From Chloroflexota bacterium (GTDB lineage Bacteria > Chloroflexota > UBA6077 > SHYK01), in the NCBI GenBank assembly GCA_009377635.1, contig WHTR01000004.1:1682-65681 (forward strand): DNA of 64,000 bases. The letters are read 5' to 3'. Each line of letters begins with the position of its first letter. Position 1 is the stretch's first letter. The notes under the pieces were generated by a model. That model worked only from the letters and a program-made list of their open reading frames with translations. It was not told the DNA's origin and ran no database searches. Below, piece by piece: positions 1 through 64,000 of the stretch. Both the position numbers and the translations under genes were made by a program.

Positions 1-1514
1 AGGTAGTACTCCTGGCCGAGGTGCGTGATCTGCTCCTCGCCCATGAGCCAGCGGAGCGTGTTCTTCAGCTTCGTCTGCTGGATGAACAGGTCGTGCTCTG
101 GGTATACGGACGGCGCGTGCTGGGGGCTTTTGAAATAGAAGGAGAGCCATTCCTGGATGCCGTGCATCCCTGCCCGTTGGGCCAGATCCAGCAACAGCGT
201 CAGATCGAGGACCAAGGGCGCCGCCAGGATCGAGTCCCGGCAGAGAAAATCGATCTTGATCTGCATCGGATAGCCAAGCCATCCGAAGATATCGACGTTG
301 TCCCAACCCTCCTTGCTGTCGCCCCGCGGCGGGTAGTAGTTGATCCGGACCTTGTGGTAGAGGTCGCCGTAGAGCGCCGGATACAGCTCCGGCTGTAGGA
401 TGTGCTCCAGCACGCCGAGCTTTGACTCCTCCTTGGTCCGGAAGCTCTCCGGGTCATCCAGAACCTCGCCGTCACGGTTGCCCAGGATGTTGGTCGAGTA
501 CCAGCCGCGAACGCCGAGCATACGCGCCTTCAGCATCGGAGAGATCACCGTTTTCATGAGGGTCTGGCCCGTCTTGAAGTCCTTCCCACAGATCGGCACG
601 ATGCGCTCATTCGCCAGCTCAACCATGGCACGAATGTCAACCGTCAGGTTAGGGGCGCCGTTCGCGAAGGGCATGCCCTCCATCAGCGCCGCATACGCAT
701 AGACCATCGATGGCGCAATGCTCTGGTCGTTGGTGTCGAGGCCGTCCTCGAACGCCTCGAGGTCCAAGTGGACCGGTCCTTCCTCGAGGAAGGCCTCCGT
801 GGACGCACACCAGACCATTACCAGGCGGTCGCATCGGTGCCCGGCCTTGAAGTCCCGGATGTCCTGCCGGATCGCCTCGGCGAGCTCGCGCTTCGTCTTC
901 CCACGCTTGACATTCGGTCCGTCCAGTCTCTTGACGTACTCGTTGCCGAACACGGACGGCATCGGTTCGATGCTCTTGAGGAAGTCCGCGATCGGCTCGA
1001 GGTGCTCGTGGCGATCGAGCACGCCGGCCTTCAGCGCGGCCTCGTAGGCGTTGTCCGGGAAGAGGTCCCAGGCGCCGAACACGAGCTGATCGAGGCCGGC
1101 CAGGGGAACGAAATCCCGGATCAGGGGCGTGCGGTTCTCCGTACGCTTCCCCAGGCGGATCGTGCCCATCTGCGTCACGGAGCCGATGGGTTGTCCGTTG
1201 CCACGCCGGACATGCTCGACGCCGGCAATGAAGGTGGACGCCACGGCACCGAGGCCGACGAGAAGCACGCCGATGCGGCCGTCAGCGGGTGCAATGGCGG
1301 GGGGCGGCGACTCAACGAAGTCCTTCGGTTCCAAGACCAATCCTTTCTCCCGGGCGAGCGACATGAGTCGCTGATGCCAGTGTGCCGGAATACGGCCGGT
1401 GCGGGCCCAGTGCTCGACCGTGCTCTGGCGGCGGCTCAGGTGGCGAGCAAGCATGCTCTGGCCACCGAAGCGGTGAATGATGCGGCGGGCCGGCGAAGGG
1501 TAGCCACCGTTCAT
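1..1514 (-). CDS. ino1: myo-inositol-1-phosphate synthase (archaeal/Thermotoga-type), 3' end off-window, with N-terminal Cro/YdaS-like HTH extension
   Basis: This edge-truncated ORF is missing from the supplied track because it has no stop in the window. My reverse-strand translation reads GRIGVLLVGLGAVASTFIAG...VMVWCASTEAF...GKDFKTGQT...NILGNRDG...GWLGYPMQIKIDFLCRDSILAAPLVLDL, typical of MIPS. An in-frame ATG at 1514 adds about 50 aa (RIIHRFGGQSMLARHLSRRQSTVEHWARTGRIPAHWHQRLMSLAREKGL). The alternative start is ATG 1364. Confidence 0.85.
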   Translation of the reverse strand, partial: MNGGYPSPARRIIHRFGGQSMLARHLSRRQSTVEHWARTGRIPAHWHQRLMSLAREKGLVLEPKDFVESPPPAIAPADGRIGVLLVGLGAVASTFIAGVEHVRRGNGQPIGSVTQMGTIRLGKRTENRTPLIRDFVPLAGLDQLVFGAWDLFPDNAYEAALKAGVLDRHEHLEPIADFLKSIEPMPSVFGNEYVKRLDGPNVKRGKTKRELAEAIRQDIRDFKAGHRCDRLVMVWCASTEAFLEEGPVHLDLEAFEDGLDTNDQSIAPSMVYAYAALMEGMPFANGAPNLTVDIRAMVELANERIVPICGKDFKTGQTLMKTVISPMLKARMLGVRGWYSTNILGNRDGEVLDDPESFRTKEESKLGVLEHILQPELYPALYGDLYHKVRINYYPPRGDSKEGWDNVDIFGWLGYPMQIKIDFLCRDSILAAPLVLDLTLLLDLAQRAGMHGIQEWLSFYFKSPQHAPSVYPEHDLFIQQTKLKNTLRWLMGEEQITHLGQEYY

Positions 1515-1583
1515 GCGGGTAAGTGTAACGAAAAAGCCGTTACTTGTCGACCGTGCTCGGGCCTCCTCGTAGCCGAGTCACGC

Positions 1584-1618
1584 GACCGGGCGGGTGCAGG
1601 CTCTGCACCCGCCCGGTC
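1584..1618. terminator. GC-rich hairpin with perfect 16-nt arms, no U-tract
   Basis: GACCGGGCGGGTGCAG-gct-CTGCACCCGCCCGGTC lies in the gap between the BNR gene stop and the ino1 start. It may be a factor-independent terminator or a REP-like hairpin. Confidence 0.3.
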
Positions 1619-1784
1619 GGCTCCCGAATCCGCGAGTACTGTGAGGCGATTGTATGCTGGCGGATGAGTTTTGGGTCAGCAAACCTGGTCAACTGAAGCA
1701 TCCTATATTGGCTCACTCCGGCGGAGAACGAGAGCGAAGCGGAGCGGGAGGAGCAAACCATCGACGCTCTTGCGCTAAGGTGTA

Positions 1785-2840
1785 CTAGTCCGGGGCCGCC
1801 CAGAGCGCCCGGACAGCGGGAAGATCGAGCTCCAGGCGGGTCCAGCTATCACCTCGGTTCCGGGTCATCAGCGCGCTGCCGGGCCCGTTCTCGAAGCCCG
1901 GCCGAAGATACATCTTGCCAAGACCGAAGAAAGCTCCGTCGTCGTCCAGCGGGTGCTTGACGAAGCCCCAGATCGCCTCTTCGATGAGATCGGGAAGGCC
2001 CTCGCCCACTCGCTCCCAGGAGCGAGCCCCGTCTCGACTGCGAAAGACCGCACCTTCTGCGTGGCCGGGTTCCTCCCAGGAGCCCGGCGACTTGTCCGCG
2101 GTGGCGCACAGCAGCGTCGGGCTCGGCTCGCTCGGTCTGGGCGGGAGGAACAAGAAATCATGGAAGTAGTCGCGCGTGCACCCGTTCTCCGCGCGCACCC
2201 ACCCGTCCGCCGGGTCCTGGCTCGTGTAGAAGCCGCGAGCCGATGAAACGTAGTATCGATCCGCATCGCCCGGTATCGACTCGATATGGTGGATATCCAG
2301 GTAGTCGATGCCGCCGCTCACATCCTCCCAGGTTTCGCCGCGATCGCGGCTGCGGATGATCCCCCCGTGCTCGAGACCCACGTAGATGATCCGCGGGTTC
2401 TCGGGATGGACGTAGATGGAGAGCGCGTGGCCCTCGTGCGGTGAAAGCGGGAACCACCACTCCTTGCGCACCGCGAGCGGCAACGTCTGGATCGCGTCTA
2501 GCTCGTCCCACGTGTCGCCGGCGTCCTCACTGCGGAAGAGCCGCACCGGCTCAGTGCCCGCGTAAACGACGCGGTCGTCGGTCGGGTCGAGCGTCACGGA
2601 TCGGACGTCGCGATCGAGCCCGCGCGGGCGCTCCGGGTTGGGAACGCGATCCGTGTGCGCAAAGAGCACAAAGAAGAAGTCACCCAGGTTGACGCCGGTG
2701 TGCGGGCCACCAAGGTCGTCGGTCGTCAAGCTGTTCCAGTGGCCAACGTGGGCGCCGAACACCTTCTCCCAGAACTCGACACCCTCGCGTACGTCGGGGA
2801 CACTGAAACCACAGTGGTCGAGAATCTCTACGTCTGCCAT
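1785..2840 (-). CDS. BNR/Asp-box repeat beta-propeller protein with VOC (glyoxalase-like) N-terminal module
   Basis: 351-aa ORF with four Asp-box motifs (SEDAGDTW, SRDRGETW, SRDGARSW, NRGDSW). The first ~60 aa (ILDHCGFSVPDVREGVEFWEKVFG) resemble one beta-alpha-beta-beta-beta VOC module. Confidence 0.75.
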   Translation of the reverse strand: MADVEILDHCGFSVPDVREGVEFWEKVFGAHVGHWNSLTTDDLGGPHTGVNLGDFFFVLFAHTDRVPNPERPRGLDRDVRSVTLDPTDDRVVYAGTEPVRLFRSEDAGDTWDELDAIQTLPLAVRKEWWFPLSPHEGHALSIYVHPENPRIIYVGLEHGGIIRSRDRGETWEDVSGGIDYLDIHHIESIPGDADRYYVSSARGFYTSQDPADGWVRAENGCTRDYFHDFLFLPPRPSEPSPTLLCATADKSPGSWEEPGHAEGAVFRSRDGARSWERVGEGLPDLIEEAIWGFVKHPLDDDGAFFGLGKMYLRPGFENGPGSALMTRNRGDSWTRLELDLPAVRALWAAPD

Positions 2841-2893
2841 CGTACACCCCCGAAGGGTTTTAGGATGCCCCCTCCTCCCTTGCCGGGGAGCGT

Positions 2894-3160
2894 TTGAGTG
2901 GGGGGTACGGCCTACTTCGTCGCCCCTGGCGCGACCGCCTGCCGCCCGTGGAGCTGGTTGGAAGGTTCCGGTACCTTGGCAGCTTCGTTCGCTACGAGTA
3001 CGACCCGCGCAAGGCGATCCAGCTCCTGGAGGGCCTTGGCCGCGCCCGCGGCTCCGACGGCTTCTTTCTCGACACCACCGTCCAGCGGCTGTCGGTCGAG
3101 GTTATCGGCGCCGGCGGCGAGGCGAACCTGAAATCCGTTCCTATCGTCGCCGATTTCCTC
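2894..3160 (+). pseudogene. internal fragment of a family-5 (peptide/nickel type) ABC substrate-binding protein
   Basis: YEYDPRKAIQLLEGLGRARGSDGFFLDTTVQRLSVEVIGAGGEANLKSVPIVADF parallels YPYDPQRAAQLIADLGFTRGSDGLFRDAANRELQVQAWTAGGSD in the intact SBP at 57241-58899. The fragment has no N- or C-terminal parts and abuts the ferredoxin gene on the opposite strand. Confidence 0.55.
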
Positions 3161-3164
3161 CTCG

Positions 3165-3356
3165 CTATTCGTCAGCCAGCGCGATGGCGTTCGTAGGGCA
3201 ATCATGCGCCGCGCGCTCGACCTCAGCACGGAGGCTCTCGTTCGGCCGGATCGTCAGCAAGACTGGCTTTGGGCCCATCATGCGAAAGACCGCCGGGCAA
3301 GCCTCCGCGCAGGCGCCATGCCCCTCACACACCTCGTAACGAACGGAAACGCGCAC
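3165..3356 (-). CDS. small single-cluster ferredoxin (3Fe-4S/4Fe-4S type)
   Basis: 63 aa with the Cys pattern CEGHGACAEACP...DCP (CxxHxxC(x)3CP plus a distal CP), as in oxygenase- and P450-associated ferredoxins. It sits next to a Rieske oxygenase gene. Confidence 0.8.
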   Translation of the reverse strand: MRVSVRYEVCEGHGACAEACPAVFRMMGPKPVLLTIRPNESLRAEVERAAHDCPTNAIALADE

Positions 3357-3376
3357 CGAGCTACCAGCCAGCGAAG

Positions 3377-3841
3377 CTACTTGAACTCGTAGGACACGCT
3401 GTCTGGTTCGTTGTAGTGGAAGTCGGAGCCGGATTGTTCCACGTTGCTCGCGAGGTCAACGAGCACGGCGTGAGCGCTGATGCCCTGGAACGCGTGCGCC
3501 ACGAGCGGCGGCACCTGCAGGAACGTGACGTCCCCGCCCTGCGCGGTAAGCTCGATCTCTTCGACCTGTCCTCTCGTCGGTGACCCATCGCGCATGTCGT
3601 AGAGGACGACGCGCGCGGAGCCCGAGATCGTGGCCATCGTGTCGGTGCCCTGCTTGTGGTAGTGGAACGGGCGGACGGCGGCGCGGTTGAGCGTCATCAA
3701 AAGCAGGTCGCCGTAGCCCACGAACCAGTCTTTGTCGGACGAGACGTACCCGGCTCCGCCCATCATTCCCCCCTCGTCGGCGAAGCCCCGCGCCACGCGC
3801 GTCCGCACGCCATCGATCTTTGCGGCTGCTGTCTGTGCCAA
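3377..3841 (-). CDS. cupin-fold protein (WxcM/FdtA sugar-ketoisomerase-like)
   Basis: 154 aa with TTG start and a GGAGG 7 nt upstream. The motif RPFHYHKQGTDTMATISGSARVVLYD resembles the FdtA/WxcM cupin core. Confidence 0.65.
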   Translation of the reverse strand: MAQTAAAKIDGVRTRVARGFADEGGMMGGAGYVSSDKDWFVGYGDLLLMTLNRAAVRPFHYHKQGTDTMATISGSARVVLYDMRDGSPTRGQVEEIELTAQGGDVTFLQVPPLVAHAFQGISAHAVLVDLASNVEQSGSDFHYNEPDSVSYEFK

Positions 3842-5213
3842 TTGTGCGCCTCCTCTGGAGTGTTGAGCTTAGGACTTTGGTCGCGCCGGCTCGAAAAATC
3901 GGGCAGCATTCTCTCCGAGGCTGCCGAGCCCAGCCCTTCCCGCTGACGAGCTCGGCCCAGTGGCGATAGAAGTTGCGCTGGCAGGTGTCGCTGAAGAAGG
4001 GGCCGACGCGACCGGGCAGGTCCGCGTTCCGCTCCTCCTCGTGGCCGAGGCCCATCTGGTAGTTGAGGGGTACCCGACGGCAGGCGACGCCCCTGCTGTT
4101 CTGAGTGGCCTGCATCCAGTTGTCGGCGTCATCCTGCTCCCACGTGCCCCCCGGCGAAAAGCGCCGGAGACAGTGGAGTCGGATCGCCTCGCGCACTTCT
4201 GGGGGAGCGGACCGCTCTACCAAACACCACGCCCACACCTCCATCTTGTCCGGCCCCTTCGGGTGCCACACCCGGAGCGTCCGCGTGCCAAACAGAAACG
4301 AGAGCGTCGGGAACACCGTGCCGTGAACAGGGGCCATCATGCGCGCCCGCACGCGGCCGAGTCGTCGCTCGGTCTCGGGCAGGATCGACTCATAGTAGTC
4401 GGCGATTGTTGGGATGCTGCCGACGCGACCATCGCCGTCGGGCCACCAGCCGCTTCCCAGTCCATGCCCGCCAGGCAGCGCGATTTGGTAGCCCCTTTGG
4501 GCTCCGGTGTAGCCTGGCCCACTACTCTGGCCGCCTCCTCCGAAGCCCACCTGGAACGCCGAGGCATGCGTCAGCCCCCCGTGATACATGTCGCCGACGA
4601 AATTCTCTGCCGCGAGCTTCCAGTTCGCGCTCACCACCCACTTCTGAACCGGGCCGATCACCTCGGTGCCGCCGTCCTGCCGATCGAGCATGATATCGAG
4701 GTACCAGGCCATGTCGCCAAGATAGTCGATGAGCGACGGCGCATCAGGGTCGAGGTTGCCGAGAATCAGCCCCTTATAAGTCTCGACGCGTGGCACCGCA
4801 ATGAGCCCCCACGCGTCCCTGTCGAGCTCCTCGAACCAGAACTCCTTATAGGACGGAACGCCCATCAGCTTGCCCTCGTTGGAGTAGGACCAGCCGTGGT
4901 ACGTGCAGGTGAAGTTCGTCGTGCGGCCGGCATCGAGGCGGCATACGCGGTTGCCGCGGTGGCGACAGGTATTGAGGAACGCGCGAGCCGCGCCATCCGC
5001 GCCGCGCACCACGATCCCCGAATCCTCGCCCATGTAGGTGGTGAAAAAGTCGCCGGGCTGCTCGAGCTGACTCTCGTGCGCCAGGTACAGCCACGCATGG
5101 GCGAAGACCCGCTCCTGCTCCAGCTCATAGAGCATCGGATCGGAGAACACACGTCGATCCATGAGTCCGTTCTCGACATCGACCAGGCTTTGGACGTCCG
5201 TCGCTACCATCAT
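3456..5213 (-). CDS. aromatic ring-hydroxylating (Rieske) oxygenase alpha subunit; 3' end probably frameshifted
   Basis: Rieske motif CRHRGNRVC...CTYHGWSY, followed by a catalytic domain up to ...QRNFYRHWAELVSGK. After about aa 428 the frame becomes Arg-rich nonsense and overlaps the cupin gene by ~385 nt. The +1 frame gives ...GLGSLGENAARFFEPARPKS and stops at 3869, which is the natural spacing before the cupin RBS. Confidence 0.8.
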   Translation of the reverse strand: MMVATDVQSLVDVENGLMDRRVFSDPMLYELEQERVFAHAWLYLAHESQLEQPGDFFTTYMGEDSGIVVRGADGAARAFLNTCRHRGNRVCRLDAGRTTNFTCTYHGWSYSNEGKLMGVPSYKEFWFEELDRDAWGLIAVPRVETYKGLILGNLDPDAPSLIDYLGDMAWYLDIMLDRQDGGTEVIGPVQKWVVSANWKLAAENFVGDMYHGGLTHASAFQVGFGGGGQSSGPGYTGAQRGYQIALPGGHGLGSGWWPDGDGRVGSIPTIADYYESILPETERRLGRVRARMMAPVHGTVFPTLSFLFGTRTLRVWHPKGPDKMEVWAWCLVERSAPPEVREAIRLHCLRRFSPGGTWEQDDADNWMQATQNSRGVACRRVPLNYQMGLGHEEERNADLPGRVGPFFSDTCQRNFYRHWAELVSGKGWARQPRRECCPIFRAGATKVLSSTLQRRRTIGTDSSRKDRWRADARGAGLRRRGGNDGRSRVRLVRQRLVRGLRRPAFDDAQPRRRPPVPLPQAGHRHDGHDLGLRARRPLRHARWVTDERTGRRDRAYRAGRGRHVPAGAAARGARVPGHQRSRRAR

Positions 5214-5268
5214 TCCTTCCCTCGCCGGTGCCCTCGCGGTCGCCTGGTTACTGTTCGAAGCCGGCTGG

Positions 5269-6138
5269 TCAAGCCGGGGCCTGCACGGGCAACTCGTGCC
5301 GCTGGTGGCCCCAGATGCTCGGTTGGTCGAGCTGGGTCACCGTCCAGGTTGAATCGTCCACTAGGCGGCCGCCGTAACCGTACTCGATCTGAAACCCCGA
5401 CGGCGACTGCATGTAGAACGAGTACATCCAGTCGTTGCTGTGCCGACCGAGCTCCATGCCGATGGGGATCTGTCGCTCTCGGACCAGGTCGTAGTTGAGC
5501 CCGACATCGTCAAAGCTCTTCGCCTCCAGCATGATGTGGTGGAGCCCTCGACCAGGACCCATGCTCCCGAACGCGATGCTGTGATGCCGGGCGTTGCAGT
5601 GCAGGAAAATCAAGCTGTCCATGAAGTAGTCGCTGATCCGAAAGCCGAGCACCTTCGTATAGAATTCCGCGGCGGCCTGTGCTTCGGGCGTCCGCACCAC
5701 GACGTGCCCCATGCCGAGCTGGCCAGTGACGAACCCGCTGATCGGGCGCGTTGGCAGGAAGGGGACGCTATTGAACCGCTGGCCGTAGAACAGCTCGAGT
5801 GGCGACCCGGCTGCGTCCACGAACCGCAGCAAGCCGCGAACCTGGCGGCGAGCGCATTCCTCGTCGGTGCCCCGCTCGACGGCGATCCCCTGCCGCGCAA
5901 GCTCGTCCGACGCTTGTTCAAGGGCTGGCTCGTTCGGGACCTCCCACCCGAGATACGCGAGTCCGTCTCGGTTCCCGGGATGAACAGCGATCCGATAGAC
6001 ACGGTCGTCCATGCGGAGGAGAACTGCGCCATCCTGGGCCTCCGTCGCGCGGAGACCGAGGACCTCCTCGGCGAACGAGGCCCACTGCTGCGTGTCCTTC
6101 GTCTCCACGCCGACGTAACCTAGGGCCAATATCTGCAT
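5269..6138 (-). CDS. type I extradiol dioxygenase (BphC/catechol 2,3-dioxygenase family, two VOC domains)
   Basis: 289 aa. LGYVGVETKD..., GMGHVVVRTPE, FLHCNARHHSIAF and HIMLE are typical of 2,3-dihydroxybiphenyl-type extradiol dioxygenases. Confidence 0.85.
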   Translation of the reverse strand: MQILALGYVGVETKDTQQWASFAEEVLGLRATEAQDGAVLLRMDDRVYRIAVHPGNRDGLAYLGWEVPNEPALEQASDELARQGIAVERGTDEECARRQVRGLLRFVDAAGSPLELFYGQRFNSVPFLPTRPISGFVTGQLGMGHVVVRTPEAQAAAEFYTKVLGFRISDYFMDSLIFLHCNARHHSIAFGSMGPGRGLHHIMLEAKSFDDVGLNYDLVRERQIPIGMELGRHSNDWMYSFYMQSPSGFQIEYGYGGRLVDDSTWTVTQLDQPSIWGHQRHELPVQAPA

Positions 6139-6162
6139 GCCGAACCTCTCTCTGCCGCTTCG

Positions 6163-6591
6163 CTACCCCTGCTCGCGAGGTAGGCTCGCCAGCAGATTTC
6201 GAATGGTTTCCGAAGGCGCCGTGTAATCGATACGCCGGTCGTCAACGTTCGGGGCTTTGGCGCCGAAGCGCAGGATAACCAGCGGCTCGCTCCCGACGCT
6301 TTCGAACCAATAGGGGGCGCCCCGAGGAACCAGCACTCCTTCGTGGCGTTGGAGCGTGGCAACCTCGTGGTCGCGTTCCGTGTAGAACCTCGCCTCGCCT
6401 TCCAGCACGAACCAGATTTCGTCCTGTCCCGTGTGCGCGTGCAGATTGTTCTCGCCGCCTCCCGCGATGACCTGAACGGAGCCGTTGATGAGATCGCTCT
6501 GCGCCAAGAACGCGTGCGTCTTTCCGCTCTCGATCCGTTTCGGCTGCACCGCGAAGACCTGAAAGCCAGCCGTGTTGTTTTCCACGGTCAT
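6163..6591 (-). CDS. cupin domain protein
   Basis: Cupin motifs (GENNLHAHTGQDEIWFVLEGEA...VLVPRGAPYWF). I prefer the ATG at 6591 because AAGGAGG sits just upstream. The track ORF starts 12 nt earlier at a TTG. Confidence 0.7.
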   Translation of the reverse strand: MTVENNTAGFQVFAVQPKRIESGKTHAFLAQSDLINGSVQVIAGGGENNLHAHTGQDEIWFVLEGEARFYTERDHEVATLQRHEGVLVPRGAPYWFESVGSEPLVILRFGAKAPNVDDRRIDYTAPSETIRNLLASLPREQG

Positions 6592-7322
6592 GCCTCCTTG
6601 CAACGTAACGCTCCAGTGGAGATTCTACCGCTCACGCGCAGATTTCACCGGTCACATTGTAGTGGGCGAAGTCCAGCGGGCGTATGCGCATCCGACTTTC
6701 GCCGGTCGCAGTCACGGCAACGTGGATGGTCGTCTCGTTCCCCTTCAGCGCCGTCGCCACCTGGCCGAGGTCCAGCAGGTCAACCTGGACCCAGCGGCTT
6801 CCCTGCACCCGTCGCGGGCCGGCGGTGTCGAGCACCGTGCCTCGTGATCACCCTGCTGGAAAAGCTTCCGATCGGTTGACCGTGATTCTACTCGCTCACC
6901 TGGCTGGCGTCGCGTGTGTCGTCTTTCCAAACCCCGGCGGACCCCCGATGAAGATCAACATTGCCGCGGCTTTCACTCCTCGACCATTCTCGGCGGGATG
7001 GCGAGGCCACGCCGCCCATCAGTTCGTGACACGACGGTAGCCCTCGACGGGGCCGGTGCGCCGGGAGACGGCCCGTCCAGCGTCACGCAACCCTCGCTCC
7101 GTCAGCAGCGTCTGCGGCGACCATCCGGACACGGCAGGCCTTCCTATAGACCTGCAGAAAAGCTCACACCGACGCAACGCGAGCGCCTCGCCGCAATCGT
7201 CAAACTCCGCGACCTTGAACTGTAAGCGTTCACGCGGAGTCGGTCTGAAGGGGGCGGCGGAGATGGTGTGGTATTGTGTACTCCCAGCACGTCCTTGCTA
7301 CCTAATATCTTACGTCGCGTGC

Positions 7323-8150
7323 CTATAACCGACACCATGCGCCGCCGCCTACGCAGAGGATCTCACCCGTCGTAAACGAGGCATCGTCGGACGCCAGGAA
7401 CGTCACCGCGGCTGCGATCTCCTCCGGCCGCCCCGGGCGTGCAAGCGGGATCGGCGACAGGTGGGGATCGTCCCATTGTGGGACTCGCGCCGTGGTCGAC
7501 TGGACGGCGTCGCCGGTTCGACTGATCAGGACGTCCCCTGCGTCCCGCTCGCTCGTGTGTGGCACGACGCAGTTGACGCGGACCCCGTAAGGCGCAGCCT
7601 CCAAGGCGAGGCTCGTCGTGATGGCCATCACGCCGCCTTTCGCGGCTGCATAGCCCATGCGGAGGGTTCCCCTCACCGCATGAGACCCGAAGTTCACGAT
7701 CGCCCCCGACCTCTGCGCGATCAGCGCAGGCATGACCGCCTTGCAGCACCACAGGCAGGTCAGCAGGTTGTTCTGGATGTTGGCCATCAAGTCCTCAGGC
7801 GTCTGCTCCCAGAGCACTTTGCCCCCACGGATCGCGCCGCCGACATTATTGACGAGGATGTCGATGCGACGGAACCGTTCGATGGCGGCCTCCATGAGGT
7901 CCTGCGCCGTTTCCGAGCTGCTCAGGTCGGCGATGAAAAACTCGGCATCGACCCCAAAATCCCGCAGTTCGTTGCACGTCCGCTCAGCACCTGGTCGATA
8001 GCGATCGGCGATCATGACCGACGCGCCCTCCTGTGCCATACGGCGGGCAGTTGCGCGCCCGTGGCCCTGGCCACCACCGGTCACGATGGCGATCTTGTTT
8101 TCGAGTCGCCGCGCGCCTCTGGCGCGCGCATCGAGCACCGTCTCTGTCAT
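7323..8150 (-). CDS. short-chain dehydrogenase/reductase (SDR), possibly cis-diol dehydrogenase-like
   Basis: TGGGQGHG cofactor motif, NNVG and YAAAKGG (YxxxK). It is divergent from the hydrolase gene inside the aromatic cluster. Confidence 0.85.
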   Translation of the reverse strand: MTETVLDARARGARRLENKIAIVTGGGQGHGRATARRMAQEGASVMIADRYRPGAERTCNELRDFGVDAEFFIADLSSSETAQDLMEAAIERFRRIDILVNNVGGAIRGGKVLWEQTPEDLMANIQNNLLTCLWCCKAVMPALIAQRSGAIVNFGSHAVRGTLRMGYAAAKGGVMAITTSLALEAAPYGVRVNCVVPHTSERDAGDVLISRTGDAVQSTTARVPQWDDPHLSPIPLARPGRPEEIAAAVTFLASDDASFTTGEILCVGGGAWCRL

Positions 8151-8276
8151 TCTTCCTTCTCCCTCGTTACCCCTGGCGGCGTGGTCGCAATTCGATTTGA
8201 CAAGTCCCCGAGGCGGGCACTACCATGCGCCAGGCGGCTCTATGCTGCCACAAATGTACGGGCAGGGAGCAGATCA

Positions 8277-9257
8277 ATGGCGCTCACCCAAGAGAGTCTC
8301 ATGGACGTGCCCGGAGTACGGAGCGGCTGGGTGCAGCTTCGCAGCGGGGCACAAGCGCACTATTCGGCCTCCGGCGATTCAGGGCCAGCGCTTGTTCTGC
8401 TGCACGGCGGAATCCCCGGCTCTTCTGGCATGGCCGGCTGGCGGTTCATGCTGCCCTTCCTGGGCGAGCGCGGCTTTCGGGTCTTTGCGCCCGACCGACC
8501 CGGTTTCGGCCTGGCCGACACGCGCCCCGAGCACTGGCCGAGACGCGGATGGATGAGCTGGGTCGAGTTCGTCGAGGAGTTCGCGAACGCCCTGTGCCTC
8601 GACGAGTTCTTTCTGGCCGGCAACTCCAACGGCGCACAGTCCGCTGCCTACTACACCGTGAATCACCCGGAACGCGTGCCGCGGCTCGCCCTCATCGCCA
8701 CCGGCGGGTTCAGCAGCAGCCTCGGAATCGACTCGGGCCTGCTCAAGCGCGGCATGCGGATCCCGCCATTCGAGGGGACCAAGGAATCGATGGGCGCGGC
8801 GATGGAGAGCATCATCTATCGCAAAGAGGCGGTCTCCGACCAGCTCCTTGAGATGCGAACGCGCTCTGCGCTGGCGCAGCAAGAATCGTTCGCGGCCGCC
8901 GGAGCATGGAACCGGCGGGCAGCGGAGGATCCGAACCTGAAGCAACTGCTCAATCTCAAGGGGCGGCTCGACGTCCTAACGACCCCCGCGATCTACCTCT
9001 TCGGCAAGCAGGATGTCCTCAATCCAGTGGAAAACGCCTACCTACAGGAGGACGCTCTCCCCAACATCCAGCTCTTCTACCCGGAGGAGTGCGGCCATCA
9101 GGGCCAGACTGATCAGCCGGAGATGTTCAACCAGGTCTTCTTCGAGTTCTTCCACGATGGTCGAGTGAGCCGGAAGACTGCTGATTGGGCAGGGGTCTCT
9201 CGGCGGCGGCCCGAGATCCCGTCGTTGGTGGAGCAGGCGGCCGCGGTGCCGGCCTAG
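8277..9257 (+). CDS. alpha/beta hydrolase (meta-cleavage-product hydrolase-like)
   Basis: ATG at 8277 is preceded by GGGAG. LLHGGIPGSSG, the nucleophile elbow GNSNGA and ECGHQGQ are present. The longer track ORF (7461-) is antisense to the SDR gene. Confidence 0.85.
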   Translation: MALTQESLMDVPGVRSGWVQLRSGAQAHYSASGDSGPALVLLHGGIPGSSGMAGWRFMLPFLGERGFRVFAPDRPGFGLADTRPEHWPRRGWMSWVEFVEEFANALCLDEFFLAGNSNGAQSAAYYTVNHPERVPRLALIATGGFSSSLGIDSGLLKRGMRIPPFEGTKESMGAAMESIIYRKEAVSDQLLEMRTRSALAQQESFAAAGAWNRRAAEDPNLKQLLNLKGRLDVLTTPAIYLFGKQDVLNPVENAYLQEDALPNIQLFYPEECGHQGQTDQPEMFNQVFFEFFHDGRVSRKTADWAGVSRRRPEIPSLVEQAAAVPA

Positions 9258-9353
9258 TACGAGCGGCCGCGCGTGGTCAGCAGAAAGCCTGCCCTGAGGG
9301 TGACCAAGGGGAACCATGGGCTCGGGCCGGGTGGTTCATAGCGGAGGGCACGC

Positions 9354-10718
9354 ATGGGCGCATATCTGCGGCTGTTTGAACGGCGAATCGAAAGAGAACT
9401 GGAGCGCGGCAAGTCCAAGGGGATGCGCGAGCGCCCGGGTTGGGAGGCCGCGCCGAACGGCGGCTATCAGGGGCTCGACCCAGCCAAGGATCGACGCGCG
9501 TTGATCCCGCCCCTCGGCCTCCGCGAGTACTGGTATCCGGCCCTGCCTGACACGAAAGTCGGCCGGAAACCCGTCTTCTGGCTGATGCTCGGCGACGAGC
9601 TCGTCTTCTTCCGCGATAAGCAGGGGCACGTCGTCGCGCTCAGCGACGTCTGTCCTCACCGCGGCGCCAGCCTGTCGGAGGGCGATTGCTTCTACCACGG
9701 GTTCGTCACCTGCCCCTATCACGGCGCCACATACGATGGGGATGGCGAGTGCGTGGCGTTCATCACGGAGGGGCCCGCCTCGAAGATGGTGGGGAACCTT
9801 CGGGCACGCGTGTATCCAACCCGGACATTGCGCGGCTGGGTGTTCGTGTGGATGGGGGAGGGCGACCCGGCGCCGATCGAGGAGGACGTGCCTCCGGAGT
9901 TCTTCGAGTCGGCGAGCCAGACCATGGTCTTCACAACATACAGCTACTGGCACGCCAACTGGATGGTCGCGGTCGAGAACCACAAAGACCCGCACAACAC
10001 ATTCTTTGTCCACCGGAACTCGTGGATCCAGCTCCGGTCGTCCGGTGGCTTTCGGCCGACTCCGCTCGGCCCGCGGCCCAAGGTGGTGAATGGCCGCAGC
10101 CTGGCAGGCGACGAGCGCGGCAACGCGAATTACTACGCTGACGAACGTGGTAAGGGCTCCTATCAGCTCTACTTCCCGGGCGTCGACGGTGTCTGGCCGC
10201 TGCACCGATGGCGCCGGCTCTGGGGGTGGATGTTCCAACTGGCGATCCGCCGCTGGCAGCGCTACCAGACGACGGAAGAGTGGGACATGTGCAATCACCT
10301 CCCCGCCATCGTTCGGTCACGAGTGGGTGGGCATGGAGTGTACACGCGCTGGGCGGTGCCGATAACAGCGAACCTCTCCCGGATCGTCTACATGCATGGC
10401 ATGCGCCCAAAGACGGCCCTTGGTCGCCTCTGGGAGCGGATCGCCTGGGTGACTTACTACAACTGGATGGTCGACTACAACTTCTCCGGCCAGGACAATG
10501 CTGCGGCCGCTCCGGTCCGTTACTGGACCACGGAGCACCTCTCTTCGACCGACTCATTTCTCGTGTTCTGGCGCAAGCTTGTGGCTGACGGATCGAGGGA
10601 TGCGCTTCGGCGCAAGGCAAGGTCCGACCGGCATGCGCCCGGCGATGAGACGCCAGCGGAGGAGGCGTCCTACGAGCACCAGCGTGAGATCGGAATGACC
10701 GTTGGCGCGAGGCAATAG
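9354..10718 (+). CDS. Rieske (2Fe-2S) non-heme iron oxygenase (alpha-only, KshA/PAO-like)
   Basis: CPHRGASL...CPYHGATY Rieske motif and the ENHKDPHNTFFVH mononuclear-iron motif. Confidence 0.85.
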   Translation: MGAYLRLFERRIERELERGKSKGMRERPGWEAAPNGGYQGLDPAKDRRALIPPLGLREYWYPALPDTKVGRKPVFWLMLGDELVFFRDKQGHVVALSDVCPHRGASLSEGDCFYHGFVTCPYHGATYDGDGECVAFITEGPASKMVGNLRARVYPTRTLRGWVFVWMGEGDPAPIEEDVPPEFFESASQTMVFTTYSYWHANWMVAVENHKDPHNTFFVHRNSWIQLRSSGGFRPTPLGPRPKVVNGRSLAGDERGNANYYADERGKGSYQLYFPGVDGVWPLHRWRRLWGWMFQLAIRRWQRYQTTEEWDMCNHLPAIVRSRVGGHGVYTRWAVPITANLSRIVYMHGMRPKTALGRLWERIAWVTYYNWMVDYNFSGQDNAAAAPVRYWTTEHLSSTDSFLVFWRKLVADGSRDALRRKARSDRHAPGDETPAEEASYEHQREIGMTVGARQ

Positions 10719-10747
10719 GCGGGGTTGCTCGCCGCGGGGCTAAGGCC

Positions 10748-11091
10748 GTGAGCGGTCCACTGGTTCAGTGCACAGTCGCCATCACCGTGCTACTCGCGCT
10801 CGCCGCGTGCGGGCCATCAACGTCGCCGCGCCCGAAAACCGCTGGACGGGGTCCAACCGGGGTGGCTGGTCCGATCCGGAGTACGATCGCCTCTACGATG
10901 CGTTCCAGACGACCCTTGAAAGGGACCGGCGGGCAGACCAGATCGCCAGTATGATGCGGCTCATGACCGACCAACTCCCGGTGCTGCCGGTTCAGTACGG
11001 CTTCACCGTCGTTGCCCACGTGGCGGGCCTGCGCGGCCCGGTCGCCGGCAACGTTGCGAACTGGAACGCGCATCTCTGGGAATGGACGTAG
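10748..11091 (+). pseudogene. remnant of a family-5 ABC substrate-binding lipoprotein (signal peptide plus C-terminal ~90 aa, middle deleted)
   Basis: Frame 2 encodes a lipoprotein signal (VAITVLLALAACGPS). Within ~60 nt the coding signal moves to frame 1: NRGGWSDPEYDRLYDAF...LPVLPVQYGFTVVAHVAGLRGP...WNAHLWEWT. That is the extreme C-terminus of SBP_bac_5 proteins; compare ...NAHLWELG at the end of 57241-58899. Confidence 0.65.
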
Positions 11092-12372
11092 TCAGGACGA
11101 CGGCCGCGGCCGCGCCTTCCCGAACGGCACCTCCATGATCTCGTGCCGCTCGTCGAACACGGTGTCCATCGACTTCACGCGTGGGGATGTTCCCCCGTGG
11201 ACACTCACCACGTCGGGTGTGCCCTCGACGACCCAACCGGGCAGCTCGATGAGCTGGTTCTTCTCGGGGTCGCGGATCACACCCATCGGCTCGGCGCCGC
11301 GCTGGACGATCTCGATCTGCTCCTTCAGCATCTGACGGAACATCGCGACCCCTCGGTCTGACGCCCCGAGGTGCTCTTTCGTCCGGTCGAAGATCGGTCC
11401 CTGCGTCTCCCAGGCCATCGTGTCCTGCGACGGGAACGTGTCCAAGCTGTATTCGCCGTTCGGGTCTCGATTGACGTCCATGCGCTCATCGATCGACGGC
11501 TGTTCGCCCTCAGGTCGCTCGGCGCCCCATCGCCGCCCTTCTCCCGATCGGGAGAACGTCGCGACGAAGATGCGCGTCTGCACGTCGTCGATGGGCACAC
11601 GCCAGTGAATTGAGTGCGTCGGACCGCTGGTCAGACGCAGCATGTTGGGAAACACCAGCGGGTTGCCGCCTCCTCGCTCCGCGCCGAACCGGCTGCCGTT
11701 GTCCGCATACCGCCAGCTCTTTACGAGGCCGTACTCGAACCGTTGGAAGCCGTACTGCTCGATGGGTCGGTAGTAGTACTCGCCGTCGGTTCGGCCCTTC
11801 ATCCGCATCGTATGGCCGTGGAGGAAATAGGTGTGCGTCACGTCGGCGGTGTTCTCTTCAGCCTGCAGCCAGTTGCAGGAGAGGATCTGCTGTCGCGATA
11901 GTGTGCGTTCCCCATCCTCCCATGCGACAACGTCCCAGCGGGGAAGTAGCGACGCCGGCTTGGGACCCATAAAGGCGAACAGGAGTCCGGCGAGCTGCTG
12001 CACCGGGTAGGCTGGATGGCGGATGGAGTGCTTCAGCATGGATTGGCTCGGCTCGAAGGGTTGCTCGAGGCACGTGCCCGTCGCGTCGTACAGCCAGCCG
12101 TGGTACGGGCAGCGCAGGCCGCCGTCTTCGAGGAACCCGTAGTAGAGCGAAGCCCCGCGATGAGAGCACTGCTCGGCCAACAGCCCGTAGCCGCCCTGCT
12201 CGTCCCGGAAGATCACGAGGTCCTCGCCGAGCACGCGGAGGCGCTTCTTCGGCCGATCCTCCGTCAGCTCGCTGGCGATACACACGGGGTGCCAGTAGCG
12301 GCGCAGCAGCTCGCCGCACGGCGTGCCCGGACCAACACGCGTCAACATCTCGTTGTCTTCTTTGGTCAGCAT
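11092..12372 (-). CDS. Rieske (2Fe-2S) oxygenase (phthalate/VanA/LigX-like family)
   Basis: CSHRGASL...CPYHGWLY, then AEENTADVTHTYFLHGH. 426 aa. Confidence 0.85.
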   Translation of the reverse strand: MLTKEDNEMLTRVGPGTPCGELLRRYWHPVCIASELTEDRPKKRLRVLGEDLVIFRDEQGGYGLLAEQCSHRGASLYYGFLEDGGLRCPYHGWLYDATGTCLEQPFEPSQSMLKHSIRHPAYPVQQLAGLLFAFMGPKPASLLPRWDVVAWEDGERTLSRQQILSCNWLQAEENTADVTHTYFLHGHTMRMKGRTDGEYYYRPIEQYGFQRFEYGLVKSWRYADNGSRFGAERGGGNPLVFPNMLRLTSGPTHSIHWRVPIDDVQTRIFVATFSRSGEGRRWGAERPEGEQPSIDERMDVNRDPNGEYSLDTFPSQDTMAWETQGPIFDRTKEHLGASDRGVAMFRQMLKEQIEIVQRGAEPMGVIRDPEKNQLIELPGWVVEGTPDVVSVHGGTSPRVKSMDTVFDERHEIMEVPFGKARPRPSS

Positions 12373-12433
12373 CAGACCCGCCCTCCATTCCCCATCACCC
12401 GCTCGGAAGTCCTGCTCGCGTAAAGGCCTCGGC

Positions 12434-13516
12434 TCAGCTAAACAGCGCTACCGCCTTGCTCGAGTTGAAGATGAAGCTCTCGGAGTACGCCAGGATGTCG
12501 GCCTTTCGACCCTCCATGGCGCCCGCGAGACACACCCAGTTCAGAATCTCGTGTTGCCCCGAGTCCCGTATCTGCTCGGGGTCGAGGTCGCGCCACTGCC
12601 GATGCTTGCCGCTGTTCAGCTCGCGGTAGCGCTTGCGATCCTCGTCGACATCGGGATAGAGGTAGTGGTGTTTCTGCGTCAGCGAGGCGTGGGACCAGCT
12701 CGAGGAACCGACGATGGCAGCCCGCCATGGACTGTCCAGGATGATGCCGGCGACCGCCGCGCCGACGTCGTAGCAGCGCCACGGCGGTGGAGAGGGAGGG
12801 GGCGGAACCGCGACGTTCTCCATCCGCCGGCCGACCACCGAGCCGGCTGGGTTCGCCTCGTTCGGCACGCGAAGGTCCATCCCGTAGCAGTTCACATGGA
12901 AGGGGATGACGGGGTAGCCAAAGCCCTTGCCGTCCCAGTCCAGGTAACGGATCGTGGAGACGAAGGCGTGGCCGAGTTGATCCATATGGTGCAGTCGCCA
13001 GGAGCAGGACATGTCGAACCCGCGCGTAATGAGCCCCCGCGTGATGTGATTGCCGGCCGTCTGGTGACCCGTGATGTGTATCGGGTCTTCGCCGCCCACG
13101 GGCCCAGTACCTCGCGAGCTGCTTGCGCCATCAGCGCTGCGAGCCCCGGGGCCCCGCGGCTTGCACTCCACCTCGTCCAGCGCGTACACACAGAACGGTG
13201 GGATCACGTCCTCGTGGAAGTTCTCGTACTGGTCGTCGCCGAAGACCAGCACGAAGTCGGGCTTGAATGCGTCGAGCGCCTCTCGAGCCGCCCGGAACCC
13301 CGCGACGAGATCGGCGCGATGCTTTCGGGCAGCGGCCACACCCTCGTCGTCGCCCCACTCTGCGCGCATCTCAACCGGCCAATTCTTCGGGTCCTTCCAA
13401 TCGGGCGGCGTCAGCTCGCTCGCCAGGTTCCTGCGGAAATAGATATCCGCCATACGCTCGTCCGGGAGCGCCAGATGGGGCCCATGGGTACACCCGATTC
13501 CGAGAATCTCGCCCAT
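12434..13516 (-). CDS. class III (LigB-type) extradiol ring-cleavage dioxygenase
   Basis: GIGCTHGPH, FVLVFGDDQYENF and HVNCYG are typical of the LigB/gallate/protocatechuate-4,5-dioxygenase superfamily. Confidence 0.75.
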   Translation of the reverse strand: MGEILGIGCTHGPHLALPDERMADIYFRRNLASELTPPDWKDPKNWPVEMRAEWGDDEGVAAARKHRADLVAGFRAAREALDAFKPDFVLVFGDDQYENFHEDVIPPFCVYALDEVECKPRGPGARSADGASSSRGTGPVGGEDPIHITGHQTAGNHITRGLITRGFDMSCSWRLHHMDQLGHAFVSTIRYLDWDGKGFGYPVIPFHVNCYGMDLRVPNEANPAGSVVGRRMENVAVPPPPSPPPWRCYDVGAAVAGIILDSPWRAAIVGSSSWSHASLTQKHHYLYPDVDEDRKRYRELNSGKHRQWRDLDPEQIRDSGQHEILNWVCLAGAMEGRKADILAYSESFIFNSSKAVALFS

Positions 13517-14058
13517 CGCATCTCACCCCTGCGTGCGCGCCCGGTGGCGTCGACGACCGTGAAACCGGCCGTTTCGCCCTTCGTTGACGGGCCGCGCGTC
13601 AGACCTATTCTACGCCCGCTGTGGTATCCTCGCGCGTCATGACGTGTGGAGGGTAGAACCATTGTAACCCCCGCCGAACCCGCGCTCCATAATAGAAGGA
13701 AATCCGGCGACTGACTGCGGTGTGGAACGTCTGACCAACAACGCAAGACGGTATCTGACCTGCACTTCCTGCCCGAGCAGCGGCCGCCCCTCTTCGGACG
13801 CCCTGCACGGTGCTGGAGCACGAGAATTGCCCTACAATCGGCAAGGATTAAGCGCACCTGGGCCTTCCGGGGTGCTGTAACGAGGGGGGGTGGGGGCGCG
13901 CTGGGTGGCGCAGACCAGGAGACTGAGCCGCGACAGTTGACGATCGCACCGCGAGGCCTGGAGACGTCCCGCGTGCATGCTCAGTACCGTGGCATTCTGT
14001 CGGGCCTTCCCGTGCTCGCCGGGCACGGAAGTGGTTTCCGTCGGGAAAGGAGGACATT

Positions 14059-15267
14059 ATGCCCCTGGCCATCGGGTCCATTCCGCGGCGGCTGTGCGAC
14101 ATCGCGCAGACTCTGCAATCAGGTGAGGACGCTGAGGAACGGATTGCGCAGTTCCTGCGCCAGCTCAAGGGGATCGTCCGCCATGACACGTGCGCCATTC
14201 TCTATGGATGGCCGGGTGAGAGGCTGACATTCGTGTCCATACCGTCGAACGTCGAGAAACCGACGGTAGAAATCACGCTTCGGCGTCTCCGGGACGATCT
14301 CCTGGATGCCTCGAGACGGCGGCCAGGCTCTGTCGAGCCGACCGGCGCGCTGCCCTGGCCATCGTACCTTGTCGCGCCGCTGATGGCGCAGGACGAAGCG
14401 ATCGGGATACTCGCCGTCGGCCGATCGACTGCGGATACCTTCGGCGAAGAGGATCTCAGTCTGCTCTCGGTCGTTGCAGCCCATCTCGCGTCGTACCTGT
14501 CCACACTTCACGGCCGTGCTCAGCTTCTCAAGACGGGTCGAGCCCGGGACGACGCTCTCGCAGAGCTGCGGAGAGTCCAGGACGAGCGCGAGAAGCTCCT
14601 CTCCGCGATCGTTCACGACCTGAAGAACCCGCTCACCGCCATCCAGATGTACACGGAATTCCTGGAGCTCGGTGATCGTCACGTGTCCGCGTCGGGTGAG
14701 CCTCAGCTCAGCAGCACGGTCGCCAAGATAAGGACGGCCGTTGCGAGAATGCGCGAACAGCTGGACCACGTTCTCGACTCAGCGCTTCATGACCTCCACC
14801 AACCCCTGCACCTCCGTCTCGAACCGACGGACCTCGTCGCCCTGGTCAGAGACCTGGTGGGCGCACATCCGCGCGTCGTAATCGAGACCGAAAAGCCCCG
14901 CCTGCTCGGCCGCTGCGACTGCGGGCAACTTCGCCGAGCTGTGGAGAACTTGATCACAAACGCGCTCACCTATAGCCCGGAGGACCGGCCGGTTCGCGTA
15001 GTCCTGAGCGTTGACACGAGTACGGACGGCGGGACGGCCGTGCTCGAGGTTCACGACCGGGGGGTGGGGATCCCTGCGGGCGACCTCCCCCGCATCTTTA
15101 CCCATTTCTACCGCGGTCAGAACGTGGAGGGACGATTTCCGGGGTCGGGGATCGGCCTCGCCAGCGTTCAGCAGATCATCCAGCAGCACGGTGGAACCGT
15201 TGAGGCCAGCAGTGTCGAGGGTGAGGGCTCCGTCTTCTCCATTCGACTCCCGCTTGGCGCCTCGTAG
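14059..15267 (+). CDS. cytoplasmic GAF-domain sensor histidine kinase
   Basis: GAAAGGAGG RBS. GAF-like N-terminus (LVAPLMAQDEAIGILAVGR), H-box SAIVHDLKNPLTAI, N box NLITNALTYSP and G boxes DRGVGIP / GSGIGLA. Confidence 0.9.
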   Translation: MPLAIGSIPRRLCDIAQTLQSGEDAEERIAQFLRQLKGIVRHDTCAILYGWPGERLTFVSIPSNVEKPTVEITLRRLRDDLLDASRRRPGSVEPTGALPWPSYLVAPLMAQDEAIGILAVGRSTADTFGEEDLSLLSVVAAHLASYLSTLHGRAQLLKTGRARDDALAELRRVQDEREKLLSAIVHDLKNPLTAIQMYTEFLELGDRHVSASGEPQLSSTVAKIRTAVARMREQLDHVLDSALHDLHQPLHLRLEPTDLVALVRDLVGAHPRVVIETEKPRLLGRCDCGQLRRAVENLITNALTYSPEDRPVRVVLSVDTSTDGGTAVLEVHDRGVGIPAGDLPRIFTHFYRGQNVEGRFPGSGIGLASVQQIIQQHGGTVEASSVEGEGSVFSIRLPLGAS

Positions 15268-15341
15268 CGACGCGGCCAGCTGGGGTCGCCTCCTGACATC
15301 TGGCCTCTTGTCAGGTGTGCAGTGACGGACGCTGCCAACAG

Positions 15342-15377
15342 GTCATTCTGAGCCGCCTGAGACGGCGGAAGGATCCT
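15342..15377. repeat. REP-like imperfect palindromic unit (GTCAYYCTGA family)
   Basis: GTCATTCTGAGCCGCCTGAGACGGCGGAAGGATCC. It shares the GTCAYYCTGA terminus and the CCGCCTGAG core with the copies at 15778, 37587 and 45465. Confidence 0.6.
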
Positions 15378-15390
15378 TCTGCCTCCCACG

Positions 15391-15422
15391 AAAAAAAAGG
15401 TCGTGGCCCTAAAGGGCCGACC
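15391..15422 (-). terminator. rho-independent terminator (minus-strand orientation)
   Basis: The minus strand reads GGTCGGCCC-TTTA-GGGCCACGACC followed by T8. The plus strand has only TT after the stem, so the terminator is oriented for a leftward transcript. Confidence 0.7.
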
Positions 15423-15672
15423 TTGAGACCGGCAGGCGCGAATTCGTTCCCCGTAGCGGCCTGCAGGACTCGACCCCTGACAGTGCGGCGAGTTCCGTTG
15501 CCGCCTCAATGCGTCGTTTACCCGGGCGCGACCCTTGCTTACCTCTCGGTCGTCTTCCATGCCGGATCCTTAGCTGTGTGGTGACATCGCCCCGCGACGT
15601 TCGGGCGCTGATCTGGCCCCGCGGCGTAGCTGGCGTCGACCGCGGAGGCGACCGCCGGAGGAACTGGTGCAG

Positions 15673-16271
15673 ATGCTCACGCCAGCAGACGTCACCCGGA
15701 TCCTGAACCCGGTGGAGCTCGAGCTTTTCCTCAAGGTGCTGATCGCCGGGGTGCTAGAACCCCGGCCGCAAAGCCCCGTCATCCTGAGGAGCGCAGCAAC
15801 GAAGGATCTCTCGTGACCGCCAACTTACGCTTAAGGGGAGATCCTTCGCTTCGCTCAGGATGACAGAAGGCGTTTTCGGCCGCACCGCTAGGTTACCTTG
15901 TCGGGATCGAGCGCGAGCTGGCCGGGCGAGAGGCGGGGGATCGCACCTTCAGCCTGGTCACGATGGGCACTGCACTCTTCACGGGCGTGTCCATGGTAGT
16001 GTTCGGCCAGGTAGACCCTGATCCGGCGACGCGCGTCATCGCGAACATCCTCACGGGTGTCGGGTTCCTCGGTGCCGGCATGATCGTCCGCGGAGCCGGC
16101 GGCGTCCGTGGCCTCACGACCGCGGCCGGGATCTGGGTCATGGCCGCTGTCGGTATGGCGGTCGGCCTGGGGCTTTATCTGGTCGCTGGCCTGACGTCGG
16201 TCGTGGTCTTCGTCGTGTTCCGCAGTAAGCAGATTCTCGACGTGCGGAGGATGCGCGAGCCCAGCTCGTAG
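15673..16271 (+). pseudogene. mgtC: MgtC/SapB-family membrane protein gene interrupted by a 129-bp insertion
   Basis: The 5' part (ATG 15673, MLTPADVTRILNPVELELFLKVLIAGVL) and the 3' part (GYLVGIERELAGREAGDRTFSLVTMGTALF... to 16271) are in different frames. Deleting 15758-15891 (134 nt) joins them in frame into a ~154-aa MgtC-like protein with the GIERE...RT motif. Confidence 0.75.
15758..15886. mobile_element. MITE-like palindromic insertion flanked by a 5-bp GCTAG target-site duplication
   Basis: GCTAG occurs at 15753-15757 and 15887-15891. Inverted arms: CGGCCGCAAAGCCCC-GTCATCCTGAGGAGCGCAGCAACGAAGGATCTC (left) against GAGATCCTTCGCTTCGCTCAGGATGAC-AGAAGGCGTTTTCGGCCG (right). No coding capacity. 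Confidence 0.7.
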
Positions 16272-16297
16272 CGAGCGCGCGGAAGGAGGAAGAGCCC

Positions 16298-16867
16298 GTG
16301 AGCAGGGCGCCAGTAATCGCAGTCGCGTCGATCGGTGCAGTGCAGATCGCGATCCTTCAGGACCTTCTGCCGGTCATCGAGGCGCACCTCCCCGGATGGA
16401 TCGTGCGGCCGGCCACGCGGGACCTGCCGCAGCCCGATGAGGCGTATGCCGCGAGCCGGTCGCAGTACGAAGCAGAACCGATCCTCGAACGGCTGTCGGC
16501 GCTGGGTGAGACTGCCGATCGCATCCTGGGTGTGGTGGATCTTGACCTCTACGCGCCGGGCTTGAACTTCGTCTTCGGTCAGGCTCAACCAGGCGGCCCA
16601 GCCGCAGTGGTCGCGCTCGCCCGACTCCGGCCCGAGTTCTGGGGAGAACCCCCGAATGCCGACCTCCTGCAGGAGCGGGCAGTCAAGGAGGCCGTTCATG
16701 AGTTGGCGCACACGTGGGGGCTCGGGCACTGCGCCGACCCAACCTGCGTCATGTTCTTCTCGAGCACCCTGGGTGAGACCGATCGCAAGAGCAACGAGCT
16801 CTGCACACGACATGCAGAAGAGCTGTCACGCAGCCTCCGGCCGGCCGAACGGCAGCCACATGGGTAG
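16298..16867 (+). CDS. archaemetzincin-like zinc metallopeptidase (peptidase M54)
   Basis: HELAHTWGLGHCADPTCVMFFS matches the archaemetzincin signature HExxHxxGxxHCxxxxCxM. Confidence 0.8.
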   Translation: MSRAPVIAVASIGAVQIAILQDLLPVIEAHLPGWIVRPATRDLPQPDEAYAASRSQYEAEPILERLSALGETADRILGVVDLDLYAPGLNFVFGQAQPGGPAAVVALARLRPEFWGEPPNADLLQERAVKEAVHELAHTWGLGHCADPTCVMFFSSTLGETDRKSNELCTRHAEELSRSLRPAERQPHG

Positions 16868-16897
16868 CGCGCGGGTCCCCCGAATCAGGGACGAGCG

Positions 16898-17869
16898 ATG
16901 CGAGCGAGCTCTGCGATGACGGACGGCAGGCAATGGGATATCACCGTCGTGGGTGGAGCCAACACTGACTACATGGTCCGTGGCCCGGAGCTCCCCGCGC
17001 CGGGGACGTCGGTGGTGGGAGACGTGTTCATCGAAGCGCCGGGCGGAAAGGGGGTGAACCAAGCAGCGGCAGCCGCCCGGCTCGGTAGCCACGTCGCGCT
17101 TGTCGCTCGCGTCGGTGGCGATGCGCGCGGGCAGGCCGTGATCGACGGCCTGGTGGCGGACGGCGTGGATACGCGCTTCATCTACCGGGATCCCGACTTG
17201 ATCACGGGCGTCGCCCTGATTCAGGTTGCCCACCGAGGCGAGAAGCAGATTCTCATTGCCCCTGGAGCGAATCACGCGCTCACGCTCCAGGACGTGCGCG
17301 TCGCAGCACCTGCGATTACCGGCGCCGCCCTCGTCGTCGCGCAGCTCGAGGTGCCGCTTGACGCGGTCCTCGAAGCAGGAAGGCTGACCCAGGAGGCTGG
17401 TGCCCAGATGGCACTCGATGTAAGTCCTCCGCGCACACTGCCGCGTGAGCTGCTGCGCCGCCTCGACCTTGTCCGTGGGAACACGCGTGAGGCCGAAACG
17501 CTGACTGGCGTCCGGGTGACGGACCGAGCATCAGCGCGCGCCGCCGCCGAGCGGATGATCAGCTGGGGTGCTCGAATCGCAGTCGTCCAGGCCGGAGACG
17601 CGGGTGACCTGGTCCTTCGAGGCGAAGACGAGGTATGGCTCCCCCGGATTCTGCTGGAGGGAGTGGATGCGACGGGGGCCGGCGATACGTTCATGGCAGC
17701 CATTGCCACGGCCCTCGTCGAGGGATGGCCCCTCGAACGGGCAGGGAGGTTCGCCAGCGTTGCGGCTGCGCTCGCGACCACGGTCTTTGGCGCTCGTGCC
17801 GGCCTGCCACGTCGGGCGGCCGTACTCGAGCTTCTCGATTCGTTCGATGCGAGAGCCGACGTCCGCTGA
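16898..17869 (+). CDS. PfkB-family carbohydrate kinase (ribokinase-like)
   Basis: VVGGANTDY, GGKGVNQA and the C-terminal DATGAGDTF motif. The start is ATG 16898 or 16916. Confidence 0.85.
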   Translation: MRASSAMTDGRQWDITVVGGANTDYMVRGPELPAPGTSVVGDVFIEAPGGKGVNQAAAAARLGSHVALVARVGGDARGQAVIDGLVADGVDTRFIYRDPDLITGVALIQVAHRGEKQILIAPGANHALTLQDVRVAAPAITGAALVVAQLEVPLDAVLEAGRLTQEAGAQMALDVSPPRTLPRELLRRLDLVRGNTREAETLTGVRVTDRASARAAAERMISWGARIAVVQAGDAGDLVLRGEDEVWLPRILLEGVDATGAGDTFMAAIATALVEGWPLERAGRFASVAAALATTVFGARAGLPRRAAVLELLDSFDARADVR

Positions 17870-18021
17870 ACTGGCGGTTAGAGCACCAGTCAATTCTCGA
17901 AGTAACGGCTTTGAACGATCGGGTAGCCGCTCGCGAGGCAGTCCGCGACGGATCGGAGCGAGTTGGGCTGGTGGTTGCGTGGAACAACGGCGTACTTCGC
18001 ATTCCGAGCACGAACAGAGAG

Positions 18022-18659
18022 ATGCTCATGCCAGACTGCCTGCAGGGTGATCAGGCGCCACCCACGAGCGAGCAGTGGGAGGCAATCGACCGGGTGGTTG
18101 TTGAGACGGCCGAGGGCATCCTGGTCGGTCGCCGCGTCATCTCCCTCGCTGGTGCTTTCGGGCCCGGCGGACAGGGGACCAAGAGCGACACTGTAGGTGG
18201 CGCCGGTTCGGGCGAGATCGACCTGCTGGGCGTGACCGACGGGGAGTCCGTCGAGATCGCATGACGACAGTTCCTCCCGCTCCCGTTGGTCTCCAAAGAC
18301 TTCTGGCTGCACTGACGGGATGTCGAATCACCCCGACCGTTTGGGGTCCCGTTCGACACGGCGAAGGCAGCGGCAGCCGCTGTCGTGTGCGCCCAAACCG
18401 AGGACCGCCTGATCTTCGATGGTCACCCTGCGCTCGGGCTTCCGGGCCTCGGAACCCTAGAGGGGCGCCAGATCCTGCCCCTGAGCGACTGGACGGCGGG
18501 GGGACAGCGGTTTGCGGACGTGAGGCCGGCGTTCGCGCACGCACCGAAGCGACGCTCATCGGGTCCTACGGGCTCGTAGTGAGTCCCGGTCTGTACGCGC
18601 AGCTCAACCGGGTGTTCGATCAAACCGGGGTGCTTGCGATGGCACCGGTCTGCCATTGA
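18022..18659 (+). pseudogene. family-1 encapsulin (linocin M18-like) shell protein, decayed
   Basis: EQWEAIDRVVVETAEGILVGRRVISLAGAFGPG..., ...RQFLPLPLVSKDFWLH..., ...AQTEDRLIFDG... and ...YGLVVSPGLYAQL are collinear with encapsulins. The gene is broken by in-frame TGAs at 18262 and 18313, a frameshift near the G6 run at 18498-18503, and loss of the C-terminal ~75 aa. Confidence 0.7.
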
Positions 18660-19404
18660 GGATGGGGTAATTCCGGGACGCGGCCTCGACGTTTGGGCCG
18701 GGCGGGGTGACGTCCTTCGGCCGCGTGAAGCGATACCCGAGCCCCCGCTCGTTCTCGATGAATCGCGGGCCGTCCGGGTCCGGCTCGATCTTCGCCCGCA
18801 GCCGGCTGATGAACACTTTCAGGTAGTCTGGCGAGGCTCCGTAGTCCGCGCCCCACACCCGGTCGAGGAGCGCCTGGTGGGGCATGAGCCGACCGGCGTT
18901 GCGCACCAAGTGGTAGAGCAGCTTGTACTCGACCGGGGTCAGCTTCACCCGCTGCCCGTGGAGGGTGACCTCGCTGTTCTGGAAGTTGATCGTCAGCGCC
19001 CCGGCGACGAAGTCGGGCACCGCCCGCACCGGTAGTGGCAGCTCGGCCCGGCGCAGCACCGCCTTCACGCGGGCAAGCAGCGCGAGGTGGCTGAAGGGCT
19101 TGACGACGTAGTCGTCCGCGCCCAGCTCGAGCCCGCGCACCTGCTCGATCTCCTCGGTGCGGGCGGTCAGGATAATGACAGGCACGTCGGAGACCTTGCG
19201 GATCTCCTGGAGGATCTCGAAGCCGTTCCTGCCGGGGAGCGTGATGTCGAGGACCACGACATCCGGATCGTGCTCATAGAACTGTTGGAGGCCCTGCTCC
19301 CCATCGACGGCGCTGATGACGGTCGCATCCTGCCACTGCAGCTGGAAGCCGATGGACATCGCATCGAGGACCTGGGAATCGTCGTCAATCACGAGGATCT
19401 TCAT
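18604..19404 (-). CDS. OmpR/PhoB-family response regulator (orphan), with ~35-aa C-terminal extension
   Basis: Receiver domain (MKILVIDDD...VVLDITLPG...VKPF) and winged-helix domain (LTPVEYKLL...GLGYRF). The tail after GYRFTRP runs into the encapsulin remnant on the other strand. Confidence 0.9.
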   Translation of the reverse strand: MKILVIDDDSQVLDAMSIGFQLQWQDATVISAVDGEQGLQQFYEHDPDVVVLDITLPGRNGFEILQEIRKVSDVPVIILTARTEEIEQVRGLELGADDYVVKPFSHLALLARVKAVLRRAELPLPVRAVPDFVAGALTINFQNSEVTLHGQRVKLTPVEYKLLYHLVRNAGRLMPHQALLDRVWGADYGASPDYLKVFISRLRAKIEPDPDGPRFIENERGLGYRFTRPKDVTPPGPNVEAASRNYPILNGRPVPSQAPRFDRTPG

Positions 19405-19580
19405 TCGCCCTGCCTCGGTTCGAGACTCTCAGAGTGGCTCGTGTGCTGCCTTTAGCAAATCCGCGGTGTCTAGCACACCTGCGCCACCAACCTACCCAGA
19501 ATGCCAGACGCCTGTTGCGGCGCAGGTAATGGCCAGTTAATCGTCGGTGAACGAACGCACAGTCTGACTTCTTACTTCGT

Positions 19581-19608
19581 GTTCACCGGGCGCAACGTCG
19601 TCGTTCAT
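19581..19608 (+). promoter_or_regulatory. GTTCAC-N16-GTTCAT direct repeat (22-bp phasing) upstream of the GT2 gene
   Basis: Lies in the divergent response regulator/GT2 intergenic region, 40-67 nt upstream of ATG 19648. The hexamers belong to the GTTNAC family described in the findings. Confidence 0.25.
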
Positions 19609-19647
19609 CGCGAACTGAGAGAAAGGAGCAGACCACGCGCGCCGAAC

Positions 19648-20514
19648 ATGCGATTGAGCGCGATTCGCGGCGCGTTCTGGGTTGTGCCTGTGGACACCGT
19701 CCTCGACATCCTCATTCCGACCTATCGACGCCCGGGCGCGCTGGCCGTCACGCTCGCCGGGCTGGCCGCGCAGACGATGCGCGACTTCCGCCTTGTCGTT
19801 TCTGATCAAACGGAGGATGAGTCGGTGCTCGAGCAACCCGAGGTCCGGTCGGTCGTGCGCGTCCTCCGTGTCCACGGGCATGAAGTCCGCCTGTTCAAGC
19901 ATCTACCACGCCGTGGGATGGCGGAGCAACGCCAGTTCCTCCTTGGTCAGGCCATGACACCGTACTGTCTGTTTCTTGATGACGACGTCCTGCTCGAGCC
20001 CGATATCGTAGAGCGCATGCTCGGCTGTATCCAGAGAGAGAGCTGCGGGTTTGTTGGCTGCGCGGTACTGGGATTGAGCTATCTGGCTGACTTCCGGCCT
20101 CACGAGCAGGAGATCGAGTTCTGGGAGGGGCGCGTGCAGCCCGAAGAAGTGCTCCCCGGTTCACCTGCCTGGCAGCGCCACCGACTGCACAGTGCCGCTA
20201 ACCTCTTTCACGTTCAGCATCGGCTGGGACTGACTCGGGCGAGAGAGCGCAGATATCGTGTTGCCTGGGTTGGGGGGTGTGTCCTCTACGACACATTCAA
20301 GCTCCGCTCGGTAGACGGTTTCTCATTCTGGGATGAGCTACCGAACGAGCATTGCGGCGAGGATGTGCTGGCCCAACTGCGGGTGATGGCGCGTTTCGGG
20401 GGATGCGGCATTATCCCGTCGGGCGCCTACCACCTCGAACTATCGACCACGGTCGTGGATCGCAAGGTGAATGCGCCGTTGGCGCTGCGGAGCACGAACG
20501 GACCGGTATCGTGA
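19648..20514 (+). CDS. family-2 glycosyltransferase
   Basis: ILIPTYRRPGAL...VVSDQ...LFLDDD (DxD). The start is uncertain (ATG 19648 chosen). The stop overlaps the next start (GTGA). Confidence 0.8.
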   Translation: MRLSAIRGAFWVVPVDTVLDILIPTYRRPGALAVTLAGLAAQTMRDFRLVVSDQTEDESVLEQPEVRSVVRVLRVHGHEVRLFKHLPRRGMAEQRQFLLGQAMTPYCLFLDDDVLLEPDIVERMLGCIQRESCGFVGCAVLGLSYLADFRPHEQEIEFWEGRVQPEEVLPGSPAWQRHRLHSAANLFHVQHRLGLTRARERRYRVAWVGGCVLYDTFKLRSVDGFSFWDELPNEHCGEDVLAQLRVMARFGGCGIIPSGAYHLELSTTVVDRKVNAPLALRSTNGPVS

Positions 20515-21623
20515 GCCCTCTGGGGCTGCCCGACGAGGTTTGCAAGATCGCGGTGCTGCGCGCCAATGGGCTTGGCGACCTGGTGTTCGCACTGCCGTCG
20601 CTCGTCGCGCTGCGCGCACGGTACCCCGGCGCCGAGATCGTGCTGCTCGGCCGCGAATGGATGCGTGACTTCCTGGCTGGTCGGCCCGGCCCGATCGATC
20701 GGGTGGAGCCAGTCCCAGCGGTGCCGGGCCTCGGCCTGCTCGACTCCGACTCCTACTCAATCGATGAGACCGCGCGGCTGGAGCACTTCTTCGCCGCGAT
20801 GCGGCGTGAACAGTACGACGTCGCCGTTCAGATTCACGGCGGCGGGAGCCATTCGAACCCGTTTCTCCAGCGGCTCGGCGCACGGTACACCGTTGGCCTG
20901 AAAGCGGCAGACGCCCCGCCACTCGACCGCTGGGTCCCCCACACGTACTTCCAGCACGAGGTCATGCGCTACCTCGAGGTCGTGGCACTCCTCGGCGCGA
21001 CGACCAGTGAGATCGAGCCGCGCATCGACGTAGTCCCAAGCGACGTGGACGAGTCGCTTCGAGTCGTGCCTCACGACGTCAAGGCCATGGCCGTGCTCCA
21101 TCCGGGCGCGACCGACCCGCGACGACGCTGGCCAGTCGAGCGGTTCGCCGCCGTCGGCGACGCGCTCGCCCGAGCGGGCGCACGCGTGGGAGTGAGCGGC
21201 ATTCGCACTGAGTGGCAGCTGGTTCAGGGGGGCGTCGAGGCGATGGAAGAGCCGGCCGTCGATCTCAGCGGCCGCCTCTCAGTCAACGGGCTCTGTGGGC
21301 TCCTGTCTCGCTCGTCGGTTGTCGTCTCGAACGACTCCGGCCCGCTTCATCTGGCAGCCGCCGTCGGCGCGCGGACGACCGGCATCTACTGGTGCGGCAA
21401 CTTCATCAACGGCGGTCCGCTGACCCGCACTCGGCATCGAACCGCGATCTCCTGGTGCCTGGAATGCCCGGCGTGCGGGGCGAACAACCTATCGGTTCGC
21501 TGTGCGCATGCATCGTCGTTCGTGGCAGACGTATCCATCGATGAGGTCCAGACGGCCGCCCTGGAGCTCATCGCAGTTAGCTGCCAGCACGGTGTTCAGA
21601 GAAGCAGGCAGGGGCGGCGTTAA
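20511..21623 (+). CDS. family-9 glycosyltransferase (heptosyltransferase-like)
   Basis: KIAVLRANGLGDLVFALPSL..., HPGATDPRRRWP and VSNDSGPLHLAAAVG are GT9 hallmarks. The GTG start at 20511 overlaps the GT2 TGA. Confidence 0.85.
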   Translation: MSPLGLPDEVCKIAVLRANGLGDLVFALPSLVALRARYPGAEIVLLGREWMRDFLAGRPGPIDRVEPVPAVPGLGLLDSDSYSIDETARLEHFFAAMRREQYDVAVQIHGGGSHSNPFLQRLGARYTVGLKAADAPPLDRWVPHTYFQHEVMRYLEVVALLGATTSEIEPRIDVVPSDVDESLRVVPHDVKAMAVLHPGATDPRRRWPVERFAAVGDALARAGARVGVSGIRTEWQLVQGGVEAMEEPAVDLSGRLSVNGLCGLLSRSSVVVSNDSGPLHLAAAVGARTTGIYWCGNFINGGPLTRTRHRTAISWCLECPACGANNLSVRCAHASSFVADVSIDEVQTAALELIAVSCQHGVQRSRQGRR

Positions 21624-21629
21624 CGAGTC

Positions 21630-21646
21630 GTTCACGCGAAGTCACC
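21630..21646 (+). promoter_or_regulatory. GTTCAC-N5-GTCACC direct repeat upstream of the DUF2795 gene
   Basis: Sense orientation, 79-95 nt upstream of ATG 21725. A further GTTCAC is at 21703-21708. Confidence 0.3.
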
Positions 21647-21724
21647 GCGCCAGTGACGCCGCGCTGGGATAGTAGCAAGCGACGGGTATCGAGATCGATC
21701 CTGTTCACAACTGGCATGTGAGGA

Positions 21725-21928
21725 ATGAGGATGGCGAATCCCCTGAATCCGGTCCAGGCGCAGAAGTTCCTTAAGGGGCTCGACTACCCCGTCCATAAGG
21801 GCAAGCTCGTGGAAGCAGCTCGAACGCAAGGCGCGGACGAGAACGTCCTGAACACTCTGCAGAGCATGCCCGAGCGCCGGTTCAACAGCCCGAATGACGT
21901 CACTGAAGAGATCGGCAAGCTCAGTTAG
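21725..21928 (+). CDS. DUF2795 domain protein
   Basis: VQAQKFLKGLDYPVHKGKLVEAARTQGADENVLNTLQSMPERRFNSPNDV matches the DUF2795 pattern. The start may be the ATG at 21731. Confidence 0.75.
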   Translation: MRMANPLNPVQAQKFLKGLDYPVHKGKLVEAARTQGADENVLNTLQSMPERRFNSPNDVTEEIGKLS

Positions 21929-21955
21929 CGTTCGCGGCCGGGCTGGACGGCCCCC

Positions 21956-22357
21956 GTGAACCAGGGGGCGTCTGGAGACGGCTACGTACTCGTGGCACGA
22001 GCCACGGACCTGGCGCGAGGTCAGCTCCGTGAGTTCGAGGTAGCGGAGCAGCGCGTCGTAGTCGGGCGTCTAGCTGACGACGGCGTCGTCGCCTTTCAAG
22101 CTCTCTGCCCGCATGAGAATGCTCCACTCGTCGAGGGACATCTCCACGGCAACGCTATTGACTGCGCGCGCCACCATTACCTGTTCGACGTCCACTCGGG
22201 GGATAACCTGTTTCCGATGCCCATCTATCCGGTGTGGAAACGTGCGCAGGTGCCTGCGATGCGACTTCGGCGGTTCCCTGTCATTGAACGGAACGGCTGG
22301 ATCGCCCTCGCGCCTCATCCCTGCCCGGAGCCGTCCGAGCGGGCATCGAAGAAGTGA
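21956..22357 (+). CDS. Rieske-type [2Fe-2S] ferredoxin domain protein
   Basis: CPHENAPL...CARHHYLFD (CxH...CxxH). 133 aa, GTG start. Confidence 0.75.
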   Translation: MNQGASGDGYVLVARATDLARGQLREFEVAEQRVVVGRLADDGVVAFQALCPHENAPLVEGHLHGNAIDCARHHYLFDVHSGDNLFPMPIYPVWKRAQVPAMRLRRFPVIERNGWIALAPHPCPEPSERASKK

Positions 22358-22457
22358 TGCGTTCCTGGCGAGCTGCGAGCTCGTCGTCGCCTCAACGCAC
22401 TCAGCGCTACAGAACCCGGCACCTGACCAGACAGCACGGCTCCTCGCTGGGTGAGTC

Positions 22458-23096
22458 TCAAGCTTCCGTCATCATATCCGCGGGCCAGGCGGGAGCGCAC
22501 GTCTCGCATTCGGGCTCCAGGATATTGAGGTAATCGAGCCACGACACAGCCTCATCGAAGTGTCCGTACCCGACTGCGAACGGCGTACGCCAATACATGA
22601 TGCCATTGCGGCCGACGACCAAGAGTGTGGGCTGCTCCGCGCCGAGCAGTGCGTGCACATCTCCGTCGGCGTCGGCGAGCATCGTTCCGCCCAGCGGCAT
22701 CGCGGCTCGAGCGCGCTCGGCCGGCTCGAGCGTGCCGCGTATGACCACGAGAAGCTCCGCGCCTTCTGACCGGATTGCGTTCTCGTGCGCGGCAGCCTCG
22801 GTCACCGCATCGCACGACGGGTCCGCGTCAGCGAGCCAGAGTACCAGGTGCCGGCGGCCGCGATAGTCCCACGACCGCACGAGCCCACCGCTTGTCGCTG
22901 GAGCCTCGAAACCGGGAAGAGCTCCCAGCCCTGCCAGGCCCGCCGACTCGGAACCCGAGCTTTCGGTTCGATCACGGGCCATTGTTCGTCGAACCTCCGC
23001 GTGGATGTTGGGCATCGGCGAGCCATGCGGCCGATTCCAAGCGATCTGCGCTACACGTGCGATGCCCAACCACCAATCGCGCGTGCACAATTCCAT
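22458..23096 (-). CDS. thioredoxin-fold (AhpC/TSA/redoxin-like) protein
   Basis: LPGFEAPATSGGLVRSWDYRGRRHLVLWLADADPSCDAV resembles the redoxin N-terminal pattern. The start is uncertain (several in-frame Met). Confidence 0.5.
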   Translation of the reverse strand: MELCTRDWWLGIARVAQIAWNRPHGSPMPNIHAEVRRTMARDRTESSGSESAGLAGLGALPGFEAPATSGGLVRSWDYRGRRHLVLWLADADPSCDAVTEAAAHENAIRSEGAELLVVIRGTLEPAERARAAMPLGGTMLADADGDVHALLGAEQPTLLVVGRNGIMYWRTPFAVGYGHFDEAVSWLDYLNILEPECETCAPAWPADMMTEA

Positions 23097-23128
23097 CGTG
23101 TCAACCTTGTCGACGTCTGATGAGCCGC

Positions 23129-24286
23129 TCAGTCCGCTTTGAGCTTGTCAGCGACCAGCCCCTTCTGCGAGCCCAGCCCGAGTTGCCCGCGCAGCTCCAG
23201 GAAGCCGACCACCTCCGACCGGGAGAGGAGGCCGACGAGCCTCTCTCCTTCAGTGACCGGGAGCTGGTTGAGTCCCCCGTCCGCCAGGAGATTGATGGCC
23301 CGCTGCATACCGGTACCCGGAGAGACGGTCTTGAGCGGCGCCCGGGTCATGATCTCGCCGACTGGTATGCTCGGCCACGACTGGGCGGGAACCTGCTTTG
23401 CGTCGGTGATGCTCACGATTCCGACGAGGCGGCTGTCCTCCATGACGGGCATCGCTCGGATACCTTGACGGATCACGTGGTCGTGCACGAACTCCTCCGT
23501 GCTCATCTCCGGGCTCGCTGTCGTCGGTCGCGGGTTCATCAGGTCTGCCGCGCGAACGCCCTGCAGGGATTCTCGGAGTTCGAGCTGCTGACGGCTTCCC
23601 TCCGCCCCGCTATTGAGGAACCAGCCGATGAAGATCAGCCACAGGCCGCCCAGGAGATTGCCACCGAAGAGCTGGAGCACCCCCAGAATGACGAGCAGGA
23701 GTCCGAGCCCCTGGCCGACGTAGGACGATATGTCCGTGGCGCGCTGGACGTTGTTCGTAGCAGCCCAGATGAATGAGCGCAGCACCCGTCCTCCGTCCAG
23801 CGGAAAGCCAGGGACCAAGTTGAAGCCGCCGAGCAGTACGTTGACGATCGCGAGGTAGACGAGGATCCCCCCCAGTGGCGTGGGCCCTGGCGAGACAACC
23901 TGAAGGACGACCCAGAAGACTCCAGCGAGAACGAAGCTGGTGACCGGTCCCACGATGCTGATAATGAATTCATCGTACGGCCGCTCCGCTTCCTCCTCGA
24001 TGCGAGACATCCCGCCGAAGATGAACAGCGTGATGCTGTGCACCCCGAGCCCGCGAGCCATTGCCACCAGTGAGTGACTGAACTCATGCACGAGGACCGA
24101 GCCAAACAAGGCGAGGGCTGCAATGGCGCCCGCAACCCAGTATGCGAGGGCGTCCCAGCCACCAAAGGCCTCTGGGAAGAATCCCTGGGCGAGCGACCAC
24201 GTGATGAGGACAAAGGCGAACGGCCAGGTGTAATGAACCAAGACCGGAACCCCGGCGATCTCGCCCAGCCTGAAGGTATTCGGCAT
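23129..24286 (-). CDS. site-2 protease family (M50) metalloprotease with tandem CBS domains
   Basis: HEFSHSLVA (HExxH), multiple TM segments, NLVPGFPLDGGR, and a C-terminal CBS pair. Confidence 0.85.
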   Translation of the reverse strand: MPNTFRLGEIAGVPVLVHYTWPFAFVLITWSLAQGFFPEAFGGWDALAYWVAGAIAALALFGSVLVHEFSHSLVAMARGLGVHSITLFIFGGMSRIEEEAERPYDEFIISIVGPVTSFVLAGVFWVVLQVVSPGPTPLGGILVYLAIVNVLLGGFNLVPGFPLDGGRVLRSFIWAATNNVQRATDISSYVGQGLGLLLVILGVLQLFGGNLLGGLWLIFIGWFLNSGAEGSRQQLELRESLQGVRAADLMNPRPTTASPEMSTEEFVHDHVIRQGIRAMPVMEDSRLVGIVSITDAKQVPAQSWPSIPVGEIMTRAPLKTVSPGTGMQRAINLLADGGLNQLPVTEGERLVGLLSRSEVVGFLELRGQLGLGSQKGLVADKLKAD

Positions 24287-24290
24287 GTAG

Positions 24291-24926
24291 TCAGGCCGCC
24301 GCTGGCCGAACAGCCGCGGAGCTCACCAGGCGACGTTCGACTGCGTCCCAATCAATGTTACCGAAGAACGCCTCGATGTACTTGCTCCGCTCTGCGGGAC
24401 TGTAGTCCAGCATGAACGCATGCTCCCAAACATCCATGACCAGGATGGGCTTGAAGCCGGCCGGGTGGCCGTCTTGGTGCAGGGTCACCCAGTGGTTGCT
24501 CAATCGTCCGGTGATCGGATCCTGGTACAGGATTGCCCAGCCGACACCGCGAATCTCCCCCACGAGCTGGAAGTCCTCCTTCCACGCATCCCAGCCGCCG
24601 AAACTATCACTCACTGCCATGCCGATTTCGCCACGATCCATTGGCGCGCCGCGGCCGTGCGGTGTCAGGTTGCCGAAGTAATACTCGTGGAGGATCATGC
24701 CGTTGTACTCGAAGCCGGCGTTCCGTCTCAGCTCGGCGAACTCCCGCGTTCCCCCTTTGCCCTGGTCGAAGAGTTCCGCGATTCGCTCGTTGAGCTTGTT
24801 CGTGTTGCTCACATAGCCATCATAGAGCTTGAGATGGGCTTCGATTTGCTGGTCGGAGATGCCTCGCAGTCCCTTTAGCTGCGAAAAGTCGGTCGGCGTG
24901 TAGCGGGTCAGCATGTTCTGAGGCAT
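24291..24926 (-). CDS. sodA: Fe/Mn superoxide dismutase family protein
   Basis: C-terminal DVWEHAF signature, ILHEYYF, and N-terminal IEAHLKLYDGYV. GAGGAGGG RBS. Confidence 0.8.
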   Translation of the reverse strand: MPQNMLTRYTPTDFSQLKGLRGISDQQIEAHLKLYDGYVSNTNKLNERIAELFDQGKGGTREFAELRRNAGFEYNGMILHEYYFGNLTPHGRGAPMDRGEIGMAVSDSFGGWDAWKEDFQLVGEIRGVGWAILYQDPITGRLSNHWVTLHQDGHPAGFKPILVMDVWEHAFMLDYSPAERSKYIEAFFGNIDWDAVERRLVSSAAVRPAAA

Positions 24927-24996
24927 GTCGGGCCCTCCTCAACAAGAATCTCACTATCCTTATCGCGCGGTCCGGTTGCGGACGGCGTCGTCCCTC

Positions 24997-25013
24997 GTCA
25001 ACAGCCCGTCAAC
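24997..25013 (-). promoter_or_regulatory. GTTGAC-N5-GTTGAC direct repeat upstream of the SOD gene
   Basis: The plus strand reads GTCAACagcccGTCAAC. It is sense-oriented for the minus-strand SOD gene, 71-87 nt upstream of its ATG. Confidence 0.35.
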
Positions 25014-25215
25014 AACGACCGACTCTCATGGCGGCTTCCCTTGTGGATCGGTACCTCGTGGGCCTCTGGCCCGCTTCGGGCAGCGAAAGACGTTTACCGT
25101 CCGCAGGGAACGGACGCGTCTGACGACGTGCCGAGACGGGCACTTGCCGAGCTGTGACCGCCTCTCCATGCGCGCAACGGCGCCTGCTGCCCCCGGCCCG
25201 AGCGCGGCGGTGTCG

Positions 25216-25602
25216 CTACGATTCCTCACGGCGGCGGCTCGCCTCGCGCTTGCCCTGGCACTCGATACACAAGGTCGCGTGGGGACGCGCCCGCAGCCGC
25301 TCAGGCGGAATAGGGCGGCCGCACACCTCGCATGTGCCGTACGTGCCCGCCGCGAGTCGTTGCCGGGCGGCTTCCGCTTGCGCCGCCTCTTCGTCGATGA
25401 CCTCGCGGGTCGTCTCTCCCAGCTCACGCTGGTACGTCGCGTCGGCAAGGTCACCAGTATGCTGGTCGACCGTCGTCAATTCGCCGGTGATGTCCCGCTG
25501 GTCCCCGGAAAAGGCTGCGTTGTCGACCGCCTCGCGCAGTCGCCGGAGATTCTCTGCCTTCTTCTCGAGCTCCTCTTCGGGATTTCGTTCATGTTCTGTC
25601 AT
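25216..25602 (-). CDS. DksA/TraR-family C4 zinc-finger protein
   Basis: C-terminal CEVCGRPIPPERLRARPHATLCIECQ (CxxC-N17-CxxC) after a coiled-coil-like acidic region. Confidence 0.85.
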   Translation of the reverse strand: MTEHERNPEEELEKKAENLRRLREAVDNAAFSGDQRDITGELTTVDQHTGDLADATYQRELGETTREVIDEEAAQAEAARQRLAAGTYGTCEVCGRPIPPERLRARPHATLCIECQGKREASRRREES

Positions 25603-25660
25603 TGACCCCTCCTCGTCTCGTTAACGTACCAAGAGGCTGTCACGGTGCGCGTTATTCGAT

Positions 25661-25677
25661 GTAAACGACCGGTGAAC
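25661..25677 (-). promoter_or_regulatory. GTTCAC-N5-GTTTAC direct repeat upstream of the dksA-like gene
   Basis: The plus strand reads GTAAACgaccgGTGAAC. It is sense-oriented for the minus-strand gene, 59-75 nt upstream of its ATG. Confidence 0.4.
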
Positions 25678-25901
25678 GACCGGATGGACGCGCTCTTCCT
25701 GGCTCTCCTTGGCATTGACCTCAGCGTAACTCCCAGATACGAGTCCAGTAACAAAGCACGTGCACAATAGGTACAGTGAAAGCGACTACGAGGGCACCTC
25801 GACCGGTCGGTCGTGGTGACGGAGCACGATCTCGACACGTGGTTGATCTTAGACGAGAGATGCACGACAGTCCACGTGTGGCGCACAAGGAGGAGAGGCC
25901 A

Positions 25902-26288
25902 ATGCCAACCAGCAAGAACCCGGGGCGCGATCTACCATCGACGATCGAGCGGTCGGATCAGCACGCGCAAGAGATCTTTACCGAGACGCTCGAGAGCGCC
26001 GAGCAGACGTACGGCGAGGGGAGCCGGGCATACCGCGTGGCCTATGCGGCGCTGAAGCATCAGTACGAGAAGCGCGGCGACCGCTGGGTCACGAAGGGAT
26101 GGAAAGGACCGTCCGACCCGCAGGCACGCCGGGGCGCTACGACACGGAGATCCTCCATGGAGGACCCTCCAGCCCCCACAGCCAGAGGTAAGGTCGCGGG
26201 GAGCGAACAAGAGGCTCGCGAGAAAGCCGAGACCGCAGGCCGCGAGTACGCGATCGAGCGACGCAAACGCCTCAGGCGCGCGAGCTGA
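25902..26288 (+). CDS. ChaB-family protein
   Basis: AAGGAGGAGAGG RBS. LPSTIERSDQHAQEIFTETLESAEQTY...YRVAYAALKHQYEKRGDRWV fits the ChaB pattern. Confidence 0.75.
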   Translation: MPTSKNPGRDLPSTIERSDQHAQEIFTETLESAEQTYGEGSRAYRVAYAALKHQYEKRGDRWVTKGWKGPSDPQARRGATTRRSSMEDPPAPTARGKVAGSEQEAREKAETAGREYAIERRKRLRRAS

Positions 26289-26385
26289 CTTCAGTCCACG
26301 TTAGCTCTCACCAGCGGTCGGAGCTGGCCCCGGTGCAGGCTTCCGAGGTGGCTCGACATGCCGGGGGCTGAATCCGCTCTTTCCA

Positions 26386-27446
26386 CTACCTTCGAGCCGC
26401 GTGTCGGAGTTGCTCCCGCGCGGCGTCGACGACCTCCTCTACCGTGATCCCATCCAGGCAGCGGTGATCGATCGGGCACGTCGTATAGCCACACAGACTG
26501 CACGGCACACGGCGGTACAGCACGCGGTGACGCTCGCGATCCAGTGGCCCCCAACGGCGCAGGTTCCCGGGTCCGAAGAGCACGACGCTTCGCACGCCGA
26601 GCGCCTCCGCCACATGCGCCGGACCGCTGTCGTTGCACAGAAGCAGGTCGAGCTCACTGATCGTCGCGGCGAGCCCGCCGACAGACATCGCGCGTGTGGA
26701 TATGAGAGCCTCTCCGACCATCGCGTCACGCAGAACCCGGGTCAAGGGTTCCTCGCCAGGTCCCCACAGCAGGACGATCTCGGCCCCGAGGCTTGTCTGC
26801 AGCATATCGGCCACCGCGGCGTAGCGTTCCGGTGGCCAGCGACGCGCGGGCGCTTTGGCCCCGGGGTGGATTCCTACGAGCGGACGGCCTGATCGACAAA
26901 TGCAACATCCCAGCGCTGACACAGCGTCTGCCACGTCCTCCGGGGTCAACGGAAGTTCGAGGTGCGTCCCCTGCGCCCCGACACCGAGTTCCTCCAGAAG
27001 CCCGAGGAGCTTCACGCCTTCGTGCTCGTCGTCGCCGGGGTAGGGCACTGGGTGCGTGAGCGGGCATGCTCGCACATCCCGGGTGAAGCCAACTGACTGA
27101 CGCGCGCCGAGCTGAGCGACGAATCCGTTCATGTATCGGCCGTCGCCGTGGAGCTGGATCGCCAGGTCCAAATCACGGCACGGGCTTCGACGAGAAACGC
27201 CTCGGTTCTCTCAGGTTCGACCGGCGCTTCCGGGATGCCGGGGAAGCCTGGGAACTCCAGGAACCGGTCAACGTAGCCGAGGCGTCGAGCGAGGTCGGCA
27301 GCCCACGGGAGCCCGATGAGCGTCATCTCAGCGCCCGGGAACCGGCGCCGAAGAGCACGCAGCGCGGGCACGGCGATCAGCATGTCGCCGAGGTACAGCG
27401 CACGCACGACGACGATCCGGTCGATCCGCTTCGAGGGGCCGTTCAA
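26386..27446 (-). pseudogene. family-9 glycosyltransferase (heptosyltransferase-like), single frameshift
   Basis: The N-terminal part (IVVVRALYLGDMLIAVPALRALRRRFPGAEM...) and the C-terminal part (DLAIQLHGDGRY...HPGAKAPARRWP...CNDSGPAHVAEALG) lie in different frames. They join near 27160-27175 (gtgatttgg, T3 run). Confidence 0.65.
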
Positions 27447-28540
27447 GCGACACTCTCAGCCAACAGGCCGAGCGTCGCGTCCACGACCTGCTCGGGGGAT
27501 ACGAGCCGGAGGCAGTGGTGGTGTTCCTCGGGGCAGATACTCTGGTAGCAGTTCTTGCATGGCACGTCATGAGAAAGCACGCGGCTGGACACACGCCACG
27601 GAGCATGCTGGGGGTTGGTCAGCGCGTAGAGGTCCACGACAGGCGTACCGACAGCGGCAGCGATGTGAACCGGGCCCGTGTTGTTGCTGATGAGCACCGG
27701 CGCCAGCGCGAGCAGCGCGGCCAGCTCGCCAACGTCGAGCTGGCCGGCGAGGGAGAACGAGGGCGCACCCATCCGCTCCTGGATGCCTGCTACCTGCTGC
27801 CGCTCGTTTCCCCGCCCGGTAAGGACCACCTGGAATCCCGCGATAGAGAGCCGCCGAGCTGCCTTGGCGAAGCTCTCGGAGGGGTAGCGACGCGACGGTG
27901 CGGATGCACCGGGATGGATCACCACCCAGGGCCTGTCCAGGTCGATCCCTGCCTCCCGCGCTCGCCTGTGTGCGCCCTCGTGTGCACGATTCGGCACGCG
28001 CAGCGATAGCCGATTGTCGAAGGTCACTGCTCCCACGGTCGCAACCAGATCGAGCTGGCGCTGCACCTCGTGGCGCAGCACGCTGTGCGGCTCCGGGTCG
28101 GGCACCCAGTCCGTGAGGAGCTGATACGGATTCTCGTGGCAATGGGCGAGTCGAAGCGGAACATCCGCCAGGTAGCAGAGAAATGCGGCGGGCAGCGGGT
28201 TCTGACTGAATACCGTGAAGATCACCGCCGCATCGAAGCGCCCGCTCCGAAGTCGAAGGGCCACCCTGTGCTCCTCGCCGCTGTCAGCGCGAGGCGCCGT
28301 CGCCTTCATCCACGGCGCGTCGTAGACGATCGTGTCGTCGACCTCCGGGACGAGCGACGCCACCTCGGCACCCGCGGGCGACGTGAGGAGCGAGATCCGC
28401 CTGCCGGGAACGGATTCCCGAAGGGCACGAATCGCCGGCGTCGACATCAGCACATCGCCAATAGAGTCCAGGCGGACGCACAGGAGTCTTGTGGCCGCCT
28501 CCCAGTCAGCGTGCGAACCCCCAGTACCCTGGCCTGTCAT
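27443..28540 (-). CDS. family-9 glycosyltransferase (heptosyltransferase-like)
   Basis: LLCVRLDSIGDVLMSTPAIRAL, HPGASAPSRRYP and ISNNTGPVHIAAAVG. ATGA overlaps at both ends. Confidence 0.85.
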   Translation of the reverse strand: MTGQGTGGSHADWEAATRLLCVRLDSIGDVLMSTPAIRALRESVPGRRISLLTSPAGAEVASLVPEVDDTIVYDAPWMKATAPRADSGEEHRVALRLRSGRFDAAVIFTVFSQNPLPAAFLCYLADVPLRLAHCHENPYQLLTDWVPDPEPHSVLRHEVQRQLDLVATVGAVTFDNRLSLRVPNRAHEGAHRRAREAGIDLDRPWVVIHPGASAPSRRYPSESFAKAARRLSIAGFQVVLTGRGNERQQVAGIQERMGAPSFSLAGQLDVGELAALLALAPVLISNNTGPVHIAAAVGTPVVDLYALTNPQHAPWRVSSRVLSHDVPCKNCYQSICPEEHHHCLRLVSPEQVVDATLGLLAESVA

Positions 28541-30024
28541 GCAACCGCCCCGGTTAACAGGCCTCTATCAGCACTGATTCGCTGTAGGGCGTCTGTCGTC
28601 GAATAGCCCTCGACGAACGGCAGGATGCGTACCGTGCCCCCGAGCTGCTCGACCAGCTCAGCCTCGGGCAGGTCCTCGACCGTGTAGTCACCGCCCTTTG
28701 CGAATACGTCCGGTCGCACGGCCCGAATCAGCTCGACGGGGGTGTCCTCGTCGAAGACCGCGACGTGATCGGGAGCGCTTAGCGCGGCGAGGACCTCAAG
28801 GCGGTCCTCGAGTCGGTTGATAGGGCGTCCGGGTCCCTTAAGGCGCCGCACGCCATCGTCGGAGTTGACGCCGACGATCAGCACGTCACCGAGCGCGCGC
28901 GCGGCATTCAGATAGCTCACATGACCGCGATGCAAGATGTCGAAGCAGCCATTCGTGAGAATGATCCGGCAGCCGTCCCGTCGGTAGTCGGCGACCAGCC
29001 GACGCAGGTGGGAGACGTCTGGCACGAGCTTGCCGCCGGGGACGACGTGCCGCCGTAGCTCGCCCACAGAGCACGTGGCCGTTCCCGACTTGGCGACGAC
29101 GACGGCAGCGGCAGCCGACGCAATCTCGACCGCGACGATCGGGTCCGCTCGCGCTGCGAGCGCCAGGGCGAGTGCACTTGCGAACGTATCCCCAGCCCCA
29201 GCGGCCGGCGTGCGCGGGACAGACCTGGCGATGGCGCGGTACGGGGGACGGTCCCTGGATAGCAGAATCGCGCCGTCGCAGTCGAGGGTGACCACGACTA
29301 TGCTCGCGCCCGCAGCGTCCAGGATTCGATCAGCGGTCCTCGCTATCGCATCGGCCCGACCGGGGCCCTCAGGCAATGCCTGATCGCGAAGCAGCTGCAT
29401 CGCCTGCGCGAAGTTCGGCTTCGCGACAGTTGCGCCCACCATTCGGTAGGCTCCGAGCTGCTTGGCGTCGACGACGAGCACGCGCGGGCACGCGGTTTGC
29501 AGCTCGGCCAGCGCCTCGATACCTTCGGCACCTATGACTCCGTACCCATAGTCGGACACGATCACGGCGTCATGCTGAGCGAACAGCCGACCCAGTGCGA
29601 GGAGCAACCAGTCGCGGGTCTCCCGGCTCAACGCCTCGGTGCTTCCCTCGTCGAGCCGGACGAGCATCTGCGAGCCGGCCATGACCCGGCGCTTGGCGAT
29701 CGTCCGCCGCGCCGAGTCCGTCCGTATCTGCCCATCACACACACCGCGCTCGCCAAGCAGATGCCGCAGCTCTCTCCCCTCCGGGTCGTCGCCAACGACG
29801 GACAGGAGCGTAACTCGGGCGCCGAGCGCGGCAACATTGGCAGCCGTGTTCGCAGCTCCGCCGGGGGCCGAGGTACACCCGTCCAACGATACGATGGGCA
29901 CGGCGGCCTCCGGACTCAGGCGTCTCGCACGACCAGTGAGATAGCTGTCCAGCATCGACTCACCGATCACCAGGACGTTGAGTTCACGGAAGGAGCGCAG
30001 GAGGCGGGCCAGCTCGGCGCTCAT
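28537..30024 (-). CDS. hldE: bifunctional D-glycero-beta-D-manno-heptose-7-phosphate kinase / heptose-1-phosphate adenylyltransferase
   Basis: N-terminal PfkB kinase domain (GGAANTA..., AAGAGDTF) plus C-terminal cytidylyltransferase domain (LTNGCFDILHRGHVSYL...VGVNSD). Confidence 0.9.
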   Translation of the reverse strand: MSAELARLLRSFRELNVLVIGESMLDSYLTGRARRLSPEAAVPIVSLDGCTSAPGGAANTAANVAALGARVTLLSVVGDDPEGRELRHLLGERGVCDGQIRTDSARRTIAKRRVMAGSQMLVRLDEGSTEALSRETRDWLLLALGRLFAQHDAVIVSDYGYGVIGAEGIEALAELQTACPRVLVVDAKQLGAYRMVGATVAKPNFAQAMQLLRDQALPEGPGRADAIARTADRILDAAGASIVVVTLDCDGAILLSRDRPPYRAIARSVPRTPAAGAGDTFASALALALAARADPIVAVEIASAAAAVVVAKSGTATCSVGELRRHVVPGGKLVPDVSHLRRLVADYRRDGCRIILTNGCFDILHRGHVSYLNAARALGDVLIVGVNSDDGVRRLKGPGRPINRLEDRLEVLAALSAPDHVAVFDEDTPVELIRAVRPDVFAKGGDYTVEDLPEAELVEQLGGTVRILPFVEGYSTTDALQRISADRGLLTGAVA

Positions 30025-30746
30025 CGTCCGCTTCCTGTGATCTGCTCCGCGGCCTCGGCGAGGTCCACTGCCACGAAATCCGGCCAGGAACGCGGAGCGA
30101 CTCGATAGCCCACCTCGCCGCGTGCGTCTAGGGGTAAGGCCGAAAGGGGGCTTGAGGGATGCTCCGCATTCATCCTGAGCCGTTTGGTTCGCGCGAAGGT
30201 GAACTCCGCGAAAGCCCCGCTCCCCGCAGGTACGACTTCTTCCGCCTGCGGCCTCAGCACGACACGTTGCGGCCGCGCCTCCAGGAGGATCGATCTCACG
30301 CCCGCTCTGCGCCCAGCCTCCACGTCACTCGAGATGTCGCCGATGGTCCACGACCGCGCGAGGTCGAGACGCAACTCATCGGCCGCGCGCAGGATGAGTC
30401 CTGGCTCTGGCTTGCGGCAACCACACGCGCGCGCATATGCGCGGACGACTCCGTCCGGATGGTGCGGGCAGTAGTAGAAGCCGACCAGCGGGACACCGGC
30501 GGACGCAAGGAGCTCTCGGAGGCGCTCCTCGACGGCGACAAGCGCGGACTCTGGAAACAGGCCTCGAGCGACCCCGGACTGGTTTGTGACGATGACGAGC
30601 CGAAAGCCAGCGGCATGCAGCAGCCTCAACCCCTCGATCGCTCCCTTCGTGAGAACGACACGGCCCGGATCGACGTTGTAGGGCACGTCGTCGATCAGCG
30701 TGCCGTCCTTGTCGAGAAAAACGGCCGGTGCACTCGAGTGACTCAT
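30021..30746 (-). CDS. gmhB: D-glycero-D-manno-heptose 1,7-bisphosphate phosphatase (HAD-IIIA) with C-terminal extension
   Basis: FLDKDGTLI, VTNQSGVARG, YYCPHHP...CGCRKP and IGDISSDVEAG. About 60 extra C-terminal residues. Confidence 0.85.
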   Translation of the reverse strand: MSHSSAPAVFLDKDGTLIDDVPYNVDPGRVVLTKGAIEGLRLLHAAGFRLVIVTNQSGVARGLFPESALVAVEERLRELLASAGVPLVGFYYCPHHPDGVVRAYARACGCRKPEPGLILRAADELRLDLARSWTIGDISSDVEAGRRAGVRSILLEARPQRVVLRPQAEEVVPAGSGAFAEFTFARTKRLRMNAEHPSSPLSALPLDARGEVGYRVAPRSWPDFVAVDLAEAAEQITGSGR

Positions 30747-32674
30747 CCAGGTGTCCTCCGTACTTCCTCATCTGCCACCTTCCGTACGAACGGATGGGAG
30801 ACCGCCGGAGGTCTCGCCGCCGGCATTTCCGCCGACGACTGCGAGACAAGTTGCTCCTCCACGAGCTCACACAGGAGATGGATGACGACGATATGGACTT
30901 CCTGGATGTGCTGCGTGTCCGTCGACGGAACGATGATGGATACGTCGGCAAGTCGGCGCAGCTCGCCGCCGTTGCTCCCCACGATAGCCACGCGCCGCAG
31001 ACCCCGGCGCCGAGCAACCTTGAAGGCCTCGACGACGTTGCGCGATCGCCCACTCGTGCTGATGCCGATCAGGACGTCGCCGGGCTCACCGAGCGCTTCG
31101 ACCTGCTCTGCAAAGACTCGATCGTAGCCGATGTCGTTGGCGAGGGCTGTCAAGATTGCCGTGTCGGTCGTGAGGGCGAGGGCCGGGAGTGGCGCGCGGT
31201 CGAGCGACCTGAAGCGCCCGACGAACTCCGCCGCGAGATGCTGGGCGTCAGCGGCGCTGCCGCCGTTGCCACACGCCAGGACCTTGGCCCTGTGCTGGAC
31301 GGCGGACCCGACAATGTCCGCGGCCTCAAGCACGCCCGTGCGCAGATGGCGCTGGGATTCCTCCAGTGTTCGGATGGCGCCCTCGAAGTTCCTATCGAGG
31401 ATGGCCAATCGCTCCGCTTCGTTGGGTCGTCTTGGATGGCTGGCCACCATCACCTGCTCGTAGACGGCCGCGAGGGCGTTAGCGACACGCTGCCATGTGA
31501 AGAGGTCGTTCGCTCGCCGCACGGCGCGTCGCCCAAACACGCCGCGCAGACTCGGATGCCGAAAGAGCTGGGAGAGCCGCTCCCCGAGCGCCTCCGGATC
31601 GTCGGGAGGCACGAGATACCCGGTCTCCGAATCGCGTACCGTGAACTTGACGCCCCCAACGTCTGAGCCGACGACCGGCGTACCGCAGGCCATCGCTTCC
31701 ACGGGCGTTATGCCAAACGGCTCATACCAGGGTGTTGTGACGAAGACATCCGCCGCACTGTAATAGTACTTCAGGACGTCTCGTCCACGACGGCCGACGA
31801 AGGTGACGCGGTCGGCCACGCCCTCGGCTTCCGCCACCTGCTTCAGACGCCCGATCTCCGGCGTGATCTCCGGATCCGGCTCGTCGGACTCGCCGCCGAC
31901 GACCAGAAGCCGCGCAGGGGCGGGATCGCACTGCTGAAAGCGGGCGAAGCCACGGATCGCATTGTCGACGCCCTTGCGCCGCACCATGCGGCCGAGCTGC
32001 AGGACAAGGCGCTCCTCAGTCCCAAAGCCCAACATGACGCGCGCAAGCGGCTTGCTGAGCGGCCAGAACTCGGCTGGGTCGAATCCGCAGGGGATGATGC
32101 TGAGGCGCGACGGGTCCGCGTTGTAGTACCGAATCAGGTCGTCCTCGTCCTGCGGACACTCGGCGATGATATGGTCCGCCTCCCGCACGACGCGGTCCTC
32201 GACGTCGAAGCGCACATCCGGGAACTGGTCTGCCACTCCTTGAAAGGCGCGCCGCACCCGTCCAAGCGCGTGGAACGTAACCACGAATGGAACGGCGAGC
32301 TCCCGCTTGATGTCCGACGCCACCAGGGCAGACATCCAGAAGTTCGCGTGGACGAGGTCGTAGCCCCGCTGACGTCGGGTGCAGAGCCGCAGCACGCACT
32401 CGGTGAATCGCCCCATGTAGGGAAACAGCTCCTCCTTCCGCACGTACTCCGGCGGACCCGCGGGAATGTGAAAGATTCGAACGCCACGTATCCAGCGCGC
32501 GACCTCGGGAAGGAGCCTGCTGTCGCGGCGTGTGAACACATCCACCTCGTAACCCATCGCGGCGAGGTGCCGCGCCACCTGCCCGACGTACACGTTCTGG
32601 CCGCCGCTGTCCGCGCCTCCCAGGATCGCGAGCGGCGACGCGTGCTCGCTGATGAGCGCAATTCTCCGTGTCAT
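30743..32674 (-). CDS. fusion protein: GT4 (group-1) glycosyltransferase + sedoheptulose-7-phosphate isomerase (GmhA, SIS domain)
   Basis: The N-terminal ~425 aa are GT-B/GT4 (GGADSGGQNVYV..., EPFGITPVEAMACGTPVV). The C-terminal ~190 aa are GmhA-like (VLACGNGGSAADAQHLAAEF...TDTAILTALANDIGY...LIGISTSGRSRNV...HIQEVH). Confidence 0.85.
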   Translation of the reverse strand: MTRRIALISEHASPLAILGGADSGGQNVYVGQVARHLAAMGYEVDVFTRRDSRLLPEVARWIRGVRIFHIPAGPPEYVRKEELFPYMGRFTECVLRLCTRRQRGYDLVHANFWMSALVASDIKRELAVPFVVTFHALGRVRRAFQGVADQFPDVRFDVEDRVVREADHIIAECPQDEDDLIRYYNADPSRLSIIPCGFDPAEFWPLSKPLARVMLGFGTEERLVLQLGRMVRRKGVDNAIRGFARFQQCDPAPARLLVVGGESDEPDPEITPEIGRLKQVAEAEGVADRVTFVGRRGRDVLKYYYSAADVFVTTPWYEPFGITPVEAMACGTPVVGSDVGGVKFTVRDSETGYLVPPDDPEALGERLSQLFRHPSLRGVFGRRAVRRANDLFTWQRVANALAAVYEQVMVASHPRRPNEAERLAILDRNFEGAIRTLEESQRHLRTGVLEAADIVGSAVQHRAKVLACGNGGSAADAQHLAAEFVGRFRSLDRAPLPALALTTDTAILTALANDIGYDRVFAEQVEALGEPGDVLIGISTSGRSRNVVEAFKVARRRGLRRVAIVGSNGGELRRLADVSIIVPSTDTQHIQEVHIVVIHLLCELVEEQLVSQSSAEMPAARPPAVSHPFVRKVADEEVRRTPG

Positions 32675-32695
32675 CCCATTCCTCCAGTCAAGGCC

Positions 32696-33661
32696 TCAGA
32701 CGGCTAGGAATCGGGCGGTGGACGCGCGCCCGGCCACGAATCGGAAGACTGCGTCCCAGTCCCGCACAAACCGCGCGATGTCGAAGCGCTCCGTGGCTGC
32801 CCGTTGCGCACCCTGGCCCAGCCGTCGCGCCTCGTACGGATCGCGGATCAACGAACGCATGTGCTCGACGAGCCAGTTCAGGTCTGTGCCCACGTACCCG
32901 GACACCCCGTTCTCGATGACCGTTGCCACCTCAGTGGTGCCCAGCGCGACGACCGGCATGCCCAGCATCATCGCCTCGCACAGTGCGAGACCCAAACTCG
33001 TGTAGCGAATTGGGTGGAAGAAGAATCGATAGCGGGCCTCGAACGCGGGCAGCTCGGGGTACGGCACCTCGCGGACCCCGTCGATCTCCTCGGTCGCCAT
33101 CCCGACCAGGTCCAGAGGAACCTGCCGGCGCGCGCGGTCGAAGATGTCCGCCCCCAGGCGCCGCCCGCGACGAGCAAGGTGGTTGACAACGACGATCCCC
33201 CGGTCGAGCTCGCCGGTGTAATGCACGCCCTCCGGCCGCGGCACGCCATGCTCGATGACCCGAGTTGGTGTGCATCCGCTGTCCCACATCAGCTCGTTGA
33301 AGGGCGTTACGTGGACCAGCAGCGTGTTGGGATCGTCGATTAGGTGACGCGTATCGGTCGGATGCTCCTGCGGGGGGTCGTGCTCCAGGTAGATGGAGGG
33401 GAGACGCATCTGATCGTCAGAGAGAATCTCGTACCGGTCCCGCAGGTAATTTCGGGGAATTTGCAACAGGACGCAGTCGAGCCGCAGGTTTCGAACATCC
33501 TCGGCCGGCACCTCGTGCACGTTGGGGGGCCAGAGGAACGGCCCGACGCGGCCGCCGTACGGATGAGCCCGTCCCGTCTTGAAGGGCAGGTAGAAGTCGT
33601 GACTCGTGTTCGCGAGTGCCAGCAGATAGCTGCCGTGGACATGCCAGGTAAGGATATGCAC
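32696..33661 (-). CDS. group-1 (GT4-like) glycosyltransferase
   Basis: C-terminal GT-B motif FFFHPIRYTSLGLALCEAMMLGMPVVALGTTEVATVIENGVSGYV. Confidence 0.75.
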   Translation of the reverse strand: MHILTWHVHGSYLLALANTSHDFYLPFKTGRAHPYGGRVGPFLWPPNVHEVPAEDVRNLRLDCVLLQIPRNYLRDRYEILSDDQMRLPSIYLEHDPPQEHPTDTRHLIDDPNTLLVHVTPFNELMWDSGCTPTRVIEHGVPRPEGVHYTGELDRGIVVVNHLARRGRRLGADIFDRARRQVPLDLVGMATEEIDGVREVPYPELPAFEARYRFFFHPIRYTSLGLALCEAMMLGMPVVALGTTEVATVIENGVSGYVGTDLNWLVEHMRSLIRDPYEARRLGQGAQRAATERFDIARFVRDWDAVFRFVAGRASTARFLAV

Positions 33662-33720
33662 TCATTCACCCCCGCGGGTTGGGTGCGCTGCGAGTGGCGC
33701 CTTGATTCGTGGACAACACA

Positions 33721-34740
33721 TTAGAACGTGCCCGCGTATACCGAGCACGAACGGCAGACGTCCGGCGGGTGATTGGAGGCAAGCCGTTCCCGAAAGGATT
33801 GGTACGCGTCCCCTTCCCAGACCGAGCGGAGACCCTGCTTGTCGACGTTCCCAAAGTTAATCCGGTCGGGCGTGGCAACCATGCAGCAGGGCATCGCATA
33901 CCCGTCATAGCTCACGTACGCCCCCGTCCACGGCCAGCTGCATCGGTCGGGGCCCGGCGTGCCAGGCGGATGGAGTCGAGGGCGCGTCCTCGGCAGCCGC
34001 AGATCGATCCCGGCCTCCGAGGCTATCGCGCGCGCCTCCTCAAAGTAGTGCGCCACTCGGTCGGGAGTCTCGTCGAGGAGCGTCTGCGCTTGCACGAACG
34101 CGCGCATCGGTGCGTAGTGCGCGGGCAGACTCGACTCGCCGAAGTCGTGGCAGAGGTGTTGGACGAACATGGCCTCGAAGGACCATTGCCGCGCGAATCG
34201 AACCAGGCCGGGAAGCTCGTGGAGGTTTTGCCGCATGACCACCGCGACGAGACGCAGGTGCGGCAGTTTGCTGGCCAACCCTTGCCTGGCCTCGAGAAGT
34301 GTCTCTAGGTTGCGCACGAGGCGGTCAAACCGTCCGCGGACGCGAATACGCTCGTACGTTTCTGACGTAGCGCTATCGATCGAGACATGAAGCCATTGCA
34401 GGCCGCTTCGGACGCAATGCTCGGCTCTTCGCCCGTTCAGCAATGTTAGATTCGAGTTCGTGCTGACGGCGATTCCGCGCGCCGTCGCGTAGGCGACCAT
34501 GTCAAAGAAGCGAGGGTGCATCATCGGCTCGCCGAGCCCCTGAAGGTGCAGCTCGTTGACGCCGTTCATCTCGTTGACGAGTCGCGCATACATGTCAAAA
34601 GGCATGAACGCGGGCGGACCGAACGGCGGGCCGTCGCGCCGGAACTGGATCGGACACATCTGGCAACGCAGGTTGCACTGGCCGACCGGCTCGATCTGGA
34701 GGAATCCGGGAAGAGGCGGCCGGGACGTGGTCCCCGTCAT
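33721..34740 (-). CDS. radical SAM enzyme with C-terminal SPASM domain
   Basis: CNLRCQMC (CxxxCxxC) near the N-terminus. The C-terminal SPASM-like Cys cluster is CSWPW...GYAMPCCMV...GN...CRSCSVY. The ATG at 34740 overlaps the upstream TGA (ATGA). The longer track ORF start is antisense noise. Confidence 0.85.
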   Translation of the reverse strand: MTGTTSRPPLPGFLQIEPVGQCNLRCQMCPIQFRRDGPPFGPPAFMPFDMYARLVNEMNGVNELHLQGLGEPMMHPRFFDMVAYATARGIAVSTNSNLTLLNGRRAEHCVRSGLQWLHVSIDSATSETYERIRVRGRFDRLVRNLETLLEARQGLASKLPHLRLVAVVMRQNLHELPGLVRFARQWSFEAMFVQHLCHDFGESSLPAHYAPMRAFVQAQTLLDETPDRVAHYFEEARAIASEAGIDLRLPRTRPRLHPPGTPGPDRCSWPWTGAYVSYDGYAMPCCMVATPDRINFGNVDKQGLRSVWEGDAYQSFRERLASNHPPDVCRSCSVYAGTF

Positions 34741-35774
34741 AGGAAGAACACCCGGTACTTGATGGCGCCCCACACCCGCCAGAAGACCGCTAGCAACGGA
34801 ATGAGGGCGGACGTCGCGACAACCTCGGTGACGTGCGTCGGCGCAGCCGACGATCCGGAGAGTCGCTCCGCGCACAAACGGCCGGTCAGGATAGCCCATG
34901 CGAGCACGCCTCCGAGCATGAGGCCGCGGCGCCGGCCCGCTGCCCCTGCGAGCGCAACGAGCATGGCAGCAACGATGCGGTAGTAGCGCCACGGGGGCCG
35001 CTGAATCCGCTCGCGGTACAGTCTCGGGTGCTTCTTGTAGAGAAGGGCGTTGTAGAGATTCTTCCGTTGCTGCCTGAGACTCACCCCCCACGTGCTCAGG
35101 CGGACGGGGTGGATGACGACAGCGTCGTCCGACCGCTCGAGGCGGGCCCCGGATTTGAGAATCCTGAAGAACACGTCGCTGTCCTCGCGCCAGGCCAGTT
35201 GGAACCGCTCGTCGAATCCGCCGACGGCACTCAGCGCATCCCGCCGGTAGAAGCAATTCGCCGTGACGAACTCGCCCCGCTCCAACCTTGCCACATCGCG
35301 CTCGTAGTCCGTCGGTCTCTCGGGGATCGGCACGAGCACACGGCCTCCTACGCCCACGACCCCGTCGCGGAACGCATCCACACCGGCTCGCAGCCAGCCA
35401 CGGTGCGGGATACAGTCGTCATCGGTGAACGCGATGATGGGGCAGCTCGCGACGCGCCACCCCCGATTGCGCGCCGCGGCCGGCCCATGGCTGCCCTGCA
35501 CCGCAACATAGCGGAACCGGGGCCCCCCTCGATGCTGAGCGGGATCCGTACGATCGGGTTCCGGAACGACCATGTCCGCGAACTCGGGCTTCAATTCACA
35601 TGCTCGCGCCATCGCCTCCACCTGCTGGTGGGTCTCCAAGCTCCTCGCGTCGTCGACAACAATGATCTCGTACTCGCTCGCGTCCAGATCTTGGTCCATG
35701 AGCGCCTCGAGGCAGCGCCCGAGATGCTCTGGTCGACGGCACGTGGGGACGACGACGGACACACGCGGTGTCAT
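34737..35774 (-). CDS. family-2 glycosyltransferase with C-terminal membrane segments
   Basis: VSVVVPTCRRPEHL...IIVVDDA...AFTDDDC, followed by hydrophobic C-terminal helices. Confidence 0.85.
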   Translation of the reverse strand: MTPRVSVVVPTCRRPEHLGRCLEALMDQDLDASEYEIIVVDDARSLETHQQVEAMARACELKPEFADMVVPEPDRTDPAQHRGGPRFRYVAVQGSHGPAAARNRGWRVASCPIIAFTDDDCIPHRGWLRAGVDAFRDGVVGVGGRVLVPIPERPTDYERDVARLERGEFVTANCFYRRDALSAVGGFDERFQLAWREDSDVFFRILKSGARLERSDDAVVIHPVRLSTWGVSLRQQRKNLYNALLYKKHPRLYRERIQRPPWRYYRIVAAMLVALAGAAGRRRGLMLGGVLAWAILTGRLCAERLSGSSAAPTHVTEVVATSALIPLLAVFWRVWGAIKYRVFFL

Positions 35775-37591
35775 GCGTCCACCGCTGGCTTCGCGACGAG
35801 AAACGGCCCGATCGCGAGCGCATCCAGCGGCGATGACCAGAACGACCGGAGCGCGTCTTCCGGCGAGCAGACGATAGGCTCGCTGCGCGTGTTGAAGGAC
35901 GTGTTGATCAGCACCGGAACGCCAGTTCGAGCCCGGAACGCCTTCACCAGGTCGTAGAAGAGTGGATGCTGGGACCGGTTGATGGTCTGAATGCGCGCTG
36001 TCCCATCGACGTGACGGACGGCCGGAATGCGGCCCGCCACGTCGGGTCGCACGGGGTAGACGAACAACATGAACGGTGACGTTTCAGCACGCTCGAACCA
36101 GCGTGAGGCCTCTTGCTCCAGCACGACTGGCGCGACCGGCCGAAAGTCCTCGCGGTCCTTGATGTCGTTGAGGCGGTCCTGCATAGACGCATCAATCGGC
36201 GACGCGAGGATGGATCGCGCGCCGAGCGCACGCGGCCCGAATTCCATGCGCCCCTGGAACCATCCAACAACGTTGCCTACGGCCAGCAGCGCGGCAACCT
36301 CCTGGGCGACGTCGTCCATCCGTCGATAGCTGGACTTGGACCAACGCAGGACCCGCTCGATGTCCTGATCCGAGTAGGCTGGACCGAGAAATGCATGATC
36401 CATGCGGAAGTGGCGGCTTTCGCTGCCACGCTCCCGGGCATCGACCCATAGGGCTGCACCCAGTGATGTCCCTGCATCACCGGCTGCGGGCTGGACCCAG
36501 AGGCGGGAGAATGGGCCGCGGTCGCGCAGGCAGGAGTTCATGACGCAGTTGAGCGCCACCCCTCCAGCCAGACACAGACTGTCGCTCCGCGTCGCCCCAT
36601 GCAGCCATCGGGCGAGCTCGAGCACGGTCTCTTCCAGCGCAACCTGGAGCGAGGCGGCTACGTCGTGATGACGGGCTTCAATTGGGGCATGTCGCTGACG
36701 CGGGGGTCCGAACCGGGCCTCCAGCTCTGGCGGCTGGACCGTGTAGCGGCCCTCACCCTGGACGCAAATAATCTCCTGGAACTCCCTCAGGAATCGTTGT
36801 TTCCCGAACGACGTAAGCGCCATAACCTTGTACTCATCGGACGAGCGTTGGAAGCCGAGGTACTCGGTCACCTGTTCGTAGAGAATGCCCAGCGAGTGGG
36901 GAACGTCCACCTGACCTAGTCGATCGAGTCGGTTCCCGTCCCCAATGCTGTAGCTGGTCGTCGCCCGCTCTCCCCGTCCGTCGACGGTGAGCACCGCTGC
37001 CTGCTCAAACGGGGAGGCGTGATAGGCGCTCACCGCGTGCGTCAGGTGGTGGTCCACGAAGTGCCAGCGATACGGACCGTCCGCGTGGACTTCCGGGAAC
37101 CGTTCCTTGAGATGGTGCGGCGCCCCACCCGCCAACTGCCGTGGGGCGTTCAGAACGTAGCACAGGAAGAGGGGCTCCCACGGCGACTCCCATGCCGATT
37201 TGGTCGGATGCGCGCTCGGTGCGACCGGCAGCGAGATCGCCGCTCCCACCTGATGCGATCCCAGTAGCTGATAGGGGTCGAAGGAGTAGGCAACATGATC
37301 CACGTCGGCGAGTCGGATTCCAGCGGCCCGGAGGCAATAGTCGATGGCCTGGAACGGCAGCTCGTACGTGGAAAATGGACCGGGACGCTTCCCGTGCTTC
37401 ACATGGTTGAAGCGTTCTTCCTCGGCCGCCGCGAGAACCTCGCCATCCCAGACGAGACTGGCCGACGGATCGTGAAAGACGGCATTGATGCCAAGTGTGT
37501 ACACGGTTTGCTGCCTTTCTTGGGACGATCCGCCAAACGGCGATCTCGCTCGCCTCTCGTGCTCCATCAACGAGGGATCGGTAGTTGTCAT
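35771..37591 (-). CDS. carbamoyltransferase (NodU/CmcH/TobZ family)
   Basis: YTLGINAVFHDPSASLVWDGEVLAAAEEERFNHVKH at the N-terminus and INTSFNTRSEPIV at the C-terminus. The ATG of the maximal ORF lies inside the repeat terminus GGATGAC. A GTG at 37504 (MYTLGI...) with an upstream GAAAGG is a likelier start. Confidence 0.85.
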   Translation of the reverse strand: MTTTDPSLMEHERRARSPFGGSSQERQQTVYTLGINAVFHDPSASLVWDGEVLAAAEEERFNHVKHGKRPGPFSTYELPFQAIDYCLRAAGIRLADVDHVAYSFDPYQLLGSHQVGAAISLPVAPSAHPTKSAWESPWEPLFLCYVLNAPRQLAGGAPHHLKERFPEVHADGPYRWHFVDHHLTHAVSAYHASPFEQAAVLTVDGRGERATTSYSIGDGNRLDRLGQVDVPHSLGILYEQVTEYLGFQRSSDEYKVMALTSFGKQRFLREFQEIICVQGEGRYTVQPPELEARFGPPRQRHAPIEARHHDVAASLQVALEETVLELARWLHGATRSDSLCLAGGVALNCVMNSCLRDRGPFSRLWVQPAAGDAGTSLGAALWVDARERGSESRHFRMDHAFLGPAYSDQDIERVLRWSKSSYRRMDDVAQEVAALLAVGNVVGWFQGRMEFGPRALGARSILASPIDASMQDRLNDIKDREDFRPVAPVVLEQEASRWFERAETSPFMLFVYPVRPDVAGRIPAVRHVDGTARIQTINRSQHPLFYDLVKAFRARTGVPVLINTSFNTRSEPIVCSPEDALRSFWSSPLDALAIGPFLVAKPAVDA

Positions 37592-37651
37592 CCTGAATCC
37601 GTATCCCTTGCCTGAGGGGATTCTTCTCCGCCTCAGGCGGATCAGAATGAC
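37587..37651. repeat. REP/MITE-like element with 10-bp terminal inverted repeats (GTCATCCTGA ... TCAGAATGAC)
   Basis: GTCATCCTGAatccgtatcccttgcctgaGGGGATTCTTCTCCGCCTCAGGCGGATCAGAATGAC. Same family as 15342, 15778/15838 and 45465. Confidence 0.6.
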
Positions 37652-37785
37652 GTTGATTGGGTACGATCACTTCTTCTCCGAGTATCGAAGCGGCGAGGAT
37701 CAATGCGAGTTGCGGCCGGTTAACTTCCCGTAAACGATTTCCAACGAGTTAGTGACAACCGTGCATGATTAAGAGCCCTTACGAC

Positions 37786-37814
37786 GCCGGAGAAGGATCC
37801 GCCGGTAGGATGAC
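37786..37814. repeat. degenerate REP-like unit ending in AGGATGAC
   Basis: GCCGGAGAAGGATCCGCCGGTAGGATGAC shares the GAGA...AGGATGAC ends of the right arm at 15838-15864. Confidence 0.4.
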
Positions 37815-38102
37815 ACCAACGCCCTCTAAAGCGACAGCGTTCAACACCCGGACCATTGCCTTCACCCATTGGCTTCGGATGTGCCGTCATAGACATAATA
37901 GGTAAAACCACAATGCACCTGGACGGGCTCCATCGATGAGCAAACGGCCAAGTGTGAGGTGTCTTGGGGGATCGGGACAGTGTCAACCCGACATGAGCAT
38001 TCGGGCATGATCTACGACTAGACTCAGCAAGACAGCGCGTGGTATGCACATCACATCGCTTGTATGGACGGTCTGCCAACTGTCATGAAAGGAGCGCACT
38101 TC

Positions 38103-38828
38103 ATGTTAGAGCTAGATGGGCGAGTGGCGGTCGTGACCGGTGGCGGCCAAGGGCTTGGCGAGGCGATCTGCAACGCGCTCGGCGACGCGAAAGCCATTGT
38201 TGTCGCCACGGACATTCGCCGGGAGCTGGCGCAGGGCGTCGCCGCCCGAGTCGAGGCGCATGGCGGTCGGGCGCTCGGCATGTACCTGGACGTAAGGGAC
38301 GAGGACGGAGCCGCGGCAACCTTACGACACGTTGTCGACGCCTACGGTCGTATCGACGTTCTGGTGAACAATGCCGGCGTCGATCGAACGGTCTCGATCG
38401 AGGAGCTGCTAATTCAGGAGTGGGACCGGATCATCGCGACGAACCTCCGGGGGCCGTTTGTGCTGTCGAAGCTGTGCCTGCCGCTCATGGGGCAACAGGG
38501 GAGCGGCCACATCGTGAACATCGTGTCCACCGCCGCAAAGCGGGCGTGGCCGAACGCTGCCGCCTACCACGCCAGCAAGTGGGGATTGCTCGGCTTCAGT
38601 CATGCCCTCCACGTCGAGGCCCGGACCCACAACGTAAAGGTCACTGCAGTCGTGAGCGGAGGGATGCGTACGCCGTTCCTGCTCGAGCGCTTCCCCGATA
38701 TCGATCCTAGTACGCTGCAGGACCCGCGGACGGTAGCGGAGACGGTCCGCTGGGTTCTGACGATCCCCGACGAGAGCGTGGTCCCCGAGGTGATGGTCAT
38801 CCCACTCGGAGAGACCTCGTGGCCGTGA
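38103..38828 (+). CDS. short-chain dehydrogenase/reductase (SDR)
   Basis: GAAAGGAG RBS. TGGGQGLG, NNAG and YHASKWG (YxxxK). Confidence 0.85.
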   Translation: MLELDGRVAVVTGGGQGLGEAICNALGDAKAIVVATDIRRELAQGVAARVEAHGGRALGMYLDVRDEDGAAATLRHVVDAYGRIDVLVNNAGVDRTVSIEELLIQEWDRIIATNLRGPFVLSKLCLPLMGQQGSGHIVNIVSTAAKRAWPNAAAYHASKWGLLGFSHALHVEARTHNVKVTAVVSGGMRTPFLLERFPDIDPSTLQDPRTVAETVRWVLTIPDESVVPEVMVIPLGETSWP

Positions 38829-38870
38829 CGCGAGCGGCGGCAGGTCCGAGCCTCGTACCCCGATTGCGGG

Positions 38871-39017
38871 TCAGACGACGCGACGACCGGTGACGAGCCG
38901 AACGATGAGTACCAACAGCGCGAGCACGAGGAGCAGGTGAATTAGCTGCCCACCCACGGACCCGATCAGGCCGAACAGCCAGAGGACGAGAAGGATCGCC
39001 AGAAGCGCCCAGAGCAT
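38871..39017 (-). CDS. lmo0937-family small membrane protein (48 aa)
   Basis: Too short for the supplied track (<60 aa). MLWALLAILLVLWLFGLIGSVGGQLIHLLLVLALLVLIVRLVTGRRVV, with a GGGAGGTGG RBS 4 nt upstream. The pattern matches the lmo0937-type two-helix peptides. Confidence 0.7.
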   Translation of the reverse strand: MLWALLAILLVLWLFGLIGSVGGQLIHLLLVLALLVLIVRLVTGRRVV

Positions 39018-39067
39018 GTGCCACCTCCCAGCGCGGCTCGCGGGCCGCACGCTCGTCTCCTCAACGT

Positions 39068-39096
39068 GAAGGAGGGGGCTCCATTGCCCCCTCCTC
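39068..39096 (-). terminator. GC-rich hairpin downstream of the HesB-like gene (no U-tract)
   Basis: GAAGGAGGGGGC-tccatt-GCCCCCTCCTC, 44 nt after the stop of 39140-39418. Confidence 0.3.
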
Positions 39097-39139
39097 GCAG
39101 CGGTGGTGAGGTTTTCCTCGGCGTGCTCCCGATCATCAA

Positions 39140-39418
39140 CTACCCCAGGAGCTTGAACCGAGATTGTGGCTGCCCATCGACCTCTTCCGTGTCACAATCG
39201 ATCACGCCGTCCAGGTTTCCGGAGATGCGGCTGTCGACGATGAGGACCGCTTTCCCGCCCGTCTCGATGACCTCATCGCCTTCGCTCGGCGTGTCGATTG
39301 TCATCCCGATCGTACCGGTCGCAGTCGGCACGAGCTTCACTCCCTGCCCGGCCGGCGCGTTATTGGCCTTCAGCATCTCGTCGAAGCCAGCCGCCGCTCG
39401 CTCAGTGACAGTGATCAT
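39140..39418 (-). CDS. HesB/IscA-fold protein lacking the conserved Cys ligands
   Basis: GGGAGG RBS before ATG 39418. MITVTERAAAGFDEMLK...GVKLV...VLIVDSRISGNLDGVIDCD follows the IscA/HesB layout, but the GGCSG and C-terminal CGCG motifs are absent. Confidence 0.5.
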   Translation of the reverse strand: MITVTERAAAGFDEMLKANNAPAGQGVKLVPTATGTIGMTIDTPSEGDEVIETGGKAVLIVDSRISGNLDGVIDCDTEEVDGQPQSRFKLLG

Positions 39419-39582
39419 CCGAACCTCCCGTGATGTGCTCATCCATCGTGGTCTCTCAGTTGTCGGGCGAGACTCCGCTTCACGCGTGTACGCGTGTCTC
39501 GGTATGGCCTGGCGTCGCCACCCGCGATCTCCCATCTTGGACTAACTATCGGGTAGCTAAGTTAAGCACCACATGGCGGAGT

Positions 39583-39599
39583 GTGAACCGTGAGTAAAC
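39583..39599 (-). promoter_or_regulatory. GTTTAC-N5-GTTCAC direct repeat in the hesB-like/hpf divergent region
   Basis: The plus strand reads GTGAACcgtgaGTAAAC. It is 93-109 nt upstream of the hpf ATG and 165-181 nt upstream of the hesB-like ATG, sense-oriented for the latter. Confidence 0.35.
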
Positions 39600-39691
39600 A
39601 CCCCTTTAATCCCCACGGTTGTACCCAGCATTTACGGCGCGCCATGCGGGGGTCAACGTCAACACCAGATAGTGAATTGAAGGGAGGTTCG

Positions 39692-40123
39692 ATGCTGATC
39701 ATCACCAAGGCCAGGAAGTTCAAACTGACGCAAAGTCTCAGGGCACTGGCTCAGCGCAAGGTGGCCAAGCTGGAACGGTACATGCCCGAGCTGGACCGTG
39801 CGGAGGTCGAGCTCAATATCGAACAGACGAGGAGCGTTGTCGATCGCGCAGTCGTGAACGTGAGGCTCTTCCACGGGAGGACCGTCTTCCGCGCTCAGGA
39901 GCGAGCCACTCAGATGCAGGTGGCTGTCGACTCGGTAGTGGACAAGCTTGAGAGCCAGCTGCAGAACTATCGAGCGCGCCAGCGAGCGCAGGTGCGCGGG
40001 CGAACAGCGGACGAACGCGTGGTCGCCGTGGAGGCAGGGCCCACGACTCCTCCTTACCCGCTGCTGTTGCGGCGCGAGACCAGCGAGGCGACGTCCAAGG
40101 CTGCGCAGTCGGTCCGCGAGTGA
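39692..40123 (+). CDS. hpf: ribosome hibernation promoting factor (HPF/RaiA family)
   Basis: GGGAGG RBS. MLIITKARKFKLTQSLRALAQRKVAKLERYMPELDRAEVELN...AVDSVVDKLESQL fits the S30AE/HPF N-terminal domain. Confidence 0.8.
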   Translation: MLIITKARKFKLTQSLRALAQRKVAKLERYMPELDRAEVELNIEQTRSVVDRAVVNVRLFHGRTVFRAQERATQMQVAVDSVVDKLESQLQNYRARQRAQVRGRTADERVVAVEAGPTTPPYPLLLRRETSEATSKAAQSVRE

Positions 40124-40152
40124 TTCCGCTGCAGACCAAATGGGGGGAGGAC

Positions 40153-40353
40153 ATGAGCAAGAACGTGAAGCGCGCGAGAACGCGGATCCAGGGGCACCTC
40201 GCGTTGCCAGTCAATCCAAGCGTTTCTGGCACAGCCAAGCAAGCGGCGCGCGTCGAGAAAGGGGGACGCACTGGCGGTGGGCGACGATCCGAGGGCAGCG
40301 GCCACCCACCCGCCGGTGGGCGGGGTGGCAAAGCGAGCCGCGGTCACCGATAG
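40153..40353 (+). CDS. small basic Gly/Arg-rich protein, unknown function
   Basis: Strong GGGGGGAGG RBS 4 nt before ATG 40153. 66 aa, with KGGRTGGGRR...GGRGGK loosely like KGG-type stress repeats. It sits directly after hpf. Confidence 0.45.
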   Translation: MSKNVKRARTRIQGHLALPVNPSVSGTAKQAARVEKGGRTGGGRRSEGSGHPPAGGRGGKASRGHR

Positions 40354-40615
40354 CCGGCGGACGTGCCGGACCCGAGCGCCATCCTGACTGCGCCAACGTT
40401 GTTCCCTCGAGTCCGCATCGGTTGCAGACTAGGCTCTCTCGCAAACCTTGTGATTCGACGCCACATAAGCACTACATGAGGGGTTGTCCCTCTCATAGCA
40501 CCTCAAGATATGCCAAGGATCAGCCCTGCTCCACACAAACTGCGAGAGAGCCCAGACTATACCGGCTGAGAGTACCTGGCTACTCAGCCCCGGCGCCCGT
40601 TCCGGAGGGGGCGCC

Positions 40616-41167
40616 TCAACGGCGTTCCCAGTAGACGCGGGAGAACTTCTCGCCAACCAGGCGGTCCACACGCAGCGTCCCTCCGAACGCCCTCTCGAAC
40701 GCCCTGCCGATCCGCTCGGCGAGGTAGCGCGTGGTCGTGAAGATGGTGATCTCCGCGCCCTGGTCGTGGACCGCGGCGAGTCGAGCGATCGGGTTCTCCC
40801 GCATCGCCTTCTGCTCCTCGTGGCGGATCATGGCGAGCGACTGCCGTTTGGTGCCGACCAGCAGCACGCTCCGGAGACGCACGTCTCCCTCGTAGAGCTG
40901 GCGGTCGAGGCGCTCGCACCCAGGACACGTGGTGACGCCCACGCGTGTATCGCGTTTGAGTTCCTGGTAGCGCCGCTCGTCGTAGAACCAGCGCTTGATC
41001 GTGGAGATCGCGTGGCACCGCGCGCAGATGAGTGTGCCGGGCCGGTCCTTGGCCATCTGCCGCTTGGCGGGGGGCGGTCGCCACTCGGCGCTCGCCCCGA
41101 GGGAGCGGCGATCGTACGCCCTCCGTGTCGGCTTCACCCGTCCAGGAATAGGGATCGTCTCGGGCAT
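40616..41167 (-). CDS. zinc-ribbon protein (NMD3-like / BCAM0308-type family)
   Basis: CARCHAI...CPGCER Cys pairs, followed by a conserved-looking alpha/beta region ending RVYWERR. Family assignment is from memory only. Confidence 0.5.
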   Translation of the reverse strand: MPETIPIPGRVKPTRRAYDRRSLGASAEWRPPPAKRQMAKDRPGTLICARCHAISTIKRWFYDERRYQELKRDTRVGVTTCPGCERLDRQLYEGDVRLRSVLLVGTKRQSLAMIRHEEQKAMRENPIARLAAVHDQGAEITIFTTTRYLAERIGRAFERAFGGTLRVDRLVGEKFSRVYWERR

Positions 41168-41172
41168 GACTC

Positions 41173-41517
41173 CTACCTTCCGGGCCTGAATCGCTCCGCC
41201 AACATCTCCGACGGAGCGACGTGGAGCTGATTCTCCACGCTGCGCACCCTGCTCACAGACCAGATGTCGTTCTCCGCCGCCTCGCGCTCGAGCGAACTGA
41301 GCACCGCGCCGGAGATCCGGACCGCACCCCTGTCGCCGACGTGCACGGCGACCTTCGAGCCGTCCACCGGCGGATCCTTCTCCAGCACAACCTTGATGGC
41401 CTCGGCGAGCGTCTCGTTGCTGTCAGGCTCCGGGTGCACGATCTCCAGCTGGCGATTGTCGAATCGCGGCGCGGCCAGCGCTCGCCTCGTCAGCTCGTCG
41501 TCATCGCGCTTCATCAT
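41173..41517 (-). CDS. BON domain protein
   Basis: LAEAIKVVLEKDPPVDGSKVAVHVGDRGAVRISGAVLSSLEREAAENDIWSVSRVRSVENQLHV is a single BON domain. Confidence 0.75.
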   Translation of the reverse strand: MMKRDDDELTRRALAAPRFDNRQLEIVHPEPDSNETLAEAIKVVLEKDPPVDGSKVAVHVGDRGAVRISGAVLSSLEREAAENDIWSVSRVRSVENQLHVAPSEMLAERFRPGR

Positions 41518-42515
41518 GGCCCCTGACGTTCGTACGGGATACGCCGGAGCTCTCCGCCCTCGCGGTCGCTCGCCCGCAGTGGCGATCGCCCGAGGATCCG
41601 CAGGCTATCCATCACGGTGCGGACTCCCGACACGCGGGCTGCGATGGCCAGCGCGGCGTCGTGATCTTCGATGCTGTCGACTCCGCCACCAAGAACGACC
41701 ACGCCGTCAGATGCAGATGGCACCACCTGGGACGGACTCACGCGCCCGTCGTCATGAAAGGCTTGGACGATACGCCCGACGAGAGCTTCATCTGGGTCGC
41801 GACTGGCGGAGCTCGCCTGCAGTGCGAGCCCGTTGCGAATACGCTGGAGACCCGGCACGTCCTGGGCGGCCCGTGTCGCCCGCTGGAGAGCTCGAGGGTC
41901 GGCCACCAGGCCGTGGAGATAGGCCCTGCCATCCCGGACGTAGCTTTCATTCTGATAGATCGTGACTCCGGCGTCCTCGATCGCGGCGTTGACCTCGCTG
42001 AGGAGCGCGGCATCGTCGACGATCGGGAATGGGCTATCGGTCGGGTCGATCTGGCCGACCCTGATGGCGCTGATCACGTCACGTACACCTTCGGCCCTCT
42101 CAGCGCCGCGCACCGCTGCGCGCTCCTCCGCCAGGCGGTTCACCCGCCCGACGAGCGTGACCACGCCGGTCTGGATCACAACACCCACGTCATGAAGCGA
42201 GACGCGCGGCTCGGCGGCAAGCCTCTCCCGCACGCGCTCAGCCAGCTCGTCGTCGGTCACGTATTGTCCTACGGCGACAGCCATGCGATTGTCGACGCGC
42301 CGGACGCCCGTGGCCCACTTGGTCAGGTGCTCGGCTCGGTGACGCTCGTACGGGGTGTGGACAGTTCCCAACAGTGTGATGCCGCCGCCCTCCAGGATGA
42401 CCCGGAGATCGTCGCTCTTGATCTGGCTATCACGAGCCAGCGTCGCTAGCACGCGCCCTCTCAGCTCGGCGTCCTCGATCTGACGCGAGTAACCATGGCT
42501 GAAGGCTTTGCTCAT
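41514..42515 (-). CDS. multi-BON-domain protein (about four repeats)
   Basis: GGGAG RBS before ATG 42515. Repeated units of the form D.ELa.rV...L......v....V.V...GvVtL.G.V......r.aA......GV..V.n.l. ATGA overlap with the next BON gene. Confidence 0.8.
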   Translation of the reverse strand: MSKAFSHGYSRQIEDAELRGRVLATLARDSQIKSDDLRVILEGGGITLLGTVHTPYERHRAEHLTKWATGVRRVDNRMAVAVGQYVTDDELAERVRERLAAEPRVSLHDVGVVIQTGVVTLVGRVNRLAEERAAVRGAERAEGVRDVISAIRVGQIDPTDSPFPIVDDAALLSEVNAAIEDAGVTIYQNESYVRDGRAYLHGLVADPRALQRATRAAQDVPGLQRIRNGLALQASSASRDPDEALVGRIVQAFHDDGRVSPSQVVPSASDGVVVLGGGVDSIEDHDAALAIAARVSGVRTVMDSLRILGRSPLRASDREGGELRRIPYERQGP

Positions 42516-43078
42516 GATCCGACTCCCGTGTAGGTTCACCCGATCGGAGGGCTGGGCATGAGATCCCGAAGTCCTGCGCACCCGACTGGCGGCGATGGGC
42601 AAGCTCTCGGCCCGTAGTACAACTCGGCTGAGGCCGTCGGCGGCCTTACACGTGCCGCCTTTCGACCACTTCGCCCTGGCGTGGGCTTCGCGCTTTGATG
42701 TTTCCAGCGCGTATCCCTACCCAACGTGACTACCCTGCGATGCCCCGGGCGGGCCAGTTGGTACACCGGAGGTTGCTCCACCCCGGTCCGCTCGCACGTG
42801 AAGTGGCTCCCCGACGCTTATCGCAGCCAGGCACGTCCTTCATCGGCTCCACGCGTCAAGGCATCCAGCGTGTGCCTTTTGTAGATTGCAGACATCAATC
42901 CCGGCAGCATGGAGATGTGCGGGTCTTCGGTTGTTCAGCTGCCGGCCCCTGCGGATCACGGGGGCCCGGGCCACCGGTCGGCCCTGATTAACCCTAACAC
43001 CATCCGAAAAAGCGCGTCCAGCTCCGGCCGTTGCAATCCGGCAGGATGTCGGTAAACGCGCGGCGAATAACACCATCT

Positions 43079-44191
43079 CTACAGATAGTCCACGACCGCG
43101 TAGACGAAGCGGTACAGTTGGGCCACTTCCAGTGCCGTCTGCCAGGTCATCTCGTCCGCGACGTGCGCGTGCTGAATCATCTCCGTTAAGAGGAATCTTC
43201 CAACCTGGCCTTCCAGCAGTGCACGCTCCAGCTCGACCGACTCCGTGTATGGGACATAGGGGTCGGTTCGGTCGTGCAGGACGAAGACCTCCGCGCGCAG
43301 CGTTCCGAGATGAGCGGCGGGGCTGAGCCGCTGGAGCGCCTGGCGCTCAGCGGGCGGGATGGCGCCCAGGCGCGACTGCGCCTCCTCACGCGTCGGCGCC
43401 TCCAGGACCGCGGCCGACGCCGCTAGGCCCATCGCCCGGAGTACCGCGTCGGCCTGGCGCACAGCATCCTGACTCGGCTGCCAGGCGATAGCCTCTCCGT
43501 CGAGATGGGTGCTGTGCGTGGCGAGGCTCTGGAGATACGCGACAGTATCGTAGTAGCCACCGAGGGACACGACGGCGCGGACGCGGTCGGCGACGCCTGG
43601 ATTGCTCGCCGCGACCAGGGCGATCGACGCGCCCATCGAGATCCCGACGATGGAGATCCGTTCGCGGTCAACCGCGGGCAAGCCCTCGAGGTAACCGATG
43701 CTCGCGACGAACGTCCCCGGGTCCTCAGGAATCGATGCCCCAGCGTCCAGTGCGGTGCTTCTCGGCCAGAGCACGACGTACCCGAGTCGCGCCAGACTGT
43801 CGGCGAAGCGCAAGAGCATCGGACGGTCTCTCTCGGGCAGCCACACCCCAAGGGCAATAATCACCGCCGGCCGTGAGTCCGCCGACGCTTCGTCGCGGGC
43901 GTCGGACGCTCCGAACAGATCGCCGACGACCGGTCCGTGCTCCGCAAGAAAGCGAACGTGCTGCTGCGACGGCTCCGCGGAAAGCGCGTGCAACGGCTTG
44001 ACCGGCACCTGGGGCAGCTCCTGGGAGAGCAGGAGCCAGACTTTTGCATGCACAACGAGAGGATTGAGAAGAACGATCAGCACCACCGGGAGCAGCAGGA
44101 ACATCGGCGACGGTGCCGGCCGCTTCCACCGCACGTTCCACGACCTCCGTCCGAAGGCAAGGCCATTTTTCAATCGGCAGTGCGCGCCCAC
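43079..44191 (-). CDS. membrane-anchored alpha/beta hydrolase (dienelactone hydrolase/peptidase S9-like)
   Basis: N-terminal TM helix (MFLLLPVVLIVLL), nucleophile elbow GISMGAS, and HDRTDPYVP...H near the C-terminus. The start is uncertain (44191 or about 44104). Confidence 0.7.
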   Translation of the reverse strand: MGAHCRLKNGLAFGRRSWNVRWKRPAPSPMFLLLPVVLIVLLNPLVVHAKVWLLLSQELPQVPVKPLHALSAEPSQQHVRFLAEHGPVVGDLFGASDARDEASADSRPAVIIALGVWLPERDRPMLLRFADSLARLGYVVLWPRSTALDAGASIPEDPGTFVASIGYLEGLPAVDRERISIVGISMGASIALVAASNPGVADRVRAVVSLGGYYDTVAYLQSLATHSTHLDGEAIAWQPSQDAVRQADAVLRAMGLAASAAVLEAPTREEAQSRLGAIPPAERQALQRLSPAAHLGTLRAEVFVLHDRTDPYVPYTESVELERALLEGQVGRFLLTEMIQHAHVADEMTWQTALEVAQLYRFVYAVVDYL

Positions 44192-44216
44192 GCTGGCTCG
44201 AGTCCAAGTGGGCGGG

Positions 44217-44905
44217 TCAGGCGGCGAGCCGCTCGATGCGGTCCATCAAGCCTGGCGCGCCGCCGACCTGACGATTTGTCGCAGCGAGGCGCTCGGCCGC
44301 GAGCCGATAGCGAGACTTGTTCAGGACGTACCCGACCGCTTCGGCAATCCGCTCGGGTCGGCCGTCTTCGCCCGCGATGCGGAGCCCGGCGCCTGCTCGC
44401 TCCAGCATCCGCACGTTGCTCTCTTGGTCGAACTGCATCGGGACGCCCACGGCCGGAATGCCGCACGCCACCGCCTTGAGCATTGTCTCGTGGCCCCCAT
44501 GCCAGATCAGCGCGTCCGCGGCGCGCATGGCTTGCAGATCATCGGGCAGGAAGCGGACAACCCGCACCGGCGGGCGGTTCAGCTCGCCGATCGTCGCTTC
44601 CCCCAGCCGCGTTCCGACCGAGCAGATGGCCGCTACACCCGCCTCCTCCAACCCACGCACCAGGGCACGCACGTACTGCTCCCGGGCGAGGGCACCGCCG
44701 ACCGTCGCGAAGACGAATGGACGCGCGTCGGGGACGCCCAGCGCTCTGCGCAGCTCCCCGCGCTCGGGTAGTGCGCTGGGGTCGTCCATGAGGAGCGCAC
44801 CCACCGGCGCGACGTCGCCGCGACGCAGGAGAACATTCGGTGGGATCAGCCAGGGCCACCGGATCAGCTCCGGGATGCTGGGGATGCAGCTGAGGTCGCC
44901 GAGCG
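44217..44905 (-). pseudogene. C-terminal half of a GT1 (MGT/UDP-glycosyltransferase-type) glycosyltransferase
   Basis: RPFVFATVGGAL...RFLPDDLQAMRAADALIWHGGHETMLKAVACGIPAVGVPMQFDQESNVRMLERAGAG is the GT1 donor-binding domain. No matching N-terminal domain lies upstream in frame. Confidence 0.6.
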
Positions 44906-44906
44906 G

Positions 44907-45204
44907 CGGACAGATCGCCCTCCTGCCCCTGCAGGAGATTGTGGAGGTGCTTTGTCACTGCGAAGAACGATTCGTCGGTGTCCATGACGTACCAGTCTGC
45001 CGCGATGCCCAGCGCGCGGAGGGCCGGGACCAGCGAGCGGAGCACGACGGCGACTCCCCCGCCGGTCGCTGTAGAACTCAGCAGCAGGAGACGGACGCCG
45101 TTCATCGGAGAGCTCAGCTCTCGCAGCTGCTCGACAACGTCTTCACCGACGAGCGGGACGTACCGGCCTATGGTGACAGGTGGAAGTGAAATACGCTCTG
45201 GCAT
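44907..45204 (-). pseudogene. N-terminal ~100 aa of a trehalose-synthase-like (TreT/GT4) glycosyltransferase
   Basis: MPERISLPPVTIGRYVPLVGEDVVEQLRELSSPMNGVRLLLLSSTATGGGVAVVLRSLVPALRALGIAADWYVMDTDESFFAVTKHLHNLLQG matches the TreT-type N-terminus, then changes frame into the GT1 fragment. Confidence 0.55.
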
Positions 45205-45464
45205 AGCGTGCGGAAGGCCCCGCGCCGTCCGATGCGGCGAATGCTCGGTTCGAAGAACATCGATCGTCGCGGTCGGTACGCGCGGACCCACGTGCGCAAC
45301 CTGGGCCCGCGCGCCTCACACAGACCGCTCCAAGCTTCACATGCTCAGGGATCAAACACGAACCCTGATCGCCTCATCGTATCGGCGTTCGCCCGGTTCC
45401 CTCCTTCCGTCTCGATTCTCGCCTCACGTTTGAGAGGGGCATTCGCCAAGCGTGATTGGTGCTT

Positions 45465-45500
45465 GTCATCCGGAGTCCCCCTGGGGCGGATCAGATTGAC
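45465..45500. repeat. REP-like imperfect palindromic unit (GTCAYYC family)
   Basis: GTCATCCGGAGTCCCCCTGGGGCGGATCAGATTGAC. Its right half (GGCGGATCAGAtTGAC) is near-identical to 37636-37651 (GGCGGATCAGAaTGAC). Confidence 0.55.
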
Positions 45501-45512
45501 ATTGACGGATCG

Positions 45513-45779
45513 CTAGCGGAACGAGCCCTCCCTGCAGTGGCGGTCGATCTCGTCTCGGAGCATCCGGACGTGCTCCAGGTCGTCGTCCTTCATCTTTCTA
45601 TAGATCTGGCCGCAGCTCTGGTCGTCCCGGCAATCCGCGAGGTACTTGTCGTATCGCCAAACGGCGTCCAGCTTCACGCTCAATGTCTGAATGAGATTGT
45701 GGATCGGATCGCTCACCGCCGCCGTGGCGGGCGCCTCTGCATACAGGGTTTCGCGCTGGGTCTGCGTGGCTCGTGCCAT
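45513..45779 (-). CDS. small helical protein, unknown function (possibly ferritin-like four-helix bundle)
   Basis: AAGGAG RBS before ATG 45779. 88 aa: ...DPIHNLIQTLSVKLDAVWRYDKYLADC...DDDLEHVRMLRDEIDRHCREGSF. The functional call is weak. Confidence 0.45.
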   Translation of the reverse strand: MARATQTQRETLYAEAPATAAVSDPIHNLIQTLSVKLDAVWRYDKYLADCRDDQSCGQIYRKMKDDDLEHVRMLRDEIDRHCREGSFR

Positions 45780-45952
45780 CAGAGTGCTCCTTTGCACGTC
45801 CTTGAATCCGTCCGCGCCTGCAAGAGAAAGCCCTTGACCACAATCTTCCGGCACGAGAGTTGGCTACCCCGTAGCGGGGGATGAACAGAAGGTCAATCTC
45901 GGCTGCCGAGATCACTCACAGTCACCTCTTCCGTCGTTGATCCGCCCGATAC

Positions 45953-45969
45953 ATTCACACGGCGTTGAC
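45953..45969 (+). promoter_or_regulatory. ATTCAC-N5-GTTGAC direct repeat upstream of the alcohol dehydrogenase/BON pair
   Basis: Sense orientation, 137-153 nt upstream of ATG 46106. Confidence 0.3.
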
Positions 45970-46105
45970 CGATCGCAACGCCGCATGCAAGACGGGCTGG
46001 TCATCATTAGAAGTCTGAGAGGTACAGCTGGCGATACGCAGTCAGCCTGTGCGACACCGCCGCTGTTGTGACGATCCCAAATCGACGGATGCGAGGAGCA
46101 CAAAG

Positions 46106-47326
46106 ATGAAGGCGTTGGTCTTTCATGGAGTTGGAGATATCCGCCTTGACGAGGTGCCCGAACCACGCATCGAGCAGCCAGCGGATGCCATCGTCCGGGT
46201 CACTGCCAATGCGATCTGCGGGACGGACCTGCACCTGGTCCGCGGGACGGTACCGGGGGTGAGGCCGGGTACCATCCTAGGCCACGAAGCAGTCGGCTAC
46301 GTCGAAGAGGTGGGCCCGATGGTTCGCAACTTCGCTCCGGGCGATCGCGTGGTCATCGCGTCGACTATCTCCTGCGGGTACTGCTCGTATTGTCGCGACG
46401 GATACTTCGCGCAATGCGATAACGCCAACCCGAACGGACGACAGGCCGGGACAGCCTTCTTCGGCGGGCCACAGTCGAGCGGAGCGTTCCATGGGCTGCA
46501 GGCGGAGAAGGCGCGCATCCCCTTTGCGAACGTCGGTCTCGTCAAGCTGCCCGAGGAGGACGAGGTCGACGATGACCAGGCGATCTTGCTTTCCGACATC
46601 TTTCCCACGGGCTACTTCGGTGCGGAGCTCGCGGAGATCGAGGCGGGTAATACTGTCGCCGTATTCGGGTGTGGACCGGTCGGTCAGTTCGCCATCGCGA
46701 GCGCCAAGCTGCTCGGTGCCGGCCGTGTCCTAGCTGTGGACTGCATCCCCTCGCGCCTCGACATGGCGCGCGGGCAGGGAGCAGAAGTCATCGATTTCAA
46801 CGCTGATGACCCGGTAGACACGATCCGGGGCCTGACCGGCGGCATCGGGGTCGATCGAGCAATCGACGCGGTCGGGATCGATGCGAACCAGCCTCGCCAG
46901 GGGCCGGCCGCTCGCCGCGTGGAGCAGTATGCAGCGCAATTTCAGCAGGAGCTCCGCGAGATCGTGCCCGAGCCACGCCCCGTGGGCGACAACTGGCACC
47001 CCGGAGAGGCACCGTCGCTCGTCGCCGAATGGACGGTCGAATCGCTGTCGAAAGCGGGAACACTCTCGGTCATCGGCGTTTACCCGCCCTCGGACCGGTT
47101 CTTCCCATTCGGCACCGCGATGAACAAGAACCTCACCATCAAGATGGGGAATTGCAATCACCGGCGCTACATCCCGATGCTGCTCGAACTGGTCCGGACT
47201 GGCGCCGTCAATCCGGCCGAGATCCTCACCCACGTCAGGCCGATGAACGACATCGTCGCGGCCTACCAGGCGTTCGACCAGCGGCAGCTGGGGTGGATCA
47301 AGGTTGAGCTGGTGCCAGCCGCGTAG
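46106..47326 (+). CDS. zinc-dependent alcohol/formaldehyde dehydrogenase (MDR family)
   Basis: GAGGAG RBS. ICGTDLH, GHEAVGYVEEVG, structural-zinc Cys cluster CGYCSYCRDGYFAQC, and GCGPVG Rossmann motif. Confidence 0.9.
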   Translation: MKALVFHGVGDIRLDEVPEPRIEQPADAIVRVTANAICGTDLHLVRGTVPGVRPGTILGHEAVGYVEEVGPMVRNFAPGDRVVIASTISCGYCSYCRDGYFAQCDNANPNGRQAGTAFFGGPQSSGAFHGLQAEKARIPFANVGLVKLPEEDEVDDDQAILLSDIFPTGYFGAELAEIEAGNTVAVFGCGPVGQFAIASAKLLGAGRVLAVDCIPSRLDMARGQGAEVIDFNADDPVDTIRGLTGGIGVDRAIDAVGIDANQPRQGPAARRVEQYAAQFQQELREIVPEPRPVGDNWHPGEAPSLVAEWTVESLSKAGTLSVIGVYPPSDRFFPFGTAMNKNLTIKMGNCNHRRYIPMLLELVRTGAVNPAEILTHVRPMNDIVAAYQAFDQRQLGWIKVELVPAA

Positions 47327-47337
47327 GGGGATCGACA

Positions 47338-47637
47338 ATGGCAGATCCAAACCGTCGCTATCGCGAGCCGCCCGAGGCAGGGGTTGGCGGCGAGGGGCCG
47401 ATCACAGACCAGACCGGGCTCGGCCCGACCACCGACGTTGAGATTGCAGAGGCGGTGCGCGCCGCGCTAGTCCTCGACCCGGACGTCGACCACAATCACT
47501 TCACGATCGACGTGGCGGACGGCGTCGTGCGACTCGCCGGCCAAGCTGGCTCGCGCGACGAGCGCCGACGCGCGGTCGACGTCGCAAACCATGTGTCGAA
47601 CGTTCGACGTGTCGTGGACCTGCCGGCGAAGGAGTAA
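47338..47637 (+). CDS. BON domain protein
   Basis: DVEIAEAVRAALVLDPDVDHNHFTIDVADGVVRLAGQAGSRDERRRAVDVANHVSNVRRVVD. Confidence 0.75.
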   Translation: MADPNRRYREPPEAGVGGEGPITDQTGLGPTTDVEIAEAVRAALVLDPDVDHNHFTIDVADGVVRLAGQAGSRDERRRAVDVANHVSNVRRVVDLPAKE

Positions 47638-47776
47638 GGCGACCGCGTCCGTGGGGTGTCCGCCAGAGCAACCCGAGCAGGTGAGCGGCCCGAATCGAGC
47701 ACCGACGGCGTGATCGATCGCTGGGGTTGCCGGGCGCTCTCCCGCCGCCAGCGATCCCCGACGAGCCGGGTCAGCT

Positions 47777-48288
47777 TTAGCGTGCTGGGTACTCCACGTC
47801 GACCTCGGCGTCGTACTCACCCCGCGGCGCTTGGACCTCCACGACCAGGAGTGTGCGCTCCCGCCCCCGCAGGTCGATCTCCCGATCCTCCTGGACGGTG
47901 GCGCCGGTGGCACGGTCCCGCAGCCGAACCAGCAGAGCGACCTGGCCGTGGCCGAGCCAGCTGTTCTGGATCGTCGCCTCGACGCGGTAAGCGCCCGTAT
48001 TCTCGCTCGGAGCGATGAGCTGCACATCAGCCACAGACGGACGCGGACCGGTGCCGACAGCGGCCAACGCAAGCTGGATGGCTGCCACCGGGCCGTTCAC
48101 GGCTAGCGGCCCGGGACCCAGGGCGGGAACACGAAGAGCTGCGCCTGCCAGACCAGAAGCCCGATACCAAGCGACGCTGTAGCAAACAGGCCAACGTAGA
48201 AGACCGCGAGGCGGCGGACCCGCTGCGCGAACTCCCGCGGACTGTGGGTCCCGGGCTCGCGAACAACGGTCGCCGGTATTCCCTCCAT
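47777..48288 (-). CDS. hypothetical membrane-anchored protein with Ig/CARDB-like C-terminal domain; apparent frameshift
   Basis: ATG 48288 opens a short ORF with a TM helix (LAVFYVGLFATASLGIGLLVW) that stops at 48103. A second frame continues as PLAVNGPVAAIQ...VADVQLIAPSENTGAYRVEATIQN...EVQAPRGEYDAEVDVEY, which looks like a beta-sandwich. The frames switch in the C/G homopolymer stretch at 48103-48130. Confidence 0.4.
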
Positions 48289-48390
48289 GCCGGGGAATAT
48301 ATCCCCGCGGCCGGAAGCGCGCCATTCGCAGGAGATCGTCGCGGGCGATATTGTGCCTGTTGACGCGAGACGATTGACTAGCCGACACGC

Positions 48391-50883
48391 TCAGTGAGCG
48401 TCAACCAATGCCCGCTCGGCTGCCTCGGTCGCGTCACGGTACGTTGTCCCTTTGGGAAGCGTGAGCGGTTCGCCAACGATCAGACGGACAGTTCCAGGCT
48501 TGTTCGGCAAGTAGGGGAACGACTGATCGCGAGGGAAGAGCCGGTGATAATGCTCGAGCTTGAATGGAACGATCGGCACACGCATCTCAACGGCCATGAG
48601 CCCAGTGCCGTTCAGAAACGGACGTAGGGCGCCGTCGAGTTCGGGTTCCCCCTCCGGGCTGATGATGACGGCGTACCCGTCGTCGAGCCATCGCCCGAGC
48701 TCCTCGAGTCCGGCGAGGGCTGTTCCGCCGCTCTTCGCGAACGAAAACGCCTGAGCGGCGAGTGCTGCTAGCAGACCCTGCCACCGGTCCCGGCCTTTCC
48801 AGATACGTGGGTCGACGGCGACAGCGACGCGGGACCGGACGTGGGCCGGCAGGGCCCGCAGCAGGACGAGGGGCGCGTACGGCCCTTGATAATTGAAGAT
48901 CACCAGGGACGGCACCGGGAGCGACGCCGCCCGGTCGGGGTGCACGACGTCCAGGCGCATCCATCGGTCCTGCAGCCGAAACGCGATCCAGAGCAGCGCG
49001 GACCCGATCATCCTGGCCCACCACGTGCGAGGCCAGCGCGGCGGAGCCTTGATCTCCCTGCTCGTCGATCCGGCGGCGACGAGGGCGCGGAGCTCTGCGA
49101 TGGTCGTTTGAGGACCCACCGCCAGCTCGTCGACGACACGCCCCATCTCCTCTTCGATCGCGGCGAGGAGCTCTATCCGGCCGATTGAGTCGAGCCCGAG
49201 ATCACCTTCGAGCTCGGCGCCGTCCCGAACATCGTCGGACGGCCGCTCGGCCGCGCGCGCAATCACAGCGATCAGCGGGTCGCCGGGGGGACCGGGCCGT
49301 CCCGGCCTTTCGCCGACCACTGCCGCGCGGTCTCTCTCGACTGCTTCGCGCACGGATACGCGGTCGACTTTGAGTGTCGCCGTCCGGGGAAAATCGGCTT
49401 CCTGCCAGATCGTGTATCCGCGAATCTGCTGGTGTGCTGCCAGCCGCCGATTCGACTCCCGGATGATCTCGTCTGCCCGCTCGGGTGCCGTCGTGAGCAG
49501 TGCGGCATAAACTGCCTCCCCGTCATTCCGCTCGACCCCGACGACGCAGCTCTCTCTCACCAGCGGATGAAGGTTGAGGGTTTGTTCGACGTCTTCTGGG
49601 TAGACGTTACGCCCGTCCGGCAGCACGATCTTGAATGCGGCCCGCCCGGAGATGCGCAGGAAGCCGTCAGCGTCGAGCGAGCCAATATCGCCGGTCTGCA
49701 GCCACCCGTCGACAAACGAACGGCTCGTGAGCTCCTCGTTGCCGAAGTAGCCCGGGCTCACCGTCGGGCCGCGAATGAGGATCTCTCCATCCCCGGAGAT
49801 CCTCACGTCGACACCCGGAATGGGTTGTCCGACGGTCCCCAGCCGCTGGGCGCGCCAGCTGTTGATCGTGCTCGCAGCGCTCGTCTCGGTAAGGCCGTAT
49901 CCCTCGAGGATGTGCACGCCCATGCGCTGCCACGCGGCCGCGACCTTGAGATCCAGCGGCGCCCCACCCGACCCGAAGAACTCGAGGTGGCCGCCCAGCG
50001 CGCGATGCACGCGTCCGAAAAGCACGCGGCGGAGCGGGAACGGAATCCGCTCAGCGACCGCGTGTGCCGAAGTCCAGAGTGCCTCGTTCTCCTCACGCGC
50101 ACGCCGCTCGATCCCGGTCAGCAGCATGCGGAGTAGCTGGGGGACCAGGATGAGGCAGGTCGTGCCCTCCTCTCGCAGTGCTCGCGAGATAGTCACGGCG
50201 TTGACGCTCGGCACATGGGTCATCCGTACCCCGAAGGTGTACGCGAGCAGGAGATCGATGATCTGCTCCAGGGCATGGCTGAGCGGCAGGACAGAGAGGG
50301 CACGGTATGAGCGCTTCAGTGGGAATGCCTGTCGCATCGCCGCGATCTCTGCCAGGAAGTTGCCGTGCGTCAACATGACACCTTTGGGCACCCCGGTTGT
50401 GCCCGACGTGAAAGCAATTTCGCAAAGGCTCTGCGAGGGTATGTCGGGGACTGAGGCCAGCGGCCGCATGTCGGCGACGAGATCGAGCAGATCCTCGAGG
50501 TCGAATGTCTCGGCCACGGGCGGGCCAAAGCGGCCCGCGAGGTGTCGCGACTTGAACGCCATGCGTGGCTCGGCCGCCGCCACGAAGCGGTCGAGGATCT
50601 CCTGACCGGTCCGGACGTCAATCGGCACGACGACGACGCCGGCCGTCCACGCGCCAAAGTAGAGCATGGCGTACTCCGGCATGTTCGGCGACCAGACCAC
50701 GAGACGCTCGCCTGCCGTGATGCCGCGGGCGTTCAACCAGGCCGCGACCCGCCGAGCTCCGTCGCCTGCCGCCCGGAAGGTGTAGCGTTCGAGCCGAAGC
50801 CCGCGCCGGACCTGAAACGCTACGTCGTCCGCGAACTGCTCTGACGCGGCGCCGACAAGCTCACCTAGATTGCGATACGTCAA
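48391..50883 (-). CDS. tri-domain protein: acyl-AMP/CoA ligase + carrier-protein domain + LPLAT (PlsC-like) acyltransferase domain
   Basis: AMP-binding motifs (FTSGTTGVPKGVMLTHGNF, GYGLTE, TGDIG), the phosphopantetheine site LGLDSIGRIEL, and a C-terminal acyltransferase-like region with IISPEGEP. The HX4D box reads NYQGPYA. Confidence 0.8.
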   Translation of the reverse strand: MTYRNLGELVGAASEQFADDVAFQVRRGLRLERYTFRAAGDGARRVAAWLNARGITAGERLVVWSPNMPEYAMLYFGAWTAGVVVVPIDVRTGQEILDRFVAAAEPRMAFKSRHLAGRFGPPVAETFDLEDLLDLVADMRPLASVPDIPSQSLCEIAFTSGTTGVPKGVMLTHGNFLAEIAAMRQAFPLKRSYRALSVLPLSHALEQIIDLLLAYTFGVRMTHVPSVNAVTISRALREEGTTCLILVPQLLRMLLTGIERRAREENEALWTSAHAVAERIPFPLRRVLFGRVHRALGGHLEFFGSGGAPLDLKVAAAWQRMGVHILEGYGLTETSAASTINSWRAQRLGTVGQPIPGVDVRISGDGEILIRGPTVSPGYFGNEELTSRSFVDGWLQTGDIGSLDADGFLRISGRAAFKIVLPDGRNVYPEDVEQTLNLHPLVRESCVVGVERNDGEAVYAALLTTAPERADEIIRESNRRLAAHQQIRGYTIWQEADFPRTATLKVDRVSVREAVERDRAAVVGERPGRPGPPGDPLIAVIARAAERPSDDVRDGAELEGDLGLDSIGRIELLAAIEEEMGRVVDELAVGPQTTIAELRALVAAGSTSREIKAPPRWPRTWWARMIGSALLWIAFRLQDRWMRLDVVHPDRAASLPVPSLVIFNYQGPYAPLVLLRALPAHVRSRVAVAVDPRIWKGRDRWQGLLAALAAQAFSFAKSGGTALAGLEELGRWLDDGYAVIISPEGEPELDGALRPFLNGTGLMAVEMRVPIVPFKLEHYHRLFPRDQSFPYLPNKPGTVRLIVGEPLTLPKGTTYRDATEAAERALVDAH

Positions 50884-50967
50884 TTCCCGGTTCTCGTCGT
50901 GTGAGTCCTCCAGTCAGATCCGCAGCTGCGACGCGGTACGTCACCTTCGCGCTCTCTAGGACGGCGC

Positions 50968-51417
50968 CTACGCGGCGGCTTTGATCTGGATCTTGCGCGG
51001 TCGCACCTCCTCGGCCTTTGGCATATGCAGGGTCAGGACTCCGTTCTCGAAACGCGCTTCGGCGCGCTCGCTCTGCACGACCGTCGGGAGCATAATCTGC
51101 CGCCCAAACTTCCCGTAGCGTCGCTCCCGTCGGTAGAAGTTCTCCTCGCTCACGTCTCGTTCCATCTTCGTCTCGCCCTTGATGGAAAGCGAGTTGCCTT
51201 GGATCGACACGTCGATGTCCTCTGGCTTGACGCCCGGCACGGGGGCCGTCACCACGACCTCGTCGTCGGTCTCATACACGTCGACCGAGAGCGGTCGCTC
51301 AATCTCGCCGGCTAACGGGGCCATCGGGCGTACCCAGGCGTCTTCGAGAAGCCGGTTCATCATCTGGCGCGCAGTCATGAAGCTTTCAAACGGGTCCCAA
51401 CGAACGATGTCCGCCAT
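50968..51417 (-). CDS. Hsp20/alpha-crystallin small heat-shock protein
   Basis: GGGAGGG RBS before ATG 51417. WDPFESF..., alpha-crystallin core VDVYETDDEVVVTAPVPGVKPEDIDVSIQGNSLSIKGE...AEARFENGVLTLHMPK. Confidence 0.9.
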   Translation of the reverse strand: MADIVRWDPFESFMTARQMMNRLLEDAWVRPMAPLAGEIERPLSVDVYETDDEVVVTAPVPGVKPEDIDVSIQGNSLSIKGETKMERDVSEENFYRRERRYGKFGRQIMLPTVVQSERAEARFENGVLTLHMPKAEEVRPRKIQIKAAA

Positions 51418-51525
51418 GGTCGTCCCTCCCGACTGGCTTCTTCGCCGAGTTGCCGGCGGTGTGTTGGTCGAGTTCCGTACATCCCAGAATATGCGGCCGC
51501 GAGGTAGACAGGCCTGTGGAAAACC

Positions 51526-51568
51526 GTGAACGGTGAGTGAACGCGTAGAACACCGGTCAGTCGTGAAC
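51526..51568 (-). promoter_or_regulatory. cluster of GTTCAC repeats upstream of hsp20 (core GTTCAC-N5-GTTCAC)
   Basis: The plus strand has GTGAAC at 51526, 51537 and 51563, and GTAGAAC at 51545. They are sense-oriented for hsp20, 109-151 nt upstream of its ATG. Confidence 0.4.
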
Positions 51569-51635
51569 ATCGCCACTCGACGTGCGTCCGGTCCTGCCGG
51601 TCTCCAGCCTAGCCCGTTCGAGCTTCGAGCACCGC

Positions 51636-52595
51636 CTACCGGTGGAACCGGGGCAGGATCTCGCGCTCGCAGAATCGGAAGAAGCCCTCCTGGTCGGGGC
51701 CGATCTGGTGGATCCCGACGTGATCGAACCCGGCCTTGGCGAACTCGTCGATCGCCGCGGCATAGGGCTCCGGGTCGGGCCCGCAGACGACGGCCTCTGT
51801 GACGTCCGCCTCACGCACCAACGCGGCGGCCTCCTCCACCAGGGAGGGCAGACGCAGCTCTGAGAAGAGCCCCCCGGTGAGCCCCGCAAGCGGCCAGTAC
51901 TCGAACGCACGTCGCCGTGCCTCGGCTTCGTCCTGCGCCCAGCAGACATGAATCTGACCGTAGCATGGCTTGCCAGCTCCTCCGGCCGCCTCGAACCACC
52001 GGACCATCTCCGCGCTCGGCGCGTTGCTCATGGCGCCGTCGCCGAGCCGACCCGCCGTCTCTGCGCTGCGCCGTCCACTAGCGGCCACAACGACCGGCGG
52101 CAGCCGCTCGGGCAGATCGTAGATACGAGCCTCCTGGACCGTGAAGTGCTCGCCGTAGTGGCTGCGTTTGCCACCCTGCCAGAGCATGCGGATCACATCG
52201 ATTGCTTCCTCGAGCATCTCACGGCGCACCGAGGGCTCCGGCCATTGCTCGCCGAGGATGTGCTCGTTGAGGCTCTCGCCGGCGCCGAGGCCGAGGAAGA
52301 AGCGGTCCGGCAGGAGAGCCGCGGCTGTGGCACCCGCCTGGGCGATGATCGCCGGGTGGATGCGCATCGTCGGGCATGTCACTGCCGTGCCCAAGCGCAG
52401 CCGGCTCGTCGCCTGCGCGATACCGCCGAGCACGGCCCAGACAAACGGCGCGTGCCCCTGGCGGTCGATCCACGGATGAAAGTGGTCGGAGATTAGGGCA
52501 AACGGAAATCCGACCTCCTCCGCCCGCCGCGCGTTCCGGACGAGGTCGGCTGGCGCGTGCTCCTCACTTGAGAGCCAGTAGCCGAGCTCGACCAT
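51636..52595 (-). CDS. luciferase-like (LLM-class) F420-dependent oxidoreductase, G6PD-related subgroup
   Basis: GAGGAGG RBS. MVELGYWLSSEEH...ISDHFHPW...GLGAGESLNEH fits the TIM-barrel LLM family. Confidence 0.75.
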   Translation of the reverse strand: MVELGYWLSSEEHAPADLVRNARRAEEVGFPFALISDHFHPWIDRQGHAPFVWAVLGGIAQATSRLRLGTAVTCPTMRIHPAIIAQAGATAAALLPDRFFLGLGAGESLNEHILGEQWPEPSVRREMLEEAIDVIRMLWQGGKRSHYGEHFTVQEARIYDLPERLPPVVVAASGRRSAETAGRLGDGAMSNAPSAEMVRWFEAAGGAGKPCYGQIHVCWAQDEAEARRRAFEYWPLAGLTGGLFSELRLPSLVEEAAALVREADVTEAVVCGPDPEPYAAAIDEFAKAGFDHVGIHQIGPDQEGFFRFCEREILPRFHR

Positions 52596-52721
52596 CAAAC
52601 GCCTCCTCTCGCCACTCGGCCGCATGTACCCGTCCTTCCCTCGTCCGCCTCAAGGGGAAGAGGCCGGCGCCGCTCTGCGGCGCCGGGTGAGGATGCACCT
52701 CATTAGCCCGCAAACCACCTG

Positions 52722-53429
52722 TCATGACCTCTTCCCCTCCGTTGCCTTCTCCGTCGAACGCTGGAGGACGTCGTCGCGGCGGAACAGGCCGACGAGCTCA
52801 CCATCGCTCGTCGTCACGAGGATATTCGACACGCCACGCTCCGCCAGGTACTCGGCTGTCTCCTTCGCGGGCTCATTTGGTCGGTAGGCGATCGGGCCCG
52901 GCTCCATAACGAGTTGAGCGCTGAGCTCCGGGTCGGCCTCCAGTCCGTCCTTGCGCAGCCGTCCGAGCACGACGTTGCGTTCGTTGACGACGACGCAGGT
53001 GTCCGCGCCGAGTCTTCGGACACGCTCCTGCACGTCGCCGATCGGGTCGTCGGGCATACACGTCGGGACGTCACGGCGCGCTATATCACCGATGCGGGGC
53101 ACCGACGCGAGCGTGCCTTCAGTCGGCAGCCCGGAGGCAGACCAATCCGCCTTGCCCGCCACATATCGATAGACCTGTGTGAATCCGAGACTCTCGAGCC
53201 GCCACGCGGCCCGTGCGCTCAGGTCTCACTGGTAGTCCTGGCAATATACGACCACGGGAACGTCACGTCGAAACTCAGCTCCAGATTCGCCGTCCATCCG
53301 CGTGAGCGGCATGTTGATGGCTCCCGGCAGGTGCTCGTCATCGTACTCCTGCCGCGGCAGCACCTCAATGAGCTGTGCCCCGGATCGGGCGAGCTCGCGC
53401 AGATCGTTGCGATCGATTGCAGTAGGCAT
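52722..53429 (-). CDS. rhodanese domain + CBS-pair protein with an in-frame TGA (codon 68) in the rhodanese active-site loop
   Basis: GGGAGG RBS before ATG 53429. The two track ORFs (53226-53750 and 52722-53162) are in the same frame and separated only by the TGA at 53226-53228: ...HLPGAINMPL...VPVVVYCQDYQ[TGA]DLSARAAWRLESLGFTQVYRYVAGKADWSASGLPTEG, followed by a CBS pair. Confidence 0.6.
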
Positions 53430-53586
53430 GCGTCCCGCCTCCCTCACTCCCCGGACTCCACCACCGGCACGGCGCCAGGCAATGATCTCCTGCTCACTCC
53501 CGAGGATGTTCCTACGCACGTTGTAGGCTCTTATCATAGACGGCGAGGCAACGTGCTCCGTTGTGCTAAGCCGTGCGAGCCCGGCA

Positions 53587-54033
53587 CTAGATTGCTTCCG
53601 GGAGCTGTCCTTCCGCCATGCGCTTGAATCGCCGTAGGTCCACGTCCAGCATCTGATCCACGTTCTGCGCGAGGTGCGCGACTGCCTCGCCCACGAAGCC
53701 CCCGGGCGCATCGAACCACTGCAGAATGACATGGACCAGCGTCTGACCACCCACCTCCGAGAACGTTACGTTGCCCGAGGTTCCGATCTGACTTCGACCG
53801 TCGATGGAACGCCAGCCGATGGAGCGGCTCGGCTCGTCCTCGCACGTCTCAGCGTCGAACTCGACCTGTGTTCCCATCGGTCCTCGGATCTTCCAGTGCG
53901 ACTCGCGACCATTCAGCTTTCGAACGTCGAGTACGTGCTCCATGAAGTTCGGGAAGTGCTCGAAATCGGACCACAACTCGTACGCCTGATTCGGAGAAAC
54001 AGCCACGCGCACTGATCGTTCAACGCGCTGCAT
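53587..54033 (-). CDS. SRPBCC (polyketide cyclase/dehydrase-like) family protein
   Basis: VERSVRVAVSPNQAYELWSDFEHFPNFMEHV...W.I.GP.G and following sequence is the typical SRPBCC pattern. Confidence 0.75.
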   Translation of the reverse strand: MQRVERSVRVAVSPNQAYELWSDFEHFPNFMEHVLDVRKLNGRESHWKIRGPMGTQVEFDAETCEDEPSRSIGWRSIDGRSQIGTSGNVTFSEVGGQTLVHVILQWFDAPGGFVGEAVAHLAQNVDQMLDVDLRRFKRMAEGQLPEAI

Positions 54034-54288
54034 CGCCCCGCTCCATGTTCTCGAATTGCCCGCTTACAACTATGCGGCGCAGCGGTTGAGGGGCTCGTGG
54101 CTGGGCGTGAACGGAGCGTTACGGCTGCCTCCCGCGCACGGTGCCCAATCGCGAATCGTGAACCGACCGATGCCGCGGCTCAGCTCTCCTCGGCTCACGA
54201 CGATGGTTGACGCTGCTGAGACGCTTCTCAACCGGGGCGGACACCTGGCGCTGAGAGACTTTCGTAGCCTGCGGTGGAGGAGCTGACG

Positions 54289-54783
54289 ATGCGGATGGTC
54301 TGGCGGAGAATCTCACGTCGACGCGCAGTTGCCGTGCCATCACTTCTAGCAGCTGGCGTTATCGGCGCGGGACTCGCATATCTCCTGGATCCCGATCATG
54401 GACGCAGGCGGCGGGCCATCGTACGCGACCGGCTGACCGCCGCGGCGCGCCGTGGCGCTCGCCAGTCGGGGCGGTGGGGTCGATATACGGCATCGACCGT
54501 TTCCGGGTGGAGCCTGAAAGCGGCCCGGCTCGGTCGCGTCGAGACCGAGCCGGTAAACGACCTGACCCTGTCGCACCGCGTGGAGAGCGAGCTGTTTCGG
54601 GATTCAAGGGTTCCCAAGGGACAGATCAACGTCAACGCCGAGCAAGGCGTCATCGTGTTGCGCGGAGCGCTTGATCGGCCAGAGCAGATTCGGGGAGTCG
54701 AGGAGCGCGTGCGCCGCGTTCTCGGCGTCGTTGACGTCGACAACCAGCTTCATCTGATCAACACGCCAGCCCCGAACGGCTGA
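54289..54783 (+). CDS. membrane-anchored BON domain protein
   Basis: GGAGGAG RBS 6 nt before ATG 54289. TM helix (AVAVPSLLAAGVIGAGLAYLL), then C-terminal BON (LSHRVESELFRDSRVPKGQINVNAEQGVIVLRGALDRPEQIRGVEERVRRVLGVVDVDNQLHL). Confidence 0.8.
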   Translation: MRMVWRRISRRRAVAVPSLLAAGVIGAGLAYLLDPDHGRRRRAIVRDRLTAAARRGARQSGRWGRYTASTVSGWSLKAARLGRVETEPVNDLTLSHRVESELFRDSRVPKGQINVNAEQGVIVLRGALDRPEQIRGVEERVRRVLGVVDVDNQLHLINTPAPNG

Positions 54784-54878
54784 GACACGCTTCTGGTTCC
54801 GATGCAGCGTTCACGCAGACGCCCGACGCTCGGGCCAGGTGACGTTTGGGACAGTCCGACTCAATCATGTGTGGCGTA

Positions 54879-56945
54879 TCAGGCGGCGGGCACGGCCTGC
54901 TCAGCCGAGGCCGCAGCGGCGGACGTCGCCAACGGGAGCTTGACGATGACCGTCGTGCCGTCGCCCTGCTGGCTGTCGATGTGGAACGTGCCCCCGTGCT
55001 GCTGGACGATCTGTCGCGACCCGGAGATCCCCAGTCCGTAGCCGCCGGTCTGTCCAACGACGTTGCCTCCCCGGGAGTATCGGTCGAAGATCGTGGGAAG
55101 ATCGCTCGCCGGAATTCCGACTCCCTCGTCTCGCACGGTCAGCACCGCCCACTGCGTGCTGCTGTCTTCTTGACAGAATACATTGACGGTGACGCAGCCA
55201 CCGTTCGGGCTGTATTTGACCGCATTGGCGAGCACGTTGCGCACCACCCGGTCAAGACGGAGCTGATCCCACTGGCCAATGATGCACACCGATTCAGCCG
55301 CCACGCGTATCTCGTGTCGATCGGTGGTGCATTGTGTGTCCGCGGCGACCTGTCGGGCCAGCGTCACGAGGTCAGTCGGCTGCGGCCGCAGGTCCAGCGT
55401 CCTTCCCACCTCAAGGGCAGCGACATCCAGGAGCTCGTCAAGCTGCGTCGCCATGGCGTGGGCCCGCTCGTGGATGCGGCGCATGTGGACGGCGAGCTGG
55501 TCGGACGATGGATTCGCCTCGCGCTGCAGTTTCAGCTCGAGGACCTGCGTCAAGGCACTCATGCCCGCCAGCGGGTTCTTCAGATCGTGTGTGACGCTCG
55601 CCAGGACCTCATTGCGCAGGCGCAGGGCCGTCTGTGCCTTGCTCAAGAGCCGGGCGTTGTCGATGGCCAGCGCGCAGCGACGGGCCACCTCTTCGGCCAG
55701 TGCCAGATCTCTCGCCGCGTAGCAGCGGCCCGGGTTCCCCCTTGCGAAGGCCATGGCGCCGAACGTCTCCCCGCGCGCCGACAGCGGCACGATCATGGCG
55801 GAGACGCTGCCGAGCCGTTGTAGGAGCCGTGCGTAGTCCGGAAGCACTGGGAATTGTCCAACCTGTTCCGGGTCATCCGTTGAGAAGAGCTGCGACTGCC
55901 CCGTGCGGATCACGTGCACGATGCCACAGGAGGCTTGGGACTCGACGGAAAAGGTTCCCACGCGGCCCTCCACGGCGACCTCATTGCTCGGCTCGACATC
56001 GGCCGCAGCAACGGGCGCTACGGTCCCATCGTCGTGGCACAGCGCAAGCACGCATCGATCGCCTAACGCGGGGATCGCGACGTGGGCCACCTGCTGCAGG
56101 GTGACCTCCTGGTCCAGCGAGGAGTTCAACGTTGCGCCCACGGCCGCCAGGAGCTGCTGGCTGTGTTCCATCCACTTGCGTTCGGTCATGTCGCGGGCAA
56201 CCGCGGAGGCGCCGATGAGCCGCCCATCCGCAGCGCGCAGTGGCGAGACCGTCAGCCACACGTCGATTCGCCGCCCGTCTTTGGCCACCCGTACCGTCTC
56301 GTAGGGTTCCACCCGATGACCGCGTCGAATACGTGCCATGATGGAAGGAAGCTCGTCCGGGCATTCGGGTGGGATCAAGAGGGAGATCGGCCGTCCCACG
56401 GCTTCGTTGGCCGTGTAGCCGTAGAGCCGCTCGGCGCCCCGATTCCAACTCGTGATCACGCCGTCCAGGGTCTTGCCGATAATCGCGTCCTGCGAGGATT
56501 CGACGATGGCCGCGAGATACGCGCGAGCCGCCTCCGCGGATTGGCGTTCGGTGATGTCCACCAAGATGTTCACGGCACCGATGAGATTGCCCTGCGTGTC
56601 GCGGAGGGGGTTAGCGTGGGCGAGGACGGTCGCACGCGTGCCGTCCCTGCGCTCGATGACGATCTCCTGACCGTTGAACTCTCGGTTCTCCCGGAGCGCC
56701 CGCGCCATCCAGCAGCGGTCGTGGCGAATCGGGGTCCCGTCCGTCGCAAAGAGGCGGAAGGAACCACAGAAACGATCCGCAGGATGATTCACCTTCGGCG
56801 ACCGCCCCCACAACTCCACCGCGTGCTGATTGAAATACGTGATCAAGCCGTCGGAATCGCAGGTGTAGGCACCTGCCGGCAGCTTTTCCAGCAGGAGACG
56901 AAGATCCGCTTCGCTGCGGTGGCCGACCAGACCTTCTCCTTGCAT
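54879..56945 (-). CDS. PAS-PAS-GAF sensor histidine kinase (cytoplasmic)
   Basis: AAGGAGAG RBS before ATG 56945. Two PAS/PAC units, a GAF domain, H-box LASVTHDLKNPLAGM, and HATPase N/G boxes (VLANAVKYSP, DEGVGIP, GGYGLGIS). Confidence 0.9.
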   Translation of the reverse strand: MQGEGLVGHRSEADLRLLLEKLPAGAYTCDSDGLITYFNQHAVELWGRSPKVNHPADRFCGSFRLFATDGTPIRHDRCWMARALRENREFNGQEIVIERRDGTRATVLAHANPLRDTQGNLIGAVNILVDITERQSAEAARAYLAAIVESSQDAIIGKTLDGVITSWNRGAERLYGYTANEAVGRPISLLIPPECPDELPSIMARIRRGHRVEPYETVRVAKDGRRIDVWLTVSPLRAADGRLIGASAVARDMTERKWMEHSQQLLAAVGATLNSSLDQEVTLQQVAHVAIPALGDRCVLALCHDDGTVAPVAAADVEPSNEVAVEGRVGTFSVESQASCGIVHVIRTGQSQLFSTDDPEQVGQFPVLPDYARLLQRLGSVSAMIVPLSARGETFGAMAFARGNPGRCYAARDLALAEEVARRCALAIDNARLLSKAQTALRLRNEVLASVTHDLKNPLAGMSALTQVLELKLQREANPSSDQLAVHMRRIHERAHAMATQLDELLDVAALEVGRTLDLRPQPTDLVTLARQVAADTQCTTDRHEIRVAAESVCIIGQWDQLRLDRVVRNVLANAVKYSPNGGCVTVNVFCQEDSSTQWAVLTVRDEGVGIPASDLPTIFDRYSRGGNVVGQTGGYGLGISGSRQIVQQHGGTFHIDSQQGDGTTVIVKLPLATSAAAASAEQAVPAA

Positions 56946-57240
56946 CGTTGCACTCTCCTTCTCATGGAGGAGCCGAAGACTAGGTGGTGCCAGACTCCTC
57001 AACGTGAAGCCCCGAGATGGTCTGCATATAAGTGTAGGGAGGTACCGTCTCCATTTCAACTAGAAGCTGCACGCACGTGCTCACGTGGCGGCAACGACCG
57101 AATCGTTGACACTCGCTGCCATATGTCTGTTACATCGGCCACTAAGACCGAGAAAGCTCCAGTTCGGACAAGGCAGAGGAGCGTTGGGTGCGTCCGCCGA
57201 CCGGTAAGCCCGCGGAATGCGCTGCCTCGTTCGCCACTCC

Positions 57241-58899
57241 CTACCCGAGCTCCCACAGGTGGGCGTTCGGGATAGGCGACCTCACTGAGCGGGGCTCGAC
57301 GTTCTTCAGGCGCTGATGCTTCATCTGCGGAACGACGTTGTAGAAGAGGTGGATGACCACGACATTCTCCGTGAGATGCCGGACTACATCCCCGAGGACG
57401 GCGTCTCGCTCTGACCCGGGCAACATCTGGAAGTAGCGATCGATGAAAGTGTCCAGCTCGGGATTCATGTACCGAGCCCGGTTCGAGCCACGGAAGTTGT
57501 TCTCGGGAAGGGGCGTCCGCGAGCTGAGGAATCGCGTGTCGAGCTCGGTTCGCAGCGCCGCCATCTGGAAGCCAGGTCGAGAGGCCATGACCGAGTCGTC
57601 CGCGGTCGACGGGATGATATTCGGCGCAGCCGCGACCCCTACCCTTCGCCAGTAGTCCACGATCGCCAGCGTGGTGCGCTCGTAGGTGTCGGAGCCGCCC
57701 GCAGTCCACGCTTGAACCTGGAGCTCCCGGTTCGCGGCGTCTCGGAATAGACCGTCCGAACCCCTCGTGAAGCCTAGGTCAGCGATGAGCTGCGCGGCCC
57801 GCTGCGGATCGTACGGGTACTCGACGATGCGGTCCTTGATGGACCCGAAGCCGGGGCCGGTGGGCGCGGGCAGGGAAGACGCTACTGCTCCTACGCCTGC
57901 CTGGACCGATTGAAGGATCTCGTCGCGGTCGATCGCGTGGGCGAGCGCGCGCCTGAGGCGCACGTCGAGGAGGATCGACGGGTCCGGCTCGTAGAACTGG
58001 GGATAGGCCACAGCCTGGGTCTGGAAGTTGGGTGAGTAGATGACCTCGCCGTCGGCCCAGCTGTCCTTCACACGGAGAGCCTGATCGATCGACAATCCGC
58101 TCCCGACCGTGAGATCGACCTCGTCGGCAAGGAGGTTCGCCATGAGCGTGTTCACCTCCGGGATGTACCGGAGCTCGATCTCATCGATCTTCGGACGCCC
58201 GAGGACGTAGCCGTCGAATGCCTTGAGGAGCATGTGCGTGCCGGGGACGAATTCGGTGACGATGAAGGGGCCATTGCCGACGAACTCAGTCGTCCAATAG
58301 CGGAGATCTATGAAACTAACGGGGTCGTCGCTGAACGGCTCCTTGAGCAGGTGCCGGGGGAGCGGGGGTGCGAAGATGTTGCTGAAGAGCCAGTTCGCCT
58401 GCGGATAGAGGCTATTCCAGGTGATCACGATCGTGCGATCGTCGATCGGATCCACGCTCTCGATTAGCTCGAAAGCGGCGGAGCCGAAATTGCTGTGCGG
58501 ATACATCTTCCCAACACTCACGCCGAACACCGCGTCCACGGCCGCGAACGGCGTTCCATCGTGCCAGCGCGCTCCCTCGCGGATTGCGACGGTCGTCTCC
58601 ATTCGGCCGTCGGGGAAGATCTTCCAGAGGCCGTTCTCCCGTGTTGGGAGCGCCTCGGCGAGGTGGGCTGCCGGCTCGCCCGACGCGTCGAAGCGGACGA
58701 GGGCGGACAGGACCAGCTCGTCGGTGTCCTCCGAACCGGTGCCGCGGACGTCCGCTCCCGGACCCGGGAGCCCGACGGTGATCCGCTTGGACTCGGTGGG
58801 CCCTTCCGATCCGGCCGTGCCGACGGAACCTCCATCCTGGGGTCCGCACGGGGCAACGAACATCACGAAGACGAGTGAGCCGATGAGTGTTCGCTTCAT
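57241..58899 (-). CDS. family-5 ABC transporter substrate-binding lipoprotein (peptide/nickel type), orphan
   Basis: Signal peptide and lipobox (LVFVMFVAPCG). Full-length SBP_bac_5-like body. No permease or ATPase genes are adjacent. Confidence 0.85.
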   Translation of the reverse strand: MKRTLIGSLVFVMFVAPCGPQDGGSVGTAGSEGPTESKRITVGLPGPGADVRGTGSEDTDELVLSALVRFDASGEPAAHLAEALPTRENGLWKIFPDGRMETTVAIREGARWHDGTPFAAVDAVFGVSVGKMYPHSNFGSAAFELIESVDPIDDRTIVITWNSLYPQANWLFSNIFAPPLPRHLLKEPFSDDPVSFIDLRYWTTEFVGNGPFIVTEFVPGTHMLLKAFDGYVLGRPKIDEIELRYIPEVNTLMANLLADEVDLTVGSGLSIDQALRVKDSWADGEVIYSPNFQTQAVAYPQFYEPDPSILLDVRLRRALAHAIDRDEILQSVQAGVGAVASSLPAPTGPGFGSIKDRIVEYPYDPQRAAQLIADLGFTRGSDGLFRDAANRELQVQAWTAGGSDTYERTTLAIVDYWRRVGVAAAPNIIPSTADDSVMASRPGFQMAALRTELDTRFLSSRTPLPENNFRGSNRARYMNPELDTFIDRYFQMLPGSERDAVLGDVVRHLTENVVVIHLFYNVVPQMKHQRLKNVEPRSVRSPIPNAHLWELG

Positions 58900-59385
58900 G
58901 GGCACGTCCTTTTTGTGTTGGAATCGCTTTGCCGGTGGATCCGGCATGTTGGGCGTGCGTCTCACGCCCCGACGAACTGGCCCTGATGAACAATCGCCGT
59001 TCGAACCTGAAGGGCCTGTGCCAGTCAATCTCCATGGCGCCCAAGCAGATTGCACACGCCAAGGGAATCCAATACGCTTCGTCACATCGAGAGATCGGCA
59101 AGCCTTTAGCCCGGCCCCTCATGGGGGTGCAGATCCCTTGTCATCATTGACAGGTCAACGTGGCTGCCGCGCCGAGCACGGGATCGGCAGTCAGAACTTG
59201 ACAGTTGGGGCGTCGCCCGGCGTGCGGGGCTGATCGTGTTTGGGGAAGATACGACCTGGGCCTAGCAGTCGACCTCGGTCGCCCGCCCGACCCACCACCT
59301 GTGTCATCGCGGGCACACGTCTCGGTCGTGTCCCGCACGCAAGACCTACAGCCAAGGCGTACACTGCGCTCCACGGAGGTGGCGG

Positions 59386-60459
59386 ATGCAAATCAACGGT
59401 CTCCGCGTTCGGCGGATCGTCATGCCGCGTGTGGACCTTGCGTGGCGCACCGCCTCGTACGCGGCAAGCGTCGTGGAGGGCTGCGTCGCCGAGGTCGATG
59501 CCGAGGGGGTCACCGGGATCGGCGGCACGTCCGTGCGTCCCAGTGGCTTCACAGCGCAGGAGCTCGAGGCACAGCTCAATGGGCCCGTGCGCCGGCTGCT
59601 CATAGGGGCAGACGTCGGTGAACGGACGATGATCCGAGAGACGCTCCGCTCGGCAGGGATCCATCGTTCCGCCGTGTTCATGGCCGACCTCGCCCTGCTG
59701 GACCTGCTTGGCAAAGCCGCAGGCGTGCCCTCCTGCGCCCTTTGGGGTGGCGCCGTCCGCCCTGGCGGTCCGGTCGTGCGGTTCGTCGGCCTGAAGCCGC
59801 CGGGCGAGCTGGTCGCGGCCGCATCCGACATGCTGGAGCAAGGATTCAGCCATCTGAAGATTAAGCTGGGCACGACCGTCGACGAGGACGTTGAGCGGAT
59901 TCGCGTGTTGCGGAGCACCTTCGGCGACCGGTTGTGGATCTCGGTGGACGGGAATGGTGCATATGCGGTCGACGACGCCATCGCCCTGAGCAGAGGTTTG
60001 GAGCCCTACGAGGTGGCCCTGATCGAACAGCCGATCAACTACCACGACCTGGACGGGCTGGTCCGTCTCACGGCCACGAGCCCGATCCCCATCATGACGG
60101 ATCAGTACGTGAACAGCCTGGACCGGGCGCTCGAGGTCTGCCGGCACCGTGCCGCTCACATCGTCTCAGTGAAGATCGGGCAGCTCGGCTCCGTCGACGA
60201 GTGCCGTCGGGCAGCCGAGCTGTGCCTCGCGTTCGGGATGCGCGTTCACGTCGGCGGCGGGGCGCAACCGGCCGTCGTGGACGCTGCCCAGGCACAGGTC
60301 GCGGTGTCAGTTCCCGGCATCGAGGAGGAGGCGGAGGTCGGCGAATTCCTAGCCCTCACCGGCGATCCGACCGGCGGACCAACGATTCGCGACGGCCGCT
60401 TCGAGGTCGGCTCAGCCCCCGGGCTCGGAGTGACGCTGACGCCATCTGAGGGTCTCTAG
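59386..60459 (+). CDS. enolase-superfamily enzyme (mandelate racemase/muconate-lactonizing/dipeptide-epimerase-like)
   Basis: KIKLG..., metal-ligand pattern VDGNGAY...IEQP...MTDQ, and SVKIGQLG. 357 aa. Confidence 0.8.
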   Translation: MQINGLRVRRIVMPRVDLAWRTASYAASVVEGCVAEVDAEGVTGIGGTSVRPSGFTAQELEAQLNGPVRRLLIGADVGERTMIRETLRSAGIHRSAVFMADLALLDLLGKAAGVPSCALWGGAVRPGGPVVRFVGLKPPGELVAAASDMLEQGFSHLKIKLGTTVDEDVERIRVLRSTFGDRLWISVDGNGAYAVDDAIALSRGLEPYEVALIEQPINYHDLDGLVRLTATSPIPIMTDQYVNSLDRALEVCRHRAAHIVSVKIGQLGSVDECRRAAELCLAFGMRVHVGGGAQPAVVDAAQAQVAVSVPGIEEEAEVGEFLALTGDPTGGPTIRDGRFEVGSAPGLGVTLTPSEGL

Positions 60460-60619
60460 GAACGCAGACTACAAAGCGGTGTTATCCTCAACCGCCTGGA
60501 GCGGGAACGTGCGCTTCAACACGCCGGTTCTGTTGGTCGGAGCCAACCGAACGTTCAATGCGTCGCGCTGGAATGGCGCTGACCGCTGATCGAGCCGGTC
60601 GGGCGCCCCTGCCGAGACA

Positions 60620-61090
60620 CTACAATGCCCAAAGAAGGAGAACGCTCACCGCCGTCAGGCCGCCCGCCGTTGCAATCGACTCCAGGTGGACTTTGCGGGC
60701 CTGGCGTCGAACCTGCGCAAGTACGGCCTGATCGTCGATCCGTTCCTCACCCCGGTCGAGATTGCGCGCGCCGCGCGCCGCAAGGCTCACTCAGGTCTTT
60801 TCAAGCGCCTGAAAGACGCCTGTGGCTCCACCCCAATAGGGGAGGAACAGGACGAGCCCCCACAGATGGCCAGCGCTGAAGGCGGCGAAGGCGGCCAGCA
60901 GCCCGATGCCGACGGCCGCCATGACTATCCCGCTGAAGAGACGCCGGCGCCGTTGCGCCGGCCCGATATTCGGAATGCAGACATCCATCAGGCCGGGTTC
61001 GTCCACCCCCTGCTCTCCACTGGAGCCAGCGGACGAGCGGTGTCGCAGATCGCTGGTAGACTGTTCACTCATTCGATTATGCCAAATCAT
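60620..61090 (-). CDS. YgaP/DUF2892-like small membrane protein with an in-frame TGA
   Basis: ...DVCIPNIGPAQRRRRLFSGIVMAAVGIGLL...LFLPYWGGATGVFQALEKT[TGA 60791-60793]VSLAARGARNLDRGEERIDD...LTAVSVLLLWAL, with a TAG stop at 60620. The ORF stays open in frame for 56 codons after the TGA. The start is uncertain (61090, 61072 or 60988). Confidence 0.55.
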
Positions 61091-61159
61091 TTTGGAATTC
61101 TAACTGATTCTAATGGCGGTCCGTGTACACCTGCAATGTGGCGCGATCAAGGTTCCCAC

Positions 61160-61624
61160 CTAGAGCTTGTGACGTATGGTCTTGGTGAGCTTGCCACTGG
61201 CGTCATATGTCCGCCATTCGCCGACCTGTTTGTTGTTGACGTACTCACCCTCGTCATACAGTGCCCCGTTGGGATGGTAGCTCTTCCAGATGCCGACTCT
61301 CCTTTCGTCATCAAGTGAACCGGTCTGCGTCAGCTCTCCGTTCTCGCGATACCATTTCCAGTCACCCGTCATCTGGCCGTCAGAGTATCTTCCAATCGCT
61401 TTCAGCAATCCGTTACGCAGAAAGTATCTCCACTCACCGACCTTCTCGCCGTTGCTGTACTCGCCGATGCATGACAACGTGCCGTCTTTGAAGTATTCCC
61501 GGTACATGCCATTCTTCAACTTCCCGTCAGCGTCGAACTTGCTGGTATCCACTTTCACCGGCGGATGTTCCCCTTGAGCCACTGTCTCACCGAAAGCGTC
61601 GAATCGCTCAGTGTGCATTGACAT
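61160..61624 (-). CDS. MORN-repeat-variant protein (YwqK-family antitoxin/immunity-like)
   Basis: Repeated G.y.eYy.nG.l...G.y.nG...G.W..Y..nG units (GMYREYFKDGTLSCIGEYSNGEKVGEWRYFLRNG...). GC is visibly lower than in the neighbours. Confidence 0.7.
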   Translation of the reverse strand: MSMHTERFDAFGETVAQGEHPPVKVDTSKFDADGKLKNGMYREYFKDGTLSCIGEYSNGEKVGEWRYFLRNGLLKAIGRYSDGQMTGDWKWYRENGELTQTGSLDDERRVGIWKSYHPNGALYDEGEYVNNKQVGEWRTYDASGKLTKTIRHKL

Positions 61625-62222
61625 AAGCTGCCATCACCGCGAGTCGCTCGTCCTTCGGATCCCCCACAACGCGAGCAAACCCGGCCGTGCGCAACCAGTC
61701 CAAATGTGCCTGAAGTCCGCCATTCCGGACGTAGTCAGCGTCTAGGAACACGCCATCGGGCCTGAGCACCCGCCGCACACCAGCGTAGACGCTCGCCATC
61801 AGCTCCGGCTCGCGAAGATTGTGGATGCAGATCGCCGACACGGCGAGGTCGAAGGGCCCGCCGGTGGTCTCCGTCCACGCTGGCGACGCGAGGTCGCTCT
61901 GGACATACCGGATACGGTCGGCATATGCCGCCAGCCGTCGCTGCGATTGCTCGAACATCGGAGCCGAGTAGTCCTGCAGGGTAACCCGGGCATTGGGAAA
62001 CGTTTGCAACACGACCTCGGAAACCACACCGTATCCGGCTCCGATGTCCAGCACCTCGATCGGTGCATCGGATGCGAACGGGGCGAGTTTGAGCATCTCG
62101 CGCAGCATCGGACGCCGTTCGTTGTCCCTCGTGACGTCGGAGGTGATCCATTCATCGACATACGTGGCGGAGTGCCAGTCATGATGTCCTCGCTGTCGCT
62201 CACGTTCGGGTGCCCAGCTCAT
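61608..62222 (-). CDS. class I SAM-dependent methyltransferase
   Basis: Motif I VLDIGAGYGVVS, and post-I and motif II/III spacing (TLQDYS...LAVSAICIHNL...VLRPDGVFL). Confidence 0.8.
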   Translation of the reverse strand: MSWAPERERQRGHHDWHSATYVDEWITSDVTRDNERRPMLREMLKLAPFASDAPIEVLDIGAGYGVVSEVVLQTFPNARVTLQDYSAPMFEQSQRRLAAYADRIRYVQSDLASPAWTETTGGPFDLAVSAICIHNLREPELMASVYAGVRRVLRPDGVFLDADYVRNGGLQAHLDWLRTAGFARVVGDPKDERLAVMAAYVNAH

Positions 62223-62506
62223 GTGCTTGTCCTCAATTGAAAATTTCTTGCGCGCGCAGCGCCGAACCAGTGTGTGTGACGTGCGACCGAGAGTCCCTTG
62301 GCCATGGTACTGCTTGAGGAAGCATGGGGGGAAGATCTCGCCCGAACCATCGGTTATGACTCGCTCGACCTCGGCTGCATGGTAGGCACAGGTGGCCAGA
62401 TCCTCCGGCCAACGAGATGATCGACGTACGGCTTCCCTCGTCCTTAAGCAGATGCTAATATATCGCGTTAGGAGTTTGTAACCCCATTCAGCTCACCGCC
62501 TGCGAG

Positions 62507-62734
62507 GTGGCCGTGTACTTCTGCCACTGCAAGAGTCTGAAGGTTGACGAGGTCCTGTCGATGATCCAGTCTTCAGCAGGAGGACCCGAGACCGTGATTG
62601 CGTCTCTGGGTTTGGACGACCCGGCCTGCTGCGGGAGATGTGCCGGGTGCATCAGCGAACTGCTAAAGTCCATGCGGACCGAACGGCCAGGCCAGCCGGG
62701 ACCCAACGCCAGCCTGCGAATGCGCCCCGGCTGA
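62507..62734 (+). CDS. bfd: bacterioferritin-associated ferredoxin (BFD-like [2Fe-2S])
   Basis: VYFCHCKSLKVDEV...ACCGRCAGCI is the Bfd Cys pattern CxC...CxxC. It lies directly upstream of bfr. Confidence 0.75.
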   Translation: MAVYFCHCKSLKVDEVLSMIQSSAGGPETVIASLGLDDPACCGRCAGCISELLKSMRTERPGQPGPNASLRMRPG

Positions 62735-62835
62735 ACGAACCGGAGCACACAGGCTGGGGCCTTGACCCGGAATAATCCGGCTACCCGGACCATGCGCTAA
62801 CCTGTCCCGAACCGCAAACACAGAGTGGAGTGACC

Positions 62836-63306
62836 ATGCGGGCCAAAGAGGGCGTGCTCGATCTCCTGAACCAGGTGCTGACCAACGAGCTCACCGCGAT
62901 CAACCAGTACTTCGTCCACGCCGAGATGATCAAGAACTGGGGCTACCACCGGCTCTTCGAGCGATTGCGTGCGTTCAGTATCGAAGAGATGCGCGACGCT
63001 GAGCAGTTGATCGGCCACATCCTGTACCTGGAGGGGCTTCCCAACCTCCAGCGGCTCGGGACGGTGCGAGTCGGGGAGAACGCTGAGGAAGATCTGCGGC
63101 TGGACGTGCAGCAGGAAGCCGAGGCCGTCGAGACTCTGCGCCAGTCGATCACCCATTGTCAACAGGTCGGGGACTACACGACTCGGGGCATCCTGGAGCA
63201 GATGGTGCGGGAGCAGGAACAGCACATCGACTGGCTCGAGACCCAGTTGGACACCATTCGCCAGGTCGGCGGCGAGAACTATCTCGCTCAGCAGATCGAG
63301 GGATAG
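62836..63306 (+). CDS. bfr: bacterioferritin
   Basis: VLDLLNQVLTNELTAINQYFVHAEMIKNWGY...EEMRDAEQLIGHILYLEG...EQEQHIDWLETQL is collinear with Bfr, including the ferroxidase Glu/His residues and the heme-ligand Met region. Confidence 0.9.
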   Translation: MRAKEGVLDLLNQVLTNELTAINQYFVHAEMIKNWGYHRLFERLRAFSIEEMRDAEQLIGHILYLEGLPNLQRLGTVRVGENAEEDLRLDVQQEAEAVETLRQSITHCQQVGDYTTRGILEQMVREQEQHIDWLETQLDTIRQVGGENYLAQQIEG

Positions 63307-63325
63307 AGGTTCGAGCCTTTTCTCG

Positions 63326-64000
63326 CTACGGGCGAGAGGGTGACTCGGACGCGGTCACTGGCGCGGAGGTTTCGGGTTGGACGCGGCTGGTTGGCATGGG
63401 CACGATCAGCGGGCGGTCCGCGGTTGGGTGGCGGGTGACGGCGAACGCGATCGAGAGGACCGCCTCCAGCCGATCCGCAGTGAGCACCTCGGCCGGCGGA
63501 CCCACCGACATGAGGCGTCCATCCGCCATCAAGCCGACTCGGTCGGCATAGACGGCCGCCAGGTTCAGGTCATGCAAGACGGCCAGTACCGCTCCGCCGC
63601 AGTCGGATAGCGTCCGGGCCAACGCCATGGTGGCGTGCTGGTGCCGGGGATCCAGATGCGCAGTGGGCTCATCCAGGAGCAGCACCGGTGTCTCTTGCGC
63701 TAGCACGCGCGCGAGGGTCACGCGGGCCTGCTCGCCGCCTGAGAGCGTGGGATATCTTCGCTCCACCAGATCCAGCGTCTCCGTGCGCTCCATTGCCCGC
63801 CGCGCCGCCTCGAGATCCTGGGGGCGTTCGTCGCGACCGTCCACGTGCGGATGACGGCCCATCAAGACGACATCCAGCACGGGGAATGCGAAGCCCAGGA
63901 AGGTGCTCTGCGGCATGACCGCGCGCTGTTTCGCGAGGGCACCGACGCCGTAAGCCCACAGCGGCAGTCCGTGCGGGCGCACCTCGCCTTCGCTTGGCAG
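63326..64000 (-). CDS. ABC transporter ATP-binding protein (iron-siderophore/heme/B12 FecE-HmuV type), 5' end off-window
   Basis: LSGGEQARVTLARVLAQETPVLLLDEPTAHLD (signature motif plus Walker B), then H-loop LAVLHDLN. The ORF continues past 64000. Confidence 0.85.
   Translation of the reverse strand: MPSEGEVRPHGLPLWAYGVGALAKQRAVMPQSTFLGFAFPVLDVVLMGRHPHVDGRDERPQDLEAARRAMERTETLDLVERRYPTLSGGEQARVTLARVLAQETPVLLLDEPTAHLDPRHQHATMALARTLSDCGGAVLAVLHDLNLAAVYADRVGLMADGRLMSVGPPAEVLTADRLEAVLSIAFAVTRHPTADRPLIVPMPTSRVQPETSAPVTASESPSRP

Follow-up and report, generated by a model that had tools for sequence, protein, structure and literature searches.

A very probable selenocysteine codon in the gene of a small predicted membrane protein from a Chloroflexota bacterium

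MerT presents a thiol or selenol at the cytoplasmic face between its second and third membrane helices and carries a further Cys site at its N-terminus. MerT-like proteins (PF02411, with the motif C/SxxU) are among the few integral-membrane selenoprotein families that have been inventoried, and the defining signature of computationally predicted selenoprotein families is the pairing of selenocysteine (Sec) with Cys at a redox-type Cys position (PMC13188914). The SECIS element of E. coli fdhF, which marks a UGA for decoding as Sec, has a bulged U17 and loop determinants at G23 and U24 (PMC8659212). Selenoproteins and tRNA-Sec are on record for the phylum Chloroflexi (PMC1794560, PMC5389517).

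We analysed a 64-kb stretch of DNA from a Chloroflexota bacterium, hereafter the window, in which a preliminary description had pointed to a small membrane-protein gene interrupted by a TGA and had proposed Sec at that codon. Reading of the open frames confirmed the layout it gave. A minus-strand ORF of 99 codons runs from ATG 61090 to 60794 with the C-terminal end GATGVFQALEKT and is followed by TGA 60793-60791; past this codon the same frame stays open for 56 codons, VSLAARGARNLDRGEERIDD...LLLWAL, up to TAG 60622-60620 (Table 1). ATG 61090, ATG 61072 and ATG 60988 are the options for the start codon; the N-termini of homologs, which lie 3-20 residues ahead of the N-terminal Cys, would speak for 60988. 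Judged from comparative sequence analysis, the in-frame TGA is very probably a Sec codon, a reading based on a dozen distant relatives that combine TGA at the conserved-Cys position with a matching RNA hairpin.

Table 1. Features discussed, in window coordinates, and MAG contigs with TGA forms
Feature	Position	Strand	Remark
Whole read-through gene	60620..61090	-	156 residues if ATG 61090 is used; stop TAG 60622-60620
In-frame TGA, proposed Sec codon	60791..60793	-	residue 100 from ATG 61090
56-codon post-TGA extension	60623..60790	-	conserved in TGA and Cys forms
N-terminal Cys codon, CIPNIGP motif	60977..60979	-	residue 38 from ATG 61090; putative partner of the Sec
Two predicted membrane helices	residues 44-70 (60961-60881) and 75-97 (60868-60800)	-	mapped from the P0001 model
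SECIS-like hairpin UUGCG(G)CGCG-CGG-CGCGCGCAA	60762..60783	-	inside the CDS, 7 nt past the TGA
Hairpin stem, family register	nt 16-21 with 25-30 (60778-60773 with 60769-60764)	-	U of UGA = 1
Hairpin loop, family register	G22 G23 C24 (60772-60770)	-
Rhodanese and CBS gene	52722..53429	-	in-frame TGA 53228-53226, motif CQDYQ-U-DLS
Hairpin of the rhodanese/CBS gene, 8 bp	53213-53195	-	loop GUG at nt 24-26
MAG contigs carrying TGA forms	CAVVTU010000001.1, JBJKRT010000020.1, CAWKGE010000016.1

We collected the family by an exhaustive HMMER search, which yielded 876 clusters at 50 % identity, and scored 145 representatives at the column of the TGA. This column is the most conserved Cys of the family, with Cys in 140 of the 145 representatives. 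The close homolog P0001 can be aligned with the window gene product over its full length; identity across this alignment is 53 %, VLAQVRRQARKVH is shared unchanged, the TGA column is again occupied by Cys and the extension is conserved. The alignment of the TGA with a conserved Cys, as claimed in the preliminary description, is upheld. The motifs cited there, C.PNIG..R..R..G and FQA..KTC.ALA.RG, both fit the family consensus, and the local motif at the column is K-T-[C/U]-V-x-L-A. Six representatives stop exactly one residue short of the Cys column. Every fetched representative that stops before the column has TGA there, followed by a conserved in-frame continuation; orthologs thus carry either Cys or a TGA with the extension behind it, and the 56 codons are kept in both kinds of homolog.

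TGA occurs at exactly the same column in 12 further homologs that are 40-60 % identical, and TAA or TAG in none. This makes 13 distinct TGA forms including the window gene, from different samples and lineages. Unbiased pattern scans, in which loci were queried with a five-sequence alignment, added TGA forms from two Gemmatimonadales MAGs (L007 and L010), a Longimicrobiales MAG (L009) and six metagenome contigs, together with 13 Cys forms. MAGs with Cys forms include DASRJR01, DASZEK01 and JBJMGR01. On a rough tree, the TGA forms fall into at least four clusters and are intermingled with Cys forms. In each of the 12 TGA forms whose contig spans the end of the gene (11 of 11 when the window gene is set aside), the extension runs uninterrupted to a normal stop codon, and the contig of the remaining one, L001, ends after 20 conserved post-TGA codons. 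The most similar pairs of TGA forms have a pN/pS of 0.23-0.33 over the extension; they are the only informative ones because synonymous sites are near saturation across all pairs. The N-terminal Cys is found in roughly 64 % of representatives overall and in all TGA forms that were found without selecting for it, namely P0115, P0116, P0129, P0132, P0138 and P0143.

The preliminary description had also reported a strong hairpin downstream of the TGA. Its position and fold (60783-60762) hold, but its strength does not stand as evidence on its own: the 22-mer folds at -11.7 kcal/mol, sits in a CG-repeat stretch and has no extra stability relative to dinucleotide-preserving shuffles (z = +0.12 when 39 nt are folded and +0.14 when the 22-nt hairpin is). 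The hairpin gains significance only by comparison, as it is present in the TGA forms and weak in the Cys forms. With related sequences counted as independent, the mean hairpin energy is -11.3 kcal/mol in TGA forms versus -7.5 kcal/mol in Cys forms (Mann-Whitney p = 3.5e-4), z relative to synonymous-codon shuffles averages -1.19 in the former and -0.03 in the latter (p = 0.002), and the Gly codon of the loop is GGT in 9/13 TGA forms versus 1/11 Cys forms (Fisher p = 0.004). The SECIS-compatible geometry that had been proposed for the window is borne out among the TGA-containing orthologs, which share the downstream hairpin: G22 and G23 are invariant in all 13 TGA forms, and the core stem is retained in 12-13 of the 13, with one compensatory A-U. 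The window copy is a variant in which the loop reads GGC, not GGU. Part of the stem pairing is dictated by the conserved peptide A-R-G-x-R, and the Cys forms L023 and L026 also show a 6-bp hairpin at the same place. Covariation in the hairpin is not decisive, because it amounts to a single compensatory pair, slipped CG-repeat registers score similarly and the stem is nearly invariant. An Rfam search of the region 60600-60900 at E <= 10 returned no match.

Compared to the fdhF element, the family hairpin begins at a similar distance from the UGA, within about 11-15 nt, and 9 of the 13 TGA forms have G22-G23-U24 in the same numbering. The stem differs in being 4-7 bp long and nearly pure G-C, with a tri- or pentaloop. 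The bulged U17 is not conserved, and the window copy has C24 or, in the register of the preliminary description, a bulged G16.

A second gene in the window, encoding a rhodanese and CBS protein, had likewise been described as carrying an in-frame TGA at a Cys position, and we find such a TGA with an 8-bp hairpin of its own (Table 1). Its column holds Cys in homologs, and Trp in some of them. In five relatives the gene call begins only just past the TGA column, and an independent Logan contig (L028) is 100 % identical across the TGA. The NCBI annotation of this gene covers the CBS half only; annotation pipelines split both it and the membrane-protein gene at the TGA. The functional tie between the two genes that the preliminary description implied is not supported, as a distance of 7.4 kb that contains unrelated genes separates them and they are linked in no relative.

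We considered three other explanations for the interrupted frame. A pseudogene or artefact would require little: a single base change turns TGC or TGT into TGA, by nonsense mutation or by an assembly or sequencing error, and the 99-residue product would then be dead or truncated. The codon at 60791-60793 is known from one assembly. Gene callers stop at TGA, and look-ups of the exact 99-aa, 93-aa and 56-aa products and of two neighbour genes found none on record, hence no read-through call and no second assembly of the codon. The recurrence of TGA at the same column, in homologs from unrelated samples and assemblers and with no TAA or TAG among them, largely refutes this explanation. The open and conserved extension of the 11 homologs readable to their end, its pN/pS, the position-specific hairpin that goes with TGA and the reproduction of the contig's other TGA in the Logan assembly also speak against it, and we give it almost no credence. 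A split gene is very unlikely too. Here the UGA would be a true stop, the 56 codons would be translated separately from a GTG by UGA-GUG coupling, and a two-helix and a one-helix protein would assemble. The codon after the TGA is GTG, a possible start, in 9/13 TGA forms, and gene callers do report downstream ORFs (e.g., L002 458-622 and L004 5235-5366). However, L012, L015, L016 and L027 have no normal start there (three have GTA and one CTG after the TGA), and Val is equally conserved at this place in the Cys forms (123/145), so the protein sequence accounts for the GTG. Nor would a split explain why the break always falls at the conserved Cys, why it is always TGA and why it is accompanied by a GG(U)-loop hairpin at nt 22-24.

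The remaining explanation accepts that the UGA is recoded and differs in the amino acid: Cys inserted by a selC*-type opal-suppressor tRNA(Cys), or read-through by near-cognate tRNA-Trp or tRNA-Cys. tRNA-Sec-like tRNA(Cys) of the SelC* type occurs in several anaerobic phyla, and allo-tRNAs occur in Acidobacteria (PMC5389517); the Trp in some homologs of the rhodanese would suit such decoding, and Sec and Cys insertion look the same at the level of sequence. Against this, with Cys inserted in either case there would be no selective reason for a repeated swap of Cys for UGA. The geometry of the hairpin fits a SelB-binding SECIS, and selenoproteins are classically recognised by just this pairing of Sec with Cys at a redox-type Cys position (PMC13188914). 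TGA is otherwise an ordinary stop within the window, where many high-GC3 ORFs end in it. We consider the chance of non-Sec recoding to be slim.

The reading of the TGA as Sec, first proposed in the preliminary description, is therefore the one that we retain, with the 12 TGA homologs, the conserved extension and the TGA-specific hairpin as its support. The gene likely encodes an integral membrane selenoprotein of about 120-150 residues whose UGA is recoded by the standard bacterial route. SelB and Sec-tRNA(Sec) would be recruited by the stem-loop that closely follows the UGA inside the coding sequence, the UGA would be decoded as Sec, and translation would run on for 56 more codons to the TAG at 60620. 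Once the codon is read as Sec, a full-length membrane protein is regained for the window gene and for at least a dozen relatives.

Family members are three-helix membrane proteins of about 120 aa. The AlphaFold2 model of P0001 (pLDDT 97.2) has helices at residues 12-38 and 43-65, which we placed on the window gene by the residue offset of the P0001 alignment. The extension is modelled as a short helix, a beta-hairpin and a long helix that ends as a third membrane segment (about 60685-60626). A search of the family profile against PDB sequences gave chance matches only, and the best Foldseek match of the pLDDT-97 model in the PDB had an E value of 2.4; the family thus appears to be confidently predicted in its fold, with no solved relative. 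Both its Arg-rich N-terminal part (CIPNIGPxxRRRR) and the charged stretch that follows helix 2 are predicted to be cytoplasmic, which would bring the N-terminal Cys close to the Sec or Cys of the TGA column at the inner membrane face. There the two residues would probably work as a Cys...Sec pair that forms either a reversible selenenylsulfide or a soft-metal or chalcogen binding site. Such a pair could serve as a redox or soft-metal/chalcogen relay, possibly in concert with tripartite efflux pumps in some lineages. The exchange of Sec with Cys flags a functionally critical residue in an uncharacterized family, provides a precise target for mutagenesis and makes redox, metal or chalcogen chemistry at the membrane worth examining.

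We compared the family with described ones. It resembles computationally defined bacterial selenoproteins (PMC13188914 Table 1) in that the UGA falls on a conserved Cys, Sec and Cys homologs coexist, a stem-loop with a small G-containing apical loop lies about 20 nt past the UGA, and a probable partner Cys is present; it is unlike them in being integral to the membrane and in having neither a thioredoxin-like fold nor a UxxC or CxxU motif. With MerT it shares a length of about 120 residues, three membrane helices, a thiol or selenol between helices 2 and 3, and an N-terminal Cys. Unlike MerT, it lacks a CC pair in helix 1 as well as a mer operon context, and sequence similarity was not detectable, as no family member matches PF02411 at E <= 1.

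The YgaP/DUF2892-like label attached to the gene in the preliminary description is not supported. PF11127 (DUF2892) scores 11.1 bits (E = 0.47) against the window protein, where the gathering cut-off is 25.3 bits, and the match spans the N-terminal motif and first helix rather than the Cys-bearing part. PF11127 is the commonest weak Pfam match of the family, seen in 16 of 80 members with a best E value of 0.0032 and in none above the cut-off. Alignment by hhalign of a 125-sequence family profile with the C-terminal 71 residues of E. coli YgaP (a single sequence, which makes a weak target) gave a probability of 0.2 %. The two groups do share a small membrane domain and, ahead of helix 1, a motif like N-[IV]-G-x-x-[ED]-R-x-x-R-x-x-x-G; the conserved Cys just after helix 2 is analogous in position. 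They differ in the Cys motif, which is KTC-V-x-LAARG in our family and G-x-CP-x-Y in DUF2892, and in the cytoplasmic module of about 50 residues with its beta-hairpin and the third helix that our family adds.

Searching NCBIfam release 20 with the window protein and three homologs at E <= 1 gave no selenoprotein-family match; the only match was a sub-threshold one between P0002 and SCO2097_fam. The families of Haft & Tolstoy 2025 were represented in this search through their NCBIfam models. The family matched no Pfam model above cut-off, and Pfam searches likewise returned nothing relevant; the selenoprotein families with a Pfam or NCBIfam model include MerT-like, YeeE/YedE, SO_0444, TsoA-Y and GOS_B/C. 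The membrane-protein family is not among the 119 families of the 2026 inventory (PMC13188914). An entry from the GOS data, 'hypothetical protein GOS_A', was considered as an earlier description and rejected, as its sequences proved to be unrelated. We see about even chances that these widespread small three-helix membrane proteins, in which an interfacial Cys is exchanged with Sec in several lineages, are an unrecorded selenoprotein family. If so, the family would rank among the very few integral-membrane selenoproteins and, given how few inventoried families are of this kind, would widen the range of settings in which selenium chemistry is used.

We found no tRNA in the 64-kb window and no tRNA-Sec in the fetched loci, and tblastn with E. 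coli SelA, SelB and SelD gave no match in the window. As selA, selB, selD and tRNA-Sec are thus absent from the window and the fetched loci, the Sec-decoding trait of the genome is one that we infer, with the second candidate Sec gene on the contig as indirect support. Among the family loci, no universal neighbour of the gene emerged. Efflux-pump genes adjoin it in 5 loci, with Acidobacteriota among the lineages, and genes for cNMP-binding proteins in 2 lineages, associations too patchy to assign a function. A link to heavy-metal efflux was not confirmed, as the pumps were classed as general RND or MacB-like, not as CusA or CzcA. The source MAGs of the TGA forms are assigned to Chloroflexota and Gemmatimonadota. 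MAGs of these two phyla, of soil and sediment type as judged from their metagenome sources, can be added as likely Sec users.

The minus-strand ORF that opens at ATG 61090 runs for 99 codons, ends in ...GATGVFQALEKT and meets a TGA at 60793-60791, past which the frame stays open for 56 more codons (VSLAARGARNLDRGEERIDDQAVLAQVRRQARKVHLESIATAGGLTAVSVLLLWAL) to a TAG at 60622-60620, as the preliminary description had stated. We consider this TGA very likely to be a selenocysteine (Sec) codon in a full-length gene extending from 61090 (or 60988) to 60620. The proposed Sec reading proved the best explanation of a conserved Cys column, the recurrence of the TGA in relatives and a hairpin in the TGA-containing forms. 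The gene works like all other bacterial selenoprotein genes and is not a new mechanism; its membrane-protein family is uncharacterised and has apparently not been recorded before as a selenoprotein family.

Word-indexed searching with the read-through protein as the query turned up one close relative, P0001, a 120-aa "hypothetical protein" that has Cys at the TGA position, shares the identical stretch VLAQVRRQARKVH and matches the 56-codon extension with its C-terminal half. With P0001 as the query, exhaustive HMMER searching across 1.84 billion cluster representatives gave 876 matches at E ≤ 1e-3, nearly all of them ~120 aa long. When the best 150 of these 876 are aligned, the TGA column is Cys in 140/145 sequences and is among the most conserved positions, with N9, R18, Q62 and T67. 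The claim of a conserved-Cys position is thereby confirmed, and the motifs given in the preliminary description agree with the family consensus, C-[IV]-[PA]-N-I-G-P-x-E-R-R-x-R-L ... F-Q-A-R-E-K-T-C-V-x-L-A-A-R-G-x-R-N-x-D-x-G. Neither Pfam nor NCBIfam holds a model for this family. Among 5.8 billion proteins, a profile search picked out 805 members; a Pfam domain is absent from all 120 members listed, and almost all named members among these 120 are labeled "hypothetical protein".

Six of the 150 representatives (P0115, P0116, P0129, P0132, P0138 and P0143) stop exactly one residue short of the Cys column, all with the C-terminus ...[EDG]-K-T. DNA of four of these six carries TGA at the Cys column in every case, followed in frame by V-x-L-A-[AS]-R-G-x-R-[ND]-[ML]-D... 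and a normal stop ~53 codons on. We scanned GTDB species genomes and JGI metagenomes with two patterns, an N-terminal one that is neutral as to the codon and one in which a Cys codon is required. TGA forms were found in MAGs (L007 and L010, Gemmatimonadales; L009, Longimicrobiales) and in six metagenome contigs (L012, L014, L015, L016, L021 and L027), and the same scans yielded 13 Cys forms, including those of Vicinamibacterales and Pyrinomonadaceae MAGs. The total of 13 distinct TGA forms, which includes the window gene, comes from differing samples and assemblers, with pairwise identities of 40-60 %; on a rough neighbour-joining tree, these sequences make up at least four groups, with Cys forms in between.

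This recurrence, together with the conserved in-frame extension, all but rules out that the TGA stems from pseudogene decay or a sequencing error. For 60791-60793 itself, neither an independent assembly nor read-level support was found, including by look-ups of the exact products. Neither TAA nor TAG occupies the Cys column in any of the 13 forms, and the extension is open and conserved in all 12 that are readable to a normal stop; the thirteenth, L001, reaches its contig edge after 20 conserved codons. For the two closest pairs, pN/pS of the extension is 0.23 and 0.33. Orthologs do not terminate at this point but have either Cys or TGA followed by the conserved extension, which, as the alignment to P0001 also indicates, is kept in homologs. 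A reassigned genetic code is excluded, since TGA is the stop of many well-supported ORFs in the window.

The hairpin UUGCG(G)CGCG-CGG-CGCGCGCAA lies at 60783-60762, seven bases 3′ of the TGA, with the position and sequence first described. Folded alone it reaches -11.7 kcal/mol, with no excess stability over dinucleotide-preserving shuffles (z = +0.14; z = +0.12 for the 39-nt context). Because shuffles of the CG-repeat stretch in which it sits fold equally well, the window hairpin alone is no evidence, and the earlier appeal to a "strong hairpin" does not stand by itself. Evidence for the putative signal comes from sequence comparison with relatives.

Counting the U of UGA as nt 1 in codon-aligned sequences, the TGA forms have a common core stem of nt 18-21 paired with nt 27-30, extended in one of two ways (GCGCGC-GGN-GCGCGC or UCGCGC-GGUCU-GCGCGA). 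G22 and G23 are invariant (13/13), nt 24 is U in 9/13, and the core pairs are kept in 12-13 of the 13, with one compensatory change from G-C to A-U (L016). Compared to Cys forms, and with the caveat that the sequences are not phylogenetically independent, TGA forms have a lower mean energy over nt 10-39 after the codon (-11.3 versus -7.5 kcal/mol; Mann-Whitney p = 3.5e-4), a lower mean z against synonymous-codon shuffles (-1.19 versus -0.03; p = 0.002) and more frequent use of GGT for the loop Gly codon (9/13 versus 1/11; Fisher p = 0.004). The contrast in z is not due to the encoded peptide, as these shuffles preserve each protein sequence, and the GGT preference is notable because the genomes are G+C-rich. 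In the E. coli SECIS, G23 and U24 contact SelB and the stem-loop starts ~11 nt past the UGA (PMC8659212); G22-G23-U24 of the TGA forms fall where that element has G23 and U24. Nucleotide 24 of the window's own copy is C; in the register of the preliminary description, it is G16 that is bulged. Covariation in the stem is weak, since the stem is nearly invariant and CG repeats permit slipped registers. The conserved peptide A-R-G-x-R imposes part of the stem, two Cys forms (L023 and L026) also have a 6-bp hairpin at the same place, and the hairpin region has no Rfam match.

A second Cys-aligned TGA, described earlier in a rhodanese, was also upheld. It lies in a rhodanese gene with a CBS pair, in the context VVVYCQDYQ-[TGA]-DLSARAAW (a C-x4-U motif), and full-length homologs mostly have Cys at this column (DYQ-C-DLS), with a few having Trp or Asp. 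In five closer relatives the called protein begins at "MSARAAW...", immediately past the column, which is gene-caller behaviour at an in-frame stop; the best database match, "MAG: CBS domain-containing protein [Chloroflexi bacterium]", comprises just the CBS half, and the NCBI annotation of the gene covers only this half. An 8-bp hairpin at 53213-53195 follows the TGA, with the loop GUG at nt 24-26. The TGA is included in an independent Logan assembly (L028, run SRR10173838) that is 100 % identical to window positions 52336-57335. The gene reaches no cut-off of the NCBIfam selenoprotein rhodanese models (TsoB, 31 bits; LYCAU-type, 28 bits) and may therefore be a further rhodanese Sec "form". 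The proposed link between it and the membrane-protein gene is not supported. Two unrelated genes with Cys-aligned TGAs and well-placed hairpins argue that the organism decodes Sec. Chloroflexi include selenoprotein users and have tRNA-Sec (PMC1794560, PMC5389517); selA, selB, selD and tRNA-Sec were not found within the 64-kb window or any fetched locus.

The family had been likened to DUF2892/YgaP. PF11127 is the commonest weak match among members (16/80, best E = 0.0032), and the window protein, at 11.1 bits, falls short of the cut-off (25.3), the match being limited to the N-terminal motif and helix 1. Using hhalign, the family profile did not match the single sequence of the E. coli YgaP membrane domain, a weak target. 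Distant kinship is possible; DUF2892 membership is not supported. In kind, the family comes closest to the MerT-like mercuric transport selenoprotein. The latter is also small, spans the membrane with three helices and has thiols at the cytoplasmic face; the two share no sequence similarity. Of the 119 prokaryotic selenoprotein families or subfamilies in a 2026 inventory (PMC13188914), almost all have Pfam, NCBIfam or TIGRFAM models, and none of these models matches this family. The GOS "hypothetical protein GOS_A", absent from that inventory, was considered as an earlier description and rejected, as the sequences are unrelated.

Gene neighbourhoods do not settle the function of the family. 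The window gene has unrelated neighbours (a MORN-repeat protein, a methyltransferase, an enolase-superfamily enzyme, an SBP_bac_5 binding protein and a bacterioferritin). Genes of tripartite efflux pumps (RND or MacB/FtsX-type permease, outer-membrane factor and periplasmic adaptor) adjoin the family gene in five loci, in four of which the family gene follows them directly on the same strand. By type, the pumps are general (multidrug) RND or MacB-like, not CusA/CzcA. In two unrelated lineages, one with the Sec form and the other with the Cys form, a cyclic-nucleotide-binding-domain (cNMP) protein is divergent from the family gene, being Crp/Fnr-type in one lineage and a 483-aa protein in the other.

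Coordinates of the second candidate Sec gene, of genes beside family members (L, fetched loci) and of segments in the P0001 AlphaFold2 model
Feature	Sequence	Position	Strand	Remark
Rhodanese + CBS-pair gene	Window	53429-52722	minus	In-frame TGA 53228-53226
Efflux-pump genes	L006	2758-3948		
Efflux-pump genes	L008	1106-3331		
Efflux-pump genes	L011	3201-3866		
Efflux-pump genes	L014	1521-3745		
Efflux-pump genes	L029	1-5991		
cNMP-binding neighbour	L004	4225-4836		
cNMP-binding neighbour	L005	1004-1633		
cNMP-binding neighbour	L030-L035	about 3434-4885		
Helix 1	P0001	12-38		
Helix 2	P0001	43-65		
Cys/Sec	P0001	68		
Short helix	P0001	69-74		
Beta-hairpin	P0001	76-78 and 83-85		
Long helix	P0001	89-119		End is third membrane segment

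An AlphaFold2 model of P0001, the homolog of window 60620-60988, was built from a 125-sequence alignment (mf64c1ca6262f) and is more confident than is usual for small membrane proteins (pLDDT 97.2, pTM 0.86). Solved relatives were found neither by sequence search of the PDB nor by Foldseek against it (best E = 2.4). The positive-inside rule would assign both the Arg-rich N-terminus and the charged segment 62-103 to the cytoplasm, and so bring the Cys/Sec near the N-terminal Cys on the inner face of the membrane. All TGA forms found without selection for this N-terminal Cys have it, as do roughly 64 % of representatives overall. Three members (P0085, P0118 and P0078) have in its place a Cys/His-rich N-terminal domain of ~60 residues (Y-x-CPxCG ... 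HT-x-EH ... C-x-x-C) with weak zinc-ribbon matches, a hint of cytoplasmic-side metal or thiol chemistry. Given the N-terminal Cys of the TGA forms, this topology and the zinc-ribbon-like replacements, our best guess is that the Cys...Sec pair could act as a reversible selenenylsulfide or as a soft-metal/chalcogen binding site.

Elsewhere in the window, within the minus-strand stretch 48103-50883, an 830-aa ORF resembling an acyl-AMP ligase/carrier/acyltransferase fusion ends at TGA 48391-48393, past which the frame is open for 96 codons (GC3 0.75) to a TAG at 48103; this stretch is probably a separate small membrane ORF. A 136-nt minus-strand fragment at 42677-42812 matches positions 2666-2801 of bacterial 23S rRNA (75-80 bits, E about 1e-22). 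It lies between two minus-strand ORFs and distant from any rRNA operon, and its sarcin-ricin loop consensus is degenerate (CACGUGCGAGCGGACC in place of UAGUACGAGAGGACC); a decayed piece of rRNA and a mimic are both conceivable.
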